A DNA stretch of 64,000 nucleotides from an uncultured delta proteobacterium (GTDB lineage Bacteria; Desulfobacterota; Binatia; Binatales; Binataceae), in contig CAVXXK010000001.1 in assembly GCA_963765675.1 (NCBI GenBank), positions 2,112,001 through 2,176,000 of the forward strand, written 5' to 3'. Below, one piece after another: positions 1-64,000 of this stretch. Position 1 is the first letter of the stretch, and each line of letters begins with the position of its first letter. The notes below the pieces were generated by a model that searched no databases, was not told the origin of the DNA, and was given only the letters and a program-made list of their open reading frames with translations. The position numbers and the translations under genes were made by a program.

Positions 1-411
1 GAGGGTCTGCTGCAGCTCCGTCAATACCGGATTGTTCGCCGCCTCGACCCCGCGCAAAATCCCGCCCGAGACATACCCCGGCGCGCCCGACGGAGTATTC
101 GATACCGCCATCACCGGTGAGGTGACGAACGGCGCCACCGCGGTCACCGGCGGCATCGCCGTGATCGCCTGGCGCAACTGGGCGGGATTCCATACCGCGC
201 CGTCGCTGCGTTCGACCGTCACTTCGGGGGTGAAAGCCAAAAGGCGCGAACGCAAATCTTCCTGGAATCCGCTCATCACCGAGAGCGCCACCGTCAGCGC
301 CAGAGTGCCCAGCGTAACTCCGGTAAGCGAGATCACGGCGATCAGCGAAACGAAGCGTTCGCGGCGCCGGGCGCGTAGGTAGCGGATGCCGATCAGGTAC
401 TCGAAGCGCAT
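1..411 (-). CDS. Lipoprotein-releasing ABC transporter permease LolC/E family, 5' part (runs off the window)
   Basis: Manual translation from ATG at 411: MRFEYLIGIRYLRARRRERFVSLIAVISLTGVTLGTLALTVALSVMSGFQEDLRSRLLAFTP, the typical LolC/E N-terminus. Confidence 0.88.
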   Translation of the reverse strand, partial: MRFEYLIGIRYLRARRRERFVSLIAVISLTGVTLGTLALTVALSVMSGFQEDLRSRLLAFTPEVTVERSDGAVWNPAQLRQAITAMPPVTAVAPFVTSPVMAVSNTPSGAPGYVSGGILRGVEAANNPVLTELQQTL

Positions 412-629
412 ATTCAGGCAGCCTGGATTTGTCGGATCGAGCGCGATCGCGAGGCCAGCCGGGGGTCGTAGGGGCGACGGGAGGGTTTCATTGAATCAAG
501 CGGACGCGGGATTCGTCTATAGTCCGCGACCGATTTGGCTTTTGCAACGGTCATGCAACGAGAAGAGGTTGCGCTTCCTCGTGGGGGTGCCATATGCTCA
601 CGCCGAAATCGGTTCTGGAGGTTGCGCGG

Positions 630-3182
630 ATGAACCGCTACTGGCCTGCGGCGATCGCCGTGGCGTTGATTACATTTTTATTTGTATCGACCAGCGGCGT
701 GAAGGCGGCGGAACCTCGGGTCCCTCCTGACCAGATCACGATGAACTTCCAGAACGTGGATATCCCGGTTCTGGCCAAATTCATCAGCGAGATCACCGGC
801 AAGAATTTCATCATCGACGAAAGCGTGCGCGGCAAGGTGACGATCATCTCGCCCACCAAGGTTACTCCTGCGCAGGCCTATTCGCTGTTCCAGTCCGTGC
901 TTCAGATCAAGGGCTTCACCACCGTGCAGGCGGGCAAGGTCATTAAGATCGTCCCCGCCCGCAACGTGCGCTCCGACGCGCCGCTCACCGAGTCGCAGCT
1001 CCCGGCCGATACCCACGGCGACGAGTACGTCACCCGGATGGTCAAGCTCAAGAATATTGACGCCGGCACGCTGGTCGGAGTCGTGCAGCCGATGGTTTCG
1101 CACGACGGTCTGGTCGCGGCCTATCCCGAAGACAACACCCTCATCATCACCGACGACGCGTATAACGTGCAGCGCCTGCTCCAGGTGATCGGCAGCCTCG
1201 ATATCGCGGGCACCCAGGAGACGGTCGCCGTGATTCCGCTGAAGCTCGCGTTCGCGGGCGAGCTCGCTCCAGAGATCGAACAGATCATGGCGGCGCGCTA
1301 CGGCGGCTCGACCTCCACTCCGCAGGGTCCACGCCCGGGGATGGGCGTCGTCGCACCGGTCTCGAGCGGTCCTTCCAACTCCTTCAAGGTGATCCCTGAC
1401 GAGCGCACCAATTCTCTCATCGTGCTCGCCGCTCCGCTCCAGATGCGCGATATCAAAGACGTCATTGCCAAGCTCGATATCGTGCCGCCCAACGTGACTT
1501 CCCGCATCCACGTCTACCGGCTGAAAAATGCGCAGGCGCTCGAGATGGTCCAGGTCATGAACAACCTGCTCAACGGCGGCGGCGCTCCAACCACACTATC
1601 GCCCACCACTGGCCGCGGCTCGCTGGGCCGCAGCAGCTCGATGGGCGGCATGATGGGCTCTATGGGCGGCATGAGCAGCGGTTTCGGCGGCATGGGCGGC
1701 GGGATGGGTGGCTACGGCGGCTCGAGTATGGGCGGCATGATGAGCGGATACGGCGGCTCGAGCATGGGCGGCATGGGTGGCATGGGCGGAATAAGCGGAG
1801 GCATGGGCAGCGGCAGGGGCATGATGGGCGGCAATTCATCGGGAACCTCCGGCGCCGCTTCGGCCAGCACCGAGGGTGGCAAAGGCACCAATTTTCTGAA
1901 CCCGGTCAATATCACTGCCGACCCCGCGACCAACTCGATGGTGGTGAGCGCTTCGCCGCAAGACTGGTCTACCCTGAAGCAGATTATCGATGAGCTCGAC
2001 GTTCCGCGCGTGCAGGTCTTCGTGCAGGCGGTGATCGTCGAGGTCAGCGCCGAACGCAGCCGTCAGCTTGGTTTCGAGTACAGTGCCCTCAACGGCATCG
2101 GCGTTGCCTCGTTGAATTATGGAAACCTTCAGAACGCACTCACTAATCCGCTGGGATTGAGTGGTCTTGCGATCGGGATGGCCTCAAAGAGCCTGTGCTC
2201 GATTCCCTCGACCGTCGCCGCGGGCGTTTCGGCGACCGGAACCGCAGCCGCTTCAGCGGCGAGTCTGATCACGGTTCCCTGCGATGTCGCCCTGCTCGAG
2301 GCGCTCGAGACCGATACCCATACCAACGTCCTCTCAGCGCCGACCCTGCTCACCGCCGACAACGAAGAGGCGATGATTGTGGTCGGCCAGAACGTGCCTT
2401 TCGTCGGCTCGGCCTCGGCCAATGCCGGCCTGCCTGGACAGATCTTCAATTCGGTCGATCGCCAGAACGTCGGTATCACGCTCGATATCGTGCCGCAGGT
2501 TTCCGAGGGCGACTACGTCAAGCTCGATATGTATGAGGAGGTCTCCAACGTGGTCGCGAGCACGGCGAATAATCCGCTCGGACCGACAACCACTATCCGC
2601 TCCGCGTCGACCAGCGTGATGGTGCAAAATCATCGCACCGCCGTGGTTGGCGGATTGCTTTCGAGCCAGGACAGCGCCTCAAACCAGGGTATCCCGTACA
2701 TCTCCAGCATTCCCGTGATTGGCAACCTGTTCAGCTTCAAGAGCACCGATCGGCAGAAAGACAATTTGATTGTCTTCCTGACTCCGCACGTGATTCGCGA
2801 CCGCTCGCAGTTGCGCGATCTCGCTCTCGACGAGCGCCATCAGTACATCAATTCGATCGGCCGCAAGGAAGTTCACGACATGCCGGCTTCCCAGATCCAC
2901 GAGCTGTACAAGCCGTCGTTCTCGATCGCGGTGCCGCCATCGGCTGATCTCGGCACGCCCTCGGCTCCGGGCGCGCCGTCCGCCGCCGATGTACCCCCGC
3001 CGGCCTCGAGCGGCTCGCCGTCGAGCGACACGCCTTTCAACACCGAGGAGATCGGGCCTTCGAGCATGCGCGCTCCGTCCGGCTCGAGCGGATCCTCGGC
3101 TCCGGTCGCCAGCAGCGGGATCATGCCGTCTTCACGCGCCTTCGATGCGACCCGGGCGGGGATGGCGCCGGCGGCACCCTGA
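630..3182 (+). CDS. gspD: Type II secretion system secretin GspD
   Basis: Signal peptide; N0 ITMNFQNVDI...VRGKVTIISP; N-domain motifs PDERTNSLIV and ADPATNSMVV; secretin motifs QVFVQAVIVEV, NVLSAPTLLTADNEEA, IPVIGNLF. GGAGG precedes ATG 630 (ORF track starts at 594). Confidence 0.93.
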   Translation: MNRYWPAAIAVALITFLFVSTSGVKAAEPRVPPDQITMNFQNVDIPVLAKFISEITGKNFIIDESVRGKVTIISPTKVTPAQAYSLFQSVLQIKGFTTVQAGKVIKIVPARNVRSDAPLTESQLPADTHGDEYVTRMVKLKNIDAGTLVGVVQPMVSHDGLVAAYPEDNTLIITDDAYNVQRLLQVIGSLDIAGTQETVAVIPLKLAFAGELAPEIEQIMAARYGGSTSTPQGPRPGMGVVAPVSSGPSNSFKVIPDERTNSLIVLAAPLQMRDIKDVIAKLDIVPPNVTSRIHVYRLKNAQALEMVQVMNNLLNGGGAPTTLSPTTGRGSLGRSSSMGGMMGSMGGMSSGFGGMGGGMGGYGGSSMGGMMSGYGGSSMGGMGGMGGISGGMGSGRGMMGGNSSGTSGAASASTEGGKGTNFLNPVNITADPATNSMVVSASPQDWSTLKQIIDELDVPRVQVFVQAVIVEVSAERSRQLGFEYSALNGIGVASLNYGNLQNALTNPLGLSGLAIGMASKSLCSIPSTVAAGVSATGTAAASAASLITVPCDVALLEALETDTHTNVLSAPTLLTADNEEAMIVVGQNVPFVGSASANAGLPGQIFNSVDRQNVGITLDIVPQVSEGDYVKLDMYEEVSNVVASTANNPLGPTTTIRSASTSVMVQNHRTAVVGGLLSSQDSASNQGIPYISSIPVIGNLFSFKSTDRQKDNLIVFLTPHVIRDRSQLRDLALDERHQYINSIGRKEVHDMPASQIHELYKPSFSIAVPPSADLGTPSAPGAPSAADVPPPASSGSPSSDTPFNTEEIGPSSMRAPSGSSGSSAPVASSGIMPSSRAFDATRAGMAPAAP

Positions 3183-3224
3183 TCAACCTTCAGACTTGAT
3201 CGTGAACGCAATTTTTCCTCGCAC

Positions 3225-3259
3225 GCGGCGCGCGGGCTTAGACCCGCGCGCCGCTCTTT
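3225..3259 (+). terminator. Putative intrinsic terminator after gspD
   Basis: 12-bp stem GCGGCGCGCGGG/CCCGCGCGCCGC with 6-nt loop, followed by TCTTT. Confidence 0.55.
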
Positions 3260-3269
3260 GCCCACCGCG

Positions 3270-4190
3270 ATGCCTCGGCAGATAGGCGGAATTCAGGCCC
3301 GAGTCGAATGGGCCGGCGCCGCGGCATATATCGCCGCGATGCGCGCGTTGCCGCTTTCCCGCGCGGTGCGCCTGGGCGCAAAGCTGGGCAGAATCGCGAT
3401 GGAAGTAGATCGGCCGAATCGTCCGATCGCGCTCAAGAATCTCGAAATCGCATTTCCCGAAAAATCCGTCGCCGAGCATCTCGAAATCCTGCGCGGCAGC
3501 TACCGCAACTGGGGACGGATGGCCGCCGAGTGGTCGCACATCCGCAAGCTCAACCGCGCCAATATCGAAGAGGTCGTCACCTACCAGGGCAAGGAGCATT
3601 GGGACGAAGCCGAGCGCATCTCGAAAGGGCGCGGAATTATCGTGCTGACGGCGCACTTCGGTAATTGGGAATTGCTCAACGTCGCGCATTCGGTCTACGG
3701 CTACCGGATCGCGATCGTAAATCGCGTGTTGCGCAACCCCCTGATGGACAAAGCGGTGCGCGCCGCGCGCGTCAGCTTCGGGAACGCGCTGATCGAGCGC
3801 AAGACCGGCGGCCTCACCGCGATGCGCCTGCTCCGGAAGAACTGGCAGGTCGCGATCACGCTCGACCTCGACGTGCGCAAGGGCGTGTTCGTCGATTTCT
3901 TCAGCCTGCTCGCCTCGACCAGCGACGGCGCCGCCCGCCTTGCGCTCGCCACCGGCGCGCCGGTGGTCCCGACCTTCATGGTGCGCCAGGGCACCGGCGC
4001 AAAGAACAAGATCACGATTCATCCGCCGGTCGAGATTCAGCAGACCGACGATCGCGCCGCCGACGTAATCGAGAACACCCAGCGTTTCGTCCGTCCGATC
4101 GAATCGATGATCCGCGCGCATCCGGACCACTGGAACTGGATCCATCGCCGCTGGAAAACCCGCCCCCCCGGCGAAGAGCGCTTTTACTAG
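3270..4190 (+). CDS. lpxL: Lipid A lauroyl/myristoyl acyltransferase (HtrB/LpxL family)
   Basis: AHFGNWE catalytic motif, NLEIAFPE, C-terminal HPDHWNWIHRRWKTRP. Confidence 0.88.
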   Translation: MPRQIGGIQARVEWAGAAAYIAAMRALPLSRAVRLGAKLGRIAMEVDRPNRPIALKNLEIAFPEKSVAEHLEILRGSYRNWGRMAAEWSHIRKLNRANIEEVVTYQGKEHWDEAERISKGRGIIVLTAHFGNWELLNVAHSVYGYRIAIVNRVLRNPLMDKAVRAARVSFGNALIERKTGGLTAMRLLRKNWQVAITLDLDVRKGVFVDFFSLLASTSDGAARLALATGAPVVPTFMVRQGTGAKNKITIHPPVEIQQTDDRAADVIENTQRFVRPIESMIRAHPDHWNWIHRRWKTRPPGEERFY

Positions 4191-4262
4191 GTCGGACAAC
4201 CATCCTCGCGACGATTTAATCGAGAGACTCCACTCGCGCCGCCTGCGGCCGCTGTCCCTTCT

Positions 4263-4781
4263 GTCATCCTGAGCGGAGGCCGTTGCGGCCGGAGTCGAAG
4301 GATCCCGGGACGACCGTGCGAAGTATCATGATCGCCTGCTCTGACCTTGGGACGCCGATCACCATCGCGCCGTTTTCATTCGCTGGCGAGATCGCGCCAG
4401 GCGGGATTGTCCTTTTCGATCAACGCAATCTTTTTCGCGCGCACCCATCCCTTGAGTTGTTTCTCTCTCGCGATCGCATCCGCGGCGCGATCGTATTGCT
4501 CGAAGTAAACCAGGCGCGTGACATTGTAACGTGCGGTGAAACCCGCGCTCGCTTTCTCCCGATGCTCTGCGATGCGCCGCTCAAGGTCGTTTGTCACGCC
4601 AACGTAGATCACGCGCGAGGGGCTCGCGACGATGTACACGGAAAAAGTGCGCATCGGCATGATCCTCGCGTGTCGCGCGGCGATCAGCAAGCGCCGGGGC
4701 CTTCAGGAGGAGTCACGATGCTGTGCATGGACGCCTCGGGATCCTTCGACTCCGGTCGCAACGGCCTCCGCTCAGGATGAC
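4263..4781. mobile_element. GIY-YIG nuclease gene bracketed by 45-bp inverted repeats (REPtron-like cassette)
   Basis: 4263-4307 GTCATCCTGAGCGGAGGCCGTTGCGGCCGGAGTCGAAGGATCCCG matches the reverse complement of 4737-4781 at 44 of 45 positions. Confidence 0.75.
4376..4660 (-). CDS. Small GIY-YIG family endonuclease
   Basis: SVYIVAS..RVIYVGVTNDLERRIAEH, FTARYNVTRLVYFE, AIAREKQLKGW.RAKKIALIE..NP.WRDL. Confidence 0.92.
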   Translation of the reverse strand: MPMRTFSVYIVASPSRVIYVGVTNDLERRIAEHREKASAGFTARYNVTRLVYFEQYDRAADAIAREKQLKGWVRAKKIALIEKDNPAWRDLASE

Positions 4782-5043
4782 GTACGGGCTGCCGTACCGT
4801 GGCAGCGCGATCCATCTTACGAAGATGTCTCCGATCCGCTACGATTCCCCCACGATGTCGCGCGAATCTGAAAATCTCGTCGCTCCCGAGGCTCCCGCCA
4901 CGACGCCGGAGCCGCCGTATCTCTACATCCGCGCGTGCGGCGCGCTGTGCGACGCGTTCTGGTGGGCGCGGCGCAGCACGCCCGCTCGCGATTCGTCGGA
5001 TCGCGAGCGCGACGAATCCCGTTCTCCCGATGCGCCCGAGCGT

Positions 5044-5790
5044 TCATAGCTGCCCGACCCGATAGCCGCGCCACAAATCCTCCGCGATACGAATCGGATC
5101 CGCGTGGATTCCGGCGCGCGTGAAATGTCCGCAGATATTTTCGAGATCGCGCCTGAGCAGCGACCGTGCATTCGGATTCATCCGCGCATCGACCGCTTGC
5201 GGAAAATCGATCGCCACCGCACGGCCCTCCGAGTAGAGCAGATTGTACGCCGAGAGATCGCCGTGCACGCGATGGTTCGCGAGCCACAGCGCGACGTTCT
5301 CGATGATCCCTCTAAGGCATCGTTGCGCGGCGGACGAATCCATCTCCGCCCGCACCAGCATCGGCGCGGCCGCGGTCTCGTCGCCAAAATATTCCATCAG
5401 GATCGCGCCCGGCGCTTTCGCGATCGGTTCGGGCACGTCGGCGCCCGCGCTATACAGTATTTCGAGCGTTTCATACTCCGCGCCGATCCAGGTGGCGTAT
5501 TGGACCGCGCGTCCGTGGCGCGACTTGTTCACGAACGCCCGGCGGTTGCGCGTTTCCCAATCCGCTCCGCGTCCGGCCTGGTAGACCGCGTCGTTGCGGA
5601 AGCCGCGCTTCTCGAGCGGTTGATAGACTTTGGCCGCAACCAGGTCGCGGCCCAAATCCGCTGAGGCGCGGCAGCAATAGACGGTGGCCTCCTTGCCGCT
5701 GCGCACGATGTACAAAACTTCAGTGATCAAGCCCTCGCCGAAAAACGCATCGAGTACGTTGTCGGCTTCGATTTGCTGATTCTCGGTCAT
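5044..5790 (-). CDS. RIO-family atypical Ser/Thr kinase/ATPase
   Basis: SGKEATVY, AAKVY, catalytic loop VHGDLSAYNLL, IDFPQAV; GGAG before ATG 5790. Confidence 0.92.
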   Translation of the reverse strand: MTENQQIEADNVLDAFFGEGLITEVLYIVRSGKEATVYCCRASADLGRDLVAAKVYQPLEKRGFRNDAVYQAGRGADWETRNRRAFVNKSRHGRAVQYATWIGAEYETLEILYSAGADVPEPIAKAPGAILMEYFGDETAAAPMLVRAEMDSSAAQRCLRGIIENVALWLANHRVHGDLSAYNLLYSEGRAVAIDFPQAVDARMNPNARSLLRRDLENICGHFTRAGIHADPIRIAEDLWRGYRVGQL

Positions 5791-5963
5791 TGGGTGCTCC
5801 ACGTTTTGGGGCCGTTGCGAGTTTCTTGAAACCCGGTCGCCATAAATTGAGTACGGTCATTGCGAATCCTCCTTCCTCTGATGTTGGTGCCGCCGCGTCG
5901 AAAATCGATCGTCGACAGGCGTGCGCGAACGCACACCCGCGCCGCGCGGCACTTTGCAGACGC

Positions 5964-5994
5964 AAAAAAAACCACGGGGCGCTCGCCTCCGTGG
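5964..5994 (-). terminator. Attenuator terminator in the RIO kinase leader
   Basis: Minus strand CCACGGAGGC-GAGC-GCCCCGTGG (9-bp stem, one bulge) immediately followed by T8. Confidence 0.8.
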
Positions 5995-6020
5995 CCGATA
6001 TGCAGTGGAGATTCCGGTAG

Positions 6021-6089
6021 TTACCGGACGGCGATCACGGAAGGCGCGACGCGGCGAATTTGCGCAAGTTCATTTCGTGTACTCTTCAT
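6021..6089 (-). CDS. Putative 22-aa leader peptide MKSTRNELAQIRRVAPSVIAVR
   Basis: AAGGAGGAG RBS upstream of ATG 6089, TAA at 6023-6021; lies between a promoter and a terminator and contains the antiterminator strand. Confidence 0.7.
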   Translation of the reverse strand: MKSTRNELAQIRRVAPSVIAVR

Positions 6090-6121
6090 CGCGATTTGCT
6101 CCTCCTTCCGGGATGCCTCCA

Positions 6122-6149
6122 ACTTTACCGCGGCGCACTATAGAGTCAA
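6122..6149 (-). promoter_or_regulatory. Sigma70-type promoter for the leader/RIO transcript
   Basis: TTGACT-N16-TAAAGT on the minus strand, just upstream of the leader RBS. Confidence 0.6.
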
Positions 6150-6256
6150 GCTGTCGATATCGGGTTAGTTTGAGATTTGTACTGTTAGCGATGCCTACTT
6201 ATCATTCGCACGCATGGCTGCCGCGCGCGAGCAAACCGGAATCCGCAGCGCCGCTG

Positions 6257-6442
6257 TATACCCTCTCCCTCCGGGAGAGGGTGCCGCGAAGCGGCGGGTG
6301 AGGGTGCTGCTCTGCTGCTTCTATGCAGGGCTATCTCTGTGCGCATATTACTCGGAGCAGCACCCTCACCCACGCGTCACGGCGATTGCAAAAAAGAGCA
6401 ATCGCCGCGCCGCGTCGCCCTCTCCGGGAGGGAGAGGGTATA
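6257..6442. repeat. Inverted pair of CCCTCTCCC/GGGAGAGGG-type palindromic repeats
   Basis: TATACCCTCTCCCTCCGGGAGAGGG...GGGTGAGGGTGCTGCTC mirrored by GAGCAGCACCCTCACCC...CCCTCTCCGGGAGGGAGAGGGTATA. Confidence 0.8.
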
Positions 6443-6479
6443 AAGCCATCTCCGCCCGCGCGATCACAATATTGCTTAT

Positions 6480-6550
6480 ACGGGCGCGTCGCGACGCGCC
6501 TCTACGAACCGGAATCTTCTCTTCGTAGGGGCGCGTCGCGCCGCGCCCGT
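6480..6550. repeat. GTAG-type REP doublet
   Basis: ACGGGCGCGTCGCGACGCGCCTCTACGAA / TTCGTAGGGGCGCGTCGCGCCGCGCCCGT; related copies at 52250 and 63189. Confidence 0.8.
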
Positions 6551-6730
6551 CTTTGTACGCCGACGATATGCGCCCATGTTTCGCTGCTGTCTCTTGCGCA
6601 TCGTGTGCTACTTTTCAGCGCGATTGGCGAAAAATCAGCACGTCGATTTTCGCGAGCCTCCTTGGCCTGGCAGGATCCTCGATCCGCCAAACCCCTTCTC
6701 GCACAGGCACTTCGGTTTACTTTGTTGCCG

Positions 6731-7148
6731 CGCCGCTTCCCTAACGATCGTTCGGGTTTTTGCCAGATTTGTTCATGGCTGAACTGTTCAGCCTTATGCA
6801 CAAATTCACTTCGTGCAAAACTGATCCCGTGGAAGCATCAGGCGCAAAAATCAGTCAGACCACCAAGACACGAAGACACAAAGAAATAACCCATTTCCGG
6901 CGCGCCGCGCGCAGAAAAGAATATTCTTCGTGTCTTAGTGTCTTCCTCTTCCTTGGTGTCTTCGTGTTTAGTTTTTTCTTCCGGCGCCGGAGGGTCCAAA
7001 AATCGATGACCAAAAAAGCTGCTGAAACGAACCCAATGTCGCGAATTCACCAGCATAATCAAGGAGTTTATTTTTTGAGCTACTAAAAAAGATACCAAAC
7101 GAACCCACCGAAATTTGCCCGATATCAAAAATCCAAGGCACCACCTTG
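6731..7148 (+). repeat. AT-rich dispersed element, copy 1 (inverted copy at 51466-51941)
   Basis: Long near-identical blocks shared with the reverse complement of 51466-51941, e.g. TTCGGGTTTTTGCCAGATTTGTTCATGGCTGAACTGTTCAGCCTTATGC and GATACCAAACGAACCCACCG. Confidence 0.9.
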
Positions 7149-7157
7149 TCTGCGATC

Positions 7158-8213
7158 TTACAAATTCGCGATCACCGCGCGCGCGAACTCCATCGTCTTC
7201 GCCTTCCCGCCCTGGTCGGGAGTCAGCACTTTGCCCTCGGCGTACACCTTGCGCACCGCCGCGTCGAAGCGATGCCCCGCGTCGTCGAAGCCCAGGTACT
7301 CGAGCATCAACGCCGCCGACATCATCGTCGCGCTCGGATTGATTATCCCCTGTCCTACGATATCCGGCGCGGTTCCGTGCACCGACTCGAAGTACGCGTA
7401 GTCCTCGCCGTAGCATCCGCTCGGCGCGAGTCCGAGCCCACCGATAATTCCGGCCGCCGCGTCCGACAGGATATCGCCGTAGAGATTAGGCATCACGACC
7501 ACGTCGAGATCGTGCGGCGACGCGACCAGCCTGCGCGCGAAGTCGTCGACGATGAACTGCTCGTACTTGATCTCCGGATACTTAGCTGCCGTCTCCTCGA
7601 CGATCTTGCGGAACAATCCGTCCGACTCGTGCAGCATGTTGTATTTCGAGGAGCAGGTGAGCTTGCCTTTTCCGCCCGCGCGCTTGCGCTTGAGCGTGAG
7701 CCGGCAGGCGAACTCGGCGACGCGCCGGGTGTTGCGCTCGGTGATGATCTTGATCGCGTAGATTCCGCGCTCCCCCGTATCGAGCGGAGCGCGCAGGATC
7801 CTGCTGTAGGGCGCGAGCGGCGCCAGGTTCGCGATCGGTCCTTCGAGTCCAAGGTACAGGTCTTCCAGGTTCTCGCGCACGATCACGAAATCGATTCCTT
7901 CGGGCCGCGCCATCGGACTGCGATAACCCTTCGACCATCGCGCCGGCCGCACGTTGGCAAACGTCTGTTTGCCCCAGCGCAAATAGGTGATCGAGGTCGT
8001 CTTGCCCGAGGTCGAGCCGAACAGCGTCGTGTCCGAGGCGTCAATCGCGGCGCGCGCCTTCGCGTCGGTCTCGCCGCGCACCCATTTTTCGCCCGGCGGA
8101 AATTCCAGGTAATCGATCGGCAGCTCGATCGCGCGCAGCACTTCCATCGTCGCCGCCATCGCCTCGGGCGCGGCGTCGTCGCCGGGCAGCACCACAACTT
8201 TCTTGTTTGGCAA
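7158..8213 (-). CDS. Isocitrate/isopropylmalate dehydrogenase family protein
   Basis: VVVLPGDDAAPE, VRENLEDLY, NLYGDILSD, FESVHGTAPDIVG, TPDQGG. Confidence 0.92.
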   Translation of the reverse strand: MPNKKVVVLPGDDAAPEAMAATMEVLRAIELPIDYLEFPPGEKWVRGETDAKARAAIDASDTTLFGSTSGKTTSITYLRWGKQTFANVRPARWSKGYRSPMARPEGIDFVIVRENLEDLYLGLEGPIANLAPLAPYSRILRAPLDTGERGIYAIKIITERNTRRVAEFACRLTLKRKRAGGKGKLTCSSKYNMLHESDGLFRKIVEETAAKYPEIKYEQFIVDDFARRLVASPHDLDVVVMPNLYGDILSDAAAGIIGGLGLAPSGCYGEDYAYFESVHGTAPDIVGQGIINPSATMMSAALMLEYLGFDDAGHRFDAAVRKVYAEGKVLTPDQGGKAKTMEFARAVIANL

Positions 8214-8249
8214 CTTTCTCTCCTGATACGGCGCGCGCGTCGTGAAACC

Positions 8250-8726
8250 CTAGCCGCCGTAGTTCCAGCCGGTTTCCTTCATCGTCAGAACTTCGCTGTC
8301 TTTCTTGACGTGCGCTTCGGTCACCTTGCCGACCACGATGCTGTGGTCGCCGAGCTCGTAGAAGCCGACCACTTCGCATTCGACGGACGCCGGCGCGTCG
8401 CTGACGATCGGTGCGCCATTCTTGCCGTTCTCGTAGGCGAAGTCGCCGAACTTGCCGTCCTTGGGCTCGACGTGGCGGAAGAACGCGCCCGCGATACCCT
8501 TTTGCCCGGCGCCCAGCACCGAGAGCGCGAACTTCTTCGAGTCTTTCACCATCGCGTGCGAACCCGAATCCTTCTTGATCCCAACCACCACCAGCGGAGG
8601 ATTGAAGCTCGCTTGCGTCACCCAGTTGACCGTCGCGACGGTGCTGGTTCCTCCATGAGCGGCGCCGAGCACGAACAGTCCATATGGGATCATCAGCAAC
8701 GCCTGTTTTTTTGCTTTCTCATCCAT
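8250..8726 (-). CDS. Flavin reductase-like protein (DIM6/NTAB family)
   Basis: IPYGLFVL, NWVTQASFNPPLV, GDHSIVVG. Confidence 0.9.
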   Translation of the reverse strand: MDEKAKKQALLMIPYGLFVLGAAHGGTSTVATVNWVTQASFNPPLVVVGIKKDSGSHAMVKDSKKFALSVLGAGQKGIAGAFFRHVEPKDGKFGDFAYENGKNGAPIVSDAPASVECEVVGFYELGDHSIVVGKVTEAHVKKDSEVLTMKETGWNYGG

Positions 8727-8834
8727 GATTTTGGAGCCTCCAGTTTTAAGCGGAATTCGCTACCTTCGAGCGTATCGCTCGGGCTTCGTCTTGCGCGATG
8801 CGCGAGTGATATAATCTTGCCCGAGAGATCACCT

Positions 8835-9167
8835 ATGGCTCTTATCAAGCCTAAGAACCCAAAGATCAAGGGGCTCAATGAAGTCGGCCGCTACGCCGTC
8901 GGCGTGCAGTGGACCGACGGCCACGACAGCATCTACCCGCTGGACAATCTACGCCGCCATTGTCCATGCGACGCCTGCCACGGCAGCGTCGAGGGCGAGA
9001 TTCCGCCGGCCAGCCAGCGCCTCGAGCGGCTGTCGCGATTGGGCGAGCAGGCGATGTTCCTCGGATGGGCCGACGGGCATGAAACGATCTTTACGATGCG
9101 CCAGCTACGCGACATCTGCCGATGCGCCTACTGCGTCGCGGAGCCGGAGCGTCCGATCACGGGATGA
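8835..9167 (+). CDS. Tandem DUF971 (GBBH N-terminal-like) domain protein
   Basis: Two repeats of W.DGH..IY/F...LR..C.C..C (CPCDAC, CRCAYC); the real start is ATG 8835 inside the long 7146 ORF. Confidence 0.82.
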   Translation: MALIKPKNPKIKGLNEVGRYAVGVQWTDGHDSIYPLDNLRRHCPCDACHGSVEGEIPPASQRLERLSRLGEQAMFLGWADGHETIFTMRQLRDICRCAYCVAEPERPITG

Positions 9168-9210
9168 AAGTCATCCGCGCATCATCGCATCGCTTCATTG
9201 GAGAGCTCCG

Positions 9211-9723
9211 ATGCCTAAACGTTTAACGATTGCTTTTGCACTCGGTCTGTTCCTGGCTGCCGGAATTGGCGCAGCGCACGCCTTCCCGGTGAATCTCAGC
9301 GGAGCCAGCGGGCTCCAGATCAATACCGGGTCGAACCTGTCCGGAATAACGGTTCCGCCTACTCCGAGGGAGCGGGCGCCGCAGCGGTTCCGCGACCTGA
9401 CCGTGGTCGGCGACGTTGGGCTTAAGGAATCCGATCTGCCCGCGGGTGCGACAATCGTGCGCCTGCGCGTCGATGGGCACGACGTCTTCATGCGCCTCGA
9501 TACGGAACTCAACGGCGCCGACTTGCAGTTCGATCCGAACGCGGGTTACGCACGCGACCTTTATCGCTCGATTCTGACCAAGCGCATCGAGGTAGTCGGC
9601 CAGCAAGACCTGCGCGATCGGATCATGGCCTCGGCCGACAAGGCTCAGCCGATAAAGGTCCAGGGCTACGTCTTCGATCGAACCAGTCCGTTTTTCGTGG
9701 TGAAGTCTGTCTCGACTAAATGA
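9211..9723 (+). CDS. Hypothetical secreted protein
   Basis: Signal peptide MPKRLTIAFALGLFLAAGIGAAHA; follows the DUF971 gene on the same strand. Confidence 0.7.
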   Translation: MPKRLTIAFALGLFLAAGIGAAHAFPVNLSGASGLQINTGSNLSGITVPPTPRERAPQRFRDLTVVGDVGLKESDLPAGATIVRLRVDGHDVFMRLDTELNGADLQFDPNAGYARDLYRSILTKRIEVVGQQDLRDRIMASADKAQPIKVQGYVFDRTSPFFVVKSVSTK

Positions 9724-9746
9724 TAAATGAGCGTCGCGCGCCGGTC

Positions 9747-10325
9747 TCAGTGCTGGCTGACGCTGCCCCGCCCGGTCGCCCCGGAATTGAGTGAATGCAG
9801 GTTATCCCGCGCGACCTGGAAATTCGGATCGATCTCGATCGCTTTCTGGAACGCTTCGGCCGCCTCGGCCGGACGCTCGAGGTCGTTGAGCGCCATCCCC
9901 TTGGCGTTATACAGCCGCGCGCTGCGGGGCGCTTTGACAATTCCCGCATTCGCCGCCATCAGCGCATGTTCGGCATCGCCGACCCGCATGTAGATGTCGG
10001 AGAGCTCCAGGAAGTTCGCCGGCGACGGATTGATATGCACCGCATGCATGTACATATCGATCGCGGTCGGTCCGTCACGCAGCAAGCCGTAGCAGAAACC
10101 CAGATCGACATACGCGGAATCATTATTTGGATCGGAGGCGAGCGCCTTGTGCAGCTCGTCCATCGCCTGATGCACCTTCGCGGTATCGACTGGATTGGTC
10201 TTTCCCGCCGCTCGAATCGTCGCCTCCGCCTGCGCGACCATCTGGTCCGACTCGGCGCGAGTTCCCGCCGCGGGCGCGCGGGTAGCGGAAAATACTGCGA
10301 GCGCGCCAATCGCCAGCGCGAGCAT
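9747..10325 (-). CDS. Secreted TPR-repeat protein
   Basis: Signal peptide and TPR motifs (AYVDLGFCY, LYNAKGMAL, AFQKAIEIDPNF); start uncertain. Confidence 0.8.
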   Translation of the reverse strand: MLALAIGALAVFSATRAPAAGTRAESDQMVAQAEATIRAAGKTNPVDTAKVHQAMDELHKALASDPNNDSAYVDLGFCYGLLRDGPTAIDMYMHAVHINPSPANFLELSDIYMRVGDAEHALMAANAGIVKAPRSARLYNAKGMALNDLERPAEAAEAFQKAIEIDPNFQVARDNLHSLNSGATGRGSVSQH

Positions 10326-10501
10326 GGCGGCGCGGCGCAGCGCGGCGGCGCCGGCTATCTTCTCCCCGACGCTGATTGCTTCAAAACTTTTCCGTTCGAG
10401 ATCTGCCACGGCGCAAACCCTAACAGTTTCAGCGCGGACTGCGAAGCCAGCTCGTCGGCCGCGGAGCTGGGGTTGCATTACGAAACCGCGGTTGTTTCCC
10501 G

Positions 10502-11524
10502 ATGATTGCTCCGATTAGTATTGCCTTTGTGCCGCGCGATTCCTTCAACCGCGAAATCGACTACTTGCGCATCTCGGTCATCGACCGATGCAACCTGCGC
10601 TGCGTCTATTGCATGCCGCTCGAGGGACTGCGCTTCCTGCCCAACTCCGAGCTTTTGACTCCGGCCGAGATCGAGACCGTCGCGCGCGCGGCCGTGAGCG
10701 TCGGTTTCCGCAAGTTCCGCCTGACGGGAGGCGAGCCGACGCTGCGTGCCGACCTGATCGAAATCGTCGAGCGGATCGCGCGTGTCGACGGAGTCGAAGG
10801 GCTGGCGCTGACCACCAACGCGCTGATGCTCAACGAGCTGGCGGCGCCGCTCAAGCGCGCGGGCCTTACCCGAATCAACGTTCATCTCGACAGCCTCGAT
10901 CCGGCGACAGTTGAGCGGCAAATGCGATGGGGCAGTTTCGAGAAGATCTGGCGCGGCATCATGGCGGCGGAAGACGCCGGGCTTACGCCGATCAAGCTCA
11001 ACGCGGTCGTGGCCGCGGGTTACAACGAGGACGGCGTGGTCGAGCTGGCGCGGCTGACGCTCGAGCGCGACTGGCACGTGCGGTTTATCGAGCTGATGCC
11101 GCTGGGCGGCGGCGAATGCGCCACGCTGTCGGTCAAGCGTTACGTCTCGAACATTGAAACCCGGCGGCGAATCGAGGCGGCGCTCGGTCCGATGCGCGAG
11201 TTGCCGACCGAGAACCTCGCCGACGAATCGCGCAATTATCGTATCGCGGGCGCGCGCGGCGTGATCGGATTCATCAGCCCGGTCAGCGAACCCTACTGCG
11301 GCACCTGCAACCGGATGCGCCTGACCGCGGACGGAAGATTTCATTTGTGCCTGCTGAACGACGACGAGCTCGACGTGCGCCGCGCGCTCCGCTCGGGCTC
11401 GGGCAACGAGCACGATGAAGTCGCGCAGATCTTAAGGCGTGCGGTAGAGCTGAAACCGACCGGCCATCACCTGCTGGAAGGCCGCTCAACCCGCGACCGT
11501 TCGATGTACCAAATCGGCGGGTAA
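10502..11524 (+). CDS. moaA: GTP 3',8-cyclase (molybdenum cofactor biosynthesis)
   Basis: YLRISVIDRCNLRCVYCMP radical-SAM motif, CGTCNRMRLTADG, C-terminal MYQIGG. Confidence 0.96.
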   Translation: MIAPISIAFVPRDSFNREIDYLRISVIDRCNLRCVYCMPLEGLRFLPNSELLTPAEIETVARAAVSVGFRKFRLTGGEPTLRADLIEIVERIARVDGVEGLALTTNALMLNELAAPLKRAGLTRINVHLDSLDPATVERQMRWGSFEKIWRGIMAAEDAGLTPIKLNAVVAAGYNEDGVVELARLTLERDWHVRFIELMPLGGGECATLSVKRYVSNIETRRRIEAALGPMRELPTENLADESRNYRIAGARGVIGFISPVSEPYCGTCNRMRLTADGRFHLCLLNDDELDVRRALRSGSGNEHDEVAQILRRAVELKPTGHHLLEGRSTRDRSMYQIGG

Positions 11525-11664
11525 GCATCCGATTCCTTAGACTTTACTGTCCTGCCCGATGCCGCTCGAAAACCGTTTGTACGTTGGGTTTTGCATGCGC
11601 CTGAGGTTCAGGAGACCTCCGTGCATCCGTTGACGGCGCTGCGGCCCGAAGCGAAACTGCTCGA

Positions 11665-11988
11665 ATGAAACTCCGCCACACCGCCGCGCTCGCGCTTGTG
11701 GGCTGGTATCTGATCGTGCCGCCCGATTTCAAAGGTCGTCCTCATTCCGTTGACCCGACAGCTCCAACTTCGCACTGGACGATCGTAACCAGTTTTGATA
11801 GCGCGGATATTTGCAAGACGGCGCTCACGGAACTCCGGAATAAGAATGGCGATCCAGCGAAGCTTGACGCTACCGGGGAGCTGAGACGCTTTCAGAGACG
11901 GCAAGCGGCCGACCCCGAACTCGCACGTGGGCGCGTTGACAACGCCGCCTGCATCGCGACCGACGATCCCCGCCTCAAGGGAAACTAG
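11665..11988 (+). CDS. Small exported/membrane protein (VGWYL...CIATDDPRLK type)
   Basis: N-terminal MKLRHTAALALVGWYLIVPP, two Cys, C-terminal CIATDDPRLKGN. Confidence 0.75.
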   Translation: MKLRHTAALALVGWYLIVPPDFKGRPHSVDPTAPTSHWTIVTSFDSADICKTALTELRNKNGDPAKLDATGELRRFQRRQAADPELARGRVDNAACIATDDPRLKGN

Positions 11989-12217
11989 CCGTACCGCTTC
12001 ATCCCGATCATCCCGGACCTTCGGTCCGATGAGGCGCGGGGATTGGATTCCGTTGGAAATCTGTAACACGAATTTGCAGGAGGAGGTGCTAATGAAATGC
12101 GAAGCGGGCAGGCCGTCCGTCACCAAATTTCGAGACACGTCGTAGCAATCTGTCCCGCGTGAGCACGTGTAATGGACGACTAGTTTTTATCAATCGATTC
12201 AGATGGGAGGTCAGTCG

Positions 12218-12811
12218 ATGTTTTCGGGAAAACCGTTTTTCAAACTTGGTACAATAATAACGGCGGTCGCCGCCGGGTTGTTTTTCGCTTCGGGAGCGTT
12301 CGCAGCTGACAGCGCAACGGCAGGACTCGGGCCGCTCAGCGCGCAAGCTACTGGGACCGCAGTTACTAATTCCGGCGGATGCACGACACCCGCGATCTCC
12401 TGCCCCACCGGGCACGCGTGCTTGTGTATGACCGGCACCTACTCAATCATGGGTAACAATGGCTTCAACGGCGGGACCGCATCACTCACCCTGGGCATCG
12501 ATATAACCAATTTGGGGGACCCAATCACTGCATTACCATCCTGCGCCCCTGCAACCGGAGTCGGCGCCCTCAGCGATAAGAAAGGCCGTCAGACGATCAC
12601 CTTTCTCGCGTCGGGGCCGGTATGCTCAACTACCAACAGCGCGGTCGACGTGTTCACCGGGTCCTATGTGATCAACGGTGGAACCGGAAAATATTCTTCA
12701 GCCACCGGCGCGGGCACCATCGGCGCGAGCGCGTCGTTCCTGTTCGTGACTGCGCCGGGTGGGAGTGGCGTTCCTTCGCAGGCGTCGCTCAACGGCAGCG
12801 TGCAGCCCTGA
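12218..12811 (+). CDS. Secreted Cys/Gly/Thr-rich hypothetical protein
   Basis: GGAGG RBS, signal peptide ending SGAFA, Cys cluster C..C..CLC, GGTGKY motif. Confidence 0.7.
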   Translation: MFSGKPFFKLGTIITAVAAGLFFASGAFAADSATAGLGPLSAQATGTAVTNSGGCTTPAISCPTGHACLCMTGTYSIMGNNGFNGGTASLTLGIDITNLGDPITALPSCAPATGVGALSDKKGRQTITFLASGPVCSTTNSAVDVFTGSYVINGGTGKYSSATGAGTIGASASFLFVTAPGGSGVPSQASLNGSVQP

Positions 12812-13117
12812 TCAGCGCGCGAGGACTGGCTTGATCGAATCGTCAAGCAAGGCGGGCGTGGCAAAGGCCGCGGGTGCCAATGCCACGCCCCCGTGTCATC
12901 GTATTTGTAGCCTTTAGCCAATTCGGAAGATCTACGCGCGCGATCTGACACCCACTTTGACAGCCACGATGTTATCAATCACTGTATTTGTCGCTACTTG
13001 CTGCACGGCAGAATGTAGATGAGTGCTTGTGTTGCACGTCCTTACAGACTTTCTAGTCAAAGTACCAAATCGGCGGGTAATAAAATGCGCTGCGGTGCAA
13101 TTCCCGGGCGAGCGTGA

Positions 13118-14398
13118 GTGATGCGAGCCGGATTTTGCGGACGATGCGGCAGCGCCCGAGCCAATGAGGCTGACCGGTTCTGCCGCGCCTGCGGCGCGGA
13201 GATCGACTCCGCGTCTCGCAGCGCTGGCGAGTATCCGGGCGCCGGCCGATGGCGCGCGGCTGCGCTTGTGATTGCGGGAGCGATCGCCGGAACGCTCGTG
13301 ACTGCACTCCTTATGACCCTGATCGTGCGCCACCCAGAAGATCAGAAAATCGCGGCCGCGAAACCTGTGGCTGCGCCCGCCGCTGAACCGCTGGGAGCGC
13401 TCATCAAGCGCGTGCGGCCCGCGGTGGTGACGCTCGAGATATACGACGCTCGCGGCAAGGAGATCGGTTTCGGCAGCGGATTCTTTATCAACCGCAACGG
13501 CGAGATATTGACTAATCATCACGTGATCGAAGGCGCATCGTCGGTCAAGGCGCGCACCGCCGACGGCGCGACGCATCCGGTGCAGGTCGTCCTCGCCGAC
13601 GACAAGGACGCCGATCTGGCCAAGCTCCTGGCCTTCGTTGACTCCGATGCGCCGTACCTGAAGATCGCCGCGCAGCGTCCGCAGGTCGGCGACAGCGTTA
13701 TCGTCGTCGGCAGTCCGATGGGGCTCGAGGAAACCATCACGCAGGGGATCGTCTCGGCGGTTCCCGAGCAGCGCGACGACCAGAGCGATCTGGTTCCCGC
13801 CACCTTGCAGATCACCGCCGCGATCTCGGAAGGGTCGAGCGGCGGCCCGGTACTGAACGCGAACGGAGAAGTGATCGGGGTTGCGACGGCATTCATGCGC
13901 GACGGCGAAAACCTGAGCTTCGCGGTGCCGCTCGAAAGAATTCTCGCGCTCGGGCGTCATCAACCGCGCACCTTCGCGCAGTGGCATCTGCCGCGTCGCG
14001 CGCCCGACTCGAACGACCTCTATGTTGACGGGATGGCGTCGTGGCGGCTGCAGGATTGTGATACCGGTCTGAATTATTTCAAGCGCGCGCTCGAGCGCGA
14101 TCCCGAATTCGCCGAAGCATGGTGGGGCAGGGGACTCTGCCTGAGCGACGACGGACGCGCTGGCGACGCGATTGGCGCCTTCGATCGAGCGGTGCGGCTG
14201 AAGCCCGGGTTCGCGCACGCGCATTATGATTTGGGTGTCGCCTACGCCGACCAAGGCCGCCGCGACCTCGCGACGCGCGAGTATGGTGTGCTGAAAACGC
14301 TATCTCCGGAGCTGGCGCTGAGGCTCCAGGACTATATCGCGCAGGACAGCACGGCCGACCTTCCCGTGCATCCAAGTACCGCCGCCAAACGCCGCTGA
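13118..14398 (+). CDS. Zinc-ribbon/TM/trypsin-like serine protease with C-terminal TPRs
   Basis: CGRC..CRAC, TM helix, GSGFF, LTNHHVI, DLAKL, GSSGGP, then TPR repeats. Confidence 0.88.
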   Translation: MMRAGFCGRCGSARANEADRFCRACGAEIDSASRSAGEYPGAGRWRAAALVIAGAIAGTLVTALLMTLIVRHPEDQKIAAAKPVAAPAAEPLGALIKRVRPAVVTLEIYDARGKEIGFGSGFFINRNGEILTNHHVIEGASSVKARTADGATHPVQVVLADDKDADLAKLLAFVDSDAPYLKIAAQRPQVGDSVIVVGSPMGLEETITQGIVSAVPEQRDDQSDLVPATLQITAAISEGSSGGPVLNANGEVIGVATAFMRDGENLSFAVPLERILALGRHQPRTFAQWHLPRRAPDSNDLYVDGMASWRLQDCDTGLNYFKRALERDPEFAEAWWGRGLCLSDDGRAGDAIGAFDRAVRLKPGFAHAHYDLGVAYADQGRRDLATREYGVLKTLSPELALRLQDYIAQDSTADLPVHPSTAAKRR

Positions 14399-14437
14399 AC
14401 TTTCACTCTCTACCGCGGAGCAGCGGGCTTCAGACTT

Positions 14438-15001
14438 CTAGAGGTTGGGGCCGCTGGTTGTCGCGGATACTGTCGGCGCCGCGGCGGGCGAGGCTGCCGC
14501 TTCGGGAATTGGCGGCAGCGGCTGTGCGGGGCCCCATAGCTTCTGGATCAGGCCGTGGCCGTACGCCATCGCTTCCTGCGGGCGGCCGTGCAGATTCGCG
14601 GTCGCGGGCGCTTCGGTCTGAACGATAGCCTCGCCAACTCCTTCGCGCTCGAACGGACGCCGCACGTCCAGCGGCGCAGGCTCGACTGCCTGGCCGACGT
14701 CGATCGGCTGATCGCCAGCCACCACCACTGCGGATTTCAGGATCAGGCCGCGCTCGGCGCGCAGGTCGTAAACTCCCGGCGGCAGATCGACGGAATAGGT
14801 ACCGTCGTTGCCGGTGGGCGCGATGAACATGTCGTGCGAGATGCGATTTTCGAAATGAAGCTGGCGCTGATTCGCGGGCCGGCCGCCGCGATAGACGAAG
14901 CTGCCGCTTACGACGGCGGCGTTCGCGCCGGGTACGGCGATCGCCGCCGCCGCGAGGATCGAGAGCGCCAACAGTCCGGAGGTTTTCAGTTTCGCACGCA
15001 T
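14438..15001 (-). CDS. Secreted protein with carboxypeptidase regulatory-like (transthyretin-like) domain
   Basis: Signal peptide; TGNDGTYSVDLPPGVYDLRAE. Confidence 0.7.
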   Translation of the reverse strand: MRAKLKTSGLLALSILAAAAIAVPGANAAVVSGSFVYRGGRPANQRQLHFENRISHDMFIAPTGNDGTYSVDLPPGVYDLRAERGLILKSAVVVAGDQPIDVGQAVEPAPLDVRRPFEREGVGEAIVQTEAPATANLHGRPQEAMAYGHGLIQKLWGPAQPLPPIPEAAASPAAAPTVSATTSGPNL

Positions 15002-15080
15002 CGGATTATCCCTTGATACTCGATTTGATGCCGCCGCCGCTTGGCGCCTATGCTTATCAAAATTCTCGAGCGAGGAAAGC

Positions 15081-15431
15081 ATGGACCGAACCACAATCTA
15101 TCACAACCCGAAGTGCGGAAGCTCGCGCGGCGCGGTCGCCCGGATGACTGAACGCGGGATCGATTTCGAAACTATCGAGTATCTGAAGACTCCGCTCGAT
15201 CGCGCGGGACTGCAACGCGTTCTCTCGATGATTGAGAATCCGCCTGCCGATCTGGTGCGCAAGGACAAGCGCTTCGAGGAACTCAAACTGAAGCGCGAGA
15301 ACTACACGACCCGCGAGCAGGTGATCGCGCTGTTGCTGAAGCATCCGGAGCTGATGCAGCGGCCGGTCGTCGTGCGCGGAGGGCGCGCGGTGATAGCGCG
15401 CCCGCCCGAAAAGCTCGACGCGCTGTTCTAG
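15081..15431 (+). CDS. ArsC/Spx-family (glutaredoxin-type arsenate reductase-like) protein
   Basis: IYHNPKCGSSR, HPELMQRPVV, VIARPPE. Confidence 0.88.
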   Translation: MDRTTIYHNPKCGSSRGAVARMTERGIDFETIEYLKTPLDRAGLQRVLSMIENPPADLVRKDKRFEELKLKRENYTTREQVIALLLKHPELMQRPVVVRGGRAVIARPPEKLDALF

Positions 15432-15438
15432 AGCGGGG

Positions 15439-15627
15439 CTAGGCGACCTTCTGTACTTTGCCGCTGCGGATGCATCGGGTGCAGACGCGGATTCGCATCA
15501 CGCCGCCGCCGATCTTCGCGCGAACCTCCTGCAGGTTCGGCTCCCATCGCCGCTTGGTCTTGTTGTTGGCGTGGCTGACGTTATTTCCGACTGACGGCTG
15601 CTTGCCGCAAAGTGCGCATTGTCGCAT
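15439..15627 (-). CDS. rpmB: 50S ribosomal protein L28
   Basis: [34 protein letters not shown]. Confidence 0.97.
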
Positions 15628-15670
15628 GAGGTTGTCTCTCTGATGAATTCCGATGCTGAAGTCGAACGCC

Positions 15671-16909
15671 CTAGGGTAGCCCGACCTGCGGTCTGGTGAA
15701 AGAGGGCGTGAAGCTCGCCCGCAGCAGCGCCTGCCCTGCGGGTTCGGCGGTCAACAGCGCGCCCGCGTCGCATCGGCACCTGATACTCATCAGCCATGCG
15801 GCCTTGCCGAGCGCCGTTGCGTACTGATCGAGCGCGGTCTTGAGGCCGCCCTCGGCTTTCTTGTCGTCGATCGATACGTCCTTGTCGCTGACGACGACCT
15901 GCTCGGGCGTCGAGCCGGTTGCGTCGAACATCATCTGGGAGAGCATCGCGATAAACGCGGTCTGATCGAGTCCGGGCACGTCGCTCATAAGGAGTTGGCG
16001 ATATGCCGCGTCGGCGCGAGTATCGGTCTGCGTCGCGAGCGCGCGGCGCACCTGCTCGCCGCGCGACGGTTCGGCGGTTGGCTCCTTCTGGTACTGGGAC
16101 AGGATCGTGGACGCGGAGCCGATGTTCCCGCCCGCGATCGCGCCGAGCGTGCGGCCAAGCAGCGCCTGCGCTTTCGCGCGCCGCATCTTCTCCTGCGCAT
16201 CGGCCATCATCCTGCGCACTTCAGGATTATCCACCCCCGCGGCTTTGAACACCGCGAGCGCAGTGTCCGGGTCGCCGCGATTGACGAGGGCCTGGGCGCA
16301 TTCGAGCAGGTTGAGCGGCTGCGTCGCGCCCAGAGTCGAAGTCGATAGATACAGCTTGGTCGCCGCGACCAGCTTCGCCTCGACTCGCACCTGGATCGAT
16401 TCGTAAGCCTGCCACGTGCTGCTCGAAATCAGACGCTGGCCGCTGGTGCGCTCGAACAGGAACTGCGCCGGGATCGAAAGAATCGCCGCCGGTCCGCTGA
16501 TGATCGTCTCGCTGTCGGTGAAGGTGAAGGTGTGCCGATCTTCAGCGAGGGTCGAAAGATTGAGCGTCCAGATCTGGTACGAGCCAGTGAACTTGGCTTC
16601 TGAGCCGGTCTGCACGACCTTGAACGAGTCGGTCGGCAGACTCACGACGATCACGGCGTCGAGCCTGTCGTCGAGCTCGCCCGCGACGAAACGCTTCACG
16701 CACGCGTCAACGTCGCCGGGCGGCTGAATTGGCACCGCGGTGACGTTAGGCATCGCGCCGACCAGCTTCTCGATATCGTTTTCAGCCTGGGGCGAAATCG
16801 GGCCGAGCGCTCCGACGCCAATCTTGACCTCGGCTAGCGCGGGAGCCGCGAATTGCAGCACCGCCGCCGTGAGCGCGAGCATCAATGTGATGGAGAATTT
16901 GCGTGTCAT
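15671..16909 (-). CDS. Hypothetical secreted protein with helical central region
   Basis: Long ORF with genome-typical codon usage and signal peptide ending AAPALA; directly upstream of rpmB. Confidence 0.7.
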
Positions 16910-17062
16910 CCTGAAAAGCTCCCTTGCGAGACCCGCCAAGCTATCCTGAGTGCGCGTCGAAGTTCAATTTCAGGCCGACCGCCGCGGAGCGGCTTGAGTA
17001 TCCGGTGCAAAAGCCGCATTGTCTAGCGGGATGTATTTCCTTCCAACGACGGTCGTGGTGCG

Positions 17063-18889
17063 ATGGGCGAGCGGCTGATCCACATCCTGCCCGAACAAGT
17101 TGCGAGCCAGATAGCGGCCGGAGAGGTCGTCGAGCGGCCGGCGTCCGCGGTCAAGGAGCTGGTCGAGAACTCGCTCGACGCGGGCGCGAGCCGGATTGAC
17201 ATCACGATCGAGCGCGGCGGATGCGCGCGCTTCGCGGTCGCGGACGACGGATGCGGGATGAGCCGCGAGGACGCGATTCTCGCGCTGCGCCGCCATGCGA
17301 CCTCGAAGATTCGCAGCGCCTCCGACCTGGTTGCGATTCGCACGCTGGGCTTTCGCGGCGAGGCGCTCGCCTCGATCGCGAGCGTCGCGCGCATGACGCT
17401 GCGGACGCGCTCAGCCGATTCATCGGCGGTCGAGATCGTGGCGCTGGGCGGCGAGATCGAGGAGGTTCGCGACTCGGCTGCGGCGCCGGGCACGCAGATC
17501 GACGTCCGCGATCTTTTCTTCAACACTCCCGCGCGGCTCAAATTCCTCAAAACCGTTGCGACCGAGCAGGGCGCGATCGCCGAGGCGATCCAGCGCGTCG
17601 CGCTGGCGAATCATCGGGTTGCATTTTCGCTCAATTCCGACGGCCGCGTGATGTTCGATCTCATCCGCGCGGCGTCGCCGCTCGAGCGCGTGCGGCAACT
17701 CTTCGGCGCCAAGCTCGCCGAGCGGATGCTCGGGTTCGACGGCGGACGCGAGGCGATTCGGGTGCGCGGGCTGGCGACGATGAGCCAGGAGTCGTTCGCC
17801 TCTGCGCGGATGGTCTTCACCTTCGTCAATGGCCGCGTCGTGCGCGACAAGCTGCTCGCGCGCGCGATCGCGCAGGCCTATCAGACGCTGTTGCCGCGCG
17901 GACGCTATCCGGCCGTGGTGCTGTTCGTCGAGCTGCGCCACGAAGAAGTGGACGTGAATGTCCATCCGATGAAGACCGAGGTCCGGTTTCGCAATTCGGG
18001 CGCGGTGTTCGAAGCGGTCTATCACGCGCTGCGCGATCGGCTCTCGAATCAGAGCGAAGCTGGGCAGGAGCGTCTCGACGATGCCGCAGTTTCGGCCGAG
18101 GCTGCGAGCATCGAAGCGGCGGCGACGCTCGCGCGCGCGCCCGAATCTGTCCCGCGCGATTTCCCTGCTCCTGCGATGGACGCGCCGCGTGCGCTACGAC
18201 TGGTTCCCGACGCGGCGCGATCGGTCGCGACGCAACGCGCACTTGGCTTGGGCTTCGCTGCGGCAGCCGATCCGGCTCGCGCCGATGCGCATCCGCAGGC
18301 GGGAGTGCCGATGTACTCGCAACTGCGCGTGCTTGGGCAGATTTTCGCCGGATATATCGCGCTCGAAAGCGACGAGGGAATGCTGTTGGTCGATCAGCAT
18401 GCCGCGCATGAACGGGTCACGTTTGAAAAACTGCGCGCCGAGCTGCGCGACGGCGGAGTCCGCGTCCAGTCACTGCTGGTCGCGGCCACGATCGAGCTCA
18501 ACCCGGCGCGCGCGGCACAGATTCACGGCGCGATACCGGAGTTGCGCGCGATGGGCTTTGACGTCGAGAGCTTCGGTCCTTCGTCGCTGATCCTTAAGGG
18601 TACGCCGGCGGTGTTCGGAGCCGAGGGCGGCGCGAAGCTGCTAGCGGACATGATCGACAGTATCGGCGAGGCGCCGATTCGCGCGGGCGGAGAGGCGGCG
18701 TTTGAAAATCTGCTCAAGCAGCTCGCCTGCCACGGCTCGGTGCGGGTCGGCCGCGTGCTCGAAGCGGCGGAGATTCACGCACTGCTGGCCGAGCTCGATC
18801 GCACCGAATTCAAAACCAACTGTCCGCACGGCCGCCCGGTGCATATTCGCTTCCCGCGCGGGCAGATCGAGCGAATGTTCCGCCGATGA
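17063..18889 (+). CDS. mutL: DNA mismatch repair endonuclease MutL
   Basis: IAAGEVVERPASAVKELVENSLDAG, GFRGEALASI, DQHAAHER, CPHGRP. Confidence 0.97.
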   Translation: MGERLIHILPEQVASQIAAGEVVERPASAVKELVENSLDAGASRIDITIERGGCARFAVADDGCGMSREDAILALRRHATSKIRSASDLVAIRTLGFRGEALASIASVARMTLRTRSADSSAVEIVALGGEIEEVRDSAAAPGTQIDVRDLFFNTPARLKFLKTVATEQGAIAEAIQRVALANHRVAFSLNSDGRVMFDLIRAASPLERVRQLFGAKLAERMLGFDGGREAIRVRGLATMSQESFASARMVFTFVNGRVVRDKLLARAIAQAYQTLLPRGRYPAVVLFVELRHEEVDVNVHPMKTEVRFRNSGAVFEAVYHALRDRLSNQSEAGQERLDDAAVSAEAASIEAAATLARAPESVPRDFPAPAMDAPRALRLVPDAARSVATQRALGLGFAAAADPARADAHPQAGVPMYSQLRVLGQIFAGYIALESDEGMLLVDQHAAHERVTFEKLRAELRDGGVRVQSLLVAATIELNPARAAQIHGAIPELRAMGFDVESFGPSSLILKGTPAVFGAEGGAKLLADMIDSIGEAPIRAGGEAAFENLLKQLACHGSVRVGRVLEAAEIHALLAELDRTEFKTNCPHGRPVHIRFPRGQIERMFRR

Positions 18890-19875
18890 CCGCGCTCTCG
18901 GCGCCGCGTGGCGCCGTTCCGGAGAACGCGCCCGCGCGAATTCGCGTGGGGTTTATCGTCGGGCCAACCGGCGCCGGCAAGACCGCGCTCGCGCTCGAAG
19001 TAGCGGAGCGACTCGGCGCAGAAATCGTCAACGCGGACTCGCGGCAGTTTTATCGCGGAATGGATCTCGGCACCGCGAAGCCGACGGCTGCCGAACGCGC
19101 CCGCGTGCCGCATCACCTCATAGATGTTCGCGCGCCCGACGCTCCGCTCGACGTGGCGGGGTTTGTCGCGATTGCGCGCGAGGCGATCGAAGAGATCGCG
19201 GCGCGCAATCGGCGCGTCCTGGTCGTCGGTGGCAGCGGACTGTACCTGCGCGCGATGCGCGGCGGGATTTTCCGCGGTCCGGGCGCGTCGGCGGAAATCC
19301 GCGGACGTCTTTCGCGCGAGGCGGACGAGCACGGTCTGGAGCATCTGCATGGCCGCCTGCGCGAGATCGATCCTGCGGCGGCGGCGCGAATCGGCCACAA
19401 CGATCTTTATCGCATCATGCGCGCGCTCGAAGTATTCGAGCTGACTGGTGAGCCGATAAGCGCGCATCAAGCCCGTCACGCGTTTTCAGCACGCGAGTAC
19501 GAAAGCCTGACCGTCGGGATCTCGCCCGAGCGCGAGAAACTCTACCAAGCGATCGATGCGCGCTTCGATGCGATGCTCGCCGCCGGATTGGTGGCCGAAG
19601 TCCGCGCGCTGCTCGCGGCGGGATATGCGCCCGAGCGTCCTCCGCTCGCGACGATCGGCTACAAGCAAATCGCGCGGCATCTCGGCGGCGAAATCACGCT
19701 GGCCGAAGCAATAGCGCTCGCCAAGCGCGACTCGCGCCGCCTGGCCAAGCGCCAGCTCACCTGGTTTCGCGCTGACCCGGAACTCAAATGGCTTGACCTG
19801 GCGCGTCCGACCGAGCACGCTTTGGAGTTGTTCGCGGAATTTTTCGCTCCGAAAGAATCGCGAGAGAAAAGGTGA
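18886..19875 (+). CDS. miaA: tRNA dimethylallyltransferase
   Basis: [33 protein letters not shown]. Confidence 0.96.
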
Positions 19876-20789
19876 AACGCCAACCCAAACCCAATCACAA
19901 CGGCAATCGTCCGCACGCGAAGCCCGAAGCGGCGGTCGCGGTGGAGGCCGCCGCGGGGTTGACCCCGATAGAGCGCGTGCGCCTGGCGCGGCATCCGGCG
20001 CGTCCGCAGACGCTCGATTATATCGGCGCGCTCATCGGCGAGTTTATCGAGATTCACGGCGACCGGCGGTTTGCCGACGATGGCGCGATCGTCGCGGGCC
20101 TCGGCTACTTCGGCAAACATCCGGTTGCGATCGTCGGGCAGCAGCGCGGACGCACCACGACCGAGCGGATCAAACGCAACTTCGGCAAGCCGCATCCAGA
20201 GGGCTACCGCAAGGCGGCGCGAATTTACGAGCTCGCGGATCATTTCCGCCTTCCGCTGATCACTTTTATCGACACGCAAGGCGCCGAGTCTGGAGTGGGC
20301 GCGGAGGAGCGCGGGCAGCATGAGGCGATCGCGCGCGACCTCGAGCTGATGGCGCGCCTCGAGATTCCGGTCATCGCATGCGTGATCGGCGAGGGCGGCT
20401 CCGGCGGCGCGCTCGCGCTCGGAGTGGCGAACGTCGTGCTGATGCAGGAGAACGGCTCGTACTCGGTCATCACGCCCGAGGGCTGCGCCGCGATTTTGTG
20501 GCGCGACGCGACGGATGAAAACGTAGCGCGCGCGGCGTCGGCGCTCAGAATCTCCGCGCCCGATCTGCTCGAATTCGGCGTGATTGACGAGATCGTTCCC
20601 GAGCCTCCGGGCGGCGCGCATACCGCGCCCGACGAAGCGGCGCATATCCTGGGCGAGGCGATCGAGCGGCATCTGGCGCGTCTGTCCAAACGCGCCCCGG
20701 CAGAGCTGCGGATGGCGCGCGAGCGCAAGTTTGCCGCGATTGGAAACGCCTACCTGACGCGCGTTGAAAACCCCGCGACGATCAGTTAG
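19872..20789 (+). CDS. accA: Acetyl-CoA carboxylase carboxyltransferase alpha subunit
   Basis: [48 protein letters not shown]. Confidence 0.95.
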
Positions 20790-20804
20790 CCATAGTCGTT
20801 CCTC

Positions 20805-21969
20805 ATGGCCTCCCGGACTGCGAAAAATCGCGCTCCCGCGCGTACGAAGCCGACTCGCGTCGAGCAGCGCGACGCGGATGCGGAAGAGCGTCCCTCGCTC
20901 ACGAGCCTGCGCGAACGGATCGACGAGATCGATCACAAGATCCTCGCGCTGGTCGCGATGCGCGGCGGAATCGTCGAGCAAGTCGGCCAGCTCAAGCACT
21001 CGACCGGCGAGATCGTCTACGTGCCTTCGCGCGAGCGGGAGATTATCGATCGGATGATCGCGGAGAACCCGGGTCCGCTCGCGGCCGAGCATATCAAGAA
21101 TATTTTCACCGAAGTGATTTCCGCCTGCCGCGGGCTCGAGCACGCGGCGCGAATTGCGTTTCTGGGTCCGGAGCATACCTACTCGCACGAGGCCGCGCGC
21201 GAGCGCTTCGGCTCGAGCGTCGAGTTCGCGCCGCTGAGCTCGTTTGCGGCGGTGTTCCAGGCGGTCGAGAGCGGGCGCGCGGATTTCGGCGTAGTGCCGG
21301 TCGAGAACTCGACCGAAGGATCCGTTGGCCTGACGCTGGATTTGCTGATCGATACGCGCGCTTAAGATTATCGGGGAGATCCTGCTGCCAGTTCGTCACG
21401 CGCTCCTGTCGCTGAGCGGAGACCCGCGCGCGATCGTCAAAATCGTGTCGCATCAGCAGTCGCTCGGCCAGTGCCGCGCCTACCTGCAGGCAAATTTTCC
21501 GAATTGCGAGATCGAAGCGGTTGCGTCGAACGCGTTTGCGGCGGAGCGCGCGGCCCGCGACGCGTCGATCGCGGCGATCGCCTCGCGTGCGGCGGGAACC
21601 GCGTATGGACTGACCACGATTGCCGAAAATATCCAGGACCTCGCAACCAACACCACGCGGTTTCTCGTGATGGGTCCGCGGCCGGTCGAGCGCACCGGCG
21701 CGGACAAGACCACGGTGCTGTTCGCGGTTGCCGATAAAGTAGGCGCACTGTTCAAGGCGATCAGCCTGTTTGCACGCAACTCGATCAACATCTCGAAAAT
21801 TGAATCACGTCCGCTGCGCTCGCGTCCGTGGGAATATATTTTCTTTGTCGATCTCGGCGGGCATAGCGAGGACCCCAAGCTCAAGCGCGCGCTCAAGGCG
21901 CTCGAACGCGAAGCCCTTTTTTCCAAGGTGCTGGGATCGTATCCTGAAGGCAGGTCGGCCGCCGGCTAG
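20805..21969 (+). pseudogene. pheA: Chorismate mutase/prephenate dehydratase, frameshifted near 21360 (probably an assembly indel)
   Basis: LRERIDEID CM domain and VPVENSTEG in the first frame; SHQQSLGQC, NTTRF, IESRP, LGSYP in the second frame; break in ACGCGCGCTTAAG. Confidence 0.9.
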
Positions 21970-21987
21970 CGCGGCCGCTCAACTCCC

Positions 21988-23088
21988 TTGATCAAAGCTG
22001 ACGATCTGGTTCTGCCGCCGGTTGCGGCGCTAAATCCCTACGAGCCCGGGAAGCCGATCGAGGAGCTGCAGCGCGAACTCGGAATCGGAGAGCCGGTCAA
22101 GCTCGCGTCGAACGAAAATCCTCTCGGCCCTTCGCCGCGCGCGGTCGCCGCGGTCAAAGCGGCGCTTGCGGAACTGAATCGCTACCCCGACGGAGGATGC
22201 TACGAGCTGCGCAAAAGAATCGCGCAGAAGCATCAAGTTGCGCCCGAGCAGATCTTCGCGGCAGGCGGCTCGGTCGAGGTGATCAACCTGCTCGCGTTCC
22301 TGTTTATCCGGCCCGGCTTGAACTCAGTCTTCTCTGAGCATGCTTTCGCGATCTATCCGCTGGCGACTCTGGCCGCGGGTGGAAGCTTCAAGGCTGCGCC
22401 GACCAGCGACGGCTACTCGCACGACCTCGACGCGATCGCCGACGCGATCGACGCGAACACGCGCATCGTATTTCTCGGCAATCCAAATAATCCCACCGGC
22501 ACGATCTATCGCCGCGCCGAGTGGAAACGGTTCCTCGCGCGCGTGCCGGAGCACGTCGTGATCGTCGCCGACGAGGCCTACTTCGAGTTCGTGCGCGACC
22601 CCGAGTATCCGGATTCGCTCGAAGATCATGACGGGCGGCGGCTGATCGTCACGATGCGCACGTTCTCGAAAATTTTCGGGCTCGCGGGACTCCGCGTTGG
22701 CTACGCGGTTGCGCAGCCGGATATCGTCCGCCTGCTGAACAACGTCCGCCAGCCGTTCAACGTGACCTCGCTCGCGCAGGTCGCGGTGCTCGCCGCGATG
22801 GACGATACGGCGCACGTCGAGCGCACGCTCAAAGTCAACGCGCAGGGGATGGCCTATCTCGAAGGCGAGTTCCGCCGCCTCGGGCTCTCCTTCGTGCCGA
22901 GCCATGCGAATTTTTTCCTGACCGAGGTCGGCGACGGCCGCGCGGTGTACGACGCGCTTCTGCGCAAGGGCGTGATCGTGCGCCCGATGAACGGCTACGG
23001 CTATCCGCGCCATGTGAGAATCAGCGTCGGGCTGCCGGAGGAAAATCGCCGCCTGGTCGAAGCGCTCGAACAAGTAATCCCGCGCTAA
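21988..23088 (+). CDS. hisC: Histidinol-phosphate aminotransferase
   Basis: KLASNENPLG, NPNNPTG, DEAYFEF, RTFSKIFGLAGLRVGY. Confidence 0.95.
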   Translation: MIKADDLVLPPVAALNPYEPGKPIEELQRELGIGEPVKLASNENPLGPSPRAVAAVKAALAELNRYPDGGCYELRKRIAQKHQVAPEQIFAAGGSVEVINLLAFLFIRPGLNSVFSEHAFAIYPLATLAAGGSFKAAPTSDGYSHDLDAIADAIDANTRIVFLGNPNNPTGTIYRRAEWKRFLARVPEHVVIVADEAYFEFVRDPEYPDSLEDHDGRRLIVTMRTFSKIFGLAGLRVGYAVAQPDIVRLLNNVRQPFNVTSLAQVAVLAAMDDTAHVERTLKVNAQGMAYLEGEFRRLGLSFVPSHANFFLTEVGDGRAVYDALLRKGVIVRPMNGYGYPRHVRISVGLPEENRRLVEALEQVIPR

Positions 23089-23100
23089 TTGCGCGATCCG

Positions 23101-23964
23101 ATGGCGCAGCTATTCAAACAGATGACGATCGCGGGCGTCGGGCTTATCGGCGGATCGCTCGCGATGGTTGCGCGGCGCGAGGGTCTGGCCGGACGAATCG
23201 TGGGGCTCGGCCGCACGGAGGCGAACCTCGATGTCGCGCTCGAGCGCGGGATGCTCGACGCCGCCACCCGCGATCCGGCCGAGGCGGCGCGCGGCGCGGA
23301 CCTGCTGATGCTCGCGGTGCCAATCCTCACGATGCGCGCGACGCTCGAACAGATGCTCCCGAATCTTGCGCCGAACGCCGTCATCACCGATGTCGGCAGC
23401 GTCAAGGGATGGGTGGTGCGCGAACTCGAGCCGCTGATTCCCGCCAGGATGGCGCTGGTCGCAGCGCATCCGGTGGCCGGAAAAGAAACCGTCGGCGCCG
23501 TTTCCGCCGATCCGGAACTGTTCCGCGGACGGCGCGTGATTATCACCCCCTCGGCGAAAAGCACCGCCGACGCGGTCGCGCGGGTCGAGGCGCTCTGGTC
23601 GGCGACCGGCGCGCGGGTCGAGAAGATGGATCCCGACCTGCACGACGCGATCCTCGCGCGCGCAAGCCATCTGCCGCAGATCGTCGCGAGTGCGCTGGGC
23701 GCGGCTCTCGCCGACGAGCGCGTGGGCGGGATGCTTGCGGCGGAGTTCGGGGCGAGTGGATTGCGCGACACGACGCGGCTTGCGGGATCGTCGTGGGAGA
23801 TGTGGCGCGACATCTTTATCACCAATCGCGACGCGATCGTCGCCGCGCTCAAACTGTTCGGATCGACGGTCGATGAATTCCAGGAGCTGATCGAGACCGG
23901 CGATCTCGCCGCGCTCGAAAACATCTTCAACCGCGGCCGCGCGATGCGCGAGAAACTAAAGTGA
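23101..23964 (+). CDS. tyrA: Prephenate/arogenate dehydrogenase
   Basis: [36 protein letters not shown]. Confidence 0.93.
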
Positions 23965-24661
23965 CGCGCGCGAAACCTATCGTCGCGATCGACGGACCGG
24001 TCGGCGCCGGCAAATCGACCGTCGCTCGGGAGTTGGCGCGAGAGCTGGGCTTCCGCTACCTGAACACCGGCGCGATGTACCGCGCGGTCGCGATTGCCGC
24101 GAGCGAGGCGGGAATCGATCCAGTCGGTCGCCGGACCTCGAAGCGCGCCTTGCGCCTGGGCTCGCCGCGATTCGGATTTCATTCGAGGGCGAGCGAATCC
24201 TGCTAAATGGCGCCGACGTGACCGGGCGCGTCACCGATCCGGCGATCAGCGATCTTGCCTCACGTCTGTCCGCCTTGGGCGCGGTGCGGGCTCGGATGCG
24301 CGAGTTGCAGCGCGCGGCCGGAAGCGAGGGCGGAGTAGTCATGGAAGGGCGCGATATCGGCACCGCGATCTTCCCCGACGCCGAGTTCAAGTTCTTTCTC
24401 GACGCCGACGTGGCAGTGCGCGCGCGCCGCCGGTACGAGGAACTCGCGGCCAAGGGTTCGCAGATAAGTTACGACCAGGTGCTCGATCAGTTGCGTGAGC
24501 GCGACGCGCGCGATTCGAGCCGCGCGCTCGCTCCGCTTAAGCGTGCGGATGATGCTATAGTGATTGACTCGACCGCGCTCGATATACCGGCGGTCATAAA
24601 TGCGATAAAAGAACACATACTGGCCGCGGTCAACGCAGATAAGGGGTTGAAACGCAGCTAG
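23961..24661 (+). pseudogene. cmk: Cytidylate kinase, frameshifted near 24125 (probably an assembly indel)
   Basis: [11 protein letters not shown] and TGAMYRAVA in the first frame; VMEGRDIGT, RDARDSSR..APL in the second frame. Confidence 0.9.
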
Positions 24662-24712
24662 TCCGGTTGTAAGTTTCGCAGCAGCTTCGAAGTTCCCGGA
24701 AGGTCCCACTAC

Positions 24713-26455
24713 ATGGAGAAAGTTTTGCCTGAAAAGCTCGGCGGAGGAGAAAATGATTTCGAGTCGCTGATGGAAGAGAGCCTGAAGGCTCCGCGTCCCG
24801 GTGATGTGCTCATCGGACGAGTCCTTCTCATAACCCGCGACTATGTCATCATCGATATCAACTACAAGTGCGAGGGCCAGGTCCCCGTCGCCGAATTCTA
24901 TGACGCCAACGGAAATCCGACCGTCAAGGAAGGCGACGAGGTTGACGTTTACTTCGAGGGCACCGAGACCGAGAACGGCACGGTGATGCTCTCGCACGCG
25001 AAGGCCGAGAAATTCAAAGTCTGGCGCGAGCTCGACCGCGCCTTCCAGAGCGAGACGCCGGTCGAAGGCGTCGTGCTGGGCAAAGTCAAAGGGGGCCTCA
25101 AGGTCGATATCGGCGTGCCGGCATTCCTGCCCGGCTCGCACGTGGATATCCGTCCCGCGCGTAACCTCGATCGCTATGTGGGCCAGCGCGGGCGTTTTCA
25201 GATCCTCAAGTTCAATCGCGCGCGCGGCAACGTGGTCGTGTCGCGCCGCAGTGTGCTCGAACGCGAACGCTCTTCGCTCAAGGAGCAGACGCTCAAGGTT
25301 CTCGAAGAGGGCGTCATCCTCGAAGGCACCGTCAAGAACATCACCGATTACGGTGCATTCATCGATCTCGGCGGAATCGACGGCCTGCTCCATATCACCG
25401 ACATGTCGTGGGGGCGCCTCGCTCACCCGTCGGAGGTTCTGAAGGTCGGCGAGAAGGTCAAGGTCGTCGTCCTCAAGTACGACGCGCAGCGCGAGCGCGT
25501 GTCGCTGGGGATGAAGCAGATCATGGCCGACCCGTGGAGCAAGGTGAACGAGCTTTATCCTCCGGGCACGCGGGTTCACGGCAAGGTCGTCAGCGTCACC
25601 GACTACGGCGCATTCGTCGAGCTCGAAAAAGGCGTCGAGGGACTGATTCACGTCTCCGAGATGAGCTGGAGCAAGCGCGCGGTTCATCCGTCGAAGGTCG
25701 TCAATCCGGGCGACGGAGTGGAAGTGCAGGTGCTCGGCGTCGATGAAGCCAACCGGCGCATCTCGCTCGGCCTCAAGCAGACCGAACCGAATCCGTGGGT
25801 CGCGCTGGCGGAGCAGCATCCGGTGGGCAGCCACGTCTCGGGCAAGGTCAAGTCGATCACCGACTTCGGCGCGTTTGTCGAGATCGAGCCGGGAATCGAC
25901 GGACTGGTGCATATCTCGGACTTGTCGTGGACCAAGAAAATCCGGCATCCGAGCGAGATGGTGAAGAAGGGTGATGACGTCGAGGCGGTGGTGCTTGGAA
26001 TCGACGCCGAGAACGAGCGCGTCAGCCTGGGCGTCAAGCAGCTTACGCCCGATCCGTGGAACACGATCGCGGAGCGTTATCCGCTCAACACCCGAATCCA
26101 TGGCAAGGTCAGCTCGGTTGCGGATTTTGGCGTGTTCGTCGAGATCGAAGAGGGAATCGAAGGGCTGATCCACATCTCGCAGCTCTCCAACGAGCGCGTG
26201 GACAAGCCGTCGTCGCTGTTCAAGGTTGACGACCAGCTCGAAGCGCTGGTGGTTCAGCTCGATCCGAAGGAGCGGCGCATCGGGTTGTCGATCAAGGCGC
26301 TCAAGGCGCACGAGGAGCGCGAGGAGATGCAGGCGTATCTCAAGCGCGAGCATGAGAATGCGCGGTTCTCGATGGAGGATATCCTGAACGAGGAACTGCG
26401 CCTCGATCGCGATGACGGCGACCGCCGCGCCTCGCGCGGGCGCCGCGACCGCTAA
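24713..26455 (+). CDS. rpsA: 30S ribosomal protein S1
   Basis: Six S1 repeats (ITDYGAFIDLGGIDGLLHITDMSW etc.). Confidence 0.97.
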   Translation: MEKVLPEKLGGGENDFESLMEESLKAPRPGDVLIGRVLLITRDYVIIDINYKCEGQVPVAEFYDANGNPTVKEGDEVDVYFEGTETENGTVMLSHAKAEKFKVWRELDRAFQSETPVEGVVLGKVKGGLKVDIGVPAFLPGSHVDIRPARNLDRYVGQRGRFQILKFNRARGNVVVSRRSVLERERSSLKEQTLKVLEEGVILEGTVKNITDYGAFIDLGGIDGLLHITDMSWGRLAHPSEVLKVGEKVKVVVLKYDAQRERVSLGMKQIMADPWSKVNELYPPGTRVHGKVVSVTDYGAFVELEKGVEGLIHVSEMSWSKRAVHPSKVVNPGDGVEVQVLGVDEANRRISLGLKQTEPNPWVALAEQHPVGSHVSGKVKSITDFGAFVEIEPGIDGLVHISDLSWTKKIRHPSEMVKKGDDVEAVVLGIDAENERVSLGVKQLTPDPWNTIAERYPLNTRIHGKVSSVADFGVFVEIEEGIEGLIHISQLSNERVDKPSSLFKVDDQLEALVVQLDPKERRIGLSIKALKAHEEREEMQAYLKREHENARFSMEDILNEELRLDRDDGDRRASRGRRDR

Positions 26456-26487
26456 ACGCGCGACGGGAAAATTGCACCGCGACGGCC

Positions 26488-26785
26488 ATGACCAAGCGCG
26501 CGATTATCGAAGAACTGCTCTCGCGGCATCATAGCTGCTCGCATCGGCAGTCCGAGACGATCGTCAACGCGATGTTCGACGCGATGGCGAATGTGCTGGC
26601 CGACGGCAAGCGAATTGAAGATTCGCGGCTTCGGCAGCTTCGGGGTCAAGGATCGCCGTGCGCGCCAGGGGCGCAATCCCAAGACCGGAGAAGTAGTGCC
26701 GGTGGACGCCAAGCGCATCCCGTTTTTCCGCGCGGGCAAGGAACTCCGCATCGAGGTTAATGGCTCGGACGACGCGGCGCGCTAA
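26488..26785 (+). pseudogene. ihfB: Integration host factor beta subunit, frameshifted near 26619 (probably an assembly indel)
   Basis: MTKRAIIE...GKRIE then [18 protein letters not shown]...FRAGKELR in a shifted frame; canonical position after rpsA. Confidence 0.87.
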
Positions 26786-26820
26786 GGCCGCGAGCGCTCC
26801 CGCCGTCGCCGCCGGCCGGG

Positions 26821-27324
26821 ATGCGCCTGTGGGCGCCTTGGCGTTACACCTACCTGCGTTCGGCGCCGGGCCGAAAGCCCGAATGCATCTTCTGCTTCGA
26901 GCGTCTGACCGCGGCCGAACGGCGCAAGCGGCTGGTGATGCTCGAGGCCGGGCGCTCGGTCGTGATGCTCAATCGTTATCCCTACAGCAATGGACACGTG
27001 ATGATCGCGCCGCGCCGGCATGTCGCGTCGCCTGAGCTACTGACTCGCGACGAGCGGATCGAAATCGGAGAGCTCGTGGCGGAAGCGATCACTATCCTGC
27101 GCACGGAACTGAGGCCCTCTGGCATCAACGTGGGCGCCAATCTGGGGCGCAGCGCCGGCGCGGGATTCGCCGAGCACATGCATTGGCACGTGGTCCCGCG
27201 CTGGGACGGTGACAACAACTTCATGCCGGTGCTTGCCTCGACGCGCGTGCTGTCGCAGAGTCTCGAAGACAGCTACGCGCAACTGAGCCCGCTTTTCAAA
27301 GCGATCGAGGCTGGTTTATCCTGA
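26821..27324 (+). CDS. HIT family hydrolase (Ap4A phosphorylase-like)
   Basis: LWAPWR, CIFC, LNRYPYSNGH, HMHWHVVPRW. Confidence 0.92.
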   Translation: MRLWAPWRYTYLRSAPGRKPECIFCFERLTAAERRKRLVMLEAGRSVVMLNRYPYSNGHVMIAPRRHVASPELLTRDERIEIGELVAEAITILRTELRPSGINVGANLGRSAGAGFAEHMHWHVVPRWDGDNNFMPVLASTRVLSQSLEDSYAQLSPLFKAIEAGLS

Positions 27325-27352
27325 ACAGGGAAGGGCGCTCCGGGAATAATCG

Positions 27353-28762
27353 ATGGACCAAACTCTGACCAATATCCGTACGCTCGGCGGCCTTCGTTCC
27401 GCCGGTTATGAAACGCTCCCGGTGCGCATGGAGATGCGCCGCAATCTGCTCGCGCGGCTGCGCGCGAAAGAGGGCATCCTGCCGGGGATCGTCGGCTACG
27501 AAGAGACGGTGGTGCCCGAGATCGAAAACGGGATCCTCGCGGGGCATCACATGATCTTCCTGGGCGAGCGCGGACAGGCGAAGTCGCGGATCATCCGCGC
27601 GCTGGTGAGCCTGCTCGACGAGTTCGTGCCAGCGGTGGCGGGATGCGAGATCGACGACGATCCGTTCGCGCCGATTTGCCGCCGATGCCGCCGACTAGCC
27701 GAGGAGAAAGGCGACGAGCTCGAGATTCATTGGATCGGCCGCGACCGCCGCTACGCCGAGAAGCTCGCGACGCCGGACGTCTCGGTTGCCGACCTGATCG
27801 GCGAGATCGATCCGATCAAGGTCGCCGAGGGGCGCTACCTCGCCGACGAGGAGACGATCCACTACGGCCTTATCCCGCGCACCAATCGCGGTATCTTCGC
27901 GATCAACGAGCTGCCCGACCTGACCGAGAAGGTGCAGGTCGGACTGTTCAACCTGATGGAAGAGAAAGACGTCCAGATCAAGGGCTACAAGATTCGCCTG
28001 CCGGTCGACGTGGTGTTCGTAGCGAGCGCGAACCCGGAGGATTACACCTCGCGCGGCAGGATTATCACGCCGCTCAAGGATCGTTTCGATATTCAGATTC
28101 GCACGCATTATCCCAAGAAGATCGAAGACGAAATCGCGATCATGGAGCAGGAGGCGCTCTACCCGCCGCGCCCCGGGATGGACGTGCGCGTTCCGCAATT
28201 CTTGAAGGACATTATCGCGCAGATCACCTTCGAGGCGCGCGGCTCGAACGAGATTAACCAGTCGTCGGGCGTATCGGTCCGCGTCACGATCAACAACTTC
28301 GAGTCGGTGCTCTCGAACGCGGAGAAGCGTTCGGTTATCAACGGCGAGAATGAGATCGTGCCGCGCATCTCGGATCTACATTCGCTCTACGCCTCGACCG
28401 CCGGAAAGATCGAGCTCGAATACGTGGGCGAGGACAAGAAGGAAGACGACCTGGTCGAGCGGCTGATAAATCGCGCGGTGCTCAAAGTTTTCGATCGCTA
28501 CTTGAAGCTCGACGATCTGAAAAAGGTCAGCAGCTATTTCGAGCAGGGATGGGGCGTCGAGGTTTCCGATCGCGCGCCCTCGTCGGAATACATGGAGCCG
28601 CTGCGCGAAGTCACCGGCCTGCGCGAGGCGATCGCGGCGCTCGGCCCGTTCGAGACTCCGGGGCTGATGGCTGCCGCGAGCGAATTTATTTTCGAGGGTC
28701 TGCATCTGCATCAGAAATTAAACAAGGACCGCCAGGGCGGCCGCTTCGCGTATCATTCCTGA
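27353..28762 (+). CDS. Magnesium chelatase-like AAA+ ATPase
   Basis: Walker A GERGQAKS, INELPDL, SANPEDYTSRGRIITPLKDRF. Confidence 0.85.
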   Translation: MDQTLTNIRTLGGLRSAGYETLPVRMEMRRNLLARLRAKEGILPGIVGYEETVVPEIENGILAGHHMIFLGERGQAKSRIIRALVSLLDEFVPAVAGCEIDDDPFAPICRRCRRLAEEKGDELEIHWIGRDRRYAEKLATPDVSVADLIGEIDPIKVAEGRYLADEETIHYGLIPRTNRGIFAINELPDLTEKVQVGLFNLMEEKDVQIKGYKIRLPVDVVFVASANPEDYTSRGRIITPLKDRFDIQIRTHYPKKIEDEIAIMEQEALYPPRPGMDVRVPQFLKDIIAQITFEARGSNEINQSSGVSVRVTINNFESVLSNAEKRSVINGENEIVPRISDLHSLYASTAGKIELEYVGEDKKEDDLVERLINRAVLKVFDRYLKLDDLKKVSSYFEQGWGVEVSDRAPSSEYMEPLREVTGLREAIAALGPFETPGLMAAASEFIFEGLHLHQKLNKDRQGGRFAYHS

Positions 28763-28786
28763 TCCTGACGGATAAACAGGCGCGCG

Positions 28787-30379
28787 ATGGTCAATACACG
28801 CTACACGCAGTGGGACGGCACTCAGAAGCTCAAGCTCGACGCCGACAAGGTGTTCGAGAAGCTCGCGGAGTACATGTCCTATACCGACGATGTCCGCCAG
28901 GCGATGGACTGGATGATGCGCCAGGGGATGGAGTTCGACGGCGTGCAGGTGATGGGACTCGAGGAGTTCATCGAGCAACTGCGCCAGGAGATGCGCCAGC
29001 GCTACCGCGATTTCAATCTCAAGAGCTCGCTGTCCGAGATGGAGCAGAAGCTCGAAGACATCCTGAACCGCGAGCGCAACACCCTTGATTCGCTGAAGGG
29101 GCAGAAGCCCGGCGTTGAGGACAAGCAGCGCGAGCTCTCGCGCACGCCGCGACGGCTCTCGGAAGCGATCCGAAAGCTCGAAGGCTACGACTTCGAAGAT
29201 GCCCAGGCCAAAGCCGATTTCGACGAGCTGCTCGAAGAGTACGAAAATATCCGCGACCTCGAGAACTTCCGCGACCGCAATCAGCACATGTTCCACGGAC
29301 AGAAGAGCCTCGGCTACCAGGAGTCGCTCGACCTGATGCGCGAGATGGAGCGGATGCGCCAGCTCGAACAGGACCTGATGTCCGGGAACTTCGAGACCAT
29401 CTCGATGGAGGATCTACAGCAGATCCTCGGGCAGCAGGCGGCCAAGGATTTTCAGAATCTGAAACAGGTGATGGTGCTGCTGGCGGACTCGGGCTACGTG
29501 ATGCCCAAGGGCGATCATTTTCAGCTCTCGCCCAAAGGCGTCCGGCGAATCGGCCAGCTCGCGCTGCGCGACATCTACCAGAACCTGCTGAAAGATCGCG
29601 GCGGCTCGCATATGACCGACCATCGCGGCGTCACCGAGATGCGTCCCGACGAGACCAAGCCCTACGCGTTCGGCGACCCGATGAATCTCGATCTGGTCGG
29701 CACCCTCAAGAAAGCGCTGGCGCGCAAGGCCGGCGTGCCGCTCGAGCTCGCGCCGAGCGACTTCGAGATTTACGAAAGCGATTTCGGCAGCACCTCATCG
29801 ACGGTGCTGTGCCTTGATATGTCGTGGTCGATGAGCTGGGAGGGGCGGTTTGCGGCGGCGAAGAAAGTCGCGATGGCGATGGAGACGCTGATCCGCTCGA
29901 AGTTCCCGCGCGATTTCTTTTCGATCGTCGGTTTCTTCACCCGCGCGGTCGAGCTCAAGCTCAAGGACCTGCCCGAGGCGTCGTGGAACATGGGCGACCC
30001 GTTCACCAATCTGCAGGACGGGCTGCGCCTCGCGTCGGACCTGCTCGGGCGGCATCCGTCGCGCAACCAGCACATCATCGTGATCACCGACGGGCAGCCG
30101 ACCGCGTATTTCCTGAACAAACGGCTCTATTGCGAATGGCCGCTCTCATTCGGCGGCATCAGCATGCGCGCCGCGCAGGAGACGCTAAAGGAAGTCGAGC
30201 GCATCACGCGCAAGGGCATCACCATCAACACCTTCATGCTCGACGATTCGCCGAGCCTGCGCGCCTTCGTCGAGAAGATGACGCAGATAAATCGCGGCCG
30301 CGCGCTCTACACCCGTCCCGATCATCTGGGCGAGTACATGCTGGTCGATTATCTCTCCAAGAAGCGCAAGCGTGCCTGA
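28787..30379 (+). CDS. VWA-domain protein, partner of the AAA+ ATPase
   Basis: MIDAS motif DMSWSM, ITDGQPT. Confidence 0.87.
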   Translation: MVNTRYTQWDGTQKLKLDADKVFEKLAEYMSYTDDVRQAMDWMMRQGMEFDGVQVMGLEEFIEQLRQEMRQRYRDFNLKSSLSEMEQKLEDILNRERNTLDSLKGQKPGVEDKQRELSRTPRRLSEAIRKLEGYDFEDAQAKADFDELLEEYENIRDLENFRDRNQHMFHGQKSLGYQESLDLMREMERMRQLEQDLMSGNFETISMEDLQQILGQQAAKDFQNLKQVMVLLADSGYVMPKGDHFQLSPKGVRRIGQLALRDIYQNLLKDRGGSHMTDHRGVTEMRPDETKPYAFGDPMNLDLVGTLKKALARKAGVPLELAPSDFEIYESDFGSTSSTVLCLDMSWSMSWEGRFAAAKKVAMAMETLIRSKFPRDFFSIVGFFTRAVELKLKDLPEASWNMGDPFTNLQDGLRLASDLLGRHPSRNQHIIVITDGQPTAYFLNKRLYCEWPLSFGGISMRAAQETLKEVERITRKGITINTFMLDDSPSLRAFVEKMTQINRGRALYTRPDHLGEYMLVDYLSKKRKRA

Positions 30380-31163
30380 ACCGCGCCGCGATCAGGCCGC
30401 CGCCGCCGTCGCGCCGGGCGTCATCCACGAGGGCGACGCGATCGCGGTGATGAGCGGATGGCCCGACGCGTCGATCGACGCGTGCATCACCGATCCTCCC
30501 TACAACATGAGCGGGCGCAAAGGCCTCAAGTGGGCGTTCAGTACGCACGTCACGATGGAGCAGCGGTGGGACCAGTTCACCCCGGAAGAGTACGTCGAGT
30601 TTACGCGGCGATGGCTCGCCGAGGTTTGCCGCGTGGTCCGTCCCAACGGAAACATCCTGGTGTTCGGAAGCTTCCACAACATCTACGTGATCGGATACGT
30701 CCTCGGACAGTTGCTCAATCGGCGCATCCTGCAGCAGATCACGTGGTTCAAGCCCAACGCGCAGCCGAACATCACCGGCAGGCTTCCGACCGAGAGCACC
30801 GAGTATGTGATTTGGGCGTGCAACAACACGCCCGAGCGCGCGAGTCACTGGAGCTTCGACTACGCGGTCTCCAAGGAGATCGGCGGCGGCAAGCAACTGC
30901 GTAACCTGTGGAATATTCCGTGCACGCCACGCTCCGAACGCGGTGCCGGCAAGCATCCGACGCAGAAGCCGCTCGAAATTGCTGAGAGGATCGTGCGGCT
31001 CTGGACGAAGCCGGGTGACACCGTGCTCGATTGCTTTCTCGGCACGGGGACGACGGCGGTGGCCGCCGAAAAGCTCGGACGGCGATGGATTGGGATCGAG
31101 CGCGACCCCGCGTATGCGGCGATCGCGCGCAGCCGTATCGCGGAATTATCGCGCGGGCGATGA
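30372..31163 (+). CDS. Orphan N4/N6 DNA methyltransferase (beta class)
   Basis: DPPY near the N-terminus, GSFHNIY, HPTQKP, DCFLGTGTT near the C-terminus. Confidence 0.92.
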   Translation: MPEPRRDQAAAAVAPGVIHEGDAIAVMSGWPDASIDACITDPPYNMSGRKGLKWAFSTHVTMEQRWDQFTPEEYVEFTRRWLAEVCRVVRPNGNILVFGSFHNIYVIGYVLGQLLNRRILQQITWFKPNAQPNITGRLPTESTEYVIWACNNTPERASHWSFDYAVSKEIGGGKQLRNLWNIPCTPRSERGAGKHPTQKPLEIAERIVRLWTKPGDTVLDCFLGTGTTAVAAEKLGRRWIGIERDPAYAAIARSRIAELSRGR

Positions 31164-32123
31164 CGCCGCGCGGGGCGAAGGCTCTTCAGCGGCCGCGTGC
31201 GCGGCGTCGCTCTCGGGTAGCTGCCAGGTTCCGCCGATCTGCCTGAGCACGATCCGATTGGACTGATCTCCGGCCGCGCGGACGAGGCGCGAGAGTGGTT
31301 CGTCCATCGGCTCCTTCGAGAGCTTGAACGTCCCCCAATGAATCGGCAGCAGGTATTTTGCGCCGGTCTGCTGGAACATCGACCAGACCTGCTCGGGATT
31401 CGCATGATTGTAGATCCACGGGTCGTATGCGCCAATCGAAAACGCCGCGACCTCGGGCGGGTCGCTCGCCAGCGCCCCGAACACGTCGGTGTTCGCGCTG
31501 TCGCACGCCAGCAGCATCCGCACCCCGTTCTTTTCGAGCACGTAGCTGTTGAAGCCGTAATCTTCGCCGAACGGTGGCCAGCGCTTGCCCCAATGCTTCG
31601 CCGCCATCGCGCGCACGGTCAGCCCCTTGACCTCGGTTGATTCGCCCCACTTGAGCTCGCGCACGTCGGTGAAGCCGAGCGGCGCGATCAGCGCCGAACA
31701 CTTGGCGCACGCGATCACCGTCGCGCTTTTCGGAAGCGTCTTGAGCGACGGAATATCCAGATGATCCATGTGCGCGTGCGTGATCAGGATGACGTCGAGG
31801 TTCTGCAGATCAGCCGGCGCAAGCGGCGGCGGAGTCACGCGGCGCGGCCCGATCGTGAAGATCGAATCGAATGCGAGTCCGACCCGGTCGAACAGCGACG
31901 GATCGGTCAGCACGCGCACGCCCAGGTAGTTCATCAACAGCGTCGCGTGGCCGAGGTTCGCGATGGTGAGAGCGCTGTCCGGCCATGCGGCGGGATTCGG
32001 ATGGCCGACAGATTCGTCCGCGGCGGGTTCCATCGCACCAGCGTACGATCGTGCGCCCGCGTACGCCAGTGCGAGCGCGGTTGCGGCGCCGAAGATCCAC
32101 AGCGCCGCCGATCGGCGCTTCAT
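31146..32123 (-). CDS. Secreted metallo-beta-lactamase-fold hydrolase (NAPE-PLD-like)
   Basis: LGHAT, THAHMDH, PIHWGTF. Confidence 0.88.
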   Translation of the reverse strand: MKRRSAALWIFGAATALALAYAGARSYAGAMEPAADESVGHPNPAAWPDSALTIANLGHATLLMNYLGVRVLTDPSLFDRVGLAFDSIFTIGPRRVTPPPLAPADLQNLDVILITHAHMDHLDIPSLKTLPKSATVIACAKCSALIAPLGFTDVRELKWGESTEVKGLTVRAMAAKHWGKRWPPFGEDYGFNSYVLEKNGVRMLLACDSANTDVFGALASDPPEVAAFSIGAYDPWIYNHANPEQVWSMFQQTGAKYLLPIHWGTFKLSKEPMDEPLSRLVRAAGDQSNRIVLRQIGGTWQLPESDAAHAAAEEPSPRAASSPAR

Positions 32124-32143
32124 TCGGGAACCGCCAGTGATTT

Positions 32144-32752
32144 TCAATTGAGCGGCTTGAAGCAGGGGAGCTTTTTGACCAGCACGTATCCGTAGGTGCG
32201 CCCGTGCCATTGGAATTTGCCGATAGGCGGCCCGAACACTTCAGTCACGGTCGTTTCCTGATCGCTGTCGGCGATGGTTTCCGTATCTTCGGGCGCGTAG
32301 GCGAGGTACTTCGGATCGCCGCCGCGTTTGAGCTGGCTCTTGAGCTCCGGCGAAAATTGCAGCTTGGCGATTCCGGGCTTGGGCTGCCATCCGTCGGCCG
32401 GCGCCATCTTCTGTTGCACGATCGCCCACTTCATTCCGTCGTCGGAATTGATCAGCCGCCACTGTCGCGCCTCGATATCGCCGTCCGCGTTCTTGCGAAC
32501 TTCCTCGACTCCGGGCGGAGTTTGCACCAGCGTGTCGCATCGCTCGCCCTGCTCATCTTCCGGTCCGGCGGTATTGCGGTCAGGCCCCTTGGCAACTTGA
32601 ATTCCGGCGTATTCGCCGAGGCTCAACGCCGCAGGCGCAACAGTGGTGAGCCCGAGAGCACATCCTGCAAGCGCGCTCAGCCCTGCGCACAAAAACGCCA
32701 GCGGCAGAGCCCGCGCGCAGGCCGGCAATTTCGACCATCGCGAACCCATCAC
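32144..32752 (-). CDS. Hypothetical lipoprotein
   Basis: Lipobox LAGC after a hydrophobic stretch. Confidence 0.65.
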   Translation of the reverse strand: MMGSRWSKLPACARALPLAFLCAGLSALAGCALGLTTVAPAALSLGEYAGIQVAKGPDRNTAGPEDEQGERCDTLVQTPPGVEEVRKNADGDIEARQWRLINSDDGMKWAIVQQKMAPADGWQPKPGIAKLQFSPELKSQLKRGGDPKYLAYAPEDTETIADSDQETTVTEVFGPPIGKFQWHGRTYGYVLVKKLPCFKPLN

Positions 32753-33747
32753 GGCTTGTCAGCGATCACGAGCGAGGAAGTGAAGGGCGGGCTCGGCAGA
32801 TCCTGGCGGCGCGCGCCGCTGAACCCGGCGTCGCCGAGCCATCCGGCGATCTCCTCGAACGAATAGTCGCGGCCTCGCGTCGCGAGCAACAGGTAGAGCG
32901 AGAATATCGCGCCGGTGCGCGGACTGATCAGTTCGCGGTTCATCACGTGATCCTTGATCACAATGGTGCCACCTCGGGCGAGCGATCGAAAGCACTTGCG
33001 CATCAGTTCCGAGCTGGCCTGTGCGGTCTCGCTGTGAACGATGTTGGAAACGAAAATCGCATCGACCGGGCCGGGCAGTTCATCTGTGAGATAGTCTACC
33101 GTGCGCAGCGTGATTCGCTTGGCGGTCTCCGCTTCGCGCTCGGCGAGGATCTTCCGCGCAACTTCAAGTGTTGCTTTAAGATCCCAGATCTCGCCCGACG
33201 CCGCCGGATATTTGCGCAAGAGCGCGGCCAGATAGGTTCCCGGGCCCCCGCCCAGGTCCGCGATCGTGCGCGCGCCGTGCAGATCCAGATGCTCCGCCAC
33301 CCACTGCGCGTCGCCGCGCGCGCGAACGAGGCTGTCCATCGCGCGGATGAAGCGTTCGGTCTCAGCAGGATCGCCCTGGAACATGTCGGGCGTGCGGGCG
33401 GGGCGGCCGCTTCGTACCGCGTCTTCGAGCGAGGACCACAGCGGGAAGATCGCCTCGTCGAACAGGATTAGCCCGCCGAGATATTCCGGCGACGCTTTGA
33501 CAAGGAAGCGGCGCGCGGTCGCCTCAAGCTGGTAGCGGCCTTCTTTGAGCTCGAGCAGGCCGAGCGCCGCGATCGCGTTGGCCAGGATTTCTCCCGCACG
33601 CGGATCGGCACCGAGGATGCGCGCGAGATCGGCGGCGGAGGCGGGGTGATGCGTCAGCGCCTCGAAGATTCCGAGTTTTAGCGCGACCTGGATCGCGCGC
33701 GCCTCGGCGTGCGCACCCGCCATCGCTGCAAGCTCGGCAAATTCCAT
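32749..33747 (-). CDS. SAM-dependent O-methyltransferase with dimerisation domain
   Basis: ALKLGIFE HTH-like region, DLGGGPG, SNIVH. Confidence 0.9.
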   Translation of the reverse strand: MEFAELAAMAGAHAEARAIQVALKLGIFEALTHHPASAADLARILGADPRAGEILANAIAALGLLELKEGRYQLEATARRFLVKASPEYLGGLILFDEAIFPLWSSLEDAVRSGRPARTPDMFQGDPAETERFIRAMDSLVRARGDAQWVAEHLDLHGARTIADLGGGPGTYLAALLRKYPAASGEIWDLKATLEVARKILAEREAETAKRITLRTVDYLTDELPGPVDAIFVSNIVHSETAQASSELMRKCFRSLARGGTIVIKDHVMNRELISPRTGAIFSLYLLLATRGRDYSFEEIAGWLGDAGFSGARRQDLPSPPFTSSLVIADKP

Positions 33748-33765
33748 CTCGGTTGGATCTTTCGT

Positions 33766-34389
33766 TCAGCGCACGAAATCCTGGGTGACGTAAATCGTCC
33801 CGTCGGCGGAATGCGCCACCCCGACTCCGGTTTCAGAGAACCGGTCCGAGAGCATCGCGGCGCGATGTTCCGGGCTGCTCATCCACGCGGCGACCGCGTG
33901 CGCGGCCAAGTCGTTCAGCTCGCGGTAGTCGTCGGAATAAATATTTTCGCCAGCCGTCTGGTAGGCAATGCCCTCGCCGGCGATCCGCTGCGCGGGGCCG
34001 ATTCCCTCTGGACTCTGATGCGACAGGTAGTGGCGCAGCGCCATGTCGTAGCTGTGGCCGCGTGCGACCACCGCCAGGCGCGCGGAGAATTTCAGTGCCG
34101 GAACTCCGGCATGCGCGCGTTCCAGATTCACTCGCGAGAGAATTTGCGCTTCCTGCTCGCTGGTTTGCGCCACCTGCTCGGGCGATCGCTGCACAGTCCG
34201 GAAAATATAAACTCGCACAATCGCCGCGCTGACCAGCGAAACCATCAGAACGCCCACGCCCGCCCGGATCGCGCGGCGGCGCCGAACAATCAGCGGCGTC
34301 GGCATCCGGATCACCTTGGCGGGACCGCGATTTGCGCGATGCGTCGTCGATCGTCTGCTGGCGGAGCGTCCGTTCATGGTGCCGCTCAT
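33766..34389 (-). CDS. CAP (SCP-like) domain membrane protein
   Basis: VNLERA, ARGHSYDM, GENI, WMSSPEHRAAML, YVTQDF; start uncertain. Confidence 0.88.
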   Translation of the reverse strand: MSGTMNGRSASRRSTTHRANRGPAKVIRMPTPLIVRRRRAIRAGVGVLMVSLVSAAIVRVYIFRTVQRSPEQVAQTSEQEAQILSRVNLERAHAGVPALKFSARLAVVARGHSYDMALRHYLSHQSPEGIGPAQRIAGEGIAYQTAGENIYSDDYRELNDLAAHAVAAWMSSPEHRAAMLSDRFSETGVGVAHSADGTIYVTQDFVR

Positions 34390-34462
34390 GTGAATCCGGC
34401 TATGCTCTGGTCGATCTCTTCGCGGCCGGTCGGGCCGATAGAGCCCTTGCTATCGCGCGTCG

Positions 34463-36736
34463 ATGAAGTTGTCAACGAAAATCCTGCTTGCATCAGTGCT
34501 GCCGGTGCTGATCGCCTTGTTTCCCGGATCGCGTGTGCTCGCCGCGCAGCCCACCGCCGCGCCCGATGCGTTGCCGGCAGGCGCGCTGACGCACAGCGCG
34601 AGCCTTTATCTGCGCGACGCGGCGTCGGACAAAATTCGATGGCAACCGTGGAGCGACGCGTCGTTCGCGCTCGCGCGCAAGCTCGATCGTCCGGTCATGA
34701 TCGATATCGGCGCCGTGTGGTGCCATTGGTGCCACGTGATGGACAATACGACCTACGCCAATCCGGAGGTCGCGCGAATCCTGAACGCGCAGTTCGTTCC
34801 GATCAAGGTGGATAGCGACGAGCGCCCCGACGTCGATTCCTATTATCAGGCTGCCGCGGCGAACCTGACCGGCGCGGGTGGATGGCCGCTGGTCTGCTTC
34901 GTTACGCCCGACGGAGCGCTGATGTACGCGACGGGATACCTGCCCGCCGCGGCCAAGGCCGGAGACCGCGGAGCGTCGGCCGCGATGATTCCGCTCCTGC
35001 GGCGTATCGCGACGGCATGGGCGAGCGATCAGCACGAGCTCAGCGGGCAGGCGAATGCGCTCGCGATGAAGCTCGCCGCCGAAGCACATCCGCCGCCTTC
35101 GGGTTCAAGCGCAGATTCGCGCGCGCTGCAAGCGCAGATTCTCGCGGCCCTGAAAGCGGCGTACGATCCGCAAGCCGGAGGTTTCGGCAGCGGCGCGGGG
35201 CCGCGCTTTTACGACTTCCCGGCGATTCGCCTGGCGCTCGCCTACGGATTTTTCGGACATCCGGAGTACCAGCGGATCGCGGTCGATTCGCTGGTCAAGA
35301 TTTCGCGCGGGGGCGTGTTCGATCAACTGGGCGGCGGATTTCATCGCTACTCGACCGACCCGCGATGGCGCGTGCCGCACTTCGAGAAGATGTCGTACGA
35401 CCAGGCGATGGCGCTCACGGCTTACTGCGACGCGTATCAGCTCACGCGCGATCCGCGGCTGCTCGCGGTGATCGAACGGACGCTCGCGTATGTCGGCGGC
35501 ACGCTGCTCGATCCGCGCGGGCACGGTTTCTATGCGCATCAGGACGCGGATTCTTTCAAGGGCGATGACGGCAGCTACTACACCTGGACGATCGACGAAG
35601 TGAAGCGCGCGCTCCCCGCCGAACAGGCGCGCGCGGCGATTCTTTTCTATGGAATGGATGCGCCGTCGCCTCCGCGCGCTCCCGACGGGCGTATCGTTTT
35701 GGCGCAAGCGCTCACGGCCGGACAGCTTGGGGATGCATTGAAAATTTCTGCGGTCGATGCGCGGACGATCATCTCGAACGCGAATCGCGGCCTGCTCGCG
35801 GTGCGCAGCCGTCGCCGCACCCCGCCGGTCGATGAGGCGGTGATGACGGATCGCAACGCGCTGATGGCGTCGGCATTCATAGCGGTATCGGCCGCGACCG
35901 GCGATGCGCGCTATGAGAAGACCGCGCTCGCGACGCTCGACTTCATCCTCGAGCATCTGCGCGCGCCCGGCGGCGGCTTCTATCACGAATGGTCGATGGG
36001 CCGCGCGGCGGTTCCGGGAATCGCCGCCGACCAGATCTATCTCGCGTCGGCGCTGCTCGACGCCTTCGAGGCGACGGGCGATCAGAAATACCTGGCCCAA
36101 GCGCGCGCGCTCGGAGATCTGATCTTCACGAAATTTCGCGACCCCGCCTCCGGACTCGTCAGGAATCAGAGCACGGAGCCCAAAGACAACGTGCTCGCGA
36201 TGTCCGCGTCGAGCGCGCAGGTCATGTACGACTCGCCGATGCCGTCGGTGCAGGGACAGGCCGCGATCGTGATGCGCACGCTCGGCGAGATAACCTCTGA
36301 TGCGCGCTACCAGAAGCAGGCCGACGAATTGCTCGCTCCGGCTGCTGCTCTCGCCGGCGGTGGCGCGGATTCCTCGCTTGGCACAGTCGGTCTCGCGCTC
36401 GAAGCGGAGGCTGATGGCGGCGCGACAATCGCGATCGTCGGCGCGTCCGACGATGCGAAAACCGCGGCGCTACTCGCGGCCGCGTTCGCCGCGTATCGCC
36501 CCGCGAAGGTCGTGGTCCGCGTCGATCCGGCGCGCGCGAAATCAGGCGCGATGCCGATGGCGGCGCAGGCGATGTACGCCGCGGCCGCCAGCCACGACGC
36601 TCCACTCGCTTTCGTCTGCGCCGGCACCGCTTGCGCAAGGCCGGTCTCGGACCCGAATGCGCTCGCGCATCTGATCGCGACCTTCATGACCAGCGGCGCG
36701 TCGCGCGGCCTCGGCCTTCAGCGTCCGCCCAAATAG
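34463..36736 (+). CDS. YyaL/DUF255 thioredoxin-domain protein, secreted
   Basis: WCHWCHVM, ERPDVD, GGWP, GGGFHRYS.D..W.VPHFEKM.YDQA. Confidence 0.9.
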   Translation: MKLSTKILLASVLPVLIALFPGSRVLAAQPTAAPDALPAGALTHSASLYLRDAASDKIRWQPWSDASFALARKLDRPVMIDIGAVWCHWCHVMDNTTYANPEVARILNAQFVPIKVDSDERPDVDSYYQAAAANLTGAGGWPLVCFVTPDGALMYATGYLPAAAKAGDRGASAAMIPLLRRIATAWASDQHELSGQANALAMKLAAEAHPPPSGSSADSRALQAQILAALKAAYDPQAGGFGSGAGPRFYDFPAIRLALAYGFFGHPEYQRIAVDSLVKISRGGVFDQLGGGFHRYSTDPRWRVPHFEKMSYDQAMALTAYCDAYQLTRDPRLLAVIERTLAYVGGTLLDPRGHGFYAHQDADSFKGDDGSYYTWTIDEVKRALPAEQARAAILFYGMDAPSPPRAPDGRIVLAQALTAGQLGDALKISAVDARTIISNANRGLLAVRSRRRTPPVDEAVMTDRNALMASAFIAVSAATGDARYEKTALATLDFILEHLRAPGGGFYHEWSMGRAAVPGIAADQIYLASALLDAFEATGDQKYLAQARALGDLIFTKFRDPASGLVRNQSTEPKDNVLAMSASSAQVMYDSPMPSVQGQAAIVMRTLGEITSDARYQKQADELLAPAAALAGGGADSSLGTVGLALEAEADGGATIAIVGASDDAKTAALLAAAFAAYRPAKVVVRVDPARAKSGAMPMAAQAMYAAAASHDAPLAFVCAGTACARPVSDPNALAHLIATFMTSGASRGLGLQRPPK

Positions 36737-38010
36737 CAAAAGCTCCCGTCCGGCGCGACCGAGAGCGTCGGGGTCGCGACAAAGTGGCGAGCAGGCGCGT
36801 CGATCTCGAACGCGGCGTCGTGGAGCGGAGCAAAATCCACTTCGTGAATCGAGCCGCTCGGGTCCGCGAAAAAGACTCCCTGGTCGCCGGCCGAATCCTG
36901 CGCCGGAAAGATCGTCGCCGCGCCCACCGCGGCAACCGGATCGCCGAAGCTCGCAAGCTCGCCGGGCGCCGACGCGGTCTCGCGCGCGGTCGCGACGACT
37001 CGAATCCGTCCGTGCTGGTCAAGCCGCAAAATCATCTCGCGTGATCGGCTCGCGCCGCGCAGCGCGATCGATCCGTCCGGCGCCATCCCGGGCCGTCCCT
37101 GTCCGATGTAGATGATCGCGCCGCCGGGGCTCGCGGAGCCGCGCTCGAGCGCGAGGCGGGTCCGGCGATGTTCGAAAACGTAGACCGAGTTTTCGCCGGG
37201 GCCGTCGTCAGCGAAAACGACTTCTCCGTGCGCGCCCGCCAGGGCGGGCAGACCGAGCACGGCGTACCGTTTGCCGCCAGGAGCGGATTCGCCTTCGACC
37301 GCGATCTCGGAAATTGTGCGCGCGGGTGCGATTTCGACGATCGCCAGCGGATCGTCATGCCACCATAGCGCGCCAGGCGATACTCCGCCGCCGTGCAGGT
37401 AGGCGTTGGCTACGATCGTCGCCCCGTCGGCCGCGAGTTGCAGGCTGCCGAATGAAAATCTTGCGATCCGATGGCCTCGATCCGTCTTGTCGCCGGTGCG
37501 CGCGACGCATCGCAGCTCGCCCTCGCGATAGACGAAGACCGCGTCAACTCCCGGCTTGACCGGCGTGGCAAACGCGATCGCGCCGTCGGCGTTCGCGACC
37601 GGCGACGGATCCTCGACGAAGCGCGGAACGCATCCGGGCGATACCGCCGCATGTTCCAGCGCCCGCGTAACTTGAACGCCGCCATGCGCGCCAGGATTCG
37701 CGACGAAGATGTCCCACGACTCATGCTGCCGGGCATCGATAATGTCCGCGCCGAACAACACCCGTCCGCCGATCAGCTGATAAGGAACCCCGAACTCGCT
37801 GATCGTCCCGCCGGGAGCGGGATCGCCCACGCGGAGAATCGGAACCGCGCTGCCTCCCGGGCGGCTCGCGTACAAAACCGCGACCTGGTCCATCGCAAGC
37901 TCGGCGCCGCCCGCGCCCAGGGTTAACGATACGGCCTGCGCGAGGCCGGTGAGAGAAATGATCGAGAGGATGATCGCGACGACGAGGATTGCCGAAGCCT
38001 TGGCTCTCAT
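36718..38010 (-). CDS. Secreted repeat protein, probably beta-propeller-like
   Basis: Signal peptide; repeated VA..G..APGG and G.IAF motifs. Confidence 0.65.
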   Translation of the reverse strand: MRAKASAILVVAIILSIISLTGLAQAVSLTLGAGGAELAMDQVAVLYASRPGGSAVPILRVGDPAPGGTISEFGVPYQLIGGRVLFGADIIDARQHESWDIFVANPGAHGGVQVTRALEHAAVSPGCVPRFVEDPSPVANADGAIAFATPVKPGVDAVFVYREGELRCVARTGDKTDRGHRIARFSFGSLQLAADGATIVANAYLHGGGVSPGALWWHDDPLAIVEIAPARTISEIAVEGESAPGGKRYAVLGLPALAGAHGEVVFADDGPGENSVYVFEHRRTRLALERGSASPGGAIIYIGQGRPGMAPDGSIALRGASRSREMILRLDQHGRIRVVATARETASAPGELASFGDPVAAVGAATIFPAQDSAGDQGVFFADPSGSIHEVDFAPLHDAAFEIDAPARHFVATPTLSVAPDGSFCYLGGR

Positions 38011-38100
38011 AACTGCTCCTTCGAGAAGCCGGGCGTTGAAATCATGCGCGGCGGAAGATCGGGGATCGCGCGCAAAGCTGAACGCGCGATCCCCGCGAAA

Positions 38101-39429
38101 TCACGGCGCGGCTTTCACCATCGACTGGGTGGTGAAGAAGTCGCGGTCCACCGCGCCCATGTTGATGTACCAGCATTCGCGCTCGGGCGTGCTCAGGCCC
38201 GGCAGGTAGCACATGGTCGCGAAACCGCTTTGCACGTCGGTCGAGACGGCGCCGACCTCGAACTCGCGCTTGAACGGATAGATCGCGACGCGCGCGTCAG
38301 GAACCGGACGATCGCGATAGGTCATCCACCAGATGTGGTTGTACCAGAGCTGTCCTTTCTGATCGTATTCGTCGATGTACGGTTCGAACCACGCTTCCGA
38401 GTCCATGTAGACGAGCGTCTTCGATTGCAGCGCGCCGGCGATCCGGTCCCGCCGCGGAGTCGCTTCGACCACGTAGATGTGGCGCATCTCCCACGCTTCG
38501 GGACACGCGCTCGCGCCTGCGTCGGTCGAGCATCGGATCTCTGGGGCATGCTCGGCATGCACGACGCCGAGCATCTCGCGGTCGCCCAGGAAGCGGTAGT
38601 TGTATTCCTCGGTCTTGGCGTTGAAGCCCGAGTAGTGATCGGGATTCCATGCGGTCGGACCGCTGGCGGTGCTCATGATCGATTCGTTGTCGCGGCGCAC
38701 GCGGCGTGAGCCTGGAGTCCACGACCAATCGTCGTCGCCGCGATTAGGATCGGCGTAGCGATAGCGGATGAACCCGTCGCCGCGATCAGTCGCCGGCGCC
38801 ATCACCGGGTAGAGTCCGAACAGCCACAGCCGCCCGGTCGCCTTGAAGTCGGGATCGGTTGGCATCGGCTCGACCTCGACGCGGCCAACCAAATCGTAAC
38901 CGGCGTAATGGCCAATCTGGTAATACTGGATCGGCGAAAAAGATTTGTTGTGTCCGCCGTAAACGCTGTCGCAATCGTAGAAACGCAGATCGTAGTCGTC
39001 GGTCAGAAGCGGGCGGAACACGTTGTTCCACATAATCTTTGTCGCCACGTACGGATCATTCGGATCGATCAGCGGAAACGGCTGCCCCGCCACGTATCCG
39101 ACCAGCGAGCGATTGTCGTGGCTCAGCCTGACCTGCGATGAGTACTTTTCGGTCGCGTCTTTGTAGGGCGGCGGCCAATCGATCCGGTCGCCCGGAATGA
39201 TCTTCATCGACATCCCGTTTTGCACTTTGTAATAGACCCCGGGCGAGACCAGGTCTTTTACTTTCGCGGCATTGTCGGTCGTGATCACGTCACCTGGCTT
39301 CACTTGCGCAACCGCGTTCGTAGACGCGGCGAGCATGGTGAGCACCGCGATCGCGGCGATCGTTGCAAATCCAGCGGTGGCGCGCAGAAGCTGCGCGAGC
39401 ATTCGTCTCCCTGCATATGCAAGGCGCAT
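38101..39429 (-). CDS. DUF1329-family periplasmic/outer-membrane-associated protein
   Basis: VKPGDVIT..NA.KV, YVAGQPFP.IDP.DP...KIMWN, RRVRR, WEMRHIYVVE, YDQKGQLW; GGAGG RBS. Confidence 0.82.
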   Translation of the reverse strand: MRLAYAGRRMLAQLLRATAGFATIAAIAVLTMLAASTNAVAQVKPGDVITTDNAAKVKDLVSPGVYYKVQNGMSMKIIPGDRIDWPPPYKDATEKYSSQVRLSHDNRSLVGYVAGQPFPLIDPNDPYVATKIMWNNVFRPLLTDDYDLRFYDCDSVYGGHNKSFSPIQYYQIGHYAGYDLVGRVEVEPMPTDPDFKATGRLWLFGLYPVMAPATDRGDGFIRYRYADPNRGDDDWSWTPGSRRVRRDNESIMSTASGPTAWNPDHYSGFNAKTEEYNYRFLGDREMLGVVHAEHAPEIRCSTDAGASACPEAWEMRHIYVVEATPRRDRIAGALQSKTLVYMDSEAWFEPYIDEYDQKGQLWYNHIWWMTYRDRPVPDARVAIYPFKREFEVGAVSTDVQSGFATMCYLPGLSTPERECWYINMGAVDRDFFTTQSMVKAAP

Positions 39430-39699
39430 AAAAACCTCCTCCTTGGCGGAAGTCGTTGCGAGTAAGCAAACTCGCGGCCAATGCGAGGCGCTCGAAGAAA
39501 TCGAGGATACGCGCGGATCGTGACGCTCCGAGCAAATTATTTTCTGCGCAGGATGCGAGCGACACCGCGTGTGGATTGCGCCGCGTCCGCGCGCAGCTGA
39601 TTTGCGGCCGATCGAAAATCGCCGCGCCAGTGCGGCTTTGCGCATGATCGCGAGGGCGATCGCTAATGCCACGGCTCAGGAAATTACGCGCGGACTTAT

Positions 39700-39716
39700 A
39701 GTTGCAAAATGCAACT
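39700..39716. promoter_or_regulatory. Palindromic operator AGTTGCA-N3-TGCAACT
   Basis: Perfect 7-3-7 inverted repeat; near-identical site at 40840-40856. Confidence 0.6.
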
Positions 39717-39750
39717 GATGTTTCGCAAAAAGTTCTTCGCGAGGTGCAAT

Positions 39751-39780
39751 AAAAAACGGGCGGCCATCTCCGGCCGCCCG
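39751..39780 (-). terminator. Intrinsic terminator after the quinone oxidoreductase gene
   Basis: Stem CGGGCGGCC/GGCCGCCCG followed by T6 on the minus strand. Confidence 0.75.
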
Positions 39781-39808
39781 CCTTGCAAAGTTCAGGTCGA
39801 AAATTCGG

Positions 39809-40774
39809 TCACGGGATCAACACCAGCTTGCCGACCGACCCGCGCGATTCCATGAAGCGATGCGCATCCGCCGCCTGCGCGAGCGCAAAGCTGCGCCCGA
39901 CCAGCAGCCGGAGTTTCTTCTGCTCGATCAGCTTGAACGACTCGTCGATTCCGCGCCGCATCACCGCGGGTTCGGCTTGCGCGGTGTACAAGATAAATCC
40001 GCTCACCTTCTGCGATTTCGGGAACAGCCGGAACAGGTTGAGCGGCTGCGGAACTCCGCCCGAGCGCCCGTACAGAATCAGATGCCCGAACGGCGCCAGG
40101 CAGGCGAGGCCTTGATCCAGCGTCGAGCCCACAGCGTCGAGCACCAGGTCGATACCGCGGCCGCCGGTCAACCGCAGCGCCTCGGCGGCGAAATCTCCGC
40201 TCGAGTAATTGATCACCTCGTCAGCGCCGTACTCTTTTGCGAGCGCCGCCTTGGATTCGCTCGACACCGTGCCGATCACGCGTGCTCCCGCGGCCTTCGC
40301 GATTTGCACCGCCACAATTCCGACTCCGCCCGCTGCGGAATGCACCAGCACCGTCTGCCCGGGCGCGGTGTGATGCGCGGTATGCAGCATGTGCCACGCG
40401 GTGAGCACCTGGATCGGGAAGGCGGCACCTTGCTCGAAGCTGAGGCCGGCGGGCAGCGGGATCACCTGGGTGGCGGGCGCGAGCGCGTACTCGGCGTAGG
40501 ATTTTGAGCCAATAAACGCGACGCGCGTACCGGGCTTGAACCCCTGCACGTCCGGACCAACCGCCTCGATCTCGCCCGCGCCTTCGAGGCCCGGAGTATC
40601 AGGCAGCTTCGGCTCCATCACGTACTGTCCCTGGCGAAACAGCGTGTCGGCGAAATTGATTCCGGCGGCGCGCACCCTTATTAGCACGGTGCCGGGCTTG
40701 GTTTCGGGCTTGGGCAGCTCGCCGAGATGCATGACCTCGGGGCCGCCGAGTTTGTCGAAGATGATTGCCTTCAT
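39809..40774 (-). CDS. qor: NADPH:quinone oxidoreductase (zeta-crystallin/MDR family)
   Basis: GGPEV, AAGINFAD, HSAAGGVG, AHRFMESRGSVGKLVL. Confidence 0.88.
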   Translation of the reverse strand: MKAIIFDKLGGPEVMHLGELPKPETKPGTVLIRVRAAGINFADTLFRQGQYVMEPKLPDTPGLEGAGEIEAVGPDVQGFKPGTRVAFIGSKSYAEYALAPATQVIPLPAGLSFEQGAAFPIQVLTAWHMLHTAHHTAPGQTVLVHSAAGGVGIVAVQIAKAAGARVIGTVSSESKAALAKEYGADEVINYSSGDFAAEALRLTGGRGIDLVLDAVGSTLDQGLACLAPFGHLILYGRSGGVPQPLNLFRLFPKSQKVSGFILYTAQAEPAVMRRGIDESFKLIEQKKLRLLVGRSFALAQAADAHRFMESRGSVGKLVLIP

Positions 40775-40839
40775 GATGGTCTCCTGTGCGGCGCGCAAAC
40801 GGTACCCGCGCCGCCGCATATCGCCCATCTAGCGAACAG

Positions 40840-40856
40840 AGTTTCAAAGTGCAACT
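40840..40856. promoter_or_regulatory. Palindromic operator AGTTTCA-N3-TGCAACT in the divergent qor/HxlR intergenic region
   Basis: One arm mismatch versus 39700-39716; lies between divergent genes, one a regulator. Confidence 0.62.
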
Positions 40857-40932
40857 ATACAGGCGTCGGTCTCGCGGCATTGGGGATGCCGCCGGGCGGA
40901 TACGGTACCGCTCGGGGGAGCGAATACATTCG

Positions 40933-41436
40933 ATGCGATGGCGTTCGGTCGGTGAAGTCAACTGCTCGGTGGCGCGCACGCTTTCCGTGATCGGCGAGCG
41001 CTGGACGATGCTTATCCTGCGCGAAGCGTTCATGGGGCGCCATCGCTTCGACGATTTCCAGCGCAACATCGGAATCGCGCGCAATATCCTCGCGACCCGC
41101 CTGCGCGCGCTGGTCAAAGATGGAATCCTTGAGCGCTCCCGCGCCGACGGTGAGCATGCGCGCGTCGAGTATCGCCTGACCAGAAAAGGGATGGAGCTGT
41201 ATCCGGTGATGGTCGCGATGCTGAAGTGGGGCGACGCGTGGCTGTGGCCCGCCGGCGATAACCGTCCGCCGCTCCAACTGGTGCATCGCGGCTGCGGCGC
41301 GAAGGCGATGCCGTCGCTGGTATGCCCGCATTGCGGAGACCCTGTAGGCGCGCGCGACATGATTGCGGTCACGCGTCGCGCGGCGCATCCTGCCCGCCGC
41401 ACCGACCGGATCGAGCGCCGTCGCGCCTCGCGCTAA
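40933..41436 (+). CDS. HxlR-family winged-helix transcriptional regulator
   Basis: CSVARTLSVIGERWTMLILRE, EYRLTRKG, WGD, C-terminal H..CG...CPHCG. Confidence 0.92.
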   Translation: MRWRSVGEVNCSVARTLSVIGERWTMLILREAFMGRHRFDDFQRNIGIARNILATRLRALVKDGILERSRADGEHARVEYRLTRKGMELYPVMVAMLKWGDAWLWPAGDNRPPLQLVHRGCGAKAMPSLVCPHCGDPVGARDMIAVTRRAAHPARRTDRIERRRASR

Positions 41437-41450
41437 ACTAAAGCGCCTCG

Positions 41451-42086
41451 ATGATCGATCTCGTTATATTCGACGCCGACGGCGTCCTGTTCGATTCCGA
41501 CGCGTCGAATGTCGCCTACTACAATGCGATCTATGCGCAGATGGACGAGCCGCCGCTCGACGCTGACGAGGCGGCCAAGGCGATCTCCTACGCGACCGAG
41601 CAGGTCTTCGCGCTGCGCACGCGCGGCGACGAAGCCAAGCTCCGCAGGATGAAGGAGATCGCGCGGACGCTGGATTCGGCGCCGTTCCTGAAGCTGCTCC
41701 GTCCGCCGTTCGAGCTCCGTCCGTTCATGCTCGAGCTGCGCCGCCGCTTCCGGCTGGGGCTTGCGACCAATCGCTCGGGCACGGTTCCGGCGCTGGTCGA
41801 GCATCTTGACCTGGCTGATCTCTTCGACGCGATCGCCTGCGCTCGCGACCGCGTGCGGCCCAAACCTGCACCCGACATCCTGAACCTGTGCATCGAACGC
41901 GCAGGAGTGCCGCGCGAGCGCGCGATATACGTCGGCGACAGCCCGATCGATCGCGTCGCGGCGCTGGAGGCGGGGGTGCATTTCATCGCGGTAGGACCGC
42001 GCGTCGAGCACGACCGCCGCATCGCAAGCATCGCGGACCTGCCCTCTGCACTCGATCGTATGTTGGTCAAGCTGACTGCGCCCTGA
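41451..42086 (+). CDS. HAD-superfamily hydrolase (phosphoglycolate phosphatase-like)
   Basis: FDADGVLFDS, KPAPD, YVGDSPID. Confidence 0.9.
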   Translation: MIDLVIFDADGVLFDSDASNVAYYNAIYAQMDEPPLDADEAAKAISYATEQVFALRTRGDEAKLRRMKEIARTLDSAPFLKLLRPPFELRPFMLELRRRFRLGLATNRSGTVPALVEHLDLADLFDAIACARDRVRPKPAPDILNLCIERAGVPRERAIYVGDSPIDRVAALEAGVHFIAVGPRVEHDRRIASIADLPSALDRMLVKLTAP

Positions 42087-42139
42087 GCGCGCGCAACTCA
42101 TCGGTGCGCCCATAGGAAGGGTCTGCTCTTGCGGCTGGC

Positions 42140-42331
42140 GAGATTCCTCGCGACATCTGCCCCGCAACATGAAGCACACGAAGCTATACGCGCTGTCTGA
42201 TCGCGCTCGGAGTGACACCGTTCTCCGAATTCTGTGCGACTTCCCGAAGTTGTTGTCATTCCGAGCGCGAATACACAACGCGTGTCGCGTCATGCGTAGC
42301 GCGACGAGTGACGAGCAGCGCGAAAAATCTC
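42140..42331. repeat. Divergent doublet of 77-nt GTCAT-family units with 49-nt internal inserts
   Basis: Unit 42140-42216 (minus) and unit 42255-42331 (plus): GTCAYTCCGAGCGCG-N49-CGCGARRAATCTC. Confidence 0.85.
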
Positions 42332-42363
42332 GCCCTCGGCACGGGCACACGCTTTGGTGATGC

Positions 42364-43803
42364 TCACGCCGCGAGCTTCGAGGTGGCGCCTTCGACGACC
42401 GTTCCCGCGAAGAAATCCGGATTCGCTGCCAGATGCATCCGTGCGGGGTAGGTGAAGACGAAATCGCGATAGTCGGCGTCGGTCAGGATTCCCTTGTCCA
42501 CCAATTGATGGCTTTCGAGCAGAACGCTCGCGATATCGGGAACGTCCCAATGCCCGATATCGGAGCTGAAGATCGGTTGCAGGCGCGTGCGCTTGGGATT
42601 GGCGCGCGCGTCGAGCGCGCGGAACACGCTCGGATCGTCGGCCTCGCATCCGAAGAAAAATTTGCCGAACATCCGAGCGAAGTCCGCCTCGTCGCGAACT
42701 CCCGTCGCCGCCCATTCGTCGCGATCGGCGGCGCGATCATGGCGCGCGATACCTTCGTCGTACGCGCGGCTCATCCCGGCCGCGGTCGAAGCGTCAACGA
42801 AAGCCGCTCCGCCATATTCGCGCAGAAGGCCGTGCAGCTTTGGCCGATCCAGCAGTGCGGGGTCATAATTCTTGAGCCCTTCGAGATTGCGCTTTTCCCA
42901 ATGCTCTTCGAGCGAGTGCAGCAAATCGACCGCCCATCCCGCTCCGCATTCCAGGAATCCAAACGCCAGATCAGGAAAACGCGCGGGAACTCCGCCGAAG
43001 ATAAGCGAGCGGCACAGTTCGCCCTGCTGATACGAATGGCCCCCGATATGATTGAACATGTAGTTCGACGGTGAGCGGCGCCCGAGCGGCAGGTAGCGCA
43101 GTCCTACGCCGCCGTGAGAAGTGACGGCGATGCGCAGCTCGGTGAATTTGCGCCACACCGGATCGTAGTCGTGGAAGCTGTCGAGTCCGTAGTTGTCGAA
43201 GTACGCGGCGTTCGGAAACGCGTCGGGCGCCTTTTCATCCAGGACGGGAATCGGGCGCGCGACTCCGGGCGGAATCATCGCGACCTTGAGCCCGAGCCGC
43301 GACGCATACTCCAACTCCGCAATCGCCTCGGCGGGCGTATGCATCGGAATCGCGGCGGCGGGCACCAGCCGATCGCGGTAGGCGCCGCAGATCTCCGCGT
43401 TCATCGTGTTGAGCGCGCGGCATGCCGCCCGCCGCACGTCGGCGTCGTGGATCGTCGGGAGCGCCAGCCCAAGCGTCGGGTACATCACGGCGAAATCGAT
43501 TCCGATTTCTTCGAGCCGGTCATGCAGCAGCCGCGGCGCCATCACGGTCGCGAGGTCGTAAGCGTTGTTGCCGATTCCCCACCATGCGCCGCGCATGTCG
43601 CCCGAGTCGCGACTCCCGCGCGAACCGGTAGGATGCTCGCGCAGCTCGGCGCGATAGCGATCCGCCATCTGCGCACCGCCGATTTTGGTCAGGTAATGAT
43701 GAAACAATGGCTGCGGCTCGATCAGATGTCCGTCCGCGTCGATTACCGGATGGTCGAGTTTCGCCCGCAGCGCTTTTACGCTTCGAGATTTGTCCGATTC
43801 CAT
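42364..43803 (-). CDS. Amidohydrolase family protein
   Basis: VIDADGH, IDFAVMYPT, GFLECG, FSSDIGHWD. Confidence 0.88.
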   Translation of the reverse strand: MESDKSRSVKALRAKLDHPVIDADGHLIEPQPLFHHYLTKIGGAQMADRYRAELREHPTGSRGSRDSGDMRGAWWGIGNNAYDLATVMAPRLLHDRLEEIGIDFAVMYPTLGLALPTIHDADVRRAACRALNTMNAEICGAYRDRLVPAAAIPMHTPAEAIAELEYASRLGLKVAMIPPGVARPIPVLDEKAPDAFPNAAYFDNYGLDSFHDYDPVWRKFTELRIAVTSHGGVGLRYLPLGRRSPSNYMFNHIGGHSYQQGELCRSLIFGGVPARFPDLAFGFLECGAGWAVDLLHSLEEHWEKRNLEGLKNYDPALLDRPKLHGLLREYGGAAFVDASTAAGMSRAYDEGIARHDRAADRDEWAATGVRDEADFARMFGKFFFGCEADDPSVFRALDARANPKRTRLQPIFSSDIGHWDVPDIASVLLESHQLVDKGILTDADYRDFVFTYPARMHLAANPDFFAGTVVEGATSKLAA

Positions 43804-43910
43804 GGGCCGCACACTCCTGAGGACCGGCGACAGAGCCCCTCGCCGCAATGAGCGACCGCTAGCGCGCGCTATCTCGCGCTGTCAAGGGCGAGTCTTGCGC
43901 CCAGAGATAC

Positions 43911-44159
43911 TCAGATCGGGCGATTCGGGCGCGGGCTGGTCTGCGTCGGGTTGTCGCCGTCCACAATTCCGCTCCTGCGCGCGCATCGCAGATGCATCGG
44001 CGGCGTGCCCGTTACCTGCGCTCCGAAGCCGAGCATCAGATGGCATTGGGGACAGTGCTCTGACGCGAGCCTCCTGATTGACAGGCAGGCCGGATGCCCG
44101 CACGAGCCCCGGCATGGGCCAGCAGGTTCGCCGGGAGTTGCGATAGTCAGAATTTCCAT
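43911..44159 (-). CDS. Small Cys/His-rich hypothetical protein (possible zinc binder)
   Basis: GGAGG RBS; CRGSCGHPAC, CPQC, HLRC in 82 aa. Confidence 0.6.
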   Translation of the reverse strand: MEILTIATPGEPAGPCRGSCGHPACLSIRRLASEHCPQCHLMLGFGAQVTGTPPMHLRCARRSGIVDGDNPTQTSPRPNRPI

Positions 44160-44552
44160 TGCCCGGTACCTCCACGAAAAGATCGAATCGTGGCGAGCAG
44201 GATCGTCGGTGCCGCGATTTAGGCCGCGCTCCAAAGCGCGGGCCTGTGGGTCATATGACGTATCTGGCGCAACTGTCGTTTCCACCCCACCAAACTGTAT
44301 TGCTTTATACCATTAGGAGCAAATAGTAGCCAGAGGACGAAAATCTGTGTCCGCGCTGCCACAAACTGCTCATCGGAACCTCGGCGAGGGCGACCTTCGC
44401 ACGCGGAGCCGGCGTCGGCGGACGCGCGTTGACCCTCACGGCGCTAACTGGTACGCCCATTACAGGGTTGTTGAAAGAGCCGCGGACCTACAAATCGTGC
44501 CGGACGCCTTGAGAAACAGGCGTCGCGCGCCCTCAGCGCCGGGAGGTGACCC

Positions 44553-45881
44553 ATGAACCGCGCGCTAATTCTCACGATCGCAATCACTTCGTTGATCGTC
44601 GGCGTCCAGTCGGCTTTCGCGGGCGAAATGAAGCCGGAACCGGCGGTCCAGCGGGCCAAGCCCGGCGATCACATCACGGCGAAAAATGCAGCCAAGGTCG
44701 CCGACCTGGTTAGTCCCGGCAACTATGTGCTCGTGCGCCAGGGGATGGAAATGAATATCGTCCCGACTAAGGAATACAACTGGCCGGCTCCGTTCTGGAG
44801 CTCGACTGAGCAATATTCTCCGCAGGTGAAGCTCGGACCCAATGGCGAGTTGACTAACTATCTGGCGGGACTGCCGTTTCCGATGATCGATGCGAACGAT
44901 CCGAATGTCGCACAGAAGATCATGTGGAACTTCCAGTTCGGTCCCTCGTACACCGACGATCTCGACGCGCAGGATGCCTCGATCGCGAACTACGCCCCGG
45001 ATGGTTCGGGAGAGCCGTGGGCGGTTTATCCGATTGGGCACATAGCCGTTTATCGCAATGCCGGGCGCGAGGAAGTAGCCCCGGCGCCTACTGACCATGA
45101 CGGCGATACTGGGATCATGGAACGAATCGCGCTCGGACCGATTATGGTTCCGATCGAGCCGCCGTTCTGGCAATCGCCCTGGACCTCGATCGTGCGGTAT
45201 CGTTACTCGAGTCCGAAGAGGTCGGATCTGGCCTGGTCGTCAATGGGCGGTAACGACTACTGGCCGGGGCCATACCTCATGCCGGACTATCTAATGGAGA
45301 ATTCGTTCTTCGGCAATCTGGATATGGACTCGTTATTCGGCTTTGCCGGAAAATTCCAGAATTTTGATTTCAAGTTCCTGGGCGAGCGAGAGATGCTGGC
45401 GGTGGTGCACGCAAAGGATCTTCCCGCCAAGTCGTGCCAGGCCGACGGCGGCCGCACGATTTGTCCCGAGAATTGGGAGCTGCGCCATGTGTACGTTATC
45501 GAAGCCGACGCGCGCAGGCCCAGCCGGTTTGGCGATATTCCTCCGATCGCCAAAAGGATCTTGTACATCGATTCCGAAGGATGGTTTATCACCGCGTCGG
45601 ACCAATATGACCATGGCGGCCAGCTATGGAAGACGCTTGTAGTCTTCAACACGGTACGCGGCCGCGAATACCCGAACTCGAAGGCGGCGGTCTATTCGTT
45701 CGATCGGCTGTTTCAGACCGCGATGGTCGATGAAGACGTGCAAAGTGGCTATTCGACTATACTGTTCACACCCAATCCCGAGCGGCCGCAGCACGATACG
45801 TGGTTCATCAACCAGGGCATAATCTCGCAGCGCTGGATCGTCCCGCAGCGTTTCACTACGCATCGGGAATATTTCTATTGA
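44553..45881 (+). CDS. DUF1329-family protein, second paralog
   Basis: KPGDHITAKNA, YLAGLPFP.ID.NDP..QKIMWN, WELRHVYVIE, YDHGGQLWK; clear similarity to 38101-39429. Confidence 0.82.
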   Translation: MNRALILTIAITSLIVGVQSAFAGEMKPEPAVQRAKPGDHITAKNAAKVADLVSPGNYVLVRQGMEMNIVPTKEYNWPAPFWSSTEQYSPQVKLGPNGELTNYLAGLPFPMIDANDPNVAQKIMWNFQFGPSYTDDLDAQDASIANYAPDGSGEPWAVYPIGHIAVYRNAGREEVAPAPTDHDGDTGIMERIALGPIMVPIEPPFWQSPWTSIVRYRYSSPKRSDLAWSSMGGNDYWPGPYLMPDYLMENSFFGNLDMDSLFGFAGKFQNFDFKFLGEREMLAVVHAKDLPAKSCQADGGRTICPENWELRHVYVIEADARRPSRFGDIPPIAKRILYIDSEGWFITASDQYDHGGQLWKTLVVFNTVRGREYPNSKAAVYSFDRLFQTAMVDEDVQSGYSTILFTPNPERPQHDTWFINQGIISQRWIVPQRFTTHREYFY

Positions 45882-45960
45882 GGGTGAGTTGGCGTGGGCG
45901 GAGCGCACCCTGATGGATGAAAATCGGATGGCGTCGCGCGGAGGTGCTTCTCAGGCAATC

Positions 45961-46128
45961 GACCTAACCCCTGTCCCCTTCCCGCACGGGAAGGGGAACA
46001 CCGGTCGCAAGGGCTGGAGTGGTCTGGCAAATTCCCGCCGTCACTAGCGACGCTTCGGTGCCAGGGTTGTCATCGAGGTTCGGTTTCTGACTCCCCTTCC
46101 CGTGCGGGAAGGGGTCGGGGGTTAGGTC
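45961..46128. repeat. Inverted pair of CCCCTTCCC/GGGAAGGGG palindromic repeats
   Basis: GACCTAACCCCTGTCCCCTTCCCGCACGGGAAGGGGA mirrored by TCCCCTTCCCGTGCGGGAAGGGGTCGGGGGTTAGGTC between convergent genes. Confidence 0.82.
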
Positions 46129-46226
46129 GGTCTTCTTGGCTCTGCTCTGCAACCAGGTTCATTTTCCCGTATTGCCTGATAGGTGCAGTGATTTTCTCGA
46201 GAGGTGCGCCCGGACGCGCGGCGCTT

Positions 46227-46679
46227 TCAGCCCATGACGACGTTGCCCAGGAACTCGCGCGTGCGATCGAGATGGCGCTTCAGATACGCGCGCATCAGGC
46301 GCGCGACCGCGTCGTCGAGACGGCCGAGTGCGAGCGCCCCGGCGAACTCCGAGATGGCCGCTTCCATCGCGCGATGATCTGGCGGGTCCATTTTCGCGGC
46401 CTTTAGTCCGCGACCGATCGCCTTTTTCAAATCGCCGAGGCCGCGACCGAGATGCTTTGGCGCCAGGCGCGCGAGCGCCGTGAGCGTCGCGCGCAGGTCC
46501 TTCAGCTCGGCGGCGTTGTAGTCGGCCTCGCGATCGTAGACCGCCGCCGCCCGCGCGAGCATCGCCACCACGTACGCCGCTTGTCCCTGTGCATAGGGAG
46601 AAGTCAATTCGGGCATCAGGATTCCGCCCACGGTTCCCTGCAGGCTCGTCAGCAATTCCTTGATCGTTGGTCGAAGCAT
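46227..46679 (-). CDS. Hypothetical helical protein downstream of the phosphotransferase
   Basis: ORF MLRPTIKELL..., 15 bp from the APH-like gene on the same strand. Confidence 0.7.
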   Translation of the reverse strand: MLRPTIKELLTSLQGTVGGILMPELTSPYAQGQAAYVVAMLARAAAVYDREADYNAAELKDLRATLTALARLAPKHLGRGLGDLKKAIGRGLKAAKMDPPDHRAMEAAISEFAGALALGRLDDAVARLMRAYLKRHLDRTREFLGNVVMG

Positions 46680-46694
46680 CGCGCTCGCAATCCC

Positions 46695-47699
46695 CTAGAT
46701 GAGCTTCAGTTGCAGCGCCAGGTCGTCGCACAGCGGCGCGAGCAGTTGTTCCAGAAACGGCATCTGCGCGTCGGCGGTGCGGCCTTGGGTGAAGTCGCAC
46801 ACGCCGGTCAGGCAGATCGTCGCCATCTTGGCGTTGCCGAGCACCTGGTAGAAGAACAGCCGCGCGCGATCGACACTGCGGCCGGTCTTTTCCTCGTACA
46901 GGCGATAGAACGCCTCGCGCTCCATCAGTCCGGCGGCAACTTCGCCGCGTCCCCAGAACATCATCGACGCCCACGCGAGGTCTTCCATCGGATCGCCGAG
47001 ATGCGTCATCTCCCAATCCAGCATCGCGAGCATCCCGCTGTCGTCGTAGAGATAATTTCCTGAACGATAGTCGCCGTGCACGATCACGACCCGATCGGTG
47101 ACGACCGGGTTGGCGGCGAGCCACGCGAACGCCGCGTCGAGGATCGGATAATGCTCGCCCATCCGGTCGCGGTCGTAGATTTCGCGCCAATGCGCGGTCT
47201 GGGCGCGTGCGGAATCGGCCAGGTCTATAGGTTCGCCCAGGAACTCGAGTCCGAGCGCGTGATAGTCAAGTGACTGGAGCTTGGCCAGCTCTTCGAGAAA
47301 TTGATGCGCGACTTTCTCGCGCAACGCGGCCGGCTCGGTCTCGGGAAATGCGCCGCCCGACGTTCGTCCACCCGCGCGATGCATGATGAAGAACGGACGA
47401 TCCATCACCGCCGGATCGAGCTCCAGGTACAGCGGTTCGGGCACGCGCAACCCGGCGCGGTACATTGCTTCGAGCACGCGAAACTCGCGCTCGCGATCGG
47501 ATTTGAGCAATCCTCCCGTCGGATCGCGCCGACCGATTAGCGGTCGCGAGCGCGGCTCGCCGCCGTCGTTCCATTCGAGCTCGAACGCGTAGGTCTCGCG
47601 CGAGGAGCCGCCGGAGATACGCTTGAGTCCTTGCACGCGGAGGTCTTCCGCCTGCGGCATCGCGCGCTTCAGATATTCGGTTAGTCGTGGATGGTCCAT
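46695..47699 (-). CDS. Aminoglycoside/choline phosphotransferase (APH) family protein
   Basis: GGSSRET, VHGDYRSGN, LDWEMTHLGDPMEDL. Confidence 0.92.
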   Translation of the reverse strand: MDHPRLTEYLKRAMPQAEDLRVQGLKRISGGSSRETYAFELEWNDGGEPRSRPLIGRRDPTGGLLKSDREREFRVLEAMYRAGLRVPEPLYLELDPAVMDRPFFIMHRAGGRTSGGAFPETEPAALREKVAHQFLEELAKLQSLDYHALGLEFLGEPIDLADSARAQTAHWREIYDRDRMGEHYPILDAAFAWLAANPVVTDRVVIVHGDYRSGNYLYDDSGMLAMLDWEMTHLGDPMEDLAWASMMFWGRGEVAAGLMEREAFYRLYEEKTGRSVDRARLFFYQVLGNAKMATICLTGVCDFTQGRTADAQMPFLEQLLAPLCDDLALQLKLI

Positions 47700-47725
47700 G
47701 CCTCTATTGTGGCGCGCCTCCGGAG

Positions 47726-48514
47726 CTAAGGTGTCGTCGGAACCGCGGGCGGCACGGTCAGCGTGTTGGGTGGAGCAGCGGGCGAACCGCTACCAGCGGG
47801 CACGCCGGGCGGCGCGGCCGCATTCATTTGATCGACAGAGGCCTGTAGCTGGTCAGCCTCGGCATTCTTGCCGTGCGCGCGAAGCTGGCGCTCGACGGAC
47901 GCCGCGTCGTGACGGAAGTCATCCATCTGCGCGGCGCTCGGCGGTGCAGTCGCCGCGACTGCAGCGAGGGTCTGTTGCGTGAGCTGTTGCAATTGCTGCG
48001 AGAGTACATTTGGAGAAGTGCCCGCACCCGGCGACGCCGCAGGCGAGGGCGCGGTGGCCTGCATCTTTGCGAACAGGTTGGCGTAGCGTTTGGCGATCGT
48101 CGTCGGCCCGAGGCTCGATTCGAACAGCGCCGCCTGGCTCTGATTCGACGCGCCGTAGATGACCGCACCCTCGGGCGCGTACGCGCTCGAGAGATCCCGA
48201 TTCTCGAGTTCGAGCGAAGGGCCGACGCCGGTGCCGGACAGGATCAGAATTGAATCGACGCGCACGCTCTCCGAATATCCCGAGTTGATCGTAATCGCGG
48301 CCTGGGAGTCGCCGGTGGCAAGCGGCGTCACTCCTGTCACGGTGCCGATAGTCGTGCCGCCATGGATCACAGGATCGCCGGGACCGAGGCCGTCGGGCGC
48401 GTCGAGCACGGTCGAAAAGTGCGCCGGTCCGGCGCATGCCGAGAGCGCGAAGGCGAGTACGATCGCAATCGCGCAGCCGAAACTCCGCGCGACGATTGCC
48501 AGGATTTTGCGCAT
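47726..48514 (-). CDS. MlaD/MCE-domain lipoprotein
   Basis: Lipobox LSAC; DAPDGLGPGDPVIHGGTTIGTV. Confidence 0.78.
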   Translation of the reverse strand: MRKILAIVARSFGCAIAIVLAFALSACAGPAHFSTVLDAPDGLGPGDPVIHGGTTIGTVTGVTPLATGDSQAAITINSGYSESVRVDSILILSGTGVGPSLELENRDLSSAYAPEGAVIYGASNQSQAALFESSLGPTTIAKRYANLFAKMQATAPSPAASPGAGTSPNVLSQQLQQLTQQTLAAVAATAPPSAAQMDDFRHDAASVERQLRAHGKNAEADQLQASVDQMNAAAPPGVPAGSGSPAAPPNTLTVPPAVPTTP

Positions 48515-48523
48515 CAGCCGCAC

Positions 48524-49442
48524 TTACGCGAACGCCGGCATCACCTCGTGCGCGAACAACTCGACCGACTGGGGCTGATTAAAGTCCGCGAACATGATCG
48601 TGAAGGTGTGGATGCCCATCGCGACGCGCTTCTTGAGCTCTTCGACCACCACCTTCGGCGTGCCCTTGATCGCGGTCGAAGCGAACGGCAGCGCCTGCGC
48701 CATCTTCCACTTCTGCTCGACCTCGGCGTCGGTCGCGCCGATCGCGATCAGCAACTGCTCGGAGATATCGATATGGTTGATATCGCGGTCCACGTCCTTG
48801 CAATGCTGCTTCAGCACGCCCAGCTTGTGCTCGAAACTGGTGTAGCCGGCGGGGCAGTTCCAGCGGTCGGCGTAGCGCGCGACCAGCTTCAGCATCACCT
48901 TCTCTCCGCTGCCGCCAATTGTGATCGGAGGATGCGGCTTCTGCACCGGCTTGGGACTGTTGATCGCTTCGTCGATCGTGTAATGCCGCCCCTTAAACGT
49001 CGCGCGCTTCTCCGTGAACATCATCCGCAGAATATGCACGCCTTCCTCGAACTGCTTGAGCCGCACGCCCATCGAGGGGAACTCGTATCCGTAGGCCTTG
49101 TATTCCTCGTTCATCCAGCCGGCGCCGATTCCGACTTCGAGGCGTCCGTTCGAGATCTGATCGATCGTGGTCAGCGACTTCGCGAGCAGCGCCGGGTTGC
49201 GGTACGAGTTGCAGATGACCAGCGTGCCGATGCGGATTTTTTCGGTGCGCGCGGCGAGTCCCGCCATCGCGGTCAGGCATTCGATATGGTCGAGATCCGG
49301 CATCCCGCGGGTCCACATGTGATCGACCAGCCAGATCGAATGATAGCCGAGCTTTTCGCAGAGCAGCGCGCGTTCGAGCAGCCCCTTGAAGTTGAGTCCG
49401 GCCTGCGGAGAGAACAAGGCGAATTGCGGTTTCTGTGGCCAT
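48524..49442 (-). CDS. LLM-class (probably F420-dependent) oxidoreductase; ATG out of frame with the body (likely 1-nt indel)
   Basis: WLVDH, YRNPALLAKS, GRLEVGIGAGW, GGSGEK; RBS GGGAG plus ATG at 49442 is off-frame from QKPQFALF. Confidence 0.88.
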
Positions 49443-49579
49443 CGTAAAAACTCCCACCTGATGATTGCGAAGAATCGGGTTACCGCAATGGTTTCGCACG
49501 GCTTGTGGCGAAGGGTCAACCGCCGATGCACCGTGGCGGTCCGGATGCTATAAGAGCGCGGCAACCCGGAGGGTTATCG

Positions 49580-50785
49580 ATGGCACTGCCAGGCGCATCC
49601 AGAGAACCGCGAAAGGCGGCAATCCTCTTACGATTCGCGCGAATCGCAATCGCGACAGCTTTCCTGCTCGTCGTGGGATTCATTCCTCGCGCGGCGAGCG
49701 CGGCGCCGCGGCCGAGCGCCGAGGCGCAGTTCACCAACGCCGGCGGTCCGCGCGCGATCGAGAAGGCGCCCGGAGTTTACGAATGGCGCTATATCGCGAA
49801 GCCCGGGCCGACCGAATACGACGAGATCGCGCTGCATCGAATTGCGCTCGGCCCCCAGCTCGAGGCGCATCGCGCGATCACGGTGCTCTATCTCCCGGGC
49901 ACCAACATGAACGGCGAGGCCGTGCTCGAGAATCCGCGCTACTCCTTTCCGGTCTATCTGGCCGCACACGGCGTCGACGTGTGGACGATGGACTATCGCA
50001 CGCATTTCGTTCCTGCCGCGGTTCCAGTAAGCGTGATCGCGCCGGTGATGAGGCGCTGGACCAACGAGCTGTTCGCCGGCGATATCGAATCGGCGGCGGA
50101 ATTTATTCTGAACCAGACCAAGTCGGACAAGATCTTTGTCGCGGGCTTCAGCCGCGGAGTCGAGTTCGCCTACCTGTTCGCCGCGATTCATCCGGCGCAG
50201 GTTCGCGGGATTATCGCGCTCGACGGCTTTCTGCCGCGCCATCCGACCGCGCAGCAGCCGCCCGACCGAATCGTCGACGATATCGGCGGCGCGCATTTGA
50301 CCTACGAGAAGCGGCGGACGCTGATGCAGTTTGTGATCGACAATCCGGACGGTCCGGCGCCGATTCCGAAATACAAAACCGCGCGCGAGAACCTGATTCA
50401 TGTCGTCTATGACGCCAAGGATTTCGGCGGCAAGGGAGGACTTGCCAATCCTGTTGACGGCCACTCCGATCCGGTTGTGCTGGCGCGCTTGCTGATCGGC
50501 TACGATCGCTATTGGCCCGCGGTGCAGGATTACGAAAATCCGTTCACGCCGCCGCGCCTGCAGGCGCTCAACGCGTCGAAGATTCCGGTGATCGCATTCT
50601 CGAGCACCAATATCGCCACCGACTGGCCGGCGTGGGTGTACGAATCCGCAACGTCCACCGGGACCAGCAATCCGACCTTCACCAAGTTTCCCGGATGGGG
50701 CCATCTGGACGTGCTATGCGGGAACGCCGCCGAGGCCGAGGTCTTTGCGCGGACGCTCGAATGGCTCAGGCGGCATGCGAAGTAG
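49580..50785 (+). CDS. Secreted alpha/beta-fold hydrolase
   Basis: YLPGT, MDYR, nucleophile elbow GFSRG, C-terminal GHLD. Confidence 0.82.
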   Translation: MALPGASREPRKAAILLRFARIAIATAFLLVVGFIPRAASAAPRPSAEAQFTNAGGPRAIEKAPGVYEWRYIAKPGPTEYDEIALHRIALGPQLEAHRAITVLYLPGTNMNGEAVLENPRYSFPVYLAAHGVDVWTMDYRTHFVPAAVPVSVIAPVMRRWTNELFAGDIESAAEFILNQTKSDKIFVAGFSRGVEFAYLFAAIHPAQVRGIIALDGFLPRHPTAQQPPDRIVDDIGGAHLTYEKRRTLMQFVIDNPDGPAPIPKYKTARENLIHVVYDAKDFGGKGGLANPVDGHSDPVVLARLLIGYDRYWPAVQDYENPFTPPRLQALNASKIPVIAFSSTNIATDWPAWVYESATSTGTSNPTFTKFPGWGHLDVLCGNAAEAEVFARTLEWLRRHAK

Positions 50786-51053
50786 GCGGATAGGCGGGAG
50801 GCTCCGGACGCGCCGTGCGCTCGGCGGATACGGCAGGCAGTATCAGAACAGCCGCGAGCGTCCACATCCCGAAAATTCCGGCGGCCGCCCAAAGGGACGC
50901 GCGGCGTCCGCGGCGCGCGGCGATCACGGCGATCAGCGGCGCGAGCGCGAGGTCGACCACGATCGAGGTTGCGATGATCGTCTCGGGAGCGAGCCGGTTG
51001 CCCATCAAGGCAAAGCCCGAAGTGATGCTCAGGATAGTCGCTAGGGTATCCAT
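50766..51053 (-). CDS. Small membrane protein
   Basis: Hydrophobic segments with ARRGRR..W...G motif. Confidence 0.6.
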   Translation of the reverse strand: MDTLATILSITSGFALMGNRLAPETIIATSIVVDLALAPLIAVIAARRGRRASLWAAAGIFGMWTLAAVLILPAVSAERTARPEPPAYPPTSHAA

Positions 51054-51097
51054 CGTTTTTGCGCCGCTGCGCCGCATCCATGATATAGTCACAAGCC

Positions 51098-51442
51098 ATG
51101 GCACGACAGGACCTTGAGAGTGTGATCGCGAAGCTCCGGCAGATGGGCGAGGAAGGGCTTTCGAGTATCGTCAGCGAAGCGATGACCAACAGAAAACTGC
51201 GCTCTGGGTTGGGCCGCGCGGGCGAGAAGCTGATGGCGAACAAATCGTCGTTCGACCGCAACGTAGAGTCGATGCTCGACTTCGTGAATATCCCGTCGAA
51301 GAGAGACGTGCGCGATCTGAAGCAGCGCCTCGATCATCTGAGTTCGCAGCTCCTGAACCTCAGCATCAAGCTCGACCGCGTGCTCGCCGAAAAAGATCGA
51401 CCCGCCTCGATCAAGCCGATAAGAAAAGCTCCGAAGCGTTAG
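51098..51442 (+). CDS. Phasin-like coiled-coil protein
   Basis: NIPSKRDVRDLKQRLDHL motif typical of PHA-granule-associated proteins; basic tail. Confidence 0.6.
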   Translation: MARQDLESVIAKLRQMGEEGLSSIVSEAMTNRKLRSGLGRAGEKLMANKSSFDRNVESMLDFVNIPSKRDVRDLKQRLDHLSSQLLNLSIKLDRVLAEKDRPASIKPIRKAPKR

Positions 51443-51465
51443 CACGCGGTGCGCCAGATTCCGGG

Positions 51466-51941
51466 CAAGACTGTGCCCTGGATTTTTAGAATTCGGTCAA
51501 TTTGCGGTGGGTTCGTTTGGTATCTTTTCTAGTTGCGCAAAAAATAAACTCCTTGAAAATGCTGCCGATTTCGTGATGGTGGCTTCCTTTCGGCAGCTTT
51601 TTCGGTCACCGATTTTTGGACCCTCCGGCGCGGGAAGAAAAGACTAAACACGAAGACACCAAGGAAGAGGAAGACACTAAGGCACGAAGAATATTCTTTT
51701 CCGCGCGCGGCGCGCCGGAAATGGGTCAGTCCTTTGTGTCTTCGTGTCTTGGTGGTTGGACTGATGACTGCGCGCGTCGCGGGAGCATTCCACTTGGGTG
51801 AGGCACGTAAAGTGGTTCGCGATAGTGTGCGAGTTGCTTCCACCCGATCATTTTCGCACGAAGTGAATTTGAGCATAAGGCTGAACAGTTCAGCCATGAA
51901 CAAATCTGGCAAAAACCCGAACACTCGTTAGGGAAGTGGCG
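51466..51941 (-). repeat. AT-rich dispersed element, copy 2
   Basis: Reverse complement aligns with 6731-7148 and has about 57 extra nt in the middle. Confidence 0.9.
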
Positions 51942-52121
51942 GTGTCTCTGGATCGCGTGAAACGCCTGTGTCCCAAGGGTTTTGCGACCTGTGAAGATCG
52001 AGCTCACCGGCGCCCCCTTCTTACGCGGACGTGTCGATTTTTTTGCAAACCCCCGGCTGTTGTCGTCCTCCTATGAAAGTGTGTGGGCGACGAGCATCGT
52101 ATTCTCAGCCGATCCTGCGGC

Positions 52122-52489
52122 CGTCATTTCGACCGAAGGGAGAAATCCCCAGCGTCCATGCTTCACACCAACACCACCTGCAGAGGCCCTTCGTCCGGGA
52201 TTCCTCGCGCGGCAGCCACGCGCGGGAATGACAGACCACCGCACGAGTCTTCGTAGGGGCGGCTCGGAGCCGCCCGTCTTTCGCGCAGCCTGTCGCTACT
52301 CGCCAACTTTCATCTCGCGTGGTGGTCCATCGGACCCGTGAGGGTCTGAGGCGCAGGCGAAGGATCTCCGCGAAGCGATTGGCGCGGAGCGCATTGCGAT
52401 GCTGAAACGATCGGGCGGTTGCTGGTGATACGGAATATCGTCGCTGCACCCCCTCCTTTAATCCTCCCCCGTTAAGGAACGGGGGAGGA
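52122..52489. repeat. Mosaic of GTCAT-type, GTAG-type and CCTCCCCC-type palindromic repeats
   Basis: CGTCATTTCGACCGAAGGGAGAAATCCC (52122), GGGATTCCTCGCG..GGAATGAC (52197-52232), TTCGTAGGGGCGG..CCGCCCGT (52250), 12-bp hairpin 52462-52489. Confidence 0.75.
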
Positions 52490-52490
52490 A

Positions 52491-53587
52491 TCAGGCGGGA
52501 TGGAGGTTGGCGCCGATTTGCGCGAGGTCGGCGAGCGTGCGGGGTTCGTGGTCGAGCTCGGGCGAGAGCATCAGGGCGGCCCCGGCGGGCATCGCGGCGC
52601 GCAGAGTCTCGAACGAGATCGATTCGCGCTCTTTGAGAGCGGCGTAGTCATCGAGATTGCGTTTGAGCTTGCGCCTTAATGCAGCGGGGATTTTCGCGTG
52701 GCTGATTTCGGCCGCGTCGGGAAGATCAGCCATCGCGCGGTTCACGATCACTGCGCGCACCCGCAGATCGGCGCGTCCGAGGGCGGCGATAAACTCGCCC
52801 GCTTGCGCGATCCGCCCGGCCTCCGCAGTCGTCACGACGATCACCGCGGTGCTGTCCGCGTGCAGCATCGCGCGGGCGCGTTTTGCGCGCTCGGCGAAAC
52901 CTTCGTACATGCCCTCGAAGTTCCGGACGAACGCCTGCACGTCGCCGAGCAGCTTGAGTCCCGTCACGCGATCGAACGCCGACAGGACCGCCCGCGCCGC
53001 AAGGTCCACCATCCCAGTCGGCGAAGCGACCTTGTCGCGTGCCGAGCAGGGTGACCGCGCGCGAGCTGAGCAGCTCCAGGAGCCGCCGCGGAGCGTCGAG
53101 GAAGTCGAGCGCCTCGGCGGCGGGGGGAGTGTCGAGCACGATAAAATCAGTAGTGGGTTCGGCGGCCAGCTCCAGTAATTTCTCCATCGCCATGTAATCG
53201 GCGACGCCGGCGAAGGCGCTCGCGAGGTTTGCATAAATCCGCCCCGCGATAATCGCTTCGGCCGCGGCGGGCGACGCGGCGTAGCGGCGAACGATCGCGT
53301 CGAAAGTCGCCCGCGGATCGAGGCGCAGCGCGCGCAGCCGCCCGCGCGGCACCTGCACGAGCAGCGTGAGCGACGGAATCGAGATCAACCTCGCGCGGCT
53401 CCGACGCGCCGGCGTCGAGGCCGAGCGCGTCGAGCAGCCGCGGGGCAGGATCGACCGTCATCACGTCGACCGCGCGCCCGCTGCATGCGCTGTCGATCGC
53501 GAGCGCGGCGCTGATCGTGGTTTTGCCGACGCCGCCGGGACCGAGGCAGATCGCGAGCTTGCATCCTGCAAGATCGAGCCGGTTCAT
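52491..53587 (-). pseudogene. ArsA/Get3-like ATPase, second of a tandem pair; at least two frameshifts
   Basis: GPGGVGKTT, TVDPAPRL, then DTPPAAEALDFLDAP and AVIVNR in successive frames. Confidence 0.8.
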
Positions 53588-54473
53588 CGCGCGCGGCATC
53601 TCCGCCGCGAGGACCGCTCCGAGCTCCGCGATTTCCGGGCGTCCCATCGCGGGCCGATAGAGCATCTCGAGCTCGATCATCGGCACTCCAGCGCGGATAA
53701 ATTCCTTGCGCGCACGGCCGGCGGCGGTGCGTTCGCGCTCGCGACGCTGCGCCAGCGCGAAGTGCGCTCCGAGCTCCGCGATCGCGTGCATGTCCGCCTT
53801 GCTGAAAAGTGGCGCGGGCGTGCGATTCATGATCGCGGCGACCGTCGCGATTCCAAGATGCTCCCGCAGCGCGGCCGAGAGCTCCAGCGCCTCGCGGATC
53901 GCGAGCTCCTCGGGCGTTACGGTCAGCACGACGCCGAAGCGCCCGCGATCGACGAGAAAGCGTCTCGACGCTGTGCGCGATTCGATTAAGCGAGCCGACC
54001 GGCGCGATTCCTTTCACCCCGCGTGCGACCGCGAGAAGCTCGAGCGCGCTGCCCGACGCGGGCCCATCGACGACGACGTAGCGATCCTCCAGCGCGGCGT
54101 CGCCCGCCATGATCCGCAGCCGCTCGAGCATCAGGAAGGCTTCGAGGCCCGGCAGCGCGGCGGTGACGTAGCCGAAGGTTCTGCTCTTGAGCATCCGGCG
54201 CGAGATCGCGGCGACCGGCACGATCCGGCGCATGAACGCCTCGAGCTCGGCATGAGGGTTAAGCGCCATGACTTCGAGCGTCGCGCTCGCTCTGACAGGA
54301 GCGCCCGCCGACATCGGCGCGCCGAGCAGCATCGCGGCCGCGCTCATCCGCGGATCGAGGTCGGCGAGAATGGTAGGGCGCTCGAGCGACAGCGAATGGG
54401 CCAGCGCCGCGGCGACCGTGCTCTTGCCGGTGCCGCCCTTTCCGGTTACGAAGAGAAGCCGCGCGAGCGCCAT
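53584..54473 (-). pseudogene. ArsA/Get3-like ATPase, first of a tandem pair; frameshift near 53960
   Basis: VTGKGGTGKST, PGLE, VDGPASG, then VTPEELAIRE..MNR in another frame. Confidence 0.8.
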
Positions 54474-54562
54474 CGCCTTGAATCTATGGAGCGCGCGCCG
54501 CGCAGTAAACCGCAAGCCAAGTGGTGGGCCGGATTGAGCGCATGGCTCTCACGCGAGGGGCG

Positions 54563-54993
54563 TGTCCTGAGCAACGCCGAAGGAAATCCCGTGCTCGGCC
54601 ATCGGCCTTTACGCGGCTCGCGGGCGGGTGCATGAACGCTCCGGGATTTCTCGCCTACGGCTCGAAATGACGGTAGGCGGTTCGGCGGAAGCTACGATAC
54701 TGATACGCCTAGCCCACGCACGTCATTTCGACCCCTTCGACGCTGCTCAGGGCAGGCTCCGAGAGAAATCCCGAGGCGGCCATGCTCGGAGTTCACGCCT
54801 CATGCGGCGCCCTCGCGTCCCGGGATTTCTCGCGGGATCTGCCGCGCGACACGAAGCAGACGAAGCGATACAGGTTGTCTGATCGCGCTCGGAATGACAC
54901 AAAGGCAGGAAAGATTGTCATTCCGAGCGCGTATCGGCAGTGCAGATGGGAACGTGCGCACCACTTGGAGTGGCGGAAATCGCGAGGAATCTC
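54563..54993. repeat. Alternating-orientation cluster of five GTCAT-family units, the last two with 49-nt inserts
   Basis: Units at about 54563 (+, degenerate), 54643-54671 (-), 54721-54772 (+), 54822-54898 (-), 54917-54993 (+). Confidence 0.82.
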
Positions 54994-55050
54994 GCCCTCA
55001 CGCGCTGGCACGCACTCACGAGCAATTATGCAAAGCTCTCCACGCGCGGT

Positions 55051-55278
55051 ATGAACGATTCGACGCCCAGGCTCGGCAGTATCCTGATTGCGATTCCGCC
55101 CGCGGAGATCGTGCTGTTCAAGTCGATCCTCGAGGCGTACGACAACCTGGCGACGCTGCGGACTGAAGATCCCGTGCGGCACTACCTGCGGATTACCTTT
55201 GGCGAGGATCAACGCGCCGACGTCGAGCAGGTGCTCGACTCGCTCACCGCGCAATTCGGGATTCGCCGCCTCGACTGA
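55051..55278 (+). CDS. DUF4911-like small protein
   Basis: IVLFKSILEAYDNLATLRTED motif. Confidence 0.7.
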   Translation: MNDSTPRLGSILIAIPPAEIVLFKSILEAYDNLATLRTEDPVRHYLRITFGEDQRADVEQVLDSLTAQFGIRRLD

Positions 55279-55283
55279 GAGAA

Positions 55284-57683
55284 CTACTGCTCGATCTCGA
55301 CCGCGTAATCCTTGCCCTCCCACTGGTCCGTGTCCGGCCAATGAAAGGTGAAGCGCACCGGCGCGCGATCGGCGCTGCCGATATCGATATCGACGAAATA
55401 AACTCCGAGCGGTGCGGAATTGGCTGTCGTATCGATCGCGTGGCGCCATTCGTCCTTGGTCCAATGCAGGATGAACGGGCGCCCCACGAGGATGCGCAAG
55501 CGCACGGGAGCCTTGACCTGGCGTATTCGCCGCCGATTGTATTTCCAGATCTCCATCGCGCGGCGCGGCCGCGGCATCAGGTAGCGCTCGGCCACTTCGG
55601 GAATCAGATCGAACACCTGTCCGTCCCACGACGAGCGCAGCAGCTTGATATATTCCGCATGCGCCCACATCAGCGGCATCGCGGCTCCGGTCTGTTTGCC
55701 CAGGAACAGCAGCGCAGATGGTATGTCGGGCTGATCCCAGACCTGCTCGGGCAGTAGGCGCGTCTCGTTGGCGAAAGCCTCGAGCGCTCGCAGGTAGGGA
55801 GCCGGATCGCGTCCGGCGGCGAGCTCGTAATGTCCCCGCTCGCCGGTCAGAAGCGGCCACGGACGGCCGCGTCCGGAACCCATGAATGGACCGCCGTTAT
55901 CCTGTTGGCCGTATCCGTCGTAGGTATAGCGCCGCCAGCACGGTCCCTGCGGCAAGTTGGTCTTGAGCGCCGCATCGATCACGCGCAGCGAATCCTCCAT
56001 CAGCGGATCACCGGCGCGGCGGATTCCATAGCGCACCAGCTCCAGGAAGCCGGCATCGACGATCGCTGCCGCCGGAAAATCGGTCTGCACGCCGGGCGGC
56101 CGATTATGAATATGCACCGGCAGCGCGTCGGGATCTTCGTTGGGGTAGGGGCTCTCCGCGTCGGCCGTCGTGATGCGAACATAGTGGCGGCGGATGCCGG
56201 GCACCAGGAAGCCGTGATTGGTTACGGTCCATCGCTCGACGTGCGACTCGAGGAAGTCCGCGTATTCCTCCAGCAGTTGCGCGGTCACGCGATCGCCGCG
56301 CTCGAGCGCAAAGCAGGCGGCGCAAACCAGCGCGGCGATATTGCTCGCGAGCGTCGAGGGCGAAAATCCGCTGTTCTCTTCCCACCGCTCCTGCTGGGTT
56401 GCGGGTCCGTGGCGCAGAAGATAGCGCGACCCCGCCAGCACCATCGGATAAGGATCGAAATTCTGCAGCGCGTTCGCCTTGTGCATCCGCCACGCGAGCA
56501 TGATCGGAAAGGCGACTTCGTCGAGCTGGATTCCCTGCCAGTAGGGCATCCCGTCGATCCAGAAATTTTGCGAGAAGCCGCCGTCGGCGTGCTGGGTGCA
56601 GGCAAGATAGATAAGCGCGCGCATCGCAGTGGCGGCGTCGCCCGAGGCGAGCAGTCCGGTCGCGCTGTTGACCATGTCGCGGGTCCATACCAGATGGTAT
56701 CCGCCCAAATCTTCGTCGCCTTTCGCTTCGCCCCACGGGATGCTGAGCGAGGCGATTATCGCGCCGGGAAAACTTTTGTCCTCATGCGCGAGCAGCAGCT
56801 CGTGGCTGCGGCTATAGAGCTCGCCGCCGTCGCCCGACGATGCGCCGATCGGCAGGAAGTGGCGCGCGGCGCGCTCCCACTGCTCGATGAAGCGCTCGCG
56901 ATGCTCCTCGAACGGAGTTCCGAGCGACTGGAACAGACAGGTCACCGCGCGATGCGTCGAGCTGCCAAAGCCGAGCCCCAGGGTGAATTTGCGCGACGCG
57001 CTCAGATCGATTTCGCCGGTCAGCGCGATATTGCCGTCGGGCGCGGAGCCGAATTGATAATCAAGCTGGAAGTTCTGCGACAGATCCTGCCATCCGTCGG
57101 TCGTCCCGACGTATCCGCACGAGCGTTTGACGAACGGCACCGTCGCCGCCATCGCGAGCCACACTCCGTTTTTGTTCGCGGTGATAAATTCGCGGCCGAT
57201 GATGCTGGTGAGGTTGCCGTTGTTGCCCCATCCGCCGACGCACAGATGCGGCGAGAGCAATACGTACAGATGCAGCTTCGCGATGAAATCAGGATCGCCG
57301 GCCAGGCGCACGTCCATCAGGATCGAATTGCGATGCGGATCGGAAATGACTTCTTTTTCGATCTGGTAGCGTCCGGCGGGATCGCTATTGACGATTCGCA
57401 CGCCGAGTCCGTGCTGCGCCAGGTACTCGGTATGGCTAATCAGGTCGCGGCGCTCTTCGTGGAAGAAAGTCTTGCCGTCGGTCACCAGCAACTGCAGGTC
57501 GCGCACCTGCGGCTGATCGATCGTCGGATAATAAACTTCGTTGAGCACCCCCTTCGAGAGCGTGAACCACACCCGGCTGACCGACGAATACGCCGTGCCG
57601 ACGACCTCTTTGGCGCTGCGCGTCCATCGCGGCGGAATTCCCGGAGCGCCCGTGGCGCGCGGCTGATCTTGAAGTATTGCCAT
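55284..57683 (-). CDS. Glucoamylase, glycoside hydrolase family 15
   Basis: ASLSIPWG, YHLVWTRD, QERWEE, RRYTYDGY, LPEQVW, PLMWAHAEY. Confidence 0.93.
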   Translation of the reverse strand: MAILQDQPRATGAPGIPPRWTRSAKEVVGTAYSSVSRVWFTLSKGVLNEVYYPTIDQPQVRDLQLLVTDGKTFFHEERRDLISHTEYLAQHGLGVRIVNSDPAGRYQIEKEVISDPHRNSILMDVRLAGDPDFIAKLHLYVLLSPHLCVGGWGNNGNLTSIIGREFITANKNGVWLAMAATVPFVKRSCGYVGTTDGWQDLSQNFQLDYQFGSAPDGNIALTGEIDLSASRKFTLGLGFGSSTHRAVTCLFQSLGTPFEEHRERFIEQWERAARHFLPIGASSGDGGELYSRSHELLLAHEDKSFPGAIIASLSIPWGEAKGDEDLGGYHLVWTRDMVNSATGLLASGDAATAMRALIYLACTQHADGGFSQNFWIDGMPYWQGIQLDEVAFPIMLAWRMHKANALQNFDPYPMVLAGSRYLLRHGPATQQERWEENSGFSPSTLASNIAALVCAACFALERGDRVTAQLLEEYADFLESHVERWTVTNHGFLVPGIRRHYVRITTADAESPYPNEDPDALPVHIHNRPPGVQTDFPAAAIVDAGFLELVRYGIRRAGDPLMEDSLRVIDAALKTNLPQGPCWRRYTYDGYGQQDNGGPFMGSGRGRPWPLLTGERGHYELAAGRDPAPYLRALEAFANETRLLPEQVWDQPDIPSALLFLGKQTGAAMPLMWAHAEYIKLLRSSWDGQVFDLIPEVAERYLMPRPRRAMEIWKYNRRRIRQVKAPVRLRILVGRPFILHWTKDEWRHAIDTTANSAPLGVYFVDIDIGSADRAPVRFTFHWPDTDQWEGKDYAVEIEQ

Positions 57684-57719
57684 GTGAATTCCTCTTGTAG
57701 CGCGCGCGTTCCTCGAATG

Positions 57720-58601
57720 CTAACCGGCGTTCGCTCCGCCGGTTGGCGCAGGCGCGGGCGCCGCGGCCGCGGTGGTGCGGAAAACATAAGCCACTCCGAT
57801 ACTCAGTCCGTACAGGCCGAGCAGCGGAATCGCGAGCAGGAATTGCGACACCATGTCGGGCGGCGTGAGTATCGCCGAGACGACGAAAATCACCAATATC
57901 GCGTAGCGGAAGTAGTGGATCATCTGCTTGTAGTCGATCATGCCGAGCTTGGTCAGAAAGAACGCGAAGATCGGCATCTCGAACGTGATTCCAAAGGCCA
58001 GCAGCAGCTTGGCCGAGAACGCGAGGTACTCGCTGATCCGGATGGTCGGCGTGATTCCGATACTCGCGTACTCGCTCAGGAAGAACGCGTAGCCGATGTG
58101 GAACACCACCGCCCAGCAGAAATATCCGCCCAGAATAAAGAACACCGTCGCGGATACGATAAACGGAATCGCCATCCGCCGCTCGTTCTCGTACAGTCCC
58201 GGCGCGATGAATTTCCAGATTTGATAGAACACCGCCGGGCTCGCGATGAACAATCCCGCGATCAGCGCGACCTTGATCTTGGTGAAAAACGCCTCGCCGA
58301 CGCCCGTCCCGATCAGCAGCAGCTTGCCGTGCGCGACCTCGCGAATCGGCAGCGTCAGCGCGGCGAAGATCGGATCGGCGATCGCGTACGCGATCAGAAA
58401 TCCGGCCAGAAGCGCGATCGCCGCGTAGACCAGCCGCAGACGCAGTTCCTTCAGATGCTCGATCAGCGACATCCGGCCGAGCAGTCCGCCGTCGCCGTCA
58501 TCGAGCGGCTCGGGCGTGACCGATGGCGGCACGACGGGTGTCGCCGGTTCAGCCGCCTCGGGCGGATTCGTCGGCGGCGTGGTCAGGTCCTGGGTTCCCA
58601 C
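57720..58601 (-). CDS. tatC: Twin-arginine translocase subunit TatC
   Basis: MSLIEHLKELRLRL, YQIWKFIAPGLY, FGITFEMP, SAILTPPD. Confidence 0.96.
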   Translation of the reverse strand: MGTQDLTTPPTNPPEAAEPATPVVPPSVTPEPLDDGDGGLLGRMSLIEHLKELRLRLVYAAIALLAGFLIAYAIADPIFAALTLPIREVAHGKLLLIGTGVGEAFFTKIKVALIAGLFIASPAVFYQIWKFIAPGLYENERRMAIPFIVSATVFFILGGYFCWAVVFHIGYAFFLSEYASIGITPTIRISEYLAFSAKLLLAFGITFEMPIFAFFLTKLGMIDYKQMIHYFRYAILVIFVVSAILTPPDMVSQFLLAIPLLGLYGLSIGVAYVFRTTAAAAPAPAPTGGANAG

Positions 58602-58613
58602 AGTCGCGCGCGC

Positions 58614-58967
58614 TCAGGAGGGCTCATGCCCCGGCGGATCGGGCTTCGCCGCCGGAGTTTCGGCAGCGGGCGCCGCCGAGGTTTCCGGTGCTCGCGCAGG
58701 CGCGGCTATCGGCTGCGGCACCGCGGGACGAGTCGCACGCGCGGGATCCTCGAGCGGCGGCGGTGCGGCGGAATCGCCGCGACGCGGCTGGTCATTCGGC
58801 TGCTCTTCGAGCACGTCGCTCAGCTCGCGCATCACGGTGTTGCTCGCGGCGCGAAGCTCGCGCAATATCTTGCCTACCGTGCGCAAGACCTCGGGCAAAC
58901 GCTCCGGACCGAGCACCACCAGCGCGATCGCCAACACGATTACTATTTCAAACAGGTCCACTCGCAA
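58614..58967 (-). CDS. tatB: Twin-arginine translocase subunit TatB (TatA/B family)
   Basis: EIVIVLAIALVVLGPERLP followed by an amphipathic helix and Pro/Ala tail. Confidence 0.85.
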   Translation of the reverse strand: MRVDLFEIVIVLAIALVVLGPERLPEVLRTVGKILRELRAASNTVMRELSDVLEEQPNDQPRRGDSAAPPPLEDPARATRPAVPQPIAAPARAPETSAAPAAETPAAKPDPPGHEPS

Positions 58968-59057
58968 GATCGCGCCGCGCAGGCGCTATATTGTTTCAGC
59001 AGATTTGGGTGCATATCGCTCGACTGATCATTCTTAGCACAGATGGTGGAGTCAACG

Positions 59058-60092
59058 ATGCTCAAGACCGCGATAGTGACCGACCGATTGTATCTGAAAC
59101 ACTTCGCCGGACGGTCGCATCCTGAACGCCCCGCGCGGATAGAGGCGATGATCGAGATGGCGGAGTCGCTCGACCGCCCGAATCTCCGGATGCTTACGCC
59201 GCGGCCAGCGACGCTCGAGGAGATCGCGCTCTGCCATGACGCGGACTATATCGCGTCGGTCGAGCGCACCGCGTCGGTCCCGCGCTTTGATTTCGATCCC
59301 GATACGCACACCTGCGCCGATACCTACCGGACCGCGCTGCTTGCCGTCGGCGGCGTGCTGACGGCGGCCGAGGCGGTGATCGACGGCGCGGCCGACAACG
59401 CGTTCGCGCTCGTGCGGCCTCCGGGGCATCATGCGCTCCCTGCACGCGCGATGGGCTTCTGCTTCTTCAATAACGTCGCAATTACTGCGCGGTGGTTGCT
59501 CGAGAAGCATGGACTCGAGCGCGTGATGATCGTCGATTGGGATCTGCATCACGGCAACGGCACCCAGGAAATCTTTTACGAGTCGGCGCAGGTGCTCTAC
59601 GCCTCGACGCATCAGTATCCGCACTATCCGGGCACCGGATCGCTCCACGAAATGGGCGCGGGCGAGGGCGCGGGATTCACCGTGAACGCCCCGATGCCGG
59701 CGGAGTATGGCGACGCCGAATATCTGCGCTTCTTCGACGAGTTCATTTTGCCGATCGGGCGCAAGTTCCAGCCGCAATTTATAATTGTGTCGTGCGGTTT
59801 CGATTGCCACTTCCGCGACCCGCTCGGCGAAATGCGCGTGACCGAAGACGGGTTCGTTGCGATGACCCGGCGCGTCAAGGAGCTCGCGGCCGAATGCTGC
59901 GGCGGCAGGATGATCGCGGCGCTCGAAGGTGGCTACGATATCGAAGCGATCGTCGATTCCGGACGCGCGGTGATAGAGGAGCTTGGGCGCGAAGCCGACG
60001 AGCCGATCACAAAAGCGCGTGGCGGCGACCGGGTGATGCCGATAATCGAGCGCGCCGCGCACGGCGTCGGCAAATTCTGGAACCTCGGCTGA
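59058..60092 (+). CDS. Histone deacetylase family protein
   Basis: HPERPAR, RPPGHHA, GFCFFNN, DWDLHHGNGTQ, LEGGY. Confidence 0.95.
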   Translation: MLKTAIVTDRLYLKHFAGRSHPERPARIEAMIEMAESLDRPNLRMLTPRPATLEEIALCHDADYIASVERTASVPRFDFDPDTHTCADTYRTALLAVGGVLTAAEAVIDGAADNAFALVRPPGHHALPARAMGFCFFNNVAITARWLLEKHGLERVMIVDWDLHHGNGTQEIFYESAQVLYASTHQYPHYPGTGSLHEMGAGEGAGFTVNAPMPAEYGDAEYLRFFDEFILPIGRKFQPQFIIVSCGFDCHFRDPLGEMRVTEDGFVAMTRRVKELAAECCGGRMIAALEGGYDIEAIVDSGRAVIEELGREADEPITKARGGDRVMPIIERAAHGVGKFWNLG

Positions 60093-60122
60093 TCGAATCG
60101 CAGGAAAGAAGGGGAGGGGCTG

Positions 60123-61511
60123 GTGGCGGCAGGAGCCAAGCGTACGAACAAACAGCCGCGCCTGGTCGCGATCGGAGGCGGCACTGGCGCGCGCGAGTTG
60201 CCGCTGGTCAGACGCAAGACCACCATCGGCAGCGCGATCGGCAACTATTTCGTACTGGCCGAAAAGACCGTCTCACGCCGTCACGCGGTAATTCGCCGCC
60301 GGCTCCGCGGCTACGATCTGATCGATCTCGAATCGACCAACGGCACGTACCTCAACGGCAAGCGCGTGACGAACCCCACGAGGCTCAAGCGCGGCGACGA
60401 GATCGGTTTCGGTCAGGCGCGCTACGTTTTCATGCCCGGTCCGGCCGCGCGCGGACCGGGCCTGCGCGTCGCGATTCCGCTGATGCTCCTGCTTTTTCTT
60501 GCCGCCTTTTCGCTGACCCGCAGGTGGCTTCAGCGCGAAGCTCGCGAGATGCTGGTCGAATCGCCCGCGGCGAAAGAATCCGTCGCGCCCGCGGCAAGCG
60601 CTACGCTCGCGTCATCGGGATTGTCTTCGGAATCGTTACCGACTTCCATCCCGACGCCGTCGGGTCCGCAACCTGAATGGCTCAAGCGGCTCAACGCGTA
60701 TCGCGCGATGGCCAAAGTCGCGCCGGTTGCGGAAGATCCGACGCTCAGCGCGGGCGACAGCGCGCATGTAAAGTACCTGGTCGAAAATCTTGGTCCGGCG
60801 CTGCGCGCGGGCGCTAATCCGGGAATCGATTCGCATCTCGAAAGCGCGGACAAACCCGGCTACTCGGCGGTGGGAGCGCGCGCCGGCGAATCCAGCGACG
60901 TCGATTTCATCGCGTTCGGCGGCATGAAGGTCAAAGATCCCGCAGGATGGGCGCTGGTCGATTGGATAAGCGGCGCGTTTCATCGCCTGCCGCTCTTGAG
61001 TCCGCGTCTGCGCCGCGTCGGCTTCAATCAAGTATGCGATAGGGGGCTGTGCGTCGCCGCGCTCGACGCACAAAGCGGCGTCGCGCCGAGCGCGCCGGGG
61101 ACAGCCTACGCGGCGCCGATCGAGTTCCCCGCCGATGGCGCGACAATCAATCTGCGGACCTTCACCAACGAATGGCCCGATCCTCTGAGCGCGTGCGCTG
61201 GCTACAAAGCACCGACCGGGCTGCCGATCACGCTCGCGACCGGATACCAGATCCGCACCAGCCTCGACGCGTATTCCTTCGAGCGAATCTCCTCTGACGG
61301 CGCCGCATCGAAGCTCGACGCCTGCGGCTTCGACTCCTCGACTTACACCAACCTCGACCCAACCACGCAGAAAACCGCCCGCGAAGTCCTGCTCGCTCAC
61401 GGCACGGTAGTGGTAATCCCGCAAGTCCCCCTGACAGCGGGCGCAACCTATCGCGTATCAATCACCGCAAGCGGCACGCAGTATCGATGGACATTTTCTG
61501 TCGCGAGATGA
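60123..61511 (+). CDS. FHA-TM-CAP-Ig-like domain protein 1
   Basis: FHA (VSRRHA, STNGTYLNG), TM helix, CAP (LNAYRAMA, WISGAFHRLPLL), C-terminal PL..GATYRVSIT..WTFS. Confidence 0.82.
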   Translation: MAAGAKRTNKQPRLVAIGGGTGARELPLVRRKTTIGSAIGNYFVLAEKTVSRRHAVIRRRLRGYDLIDLESTNGTYLNGKRVTNPTRLKRGDEIGFGQARYVFMPGPAARGPGLRVAIPLMLLLFLAAFSLTRRWLQREAREMLVESPAAKESVAPAASATLASSGLSSESLPTSIPTPSGPQPEWLKRLNAYRAMAKVAPVAEDPTLSAGDSAHVKYLVENLGPALRAGANPGIDSHLESADKPGYSAVGARAGESSDVDFIAFGGMKVKDPAGWALVDWISGAFHRLPLLSPRLRRVGFNQVCDRGLCVAALDAQSGVAPSAPGTAYAAPIEFPADGATINLRTFTNEWPDPLSACAGYKAPTGLPITLATGYQIRTSLDAYSFERISSDGAASKLDACGFDSSTYTNLDPTTQKTAREVLLAHGTVVVIPQVPLTAGATYRVSITASGTQYRWTFSVAR

Positions 61512-61534
61512 ATATCCGACAGCCTAGAGGATTA

Positions 61535-63169
61535 ATGGCAAAGGGGGAACGAATAGAGCCAGCGCGCCGAGCGAGACTCGTCGCGGTCGGTTCTCGGCGA
61601 GCGCGTGAGTATCCGCTCGATGCGCCAGTCGTCAGCATTGGGAGCGCTACGACCAATTCGATCGTGCTCGAAGGGCCGCAGGTTGCCGGGCATCATGCCG
61701 AAATTCGCACGCCGCGTGGCAAAAGTATTGTTCGTGATCTTGGTTCCCCATCCGGCACGCTGCTCAACGGTGACCGCGTCAACACGCCCGTCCAGCTTGA
61801 GGACGGCGACGAAATTCAGATCGGTGCGCATCGCCTTCGATTCGAGGAAGGTGCTCCGCGGCGTGGCCGAACGAGGGTACGAGCGATCGCACTGGCCCTC
61901 GGTCTTGTTGCTGCAGGGTTTGCTACGTACGTATTCGTCTCGAATTGGACGATGATCGAGCAGGCGTCCGATTATGTTGAGCGACCAACGCCAACTCCGC
62001 TGTCGATCGCACTTTACGCAGCACCAACGGCGACGCCCGTTCCGACCACTACACGCACGAGCACTCCCTCGCCCGCTGCTTCCACCTCGCGCAGCGCGAT
62101 GGCTTCGCCAGGTGTGACAGTGTCGCCGGTACCCTTAGGCGTTTCCGCCAGTCGAACAACGCCACACGCGCGCCGCACACCTGCGTCCGAGCGACGGGCT
62201 TCGTCCAAAGCGGTTTTGGTTACGCGTTCCGCGCCTTCTGCGGAGCCTCCGAACGAGTCGGCGGAAAACCTATCGTCAACTATCGCGGCAGCGCGGCCGA
62301 AGCCGGTTTCTATTCACCCTACCGCAGCTCCCGGCTGGCTCGGAGCATTGAACGCCTATCGCGCCATGGTGCATCTCGATCCTGTGATAGCCGATCCCAA
62401 GCTGGGAGCCGGCGATTTAGCACACGCGAAATATTTGGTCAGGAGTTTTGGCGCACAAATCGCGAAGGGTAAGAGCCCCGGCGCAGAAATGCACAACGAA
62501 AATCCAGCCAGTCCGTATTATACCGCGGAAGGGCTCGAGGCGGCTCACCAGGGCGATGTCGATAGCGTGATCGAATATCCAGGTCATCGCATCCTGCCGT
62601 CGTGGGCCATCGATTCGTGGATGGCTGGGCCGTTCCACCGCGCCAATATCTTGAATCCGGACCTGCAACGGGTGGGATACGGCGAGAGCTGTGAGCGGAA
62701 CGTCTGCGTATCAGTGCTCAATACAATTGGGGGAATCGATCCTATTCCGCCGTCGGGGACAATCTATGGCCAGCCCGTTGAGTTCCCGGCGCCCGCGTCG
62801 ACCACCAACCTAGATGCCCTGATCGGCGAATGGCCCAGCCCGCTTTCGGTGTGTCCGGGCTATTCGTTTCCTGCAGGGAGTCCCATCACCGTGCAGATTG
62901 GCTACTACGCCGACGCGAGGCTTGGAGGCTACTCGCTCGTCATAACGAGCGGGCACTCGGCCGGAGCTGCCCAGGACGTTTGCGGATTCGATGCGGTCAG
63001 CTACACAAATCCTGAACGCACGGAGCAGGATCTTGTGCGCTCGATACTCCACGGATTCGGTGAGGTCGTGATTGTGCCGCGAAGGCCGCTGCAACGCGCG
63101 ACGAGTTATCGGGTAACGATCACGATCAACGGCAAGCGCTACACTTGGTCGTTCTCTACCGCGCCCTAA
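61535..63169 (+). CDS. FHA-TM-CAP-Ig-like domain protein 2
   Basis: Degenerate FHA (VAGHHA, SPSGTLLNG), TM helix, long P/T/S linker, CAP (LNAYRAMV, WMAGPFHRANILNP), same C-terminal domain as protein 1. Confidence 0.82.
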   Translation: MAKGERIEPARRARLVAVGSRRAREYPLDAPVVSIGSATTNSIVLEGPQVAGHHAEIRTPRGKSIVRDLGSPSGTLLNGDRVNTPVQLEDGDEIQIGAHRLRFEEGAPRRGRTRVRAIALALGLVAAGFATYVFVSNWTMIEQASDYVERPTPTPLSIALYAAPTATPVPTTTRTSTPSPAASTSRSAMASPGVTVSPVPLGVSASRTTPHARRTPASERRASSKAVLVTRSAPSAEPPNESAENLSSTIAAARPKPVSIHPTAAPGWLGALNAYRAMVHLDPVIADPKLGAGDLAHAKYLVRSFGAQIAKGKSPGAEMHNENPASPYYTAEGLEAAHQGDVDSVIEYPGHRILPSWAIDSWMAGPFHRANILNPDLQRVGYGESCERNVCVSVLNTIGGIDPIPPSGTIYGQPVEFPAPASTTNLDALIGEWPSPLSVCPGYSFPAGSPITVQIGYYADARLGGYSLVITSGHSAGAAQDVCGFDAVSYTNPERTEQDLVRSILHGFGEVVIVPRRPLQRATSYRVTITINGKRYTWSFSTAP

Positions 63170-63188
63170 CATCTGCGATGCACGATCG

Positions 63189-63263
63189 CGGGCGGCTCGC
63201 GAGCGGCCCCTACGAAGAGTCAAACAGGGGCAATGCTCGTAGGGGCGCGTCGGGACGCGCCCG
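63189..63263. repeat. GTAG-type REP doublet between convergent genes
   Basis: CGGGCGGCTCGCGAGCGGCCCCTACGA / TCGTAGGGGCGCGTCGGGACGCGCCCG. Confidence 0.78.
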
Positions 63264-63299
63264 TTTGCGCATGCCACTCAGCTTCGCGTGCGGCCGCGA

Positions 63300-64000
63300 T
63301 CAGAAATCGAGCGCGATTACTGTTGCGATTGGATCGAGCAGGTGCTCGGGGACGTCGATTATCAATTCGCCTACCGGGTCTTTGTTGAATACCGCGTCCA
63401 TCGCGGCTATTCGGCGATGAAGCTTGAGCTTCTCCGTAGAGCCTAGCACTGTCGCGCTCGTCACCTGCCTGACGTGCAGCCCGCGCACCGAGACTGCCTC
63501 GTACGGGCGCATCACGCAGTGCAGGTAGACGCGACTGCCGCGCCGCGTCGAGGGTCCGTAGAACTGCCACGGCTCGAGGCCCGGCGTCGTCCCCGCGATA
63601 CTCTCGCCGTTGCGCTCGTTCCATCGGGCGAAGGCTTCGAGCCGCTCGACATGCTCGGGCGGCAGCGTGCCGTCGCCGGTCGGGCTGACGTTGAGCAGAA
63701 GATTTCCGCCTTTGCCCGCGACCTCTTCGAGCGTGTGGACGAGATTGCGCGCCGATTTGTAATGGCGATCGCCCGGGTTGTAGCCCCAGCTATTGTTCAT
63801 CGTCATGCAGGTTTCCCACGCGCGCGCGGGTGCTGCGGCGGGAACGGCTTGCTCTGGAGAGTCGTAGTCGCCGCATCCGGGCAGGCGATCGTTGATGACG
63901 ATTTCCGGCTGCAGCTCGCGGATCATCTTTTCGAGCTCGCGCGCTTTCCATTCCTCGGGCGAGCGCTCCCATCCGCCGTCGAACCACAGCAGATCGATCT
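63300..64000 (-). CDS. Alpha-L-fucosidase (GH29), 3' part
   Basis: WFDGGW, IRELQPEIVINDR, WETCMTMNNSWGY, GGNLLLNVSP. Confidence 0.9.
   Translation of the reverse strand, partial: IDLLWFDGGWERSPEEWKARELEKMIRELQPEIVINDRLPGCGDYDSPEQAVPAAAPARAWETCMTMNNSWGYNPGDRHYKSARNLVHTLEEVAGKGGNLLLNVSPTGDGTLPPEHVERLEAFARWNERNGESIAGTTPGLEPWQFYGPSTRRGSRVYLHCVMRPYEAVSVRGLHVRQVTSATVLGSTEKLKLHRRIAAMDAVFNKDPVGELIIDVPEHLLDPIATVIALDF

Follow-up and report, generated by a model that had tools for sequence, protein, structure and literature searches.

The stretch of DNA analysed here, referred to as the window (64,000 nucleotides), carries on its minus strand a gene for a RIO-type kinase/ATPase. The gene is preceded by a leader with a candidate promoter, a short open reading frame (uORF1) and an intrinsic terminator, and then by an interval of 170 nt, from terminator to gene, that contains a second short frame (uORF2). 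The coordinates of these features are collected in Table 1.

Table 1. Features of the leader and the RIO gene, in window positions
Feature	Positions	Strand	Description	Basis
Candidate sigma-70-type promoter	6122..6149	-	TTGACT 6149-6144, N16, TAAAGT 6127-6122	
Region 1	6090..6112	-	SD AAGGAGG (6107-6101) and flank; 5' strand of predicted anti-antiterminator helix	MFE fold, RNAalifold
uORF1 (leader ORF)	6021..6089	-	ATG 6089 to TAA 6023-6021, 22 codons and stop, MKSTRNELAQIRRVAPSVIAVR	Sequence and translation
Region 2	6036..6052	-	anti-SD and 5' strand of predicted antiterminator; uORF1 codons 13-18	Folds, duplex energies
Stop-codon hairpin	6013..6028	-	6 bp, uORF1 stop codon inside the loop	Fold
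Intrinsic terminator	5964..5994	-	CCACGG-A-GGC GAGC GCC-CCGTGG, then T8	Fold, -15.6 kcal/mol
Region 3	5994-5981	-	5' arm and loop of the terminator	
Region 4	5980-5972	-	part of the terminator	
T8	5971-5964	-	part of the terminator	
uORF2	5720..5877	-	SD GAGGAAGGAGGA, ATG 5860, 46 codons, out of the RIO frame	Sequence
RIO-type kinase/ATPase gene	5044..5802	-	monocistronic	Pfam RIO1, E = 6.4e-32, 111 bits

The RIO protein probably starts at ATG 5790, with GGAG 6 nt upstream, in a frame that is open from GTG 5802. Among solved structures, that of Archaeoglobus fulgidus Rio1 (1zp9; E = 1.7e-18) is the nearest. The motifs GKEA, VHGDLSxYN and IDFPQA are retained, and K37/E38, K58, H180-D182-N187 and D199, which align to Rio1 and are invariant among 11 homologs, are taken here to be the catalytic residues. 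A RIO domain with nucleotide-binding, catalytic and metal-binding motifs is common to the window protein, A. fulgidus Rio1, the bacterial 'RioB' and the PA4780 family. In NCBIfam the protein matches the PA4780 family RIO1-like kinase (NF041645) best, at 170.1 bits; since this is under the cut-off of 350 bits, the protein is a relative rather than an equivalog of that family. PA4780 was named by a single paper in the literature searched. In the portions of PMC5815136 that treat these proteins, the archaeal and eukaryotic members bind small ribosomal subunits, and the role of bacterial ones is described as poorly characterised, with none established.

uORF2 spans both the SD and the start codon of the RIO gene. 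An ORF of 30-52 codons that is out of frame, has a strong SD and overlaps the RIO start was found at 19 of 20 loci of the window's family. One candidate explanation, that uORF2 is a frameshifted N-terminus of the RIO protein, was rejected; its offset to the RIO frame is +1 or +2 depending on the lineage, and because this frame is not constant a conserved frameshift is unlikely. uORF2 shows a further layer of control beside the attenuator discussed below and was counted against the attenuator account, its own regulatory role being presumptive.

Alternative helices in the leader

A promoter scan of positions 4500-7500 gave the site at 6149-6122 as the sole sigma-70-like one, 1.0 being expected by chance, and thus no second promoter-like site from the terminator to the RIO gene. 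A sequence-only reading of this DNA had listed the promoter, ribosome-binding site, 22-codon frame, stop-codon hairpin and terminator, and all of them were found in their places. The CCGG-UAA-CCGG arrangement of the hairpin is retained by most leaders of the window's family in the alignment. The terminator was absent from the output of a consensus terminator scan, which counts against an attenuator; it was presumably missed because the bulged A breaks the stem. A hairpin that would sequester the SD of the RIO gene was sought between terminator and gene, where no notable structure was seen (z = +1.21).

The folds support three mutually exclusive predicted helices: one between the SD region and the anti-SD (1:2), one between the anti-SD and the 5' arm and loop of the terminator (2:3), and the terminator itself (3:4). 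In the minimum free energy (MFE) fold of the window leader, CGGAAGG and CGCGAUG are paired to CGUCGCG-CCUUCCG. Region 2 has region 1 or region 3 as alternative partners, with duplex energies of -15.4 (1:2) and -18.5 kcal/mol (2:3). In the latter duplex CGCC-U-UCCGUG (6046-6036) pairs with CACGGAGGCG through 10 pairs and one bulge, and this is the MFE structure when the SD region is masked and the terminator 3' arm omitted. The same 10-bp antiterminator pairing had been proposed in the sequence-only reading and was reproduced, and both of the structures that it had set side by side, the terminator and 2:3, were seen. What had been overlooked was the third helix, 1:2, and with it the second role of the antiterminator strand, which pairs the terminator arm but is also an anti-SD to the leader's own SD. 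The whole-leader fold of the window is unremarkable (z = -1.47; 17 of 200 shuffles were equally stable), which counts against an attenuator. Because this fold alone is ordinary, the evidence that the leader is beyond chance lies in conservation.

RNAalifold, applied to 20 leaders, predicted exactly 1:2 and 3:4. In 30 leaders, 88.6% of the cells in these two helices are paired, versus 37-60% with slid partners, and nine pairs change on both sides, versus 0-3 with slid partners. Taken separately, helix 1:2 has 87.6% of cells paired and three of seven pairs changing on both sides, and the terminator helix 89.3% and six of ten. The SD:anti-SD helix, the predicted anti-antiterminator, is the best-conserved helix; in Ktedonobacteria it is retained in different letters (GGAGCGUG with CACGUCUCC).

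For helix 2:3, the terminator arm pairs region 2 in 29 of 30 leaders in MFE folds computed with a masked SD and no 3' arm, and the mean duplex energy, -16.9 kcal/mol, is on par with that of the terminators. With the 5' arm alone in an 18-nt window, without the loop, the duplexes were no stronger than composition-matched shuffles (mean z = -0.47, with p < 0.05 in 4 of 30), a point against the helix. Because the pairing reaches into the terminator loop, 2:3 was retested with the loop included in region 3. The mean z against dinucleotide shuffles was then -1.71, the value being negative in 27 of 30 leaders and p < 0.05 in 15, and on average region 2 paired better with its own partner (-16.9 kcal/mol) than with swapped ones (-13.7), the observed mean being reached in none of 10,000 permutations; both the shuffle and the permutation counts overstate independence, because the leader sequences are kin. 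Twelve additional fresh leaders gave a mean z of -1.69, all below zero, and in 10 of them the arm pairs region 2. The letters of the terminator loop, which the terminator itself leaves unconstrained, track region 2 and the SD flank, for example GUACACCUGU with ACGGGUGUAC in L089 and GAGUGCGCCUG with CGGGUGCGCUC in L082. In the alignment the register of 2:3 varies by clade; since it is not fixed, no column-wise covariation count applies to this helix.

Distribution of the leader and the genes behind it

All leader scans used a covariance model, R1, built from 20 leaders of the window's family; the model is biased to that family, and detection of leaders outside it is probably incomplete. In the window's own 4.5-Mb genome, R1 gave a single strong match, the window site, at 136.7 bits (runner-up 26.1). 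Among 61 related genomes, a RIO protein is found in 15, and there are 13 strong matches to R1 (E <= 1e-12). All 13 lie 119-204 nt upstream of a RIO gene on the same strand. Related genomes without RIO gave only two weak matches, in G013 (E = 1e-3) and G038 (E = 8e-3). The one in G013 was discarded: it is a simple terminator upstream of an MFS gene and has neither SD nor short ORF.

Among the best 80 public RIO loci the leader was found in 26 (R1, E <= 0.001), of which 16, mostly from Chloroflexota, are neither members of the seed alignment nor copies of a member. R1 found no leader at the other 54 of the 80, which counts against a general link; RIO genes are therefore not generally under leader control, as far as a model with this bias can tell. 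A diverged version occurs in cultured Ktedonobacteria, among them the Dictyobacter strains L042 and L043, and a short ORF and terminator stand before RIO in Thermosporothrix hazakensis. Promoter boxes of the strict form TTG[ACT]NN-N16-18-TANNNT precede the SD by 15-37 nt in 17 of 29 leaders, and TTGAC-N17/18-GATA-type boxes were read by eye from the same output in seven more (L012, L013, L021-L025).

The combination of short ORF, terminator and antiterminator pairing thus recurs upstream of RIO proteins 52-100% identical to that of the window. To judge by this conservation, the arrangement is not a chance one. A search for it before RIO homologs, which had been suggested together with the attenuator reading, found it in relatives and in a second phylum, Chloroflexota, and that reading gains support from the recurrence of all three parts and from complementarity that follows each lineage. 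In Rfam 15 there was no match in the window leader at E <= 1 and none at E <= 0.1 in 13 leader-bearing loci. The leader is an uncatalogued family spanning two phyla, and the use of its own SD as the anti-antiterminator strand is distinctive.

In Chloroflexota the same leader type is also found before genes other than RIO. It stands directly before RsgA at 3 loci, directly before ABC exporters at 4 loci tested, and in one copy before an ABC-F ribosomal-protection-like gene; some leader-bearing loci have no RIO gene within their 1.5-kb flanks. Where RIO is present in Chloroflexota, the genes downstream of it in the same orientation are TetA(P)/Tet(40)-like MFS genes (4 loci), ABC exporters (4) or RsgA (1). 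The window copy is predicted to control RIO only. The tie between leader and RIO drawn in the sequence-only reading thus holds in the window's family, but it had been overlooked that outside that family the leader is not specific to RIO. Its regulatory layout likewise stood as to the attenuator, but left out the second short ORF across the RIO start codon.

A predicted ribosome-dependent attenuator

The geometry of the leader ORF is regular. In each of the 30 leaders an ORF with an ATG start follows GGAG at 4-14 nt and is 17-30 codons long (median 22). The distance from AUG to region 2 is 29-69 nt (n = 30); region 2 ends 0-18 nt ahead of the stop codon in 28 of 30, and the terminator lies 22-43 nt beyond that codon (n = 30), within 22-29 nt in 22. 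With the end of the anti-SD no more than 18 nt upstream of the stop in 28 of 30, a terminating ribosome would cover the anti-SD. The masking proposed earlier needs the antiterminator strand to lie within the ribosome footprint at the stop codon, which is where it was found, and the leader peptides examined agree with the earlier statement that there is no run of codons for one amino acid.

The leader combines these elements and their spacing with conservation and with three helices whose complementarity is lineage-specific. Since a short ORF, a terminator and an overlapping antiterminator are all present, the class of ribosome-dependent leader-peptide attenuators is supported as the best fit for it. 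We consider it probable that the leader is a ribosome-dependent transcription attenuator that lets the gene be transcribed only while a ribosome is delayed at the start codon or the codons just after it. Transcription would begin at the promoter near 6149-6122. In a leader free of ribosomes, 1:2 would form, then the terminator, and polymerase would stop at the T-run at 5971-5964. A ribosome that translated to the stop codon would cover region 2, so that the terminator would again form and the gene be off. If instead RNA polymerase made regions 2 and 3 at a time when a ribosome was still at the SD, the start codon or the earliest codons, region 1 would be occupied and region 2 free. Helix 2:3 could then form in place of the terminator, and polymerase would continue into the RIO gene. 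Termination and read-through would in this way both take place at the leader. The direction of the switch and the identity of the signal we infer: because the on-state would need a ribosome at the start or early codons, the signal would be translation stress in the form of slow initiation or slow early elongation, most plausibly caused by ribosome-targeting antibiotics.

Several other explanations have been weighed against this attenuator. In the tet(M) leader model, a fast ribosome closely coupled to RNA polymerase suppresses the terminator. By that logic RIO would be on with efficient translation and off with slow; in its favour, the gap left between the end of the leader ORF and the terminator is fairly constant (22-29 nt in 22 of 30). 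However, a ribosome at the stop codon, which ends 22-43 nt short, could not reach the terminator stem, and it would cover the antiterminator strand, so that termination would be favoured; the companion ABC-F, efflux and RsgA genes are also of the kind induced by translation inhibitors in the relevant part of PMC7157823. Such reversed logic is very unlikely. The promoter, short ORF and terminator could also form an independent small gene or sRNA, with RIO served by its own promoter and insulated by the terminator. The strong terminator with its T8 would suit such a unit, as would the separation from RIO by 170 nt and by uORF2 with its own strong SD, and the SD:anti-SD helix could merely stabilise a small RNA. 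We nevertheless think an independent unit quite unlikely, given that the scan saw no promoter-like site between terminator and RIO, that in all 13 strong matches the leader keeps to 119-204 nt from RIO and is not found in related genomes without RIO, and that the same module stands before unrelated genes elsewhere; nor would a plain terminator have any use for arm and loop letters complementary to region 2 in each lineage.

A trans-acting RNA-binding factor might set the switch in place of a translating ribosome, either a free 30S subunit that docks at the SD or at the terminator's SD-like 5' arm, or an autoregulating RIO protein, with SD:anti-SD mimicking the mRNA-16S duplex. Both region 1 and region 3 resemble an SD (GGAGG in the window's family), the terminator arm GCCACGG...CCGUGGC is unusually conserved across phyla, and archaeal and eukaryotic RIO proteins bind small subunits according to the passages on them in PMC5815136. 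Such a factor would need neither an ORF of 17-30 codons with a well-spaced ATG, present in 30 of 30, nor the spacing of the stop codon to region 2; moreover, region 3 of Chloroflexota is GGGUGC-like rather than SD-like, and the leader serves genes at loci without RIO in the 1.5-kb flanks. A factor of this kind is therefore unlikely. Finally, the peptide could itself be the product, as a kinase substrate or partner or as a precursor, with a leaky terminator setting the ratio of peptide to enzyme. In 22 of 30 leaders (read by eye) the anti-SD core encodes X-Pro, mostly Ala-Pro, and N-termini are similar inside clades. But GCGCCU, which spells Ala-Pro, is the anti-SD sequence, and in other leaders the same letters occur in another frame (Val-Arg-Leu) or after the stop codon (L047). 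The peptides are otherwise unrelated between clades, and RsgA, ABC-F and exporter genes use the same leader type, so that a functional peptide is hardly credible.

Related systems and a possible role for RIO

The attenuator reading can be compared with several known systems. Closest in layout is the leader of vmlR in Bacillus subtilis, together with similar msrD-type ABC-F leaders, for which the relevant portions of PMC9226507 describe a short uORF, an anti-antiterminator, an overlapping antiterminator and an intrinsic terminator. There, a ribosome detained where that ORF begins blocks the anti-antiterminator and lets the antiterminator form, as is predicted here, where the 5' strand of SD:anti-SD would be occupied by a ribosome at the SD, start or early codons and the anti-antiterminator would so be open to disruption. 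As noted, one copy of the present leader type also precedes an ABC-F gene. In contrast, the same portions of PMC9226507 give vmlR a single-stranded SD and a 3-codon ORF in the bulge of the anti-antiterminator. In the present leader the SD itself is the anti-antiterminator strand and the ORF has 17-30 codons; because this ORF crosses the other strand and stops just behind it, full translation would also enforce termination. The two have no sequence similarity and belong to different phyla, and the regulated genes (RIO, RsgA) differ.

Attenuators of the trp, his, leu and thr type share the four regions with their 1:2, 2:3 and 3:4 alternatives, and a ribosome at the leader stop that masks region 2 and favours the terminator. 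Unlike them, the present leader is without a regulatory run of amino-acid codons, its region 1 is an SD rather than coding, and its genes are not biosynthetic. uORF-mediated attenuation that senses translation stress is also found with whiB7/wblC of actinobacteria, as set out in part of PMC7157823. Among the members of the WblC regulon are a paralog of RsgA, a ribosome biogenesis GTPase, that tetracycline induces, and genes of ABC-F and efflux type (same part of PMC7157823); this set parallels the genes behind the present leader. The difference is that one attenuator there acts through a transcription factor on a regulon (again from that part of the source), whereas here there is one leader copy per gene or operon. 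The words 'RIO' and 'kinase' have no occurrences in the main text of PMC7157823. The bmrB leader of bmrCD in B. subtilis is, from what part of PMC4191407 reports, a case of ribosome-mediated transcriptional attenuation of an ABC exporter; exporters likewise follow the present leader directly or behind RIO, but organism and sequence differ. No link between a bacterial RIO protein and a leader peptide, attenuator or antibiotic response was found in the literature searched, a search that covered neither Term-seq nor regulon supplementary tables, and nothing relevant was found on tet(P) attenuation.

Regulation and operons held in common with RsgA, ABC-F and efflux genes lend indirect support to the earlier suggestion that RIO may be a ribosome-stress factor. 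As a tentative extension, which is possible but less likely than not, RIO would be a stress-induced small-subunit factor in an unrecognised response to antibiotics that target 30S subunits or block initiation, with each gene (RsgA, ABC-F, TetA(P)-like pumps, ABC exporters) wired in through its own leader copy. If this were true, the targets of the bacterial protein would be 30S subunits that are stalled or damaged, in parallel to the late pre-40S particles on which Rio1 and Rio2 act, and the protein would be a new kind of determinant of intrinsic resistance or ribosome quality control. The RIO family is tied to small-subunit maturation in archaea and eukaryotes, its bacterial members being without an established role in the sections of PMC5815136 concerned. 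The leader and the company it keeps lead to a concrete, testable hypothesis, that bacterial RIO acts on ribosomes under translation stress. Because a diverged leader occurs in cultured Ktedonobacteria, the idea can be tested at the bench.

The leader and its relatives

A leader-peptide attenuator had been proposed from sequence alone to precede the RIO gene. Its promoter, SD, 22-codon ORF, stop-codon hairpin and terminator were all found on the minus strand between 6149 and 5964, and the observation as a whole is confirmed. In a scan of 4500-7500 the promoter-like site was the sole one found. The terminator was absent from the output of a consensus terminator scan, presumably because a bulged A breaks the stem. 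The folding energy of the whole leader is ordinary (z = -1.47; 17 of 200 shuffles were equally good). The window leader by itself proves nothing, and relatives were therefore compared.

Features of the leader, the RIO gene and their flanks in the window
Feature	Position	Strand	Basis or remark
Promoter: TTGACT, 16 nt, TAAAGT	6149-6144, 6127-6122	minus	sequence
SD AAGGAGG	6107-6101	minus	sequence
Leader ORF, ATG 6089 to TAA 6023-6021, product MKSTRNELAQIRRVAPSVIAVR	6089-6021	minus	sequence
6-bp hairpin holding the stop codon	6028-6013	minus	RNAfold
Terminator CCACGGAGGC-GAGC-GCCCCGTGG, then eight T	5994-5964	minus	RNAfold; -15.6 kcal/mol
Second short ORF (uORF2)	ATG 5860 to 5720	minus	out of frame; spans RIO SD and start codon
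Third-frame ORF, ATG GCG ACC ... CAA TGA	5787-5845	minus	begins 17 nt past uORF2 start
RIO-domain ORF	5802/5790-5044	minus	Pfam RIO1, E = 6.4e-32
Inverted-repeat arms, 44 nt	6253-6296 with 6403-6446		86% complementary
Inverted-repeat arms, 17 nt	6296-6312 with 6355-6371		100% complementary
29-nt palindrome	6480-6550		separate from the nested repeats

The order promoter, SD, short ORF, terminator, second short ORF, RIO is kept in the upstream 500 nt of all 12 RIO genes compared, whose proteins are 52-100% identical to that of the window. Twenty leaders were used to build a covariance model (R1), which has one strong match in the 4.5-Mb genome of the window (136.7 bits, with the runner-up at 26.1 bits). 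RIO is patchy, with a match in 15 of 61 related genomes, every one within the window's own family. The same 61 genomes gave thirteen strong R1 matches (E <= 1e-12), all 119-204 nt 5' of a RIO match; two more RIO matches sit at the ends of contigs and so tell nothing about a leader. One of the thirteen, L006, comes from a genome marked unpublished (G010) and is also among the 20 seeds and the 30 leaders tested below; no claim is made on it alone. Genomes without RIO had two weak matches only (E = 1e-3 and 8e-3), and the one inspected was rejected as a leader, as it is a plain terminator.

Among the best 80 public RIO loci, of which the closest are named Candidatus Binataceae or 'uncultured delta proteobacterium' in their records, R1 detected a same-strand upstream leader in 26 and none in the other 54 (E <= 0.001). 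Sixteen of the 26 are neither seeds nor seed duplicates, the majority being Chloroflexota (Anaerolineae, Promineifilaceae, Dehalococcoidia and others, as named in the records). No Rfam family matched the window leader or any of 13 leader-bearing loci examined.

The runner-up in the window's own genome (L102, G000:C1:63540-63637, outside the window; E = 0.003) has an SD, a 22-codon ORF MVLEHKELAPEFREAHLPPRCR, weak hairpins and a poor U-tract, and lies about 90 nt 5' of a class I SAM-dependent methyltransferase gene (Methyltransf_11, E = 1.4e-13). It may be a further leader-controlled gene or a chance match.

Alternative helices and the proposed switch

Four regions of the leader can form three mutually exclusive helices. 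Region 1 is the SD with its flank, region 2 an anti-SD near the end of the short ORF, region 3 the terminator 5' arm with its loop and region 4 the 3' arm; helix 1:2 is the anti-antiterminator, 2:3 the antiterminator and 3:4 the terminator. In the MFE structure of the window leader, the SD region pairs with CCUUCCG (leader codons 16-18), and RNAalifold predicts exactly helix 1:2 and the terminator for 20 leaders. For these two helices in 30 diverse leaders, 88.6% of alignment cells are paired versus 37-60% with slid partners, and two-sided changes occur in 9 of 17 pairs versus 0-3. The covariation score of this alignment was reached by 0 of 500 shuffles, a count that, like the permutation count below, overstates independence because the leader sequences are related. 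Ktedonobacteria retain helix 1:2 with other letters, GGAGCGUG with CACG(U/A)CUCC.

The antiterminator strand of the sequence-only reading is the same strand as the anti-SD. With the SD masked to mimic a ribosome, and the terminator 3' arm omitted as still unmade, the MFE structure pairs the 5' arm with region 2 in 29 of 30 leaders. An energy test of helix 2:3 with the 5' arm alone gave no signal (mean z = -0.47; p < 0.05 in 4 of 30). In the folds the pairing continues into the terminator loop, and the test was therefore repeated with the loop. The duplex then averages -16.9 kcal/mol, equal in strength to the terminators, with a mean z of -1.71 (27 of 30 below zero, 15 of 30 at p < 0.05). Own partners are better than swapped ones both here (-16.9 versus -13.7 kcal/mol; observed mean reached by 0 of 10,000 permutations) and for helix 1:2 (-19.0 versus -16.2 kcal/mol). 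Twelve new leaders from other genomes gave a mean z of -1.69, all twelve below zero, and ten pair the arm with region 2. Since the register of helix 2:3 differs between clades, its support does not come from a column-wise count. The terminator-loop letters, free of terminator constraint, follow the SD flank and anti-SD, for example GUACACCUGU with ACGGGUGUAC in L089, CGUACACCUG with CAGGUGUACG in L054, GAGUGCGCCUG with CGGGUGCGCUC in L082 and CGAGGUGC with GCACUUCG in L010.

The leader ORF is 17-30 codons long in the 30 leaders (median 22), with 29-69 nt from AUG to region 2 (median 42.5). Region 2 ends 0-18 nt before the stop codon in 28 and reaches or follows it in the remaining two; the stop codon is 22-43 nt from the terminator stem (22-29 nt in 22 of 30). 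With this spacing, region 2 would be masked by a ribosome at the stop codon, and the terminator would not. Were the ribosome on the SD, the start codon or the first few codons, region 1 would be masked instead and region 2 accessible. In 22 of the 30 peptides we read the anti-SD letters as X-Pro, Ala-Pro for the most part; in other leaders they encode Val-Arg-Leu or fall behind the stop codon. Given these varied readings, the RNA and not the peptide is taken as the selected feature. None of the 30 leader ORFs contains a stretch of codons for a single amino acid.

We infer the direction of the switch and its signal as follows. An untranslated leader would form helix 1:2 and then the terminator, and the gene would be off. 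Full translation would cover region 2, so that the terminator forms and the gene is again off. If a ribosome lingers at initiation or on early codons as regions 2 and 3 are being transcribed, helix 2:3 would form and the gene would be on. The relatives' leaders, the helices and the geometry all support attenuation, which is quite probably the correct interpretation. Experiments on the vmlR leader have demonstrated the same switching logic (PMC9226507); in contrast to that leader as presented there, one strand of the anti-antiterminator is here formed by the leader's own SD, and the ORF passes through the partner strand. The proposed mechanism falls in a familiar class. The novelty lies in the leader family and its occurrence in two phyla, in an SD of the leader itself that doubles as anti-antiterminator strand and, above all, in the set of genes controlled.

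Tandem terminator-like hairpins occur in many Chloroflexota leaders (two or three; L054, L082, L089, L093, L051, L061) and at the Ktedonobacteria loci L031, L034, L042 and L043. Each has a U-run, and the stems are alike, of the type GCCAC(G/A)GG...CC(C/U)GUGGC; the additional hairpins may serve as back-up terminators or as further switches.

Genes behind the leader and the possible role of RIO

In the genomes that hold five of the Chloroflexota RIO loci, R1 detected additional leader copies, one before an ABC-F-like gene (ORF cut by the locus end; top NCBIfam match 'ribosomal protection-like ABC-F family protein', E = 5e-88). In 151 genomes of the same class there were 16 matches in 14 genomes. 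Behind the leader stand RIO (5 loci), the small-subunit biogenesis GTPase RsgA (3), an ABC exporter with transmembrane domain (4, with a near-identical fifth leader, L121, outside the count) and an ABC ATPase (1); in 2 loci the gene is cut off by the contig end. Next after RIO on the same strand, L052, L066, L081 and L092 have a TetA(P)/Tet(40)-like MFS transporter (E = 1e-47 to 1e-108, yet under curated cut-offs; the L081 leader match has E = 0.059 only), L054, L072, L089 and L093 an MsbA-like ABC exporter, and L061 RsgA. Many other leader/RIO loci have nothing recognisable, or unrelated genes, 3' of RIO.

The WblC regulon of Streptomyces coelicolor includes an RsgA paralog, and mRNA of the paralogs in this regulon is raised by tetracycline treatment; the main text of that report names no RIO and no kinase (PMC7157823). 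The role of bacterial RioB is described as poorly characterised (PMC5815136). None of the papers searched, supplementary tables aside, ties RIO proteins of bacteria to a leader peptide, attenuator or antibiotic response. The RsgA, ABC-F and efflux associations support the proposal that RIO has a place in the translation-stress response. They are not evidence of the protein's action, and a function as ribosome-stress factor is plausible, if unproven. The window protein also has a weak APH match (E = 1.6e-4), and a role as an antibiotic kinase could still be entertained.

The RIO gene and its surroundings

The nearest solved relative of the window RIO is Rio1 of Archaeoglobus fulgidus (E = 1.7e-18); compared with homologs and Rio1, it retains the motifs GKEA, VHGDLSxYN and IDFPQA. 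The top NCBIfam model, PA4780 family RIO1-like kinase, scores 170 bits, below its 350-bit cut-off. Lys/Arg-rich extensions are a frequent trait of RNA-binding tails. Chloroflexota RIO proteins have such an N-terminal extension of about 50-70 residues (L054, L061, L082, L089, L093; e.g., ...RRQQTRGYKKRKQGGNGR...), which the Binataceae translations compared lack.

A strong SD, GAGGAAGGAGGA, lies between the terminator and RIO, a stretch with no notable structure (z = +1.21). Nineteen of 20 loci in the window's family have an equivalent of uORF2, and its start, M-x-V-[LI]-N-L-[WN], is common to three lineages. A frameshifted RIO N-terminus was rejected because the frame offset varies between lineages; the probable effect of uORF2 is to adjust RIO translation, through either occlusion or coupling. 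The third-frame ORF is without its own SD and ends in ATGA overlapping the RIO start codon; termination-reinitiation coupling from it to RIO is conceivable.

RIO is a solitary gene in the window; 353 nt downstream of it begins the next ORF of at least 100 aa on that strand, a GIY-YIG protein. Gene content 3' of RIO is variable even inside the genus; in G005, a genome of the same genus, the ORF after RIO has a BrnA antitoxin domain (L003:2495-2941, E = 2.2e-15). At L014 (G032:C5:1590686-1591186) the leader is intact (74.1 bits) and the RIO match spans only residues 7-77 of a 164-residue open frame, which may be a decaying or rearranged gene still with its leader.

Just upstream of the window promoter are nested inverted repeats (6253-6446), with a third arm pair of 18 nt. 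Weak Rfam matches there (Ms_IGR-8, E = 0.003, under its gathering score) are probably hairpin artefacts. The repeat set looks REP- or MITE-like, and comparable GC-rich palindromes (GGGCGCG..CGCGCCC) lie 5' of the leader in L002 and L005.

Follow-up and report, generated by a model that had tools for sequence, protein, structure and literature searches.

Paired GTC-tagged hairpin units with a 49-nt loop-position core in a Binataceae genome: probable variants of Ssn-type nuclease sites

Two intergenic doublets in the window

The window, that is, the whole 64-kb stretch of DNA analysed here, belongs to a genome of 4.52 Mb on 16 contigs (G000). Two intergenic loci in the window each carry a pair of 75-nt repeat units (Table 1). 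A search with the pattern GTCAYTCCGAGCGCG-N-CGCGARRAATC gave exactly four matches in the window, and none was obtained in any of 100 dinucleotide shuffles; the four units are a real, non-random feature. As the preliminary description had it, the insert between the conserved arms was exactly 49 nt in every unit, and both loci were divergent doublets with the GTCAT ends facing inward, separated by spacers of 38 nt and 18 nt. Recomputing the ungapped core identities reproduced the earlier counts exactly, with 39/49 between the two minus-strand cores, 24/49 between the two plus-strand cores and 24/49 within doublet 1; the internal pair of doublet 2 shared 20/49. Both doublets were somewhat decayed copies with altered arms.

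Doublet 1 forms part of a composite element, in the order outer arm, unit (-), spacer, unit (+), outer arm, which fills the gap between two convergent genes, a HAD hydrolase gene (41451-42086, +) and an amidohydrolase gene (42364-43848, -). Doublet 2 lies in a block of nested repeats. A conserved open frame starts with an ATG at 55051 (+), right behind this block, and homology to relatives restarts exactly there. Doublet 2 therefore occupies a divergent promoter region, with this frame on one side and an ArsA-like gene (53385-54515, -) on the other, and does not follow the ends of genes.

Table 1. Hairpin units, composite structures and the nuclease gene located in the window
Feature	Position	Strand	Remarks
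GTC-tagged hairpin, left of GIY-YIG gene	4263..4305	+	43 nt; stem ATCCT; tag outward
Small single-domain GIY-YIG gene, Ssn-like	4376..4654	-	92 aa; PF01541, E 1.7e-15
Inverted copy of the 43-nt ATCCT hairpin, right of GIY-YIG gene	4739..4781	-	tag outward
Composite element 1	42098..42355	.	imperfect palindrome of ~260 nt; boundaries approximate
Long-loop hairpin unit, doublet 1 left	42142..42216	-	GTC tag, 5' half-stem, 49-nt core, 3' half-stem and tail C; core of subfamily A; 5' arm change T5>C
Spacer between inward tags, doublet 1	42217..42254	.	38 nt; family norm 18 nt
Long-loop hairpin unit, doublet 1 right	42255..42329	+	core of singleton type; 3' arm GG>AA, two stem pairs broken
Nested-repeat block including doublet 2	54520..55050	.	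531 nt
GTC-tagged hairpin, other class	54730..54780	+	stem ATTTC; loop holds a ~24-nt module (CCTTCGAC..GCTCAGGGCAGGCTC)
Long-loop hairpin unit, doublet 2 left	54824..54898	-	core of subfamily A; 3' arm G>A
Spacer, doublet 2	54899..54916	.	canonical 18 nt
Long-loop hairpin unit, doublet 2 right	54917..54991	+	core of subfamily B

Unit anatomy and the composite element

The full pattern was found genome-wide in 63 units, of which 44 were 75 nt long, seven 74 nt, five 76 nt, two 73 nt and two 77 nt (60/63 within 73-77 nt); the outliers measured 27, 50 and 91 nt, one each. Because the full pattern fixes the arms, the census was repeated with detection by two inward-facing 8-nt tags only. This arm-independent census yielded 37 centres in G000, i.e. 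74 units in head-to-head doublets. The seven bases of the 5' arm outside the detection showed no mismatch in 61/74 units, and the same number was obtained for the 16-nt 3' arm. Unit lengths (n=72) were 75 nt in 49 units, 74 nt in 10, 76 nt in five, 73 nt in three and 77 nt in two, so that 69/72 fell within 73-77 nt, with single units of 56, 91 and 101 nt. Among 48 units of 75 nt, mean pairwise identity reached 0.96 in the 5' arm and 0.985 in the 3' arm, against 0.499 in the core. Neither of the refuting outcomes named at the outset was seen genome-wide: insert lengths were narrowly and not broadly distributed, and arms (96-98% identity) had diverged less than cores (50%). Both the contrast between nearly invariant arms and variable core, first noted on four units, and the narrow length distribution are real. 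The 91-nt outlier (C1:1580602-1580692) was found to contain a 16-nt tandem duplication in its core (GCAGATCGTCTCGCGC twice).

The arms read TGTC-ATTCC-GA-GCG ... CGC-GA-GGAAT-C, comprising the tag, the stem halves and a tail C. The stem formed by ATTCC-GA-GCG and CGC-GA-GGAAT consists of five pairs, a tandem G.A mismatch and three pairs. In 44 aligned units, GTC and C75 were invariant, and the only helices kept were those of positions 4-8 with 70-74 and 11-13 with 65-67; the former paired in 95-100% of the units, and the tandem G.A lay at positions 9-10 and 68-69. In the listed spacers of head-to-head pairs, GTCATTCC follows a T, which gives the tag its TGTC form. At pair 13-65, a compensatory C-G was observed in a G000 unit (C6:83756) and in L148:802-875, one of the public loci described below; in G000, this pair was broken in 6/71 units versus one compensatory case.

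For comparison, the Neisseria NTS was reported as CGTCATTCCCGCGMAVGCGGGAATCYRG by Chenal 2025 (Nat Commun, PMC11893778). According to the available part of that report, the nuclease SsnA is a monomeric, single-domain GIY-YIG protein of 94 aa that binds NTS solely as ssDNA, not as duplex, and does not bind RNA; the three bases preceding the palindrome were required for cutting and the C behind it for binding, and cleavage took place a few bases upstream of the tag (PMC11893778). The loop sequence was described as non-essential, and loop-less, split (two oligonucleotides) or loop-extended hairpins were still cut; the ssn gene was typically flanked on both sides by its repeat (PMC11893778). In G000, arms identical to those of the long units close a 3-nt loop at C14:142337. 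Since the arms also close such a short loop, and since the arm pairings are the only helices kept, the arms are read as the two halves of one Ssn-type hairpin, with 49 nt at the loop position. The 49-nt core (51 nt unpaired) thus stands where ordinary members carry a loop of 3-7 nt.

All 25 exact doublets were oriented (-,+), their tags facing each other, and the spacer was 18 nt in 19 cases. When copies were aligned with their flanks, an imperfect palindrome of ~270 nt was obtained, in the order outer arm, 3' arm, core, 5' arm, 18-nt spacer, 5' arm, core, 3' arm, outer arm. The spacer was 18 nt in 27/37 elements, and 33 of 46 measurable outer arms had 29-30 nt. Spacer and outer arm were about as length-stable as the core, so indels are scarce throughout the element and not in the core alone. 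Among 44 units, the cores formed three clusters (18, 11 and 7 units) and left 8 singletons, and the two cores of a doublet belonged to different subfamilies. That the cores of a doublet might pair with each other was considered and rejected: core likeness within doublets was 22/49 (10 doublets with both units of 75 nt), versus 25/49 for all pairs, and no co-evolution was seen. Whole doublets folded better than their shuffles, with z of -3.1 and -2.4. As ssDNA, a whole doublet favoured a long inter-unit hairpin, in which like arms pair (5' with 5', 3' with 3') and the tag is paired, and hence buried.

Distribution among relatives, core length and core sequence

The long-loop pattern was detected in 8/10 other genomes of the genus and in 0/30 genomes from 30 other genera. 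In seven congeners, 103 units were counted by hand from listed coordinates within a search range of 54-84 nt, 22 of them coming from a single genome (G010, flagged as unpublished); 65 units were 75 nt long, 23 were 76 nt, eight were 74 nt, two were 73 nt, two were 77 nt, one was 71 nt and two were 59 nt. A wider scan, with one genome per species, exact arms and a gap of 35-65 nt, gave 107 units at the loci listed, at least 80 in number. Among these listed loci, 90 units measured 73-77 nt and all came from the same lineage (Binataceae / 'delta proteobacterium' MAGs); the other 17, of 62-68 nt, were from an uncultured bacterium, a Chloroflexi MAG and an Acidobacteria MAG. The 62-68-nt units formed tail-to-tail dimers and showed small indels between related copies.

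At the first window site, the gap between the HAD hydrolase and amidohydrolase genes was empty (18-36 nt) in three relatives (G001, G002 and G008), whereas G000 and G004 carry the element there. The G004 copy had two cores of 49 nt and a spacer of 97 nt (hand counts), and its cores, judged by eye, were strongly diverged from those of G000. At the second site, the 531-nt block around doublet 2 was missing in G001, G003 and G004. Other species carried different GTC-tagged repeats at these spots. No target-site duplication was evident at the two filled-versus-empty sites, where both insertions were mosaics. These comparisons showed an element that is common in one genus and whose presence at a particular intergenic site varies from species to species through gain or loss.

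The constant spacing had been read as a molecular ruler. In its full form, a dimeric or DNA-wrapping protein would need the two arms as binding sites exactly 49 nt apart on duplex DNA, and the fixed length would be the functional feature. The lengths themselves speak for this: they were very narrow within a wide search range (69/72 units of 73-77 nt in G000, 96/103 of 74-76 nt in the congeners), and both G004 cores at the first site were 49 nt by hand count despite their divergence by eye and the 97-nt spacer. Moreover, length deviations were unmatched between the two units of a doublet, so what is conserved is the absolute length. On the other hand, a quarter to a third of the units were off by 1-2 nt, and the same arms occur in units of 27 nt and 59 nt and, in other lineages, of 62-68 nt with indels among related copies, the enclosed loops being ~3 nt (C14:142337), 31 nt (the 59-nt units, in G004) and 36-42 nt (other lineages), respectively. 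The known partner, SsnA, is described as a monomer of ~94 aa that does not bind duplex DNA (available part of PMC11893778). In view of the other loop lengths and of the equally stable spacer and outer arms, a ruler specific to 49 nt is therefore regarded as quite unlikely; of the earlier claim, the narrow length distribution stands and the special role of the 49-nt distance is weakened. Most likely, the constant 49 nt would reflect descent from one loop insertion together with a constraint of the whole element against indels, a low indel rate being a further possible reason. The known properties of Ssn enzymes give no account of the core-length constancy.

Retention of each copy because it benefits the host may also be considered, whether through termination of transcription in both directions, stabilisation of mRNA or modulation of recombination or transformation, the nuclease being incidental. 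The position of doublet 1 in a convergent-gene gap and the folding of the doublets beyond shuffled level agree with such a role, and NTS and SsnA were reported to modulate transformation in Neisseria (PMC11893778). Doublet 2, however, lies between gene starts and not gene ends, T-run terminators were not consistently present, the sites are empty in close relatives, and the arms of the window copies have decayed. A host-level structural function was accordingly assigned a low probability.

The preliminary description had further suggested a processed RNA with constant handles and a guide-like core, for which the constant ends, the variable middle and the tRNA-like size would speak. The cores were found to be mutually homologous (mean identity 0.50), with G33, T39, G57 and C58 fixed in 44 units; judged from the sequences, these fixed positions and the shared ancestry make the cores unlike acquired guides. 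When the inserts were inspected for covarying structure, no helix was found beyond the arm pairing: RNAalifold returned nothing but a 5-bp mini-hairpin in the 3' arm, mutual information within the cores was dominated by subfamily structure and not by Watson-Crick pairs, and the longest conserved helix inside the core had 3-4 pairs, the same as in column-shuffled controls. Folds of single units as DNA varied between copies. Matches of the cores elsewhere in the genome were limited to degenerate family members or stretches of 15-20 nt, and no matches were obtained in phage records with doublet 1 as query or in plasmid records with doublet 2 as query, so that no targets appeared outside the family itself. 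Rfam gave nothing at gathering thresholds, and otherwise chance-level miRNA matches with E above 0.6; ARAGORN reported no tRNA-like genes, and the promoter and terminator scans gave nothing consistent and no promoter-like site. Since the cores are related, have no conserved fold and have no targets in the genome, phage or plasmid records searched, the guide reading fails, and SsnA itself was described as not binding RNA (available part of PMC11893778). A processed small RNA, or another structured non-coding RNA, is very unlikely.

Nuclease partners and comparison with known hairpin systems

Five GIY-YIG matches were found in G000, three of them small proteins of 92, 94 and 94 aa (PF01541, E 5.7e-15 to 1.5e-12). 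All three are single-domain proteins within ~90-100 aa and have no DNA-binding extension. Their best relatives in the PDB are the UPF0213 (cd10456) proteins 1zg2 (E 3.8e-6) and 1ywl (E 1.8e-5), the Ssn family itself being cd10448; NCBIfam gave nothing above cut-off. Each of the three genes is located between inverted GTCAT hairpins, and each has hairpins of another class. Those of the window gene are given in Table 1; at C1:1912826, the gene stands between ATTTC hairpins whose tags point inward, and the one at C6:419628 is bracketed by a 34-nt ATTCC hairpin that recurs in G000 as 33 nearly identical copies. No small GIY-YIG gene of G000 stands beside a 75-nt unit, the nearest being 24.7 kb off.

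The window gene had earlier been named as the obvious candidate partner of the long-loop units. Its flanking hairpins are of another kind (ATCCT, 43 nt); its product therefore probably serves these and is unlikely to be the cognate of the long-loop units. The enzyme class, by contrast, held up: besides the bracketing of 3/3 genes in G000, two of the 80 public loci listed had an Ssn-like gene within 100 nt of long-loop units. At L148, two units of 74 and 75 nt with outward tags enclose the gene (958-1245); at L141, 13 nt separate the start codon of the gene from the tag of a unit of 62 nt. The earlier idea that the arms are protein-recognition elements is supported. The nucleases of L148 and L141 share 48-61% identity with the G000 paralogs and 52% with one another; a 'cognate' nuclease clade for long-loop units was rejected, no clade being distinct at 48-61% identity. 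Over 11 genomes of the genus, several of them fragmented assemblies, the number of units and the number of Ssn-like genes showed no clear relation; for instance, G006 had 12 units with no Ssn-like gene found at 86% completeness, and G008 had no units and three genes.

Several observations were made on neighbouring elements. In G004, an Ssn-like gene accompanied by short ATCCT hairpins of its own (locus L024, contig C71, gene 38069-38341) lies inside apparent outer arms and 3' arms of the composite element, which would be either a gene cassette that landed in the composite element or a gene-bearing form of it. The 34-nt hairpin that flanks the third Ssn-like paralog (C6:419577-419973) reads GTCATTCCCGCGCG-TGGCTGC-CGCGCGAGGAATC; its loop was almost invariant over the 33 occurrences, one of which is near 52199-52232 (-) in the window, and a 38-nt version with one extra CG in the stem occurred 19 times. 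About 360 GTC-tagged hairpins were counted in G000, and every class had its own sharp length.

A module of ~24 nt (CCTTCGGC..GCTCAGGRCAGGCTC) gave 53 matches at no more than one mismatch, some of them probably by chance, including 54742-54767 in the window, C4:113052, C1:481049, C1:1411495 and ~40 more in G000. It was nested in loops or 3' arms of several hairpin classes, among them a 75-nt unit that thereby reaches 101 nt, and in the G004 copy at the HAD site it was present in each of the two 3' arms. Insertion thus seems to recur in the loops of hairpins. A further doublet family, with ~30 copies, was made up of short GTC-tagged hairpins (ATTTC or ATTCC, 25-27 nt) that face inward across a spacer of 49-51 nt (for example C1:504100, C1:1644864 and C3:472832); the ATTTC hairpin of the window (Table 1) is a related unit. 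The spacer ends of this family and the tag-to-gene sequences at C1:1912826-1913134 agreed at 23-26/52 positions without gaps, versus 14.7 for shuffled sequences (maximum 25), and the second-family doublets may conceivably be gene-less derivatives of the element that carries the C1:1912826 gene.

In REP/REPIN elements and the BIMEs of E. coli, the tag is GTAG and the partner is a RAYT, an HUH tyrosine transposase. The elements described here resemble them in having inverted hairpin pairs that can fold into one long hairpin, a bracketed partner gene and a non-autonomous character; they differ in the tag, which is GTC and not GTAG, and in that no RAYT-type gene is linked to 75-nt units. Mobilisation of REP/REPIN elements by a RAYT of the IS200/IS605 type, in place of a GIY-YIG nuclease, would draw on the four Y1_Tnp genes of the genome and the REPIN-like doublets, yet with the GTC tag, with a GTCAT-type tag within 900 nt of 0/4 Y1_Tnp genes, and with CGTC REPs reported without RAYT (available part of PMC3733652), it is extremely improbable.

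We consider it probable that the 75-nt units are GTC-tagged hairpins of the CGTC/TGTC-REP and NTS/SRM superfamily which carry a 49-nt core at the loop position and whose arms are read by an Ssn-type nuclease. By analogy with SsnA, such a nuclease would read in ssDNA the stem, the three preceding bases and the following C, and would cut a few bases upstream of the tag, ignoring the loop sequence. Given the published loop indifference, the arms would be held constant and the core would drift by substitution. In a head-to-head pair, the predicted cuts of both strands fall inside the spacer; for doublet 2, putative SsnA-like cut sites on both strands would lie within 54899-54916. The composite element may then be a non-autonomous repeat, spread or maintained via its nuclease in the manner of REPs with RAYTs, and both the arrangement of the element and its gain and loss between species fit this mechanism. 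Several observations weigh against the reading: the 75-nt units of G000 have no Ssn-like gene beside them, unit numbers do not track gene numbers across the genus, the SRM motif is not enriched, pair 13-65 is broken more often than compensated, the best solved relatives of the nucleases are UPF0213 proteins, and the constant core length does not follow from the enzyme's known properties. The preference of whole ssDNA doublets for the inter-unit hairpin, with its buried tag, likewise counts against it, so that the intra-unit hairpin is only a putative fold in vivo.

A more far-reaching reading, which appears unlikely, is that the units represent a distinct grade of Ssn site, with a naturally split hairpin, a sequence-free and length-constrained core, gating by a fold switch, loops that serve as landing sites and lengths co-adapted within lineages. 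If so, the doublet would switch between a masked long hairpin, in which the tags are paired, and two open, Ssn-competent hairpins, and DNA conformation would gate cutting and hence mobility or local recombination. Hairpin loops would be preferred landing sites that give rise to nested hairpin-in-hairpin mobile elements, and co-adaptation with the nuclease of each lineage would account for core lengths of 49 nt here and 36-42 nt elsewhere.

The Ssn/hairpin system was published only in 2025, and the long-loop units are a natural counterpart of the loop tolerance seen in vitro. Hairpin searches restricted to 20-50 nt miss whole families of this kind, and the fixed core length, the lineage-specific lengths and the nested modules offer handles on whether and how Ssn elements move. 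In G000, the degenerate SRM motif of Chenal gave 13 matches versus 35 for the reversed control, i.e. no enrichment, and missed the 75-nt units. No description of long-loop SRMs was found in the literature searched, a point on which the SRM lists supplementary to Chenal 2025 could bear.

Set against the published NTS (PMC11893778), the arms TGTCATTCC..GCG / CGC..GGAATC show a GTC tag, an ATTCC...GGAAT stem and a tail C as NTS/SRM do, and there are likewise many intergenic copies. Nuclease genes of 92-102 aa lie between inverted copies in both cases, and the loop was irrelevant to the enzyme in vitro (PMC11893778). In contrast to SRMs, described as 20-50 nt long with a motif loop of 0-5 nt in the available part of that report (PMC11893778), the units here leave 51 nt unpaired at a fixed length, have a tandem G.A in the stem and are embedded in a composite palindrome of ~270 nt. 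The stem of the 75-nt units is of the 8-9 bp kind that starts with A-T and is followed by a conserved C, head-to-head dimers prevail (25/25 exact doublets) and both window copies are intergenic, but the short loop of GTC-tagged hairpins is lacking. Because the units fall outside the loop and size definition of SRMs, they are filed as a variant and not as a canonical member.

The CGTC REPs, often TGTC, of Di Nocera, De Gregorio & Rocco 2013 (BMC Genomics, PMC3733652) have stems of 8-9 bp and loops of 4-5 nt, and the available part of that paper knew no partner enzyme for them in 2013. The units here share with them the allowed TGTC, the 8-9 bp stem opening with A-T pairs, the dominance of head-to-head dimers, the frequent heterodimers and the conserved head-to-head spacers (PMC3733652); they depart from them in loop size, loops of 'different length' being mentioned there for few taxa only. 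As in NIMEs (dRS3 and RS; Bentley 2007 PLoS Genet, PMC1797815), constant blocks of ATTCC..GGAAT type alternate with families of variable segments of ~50-150 bp. Unlike NIMEs, in which each dRS3 is a whole 20-bp palindrome and the RS range from 19 to 214 bp (available part of PMC1797815), the constant blocks here are half-hairpins and the segments have one length. The long-loop form is no new kind of system; it is, on the strength of these likenesses, a member of the system published in 2025, with an unusual loop.
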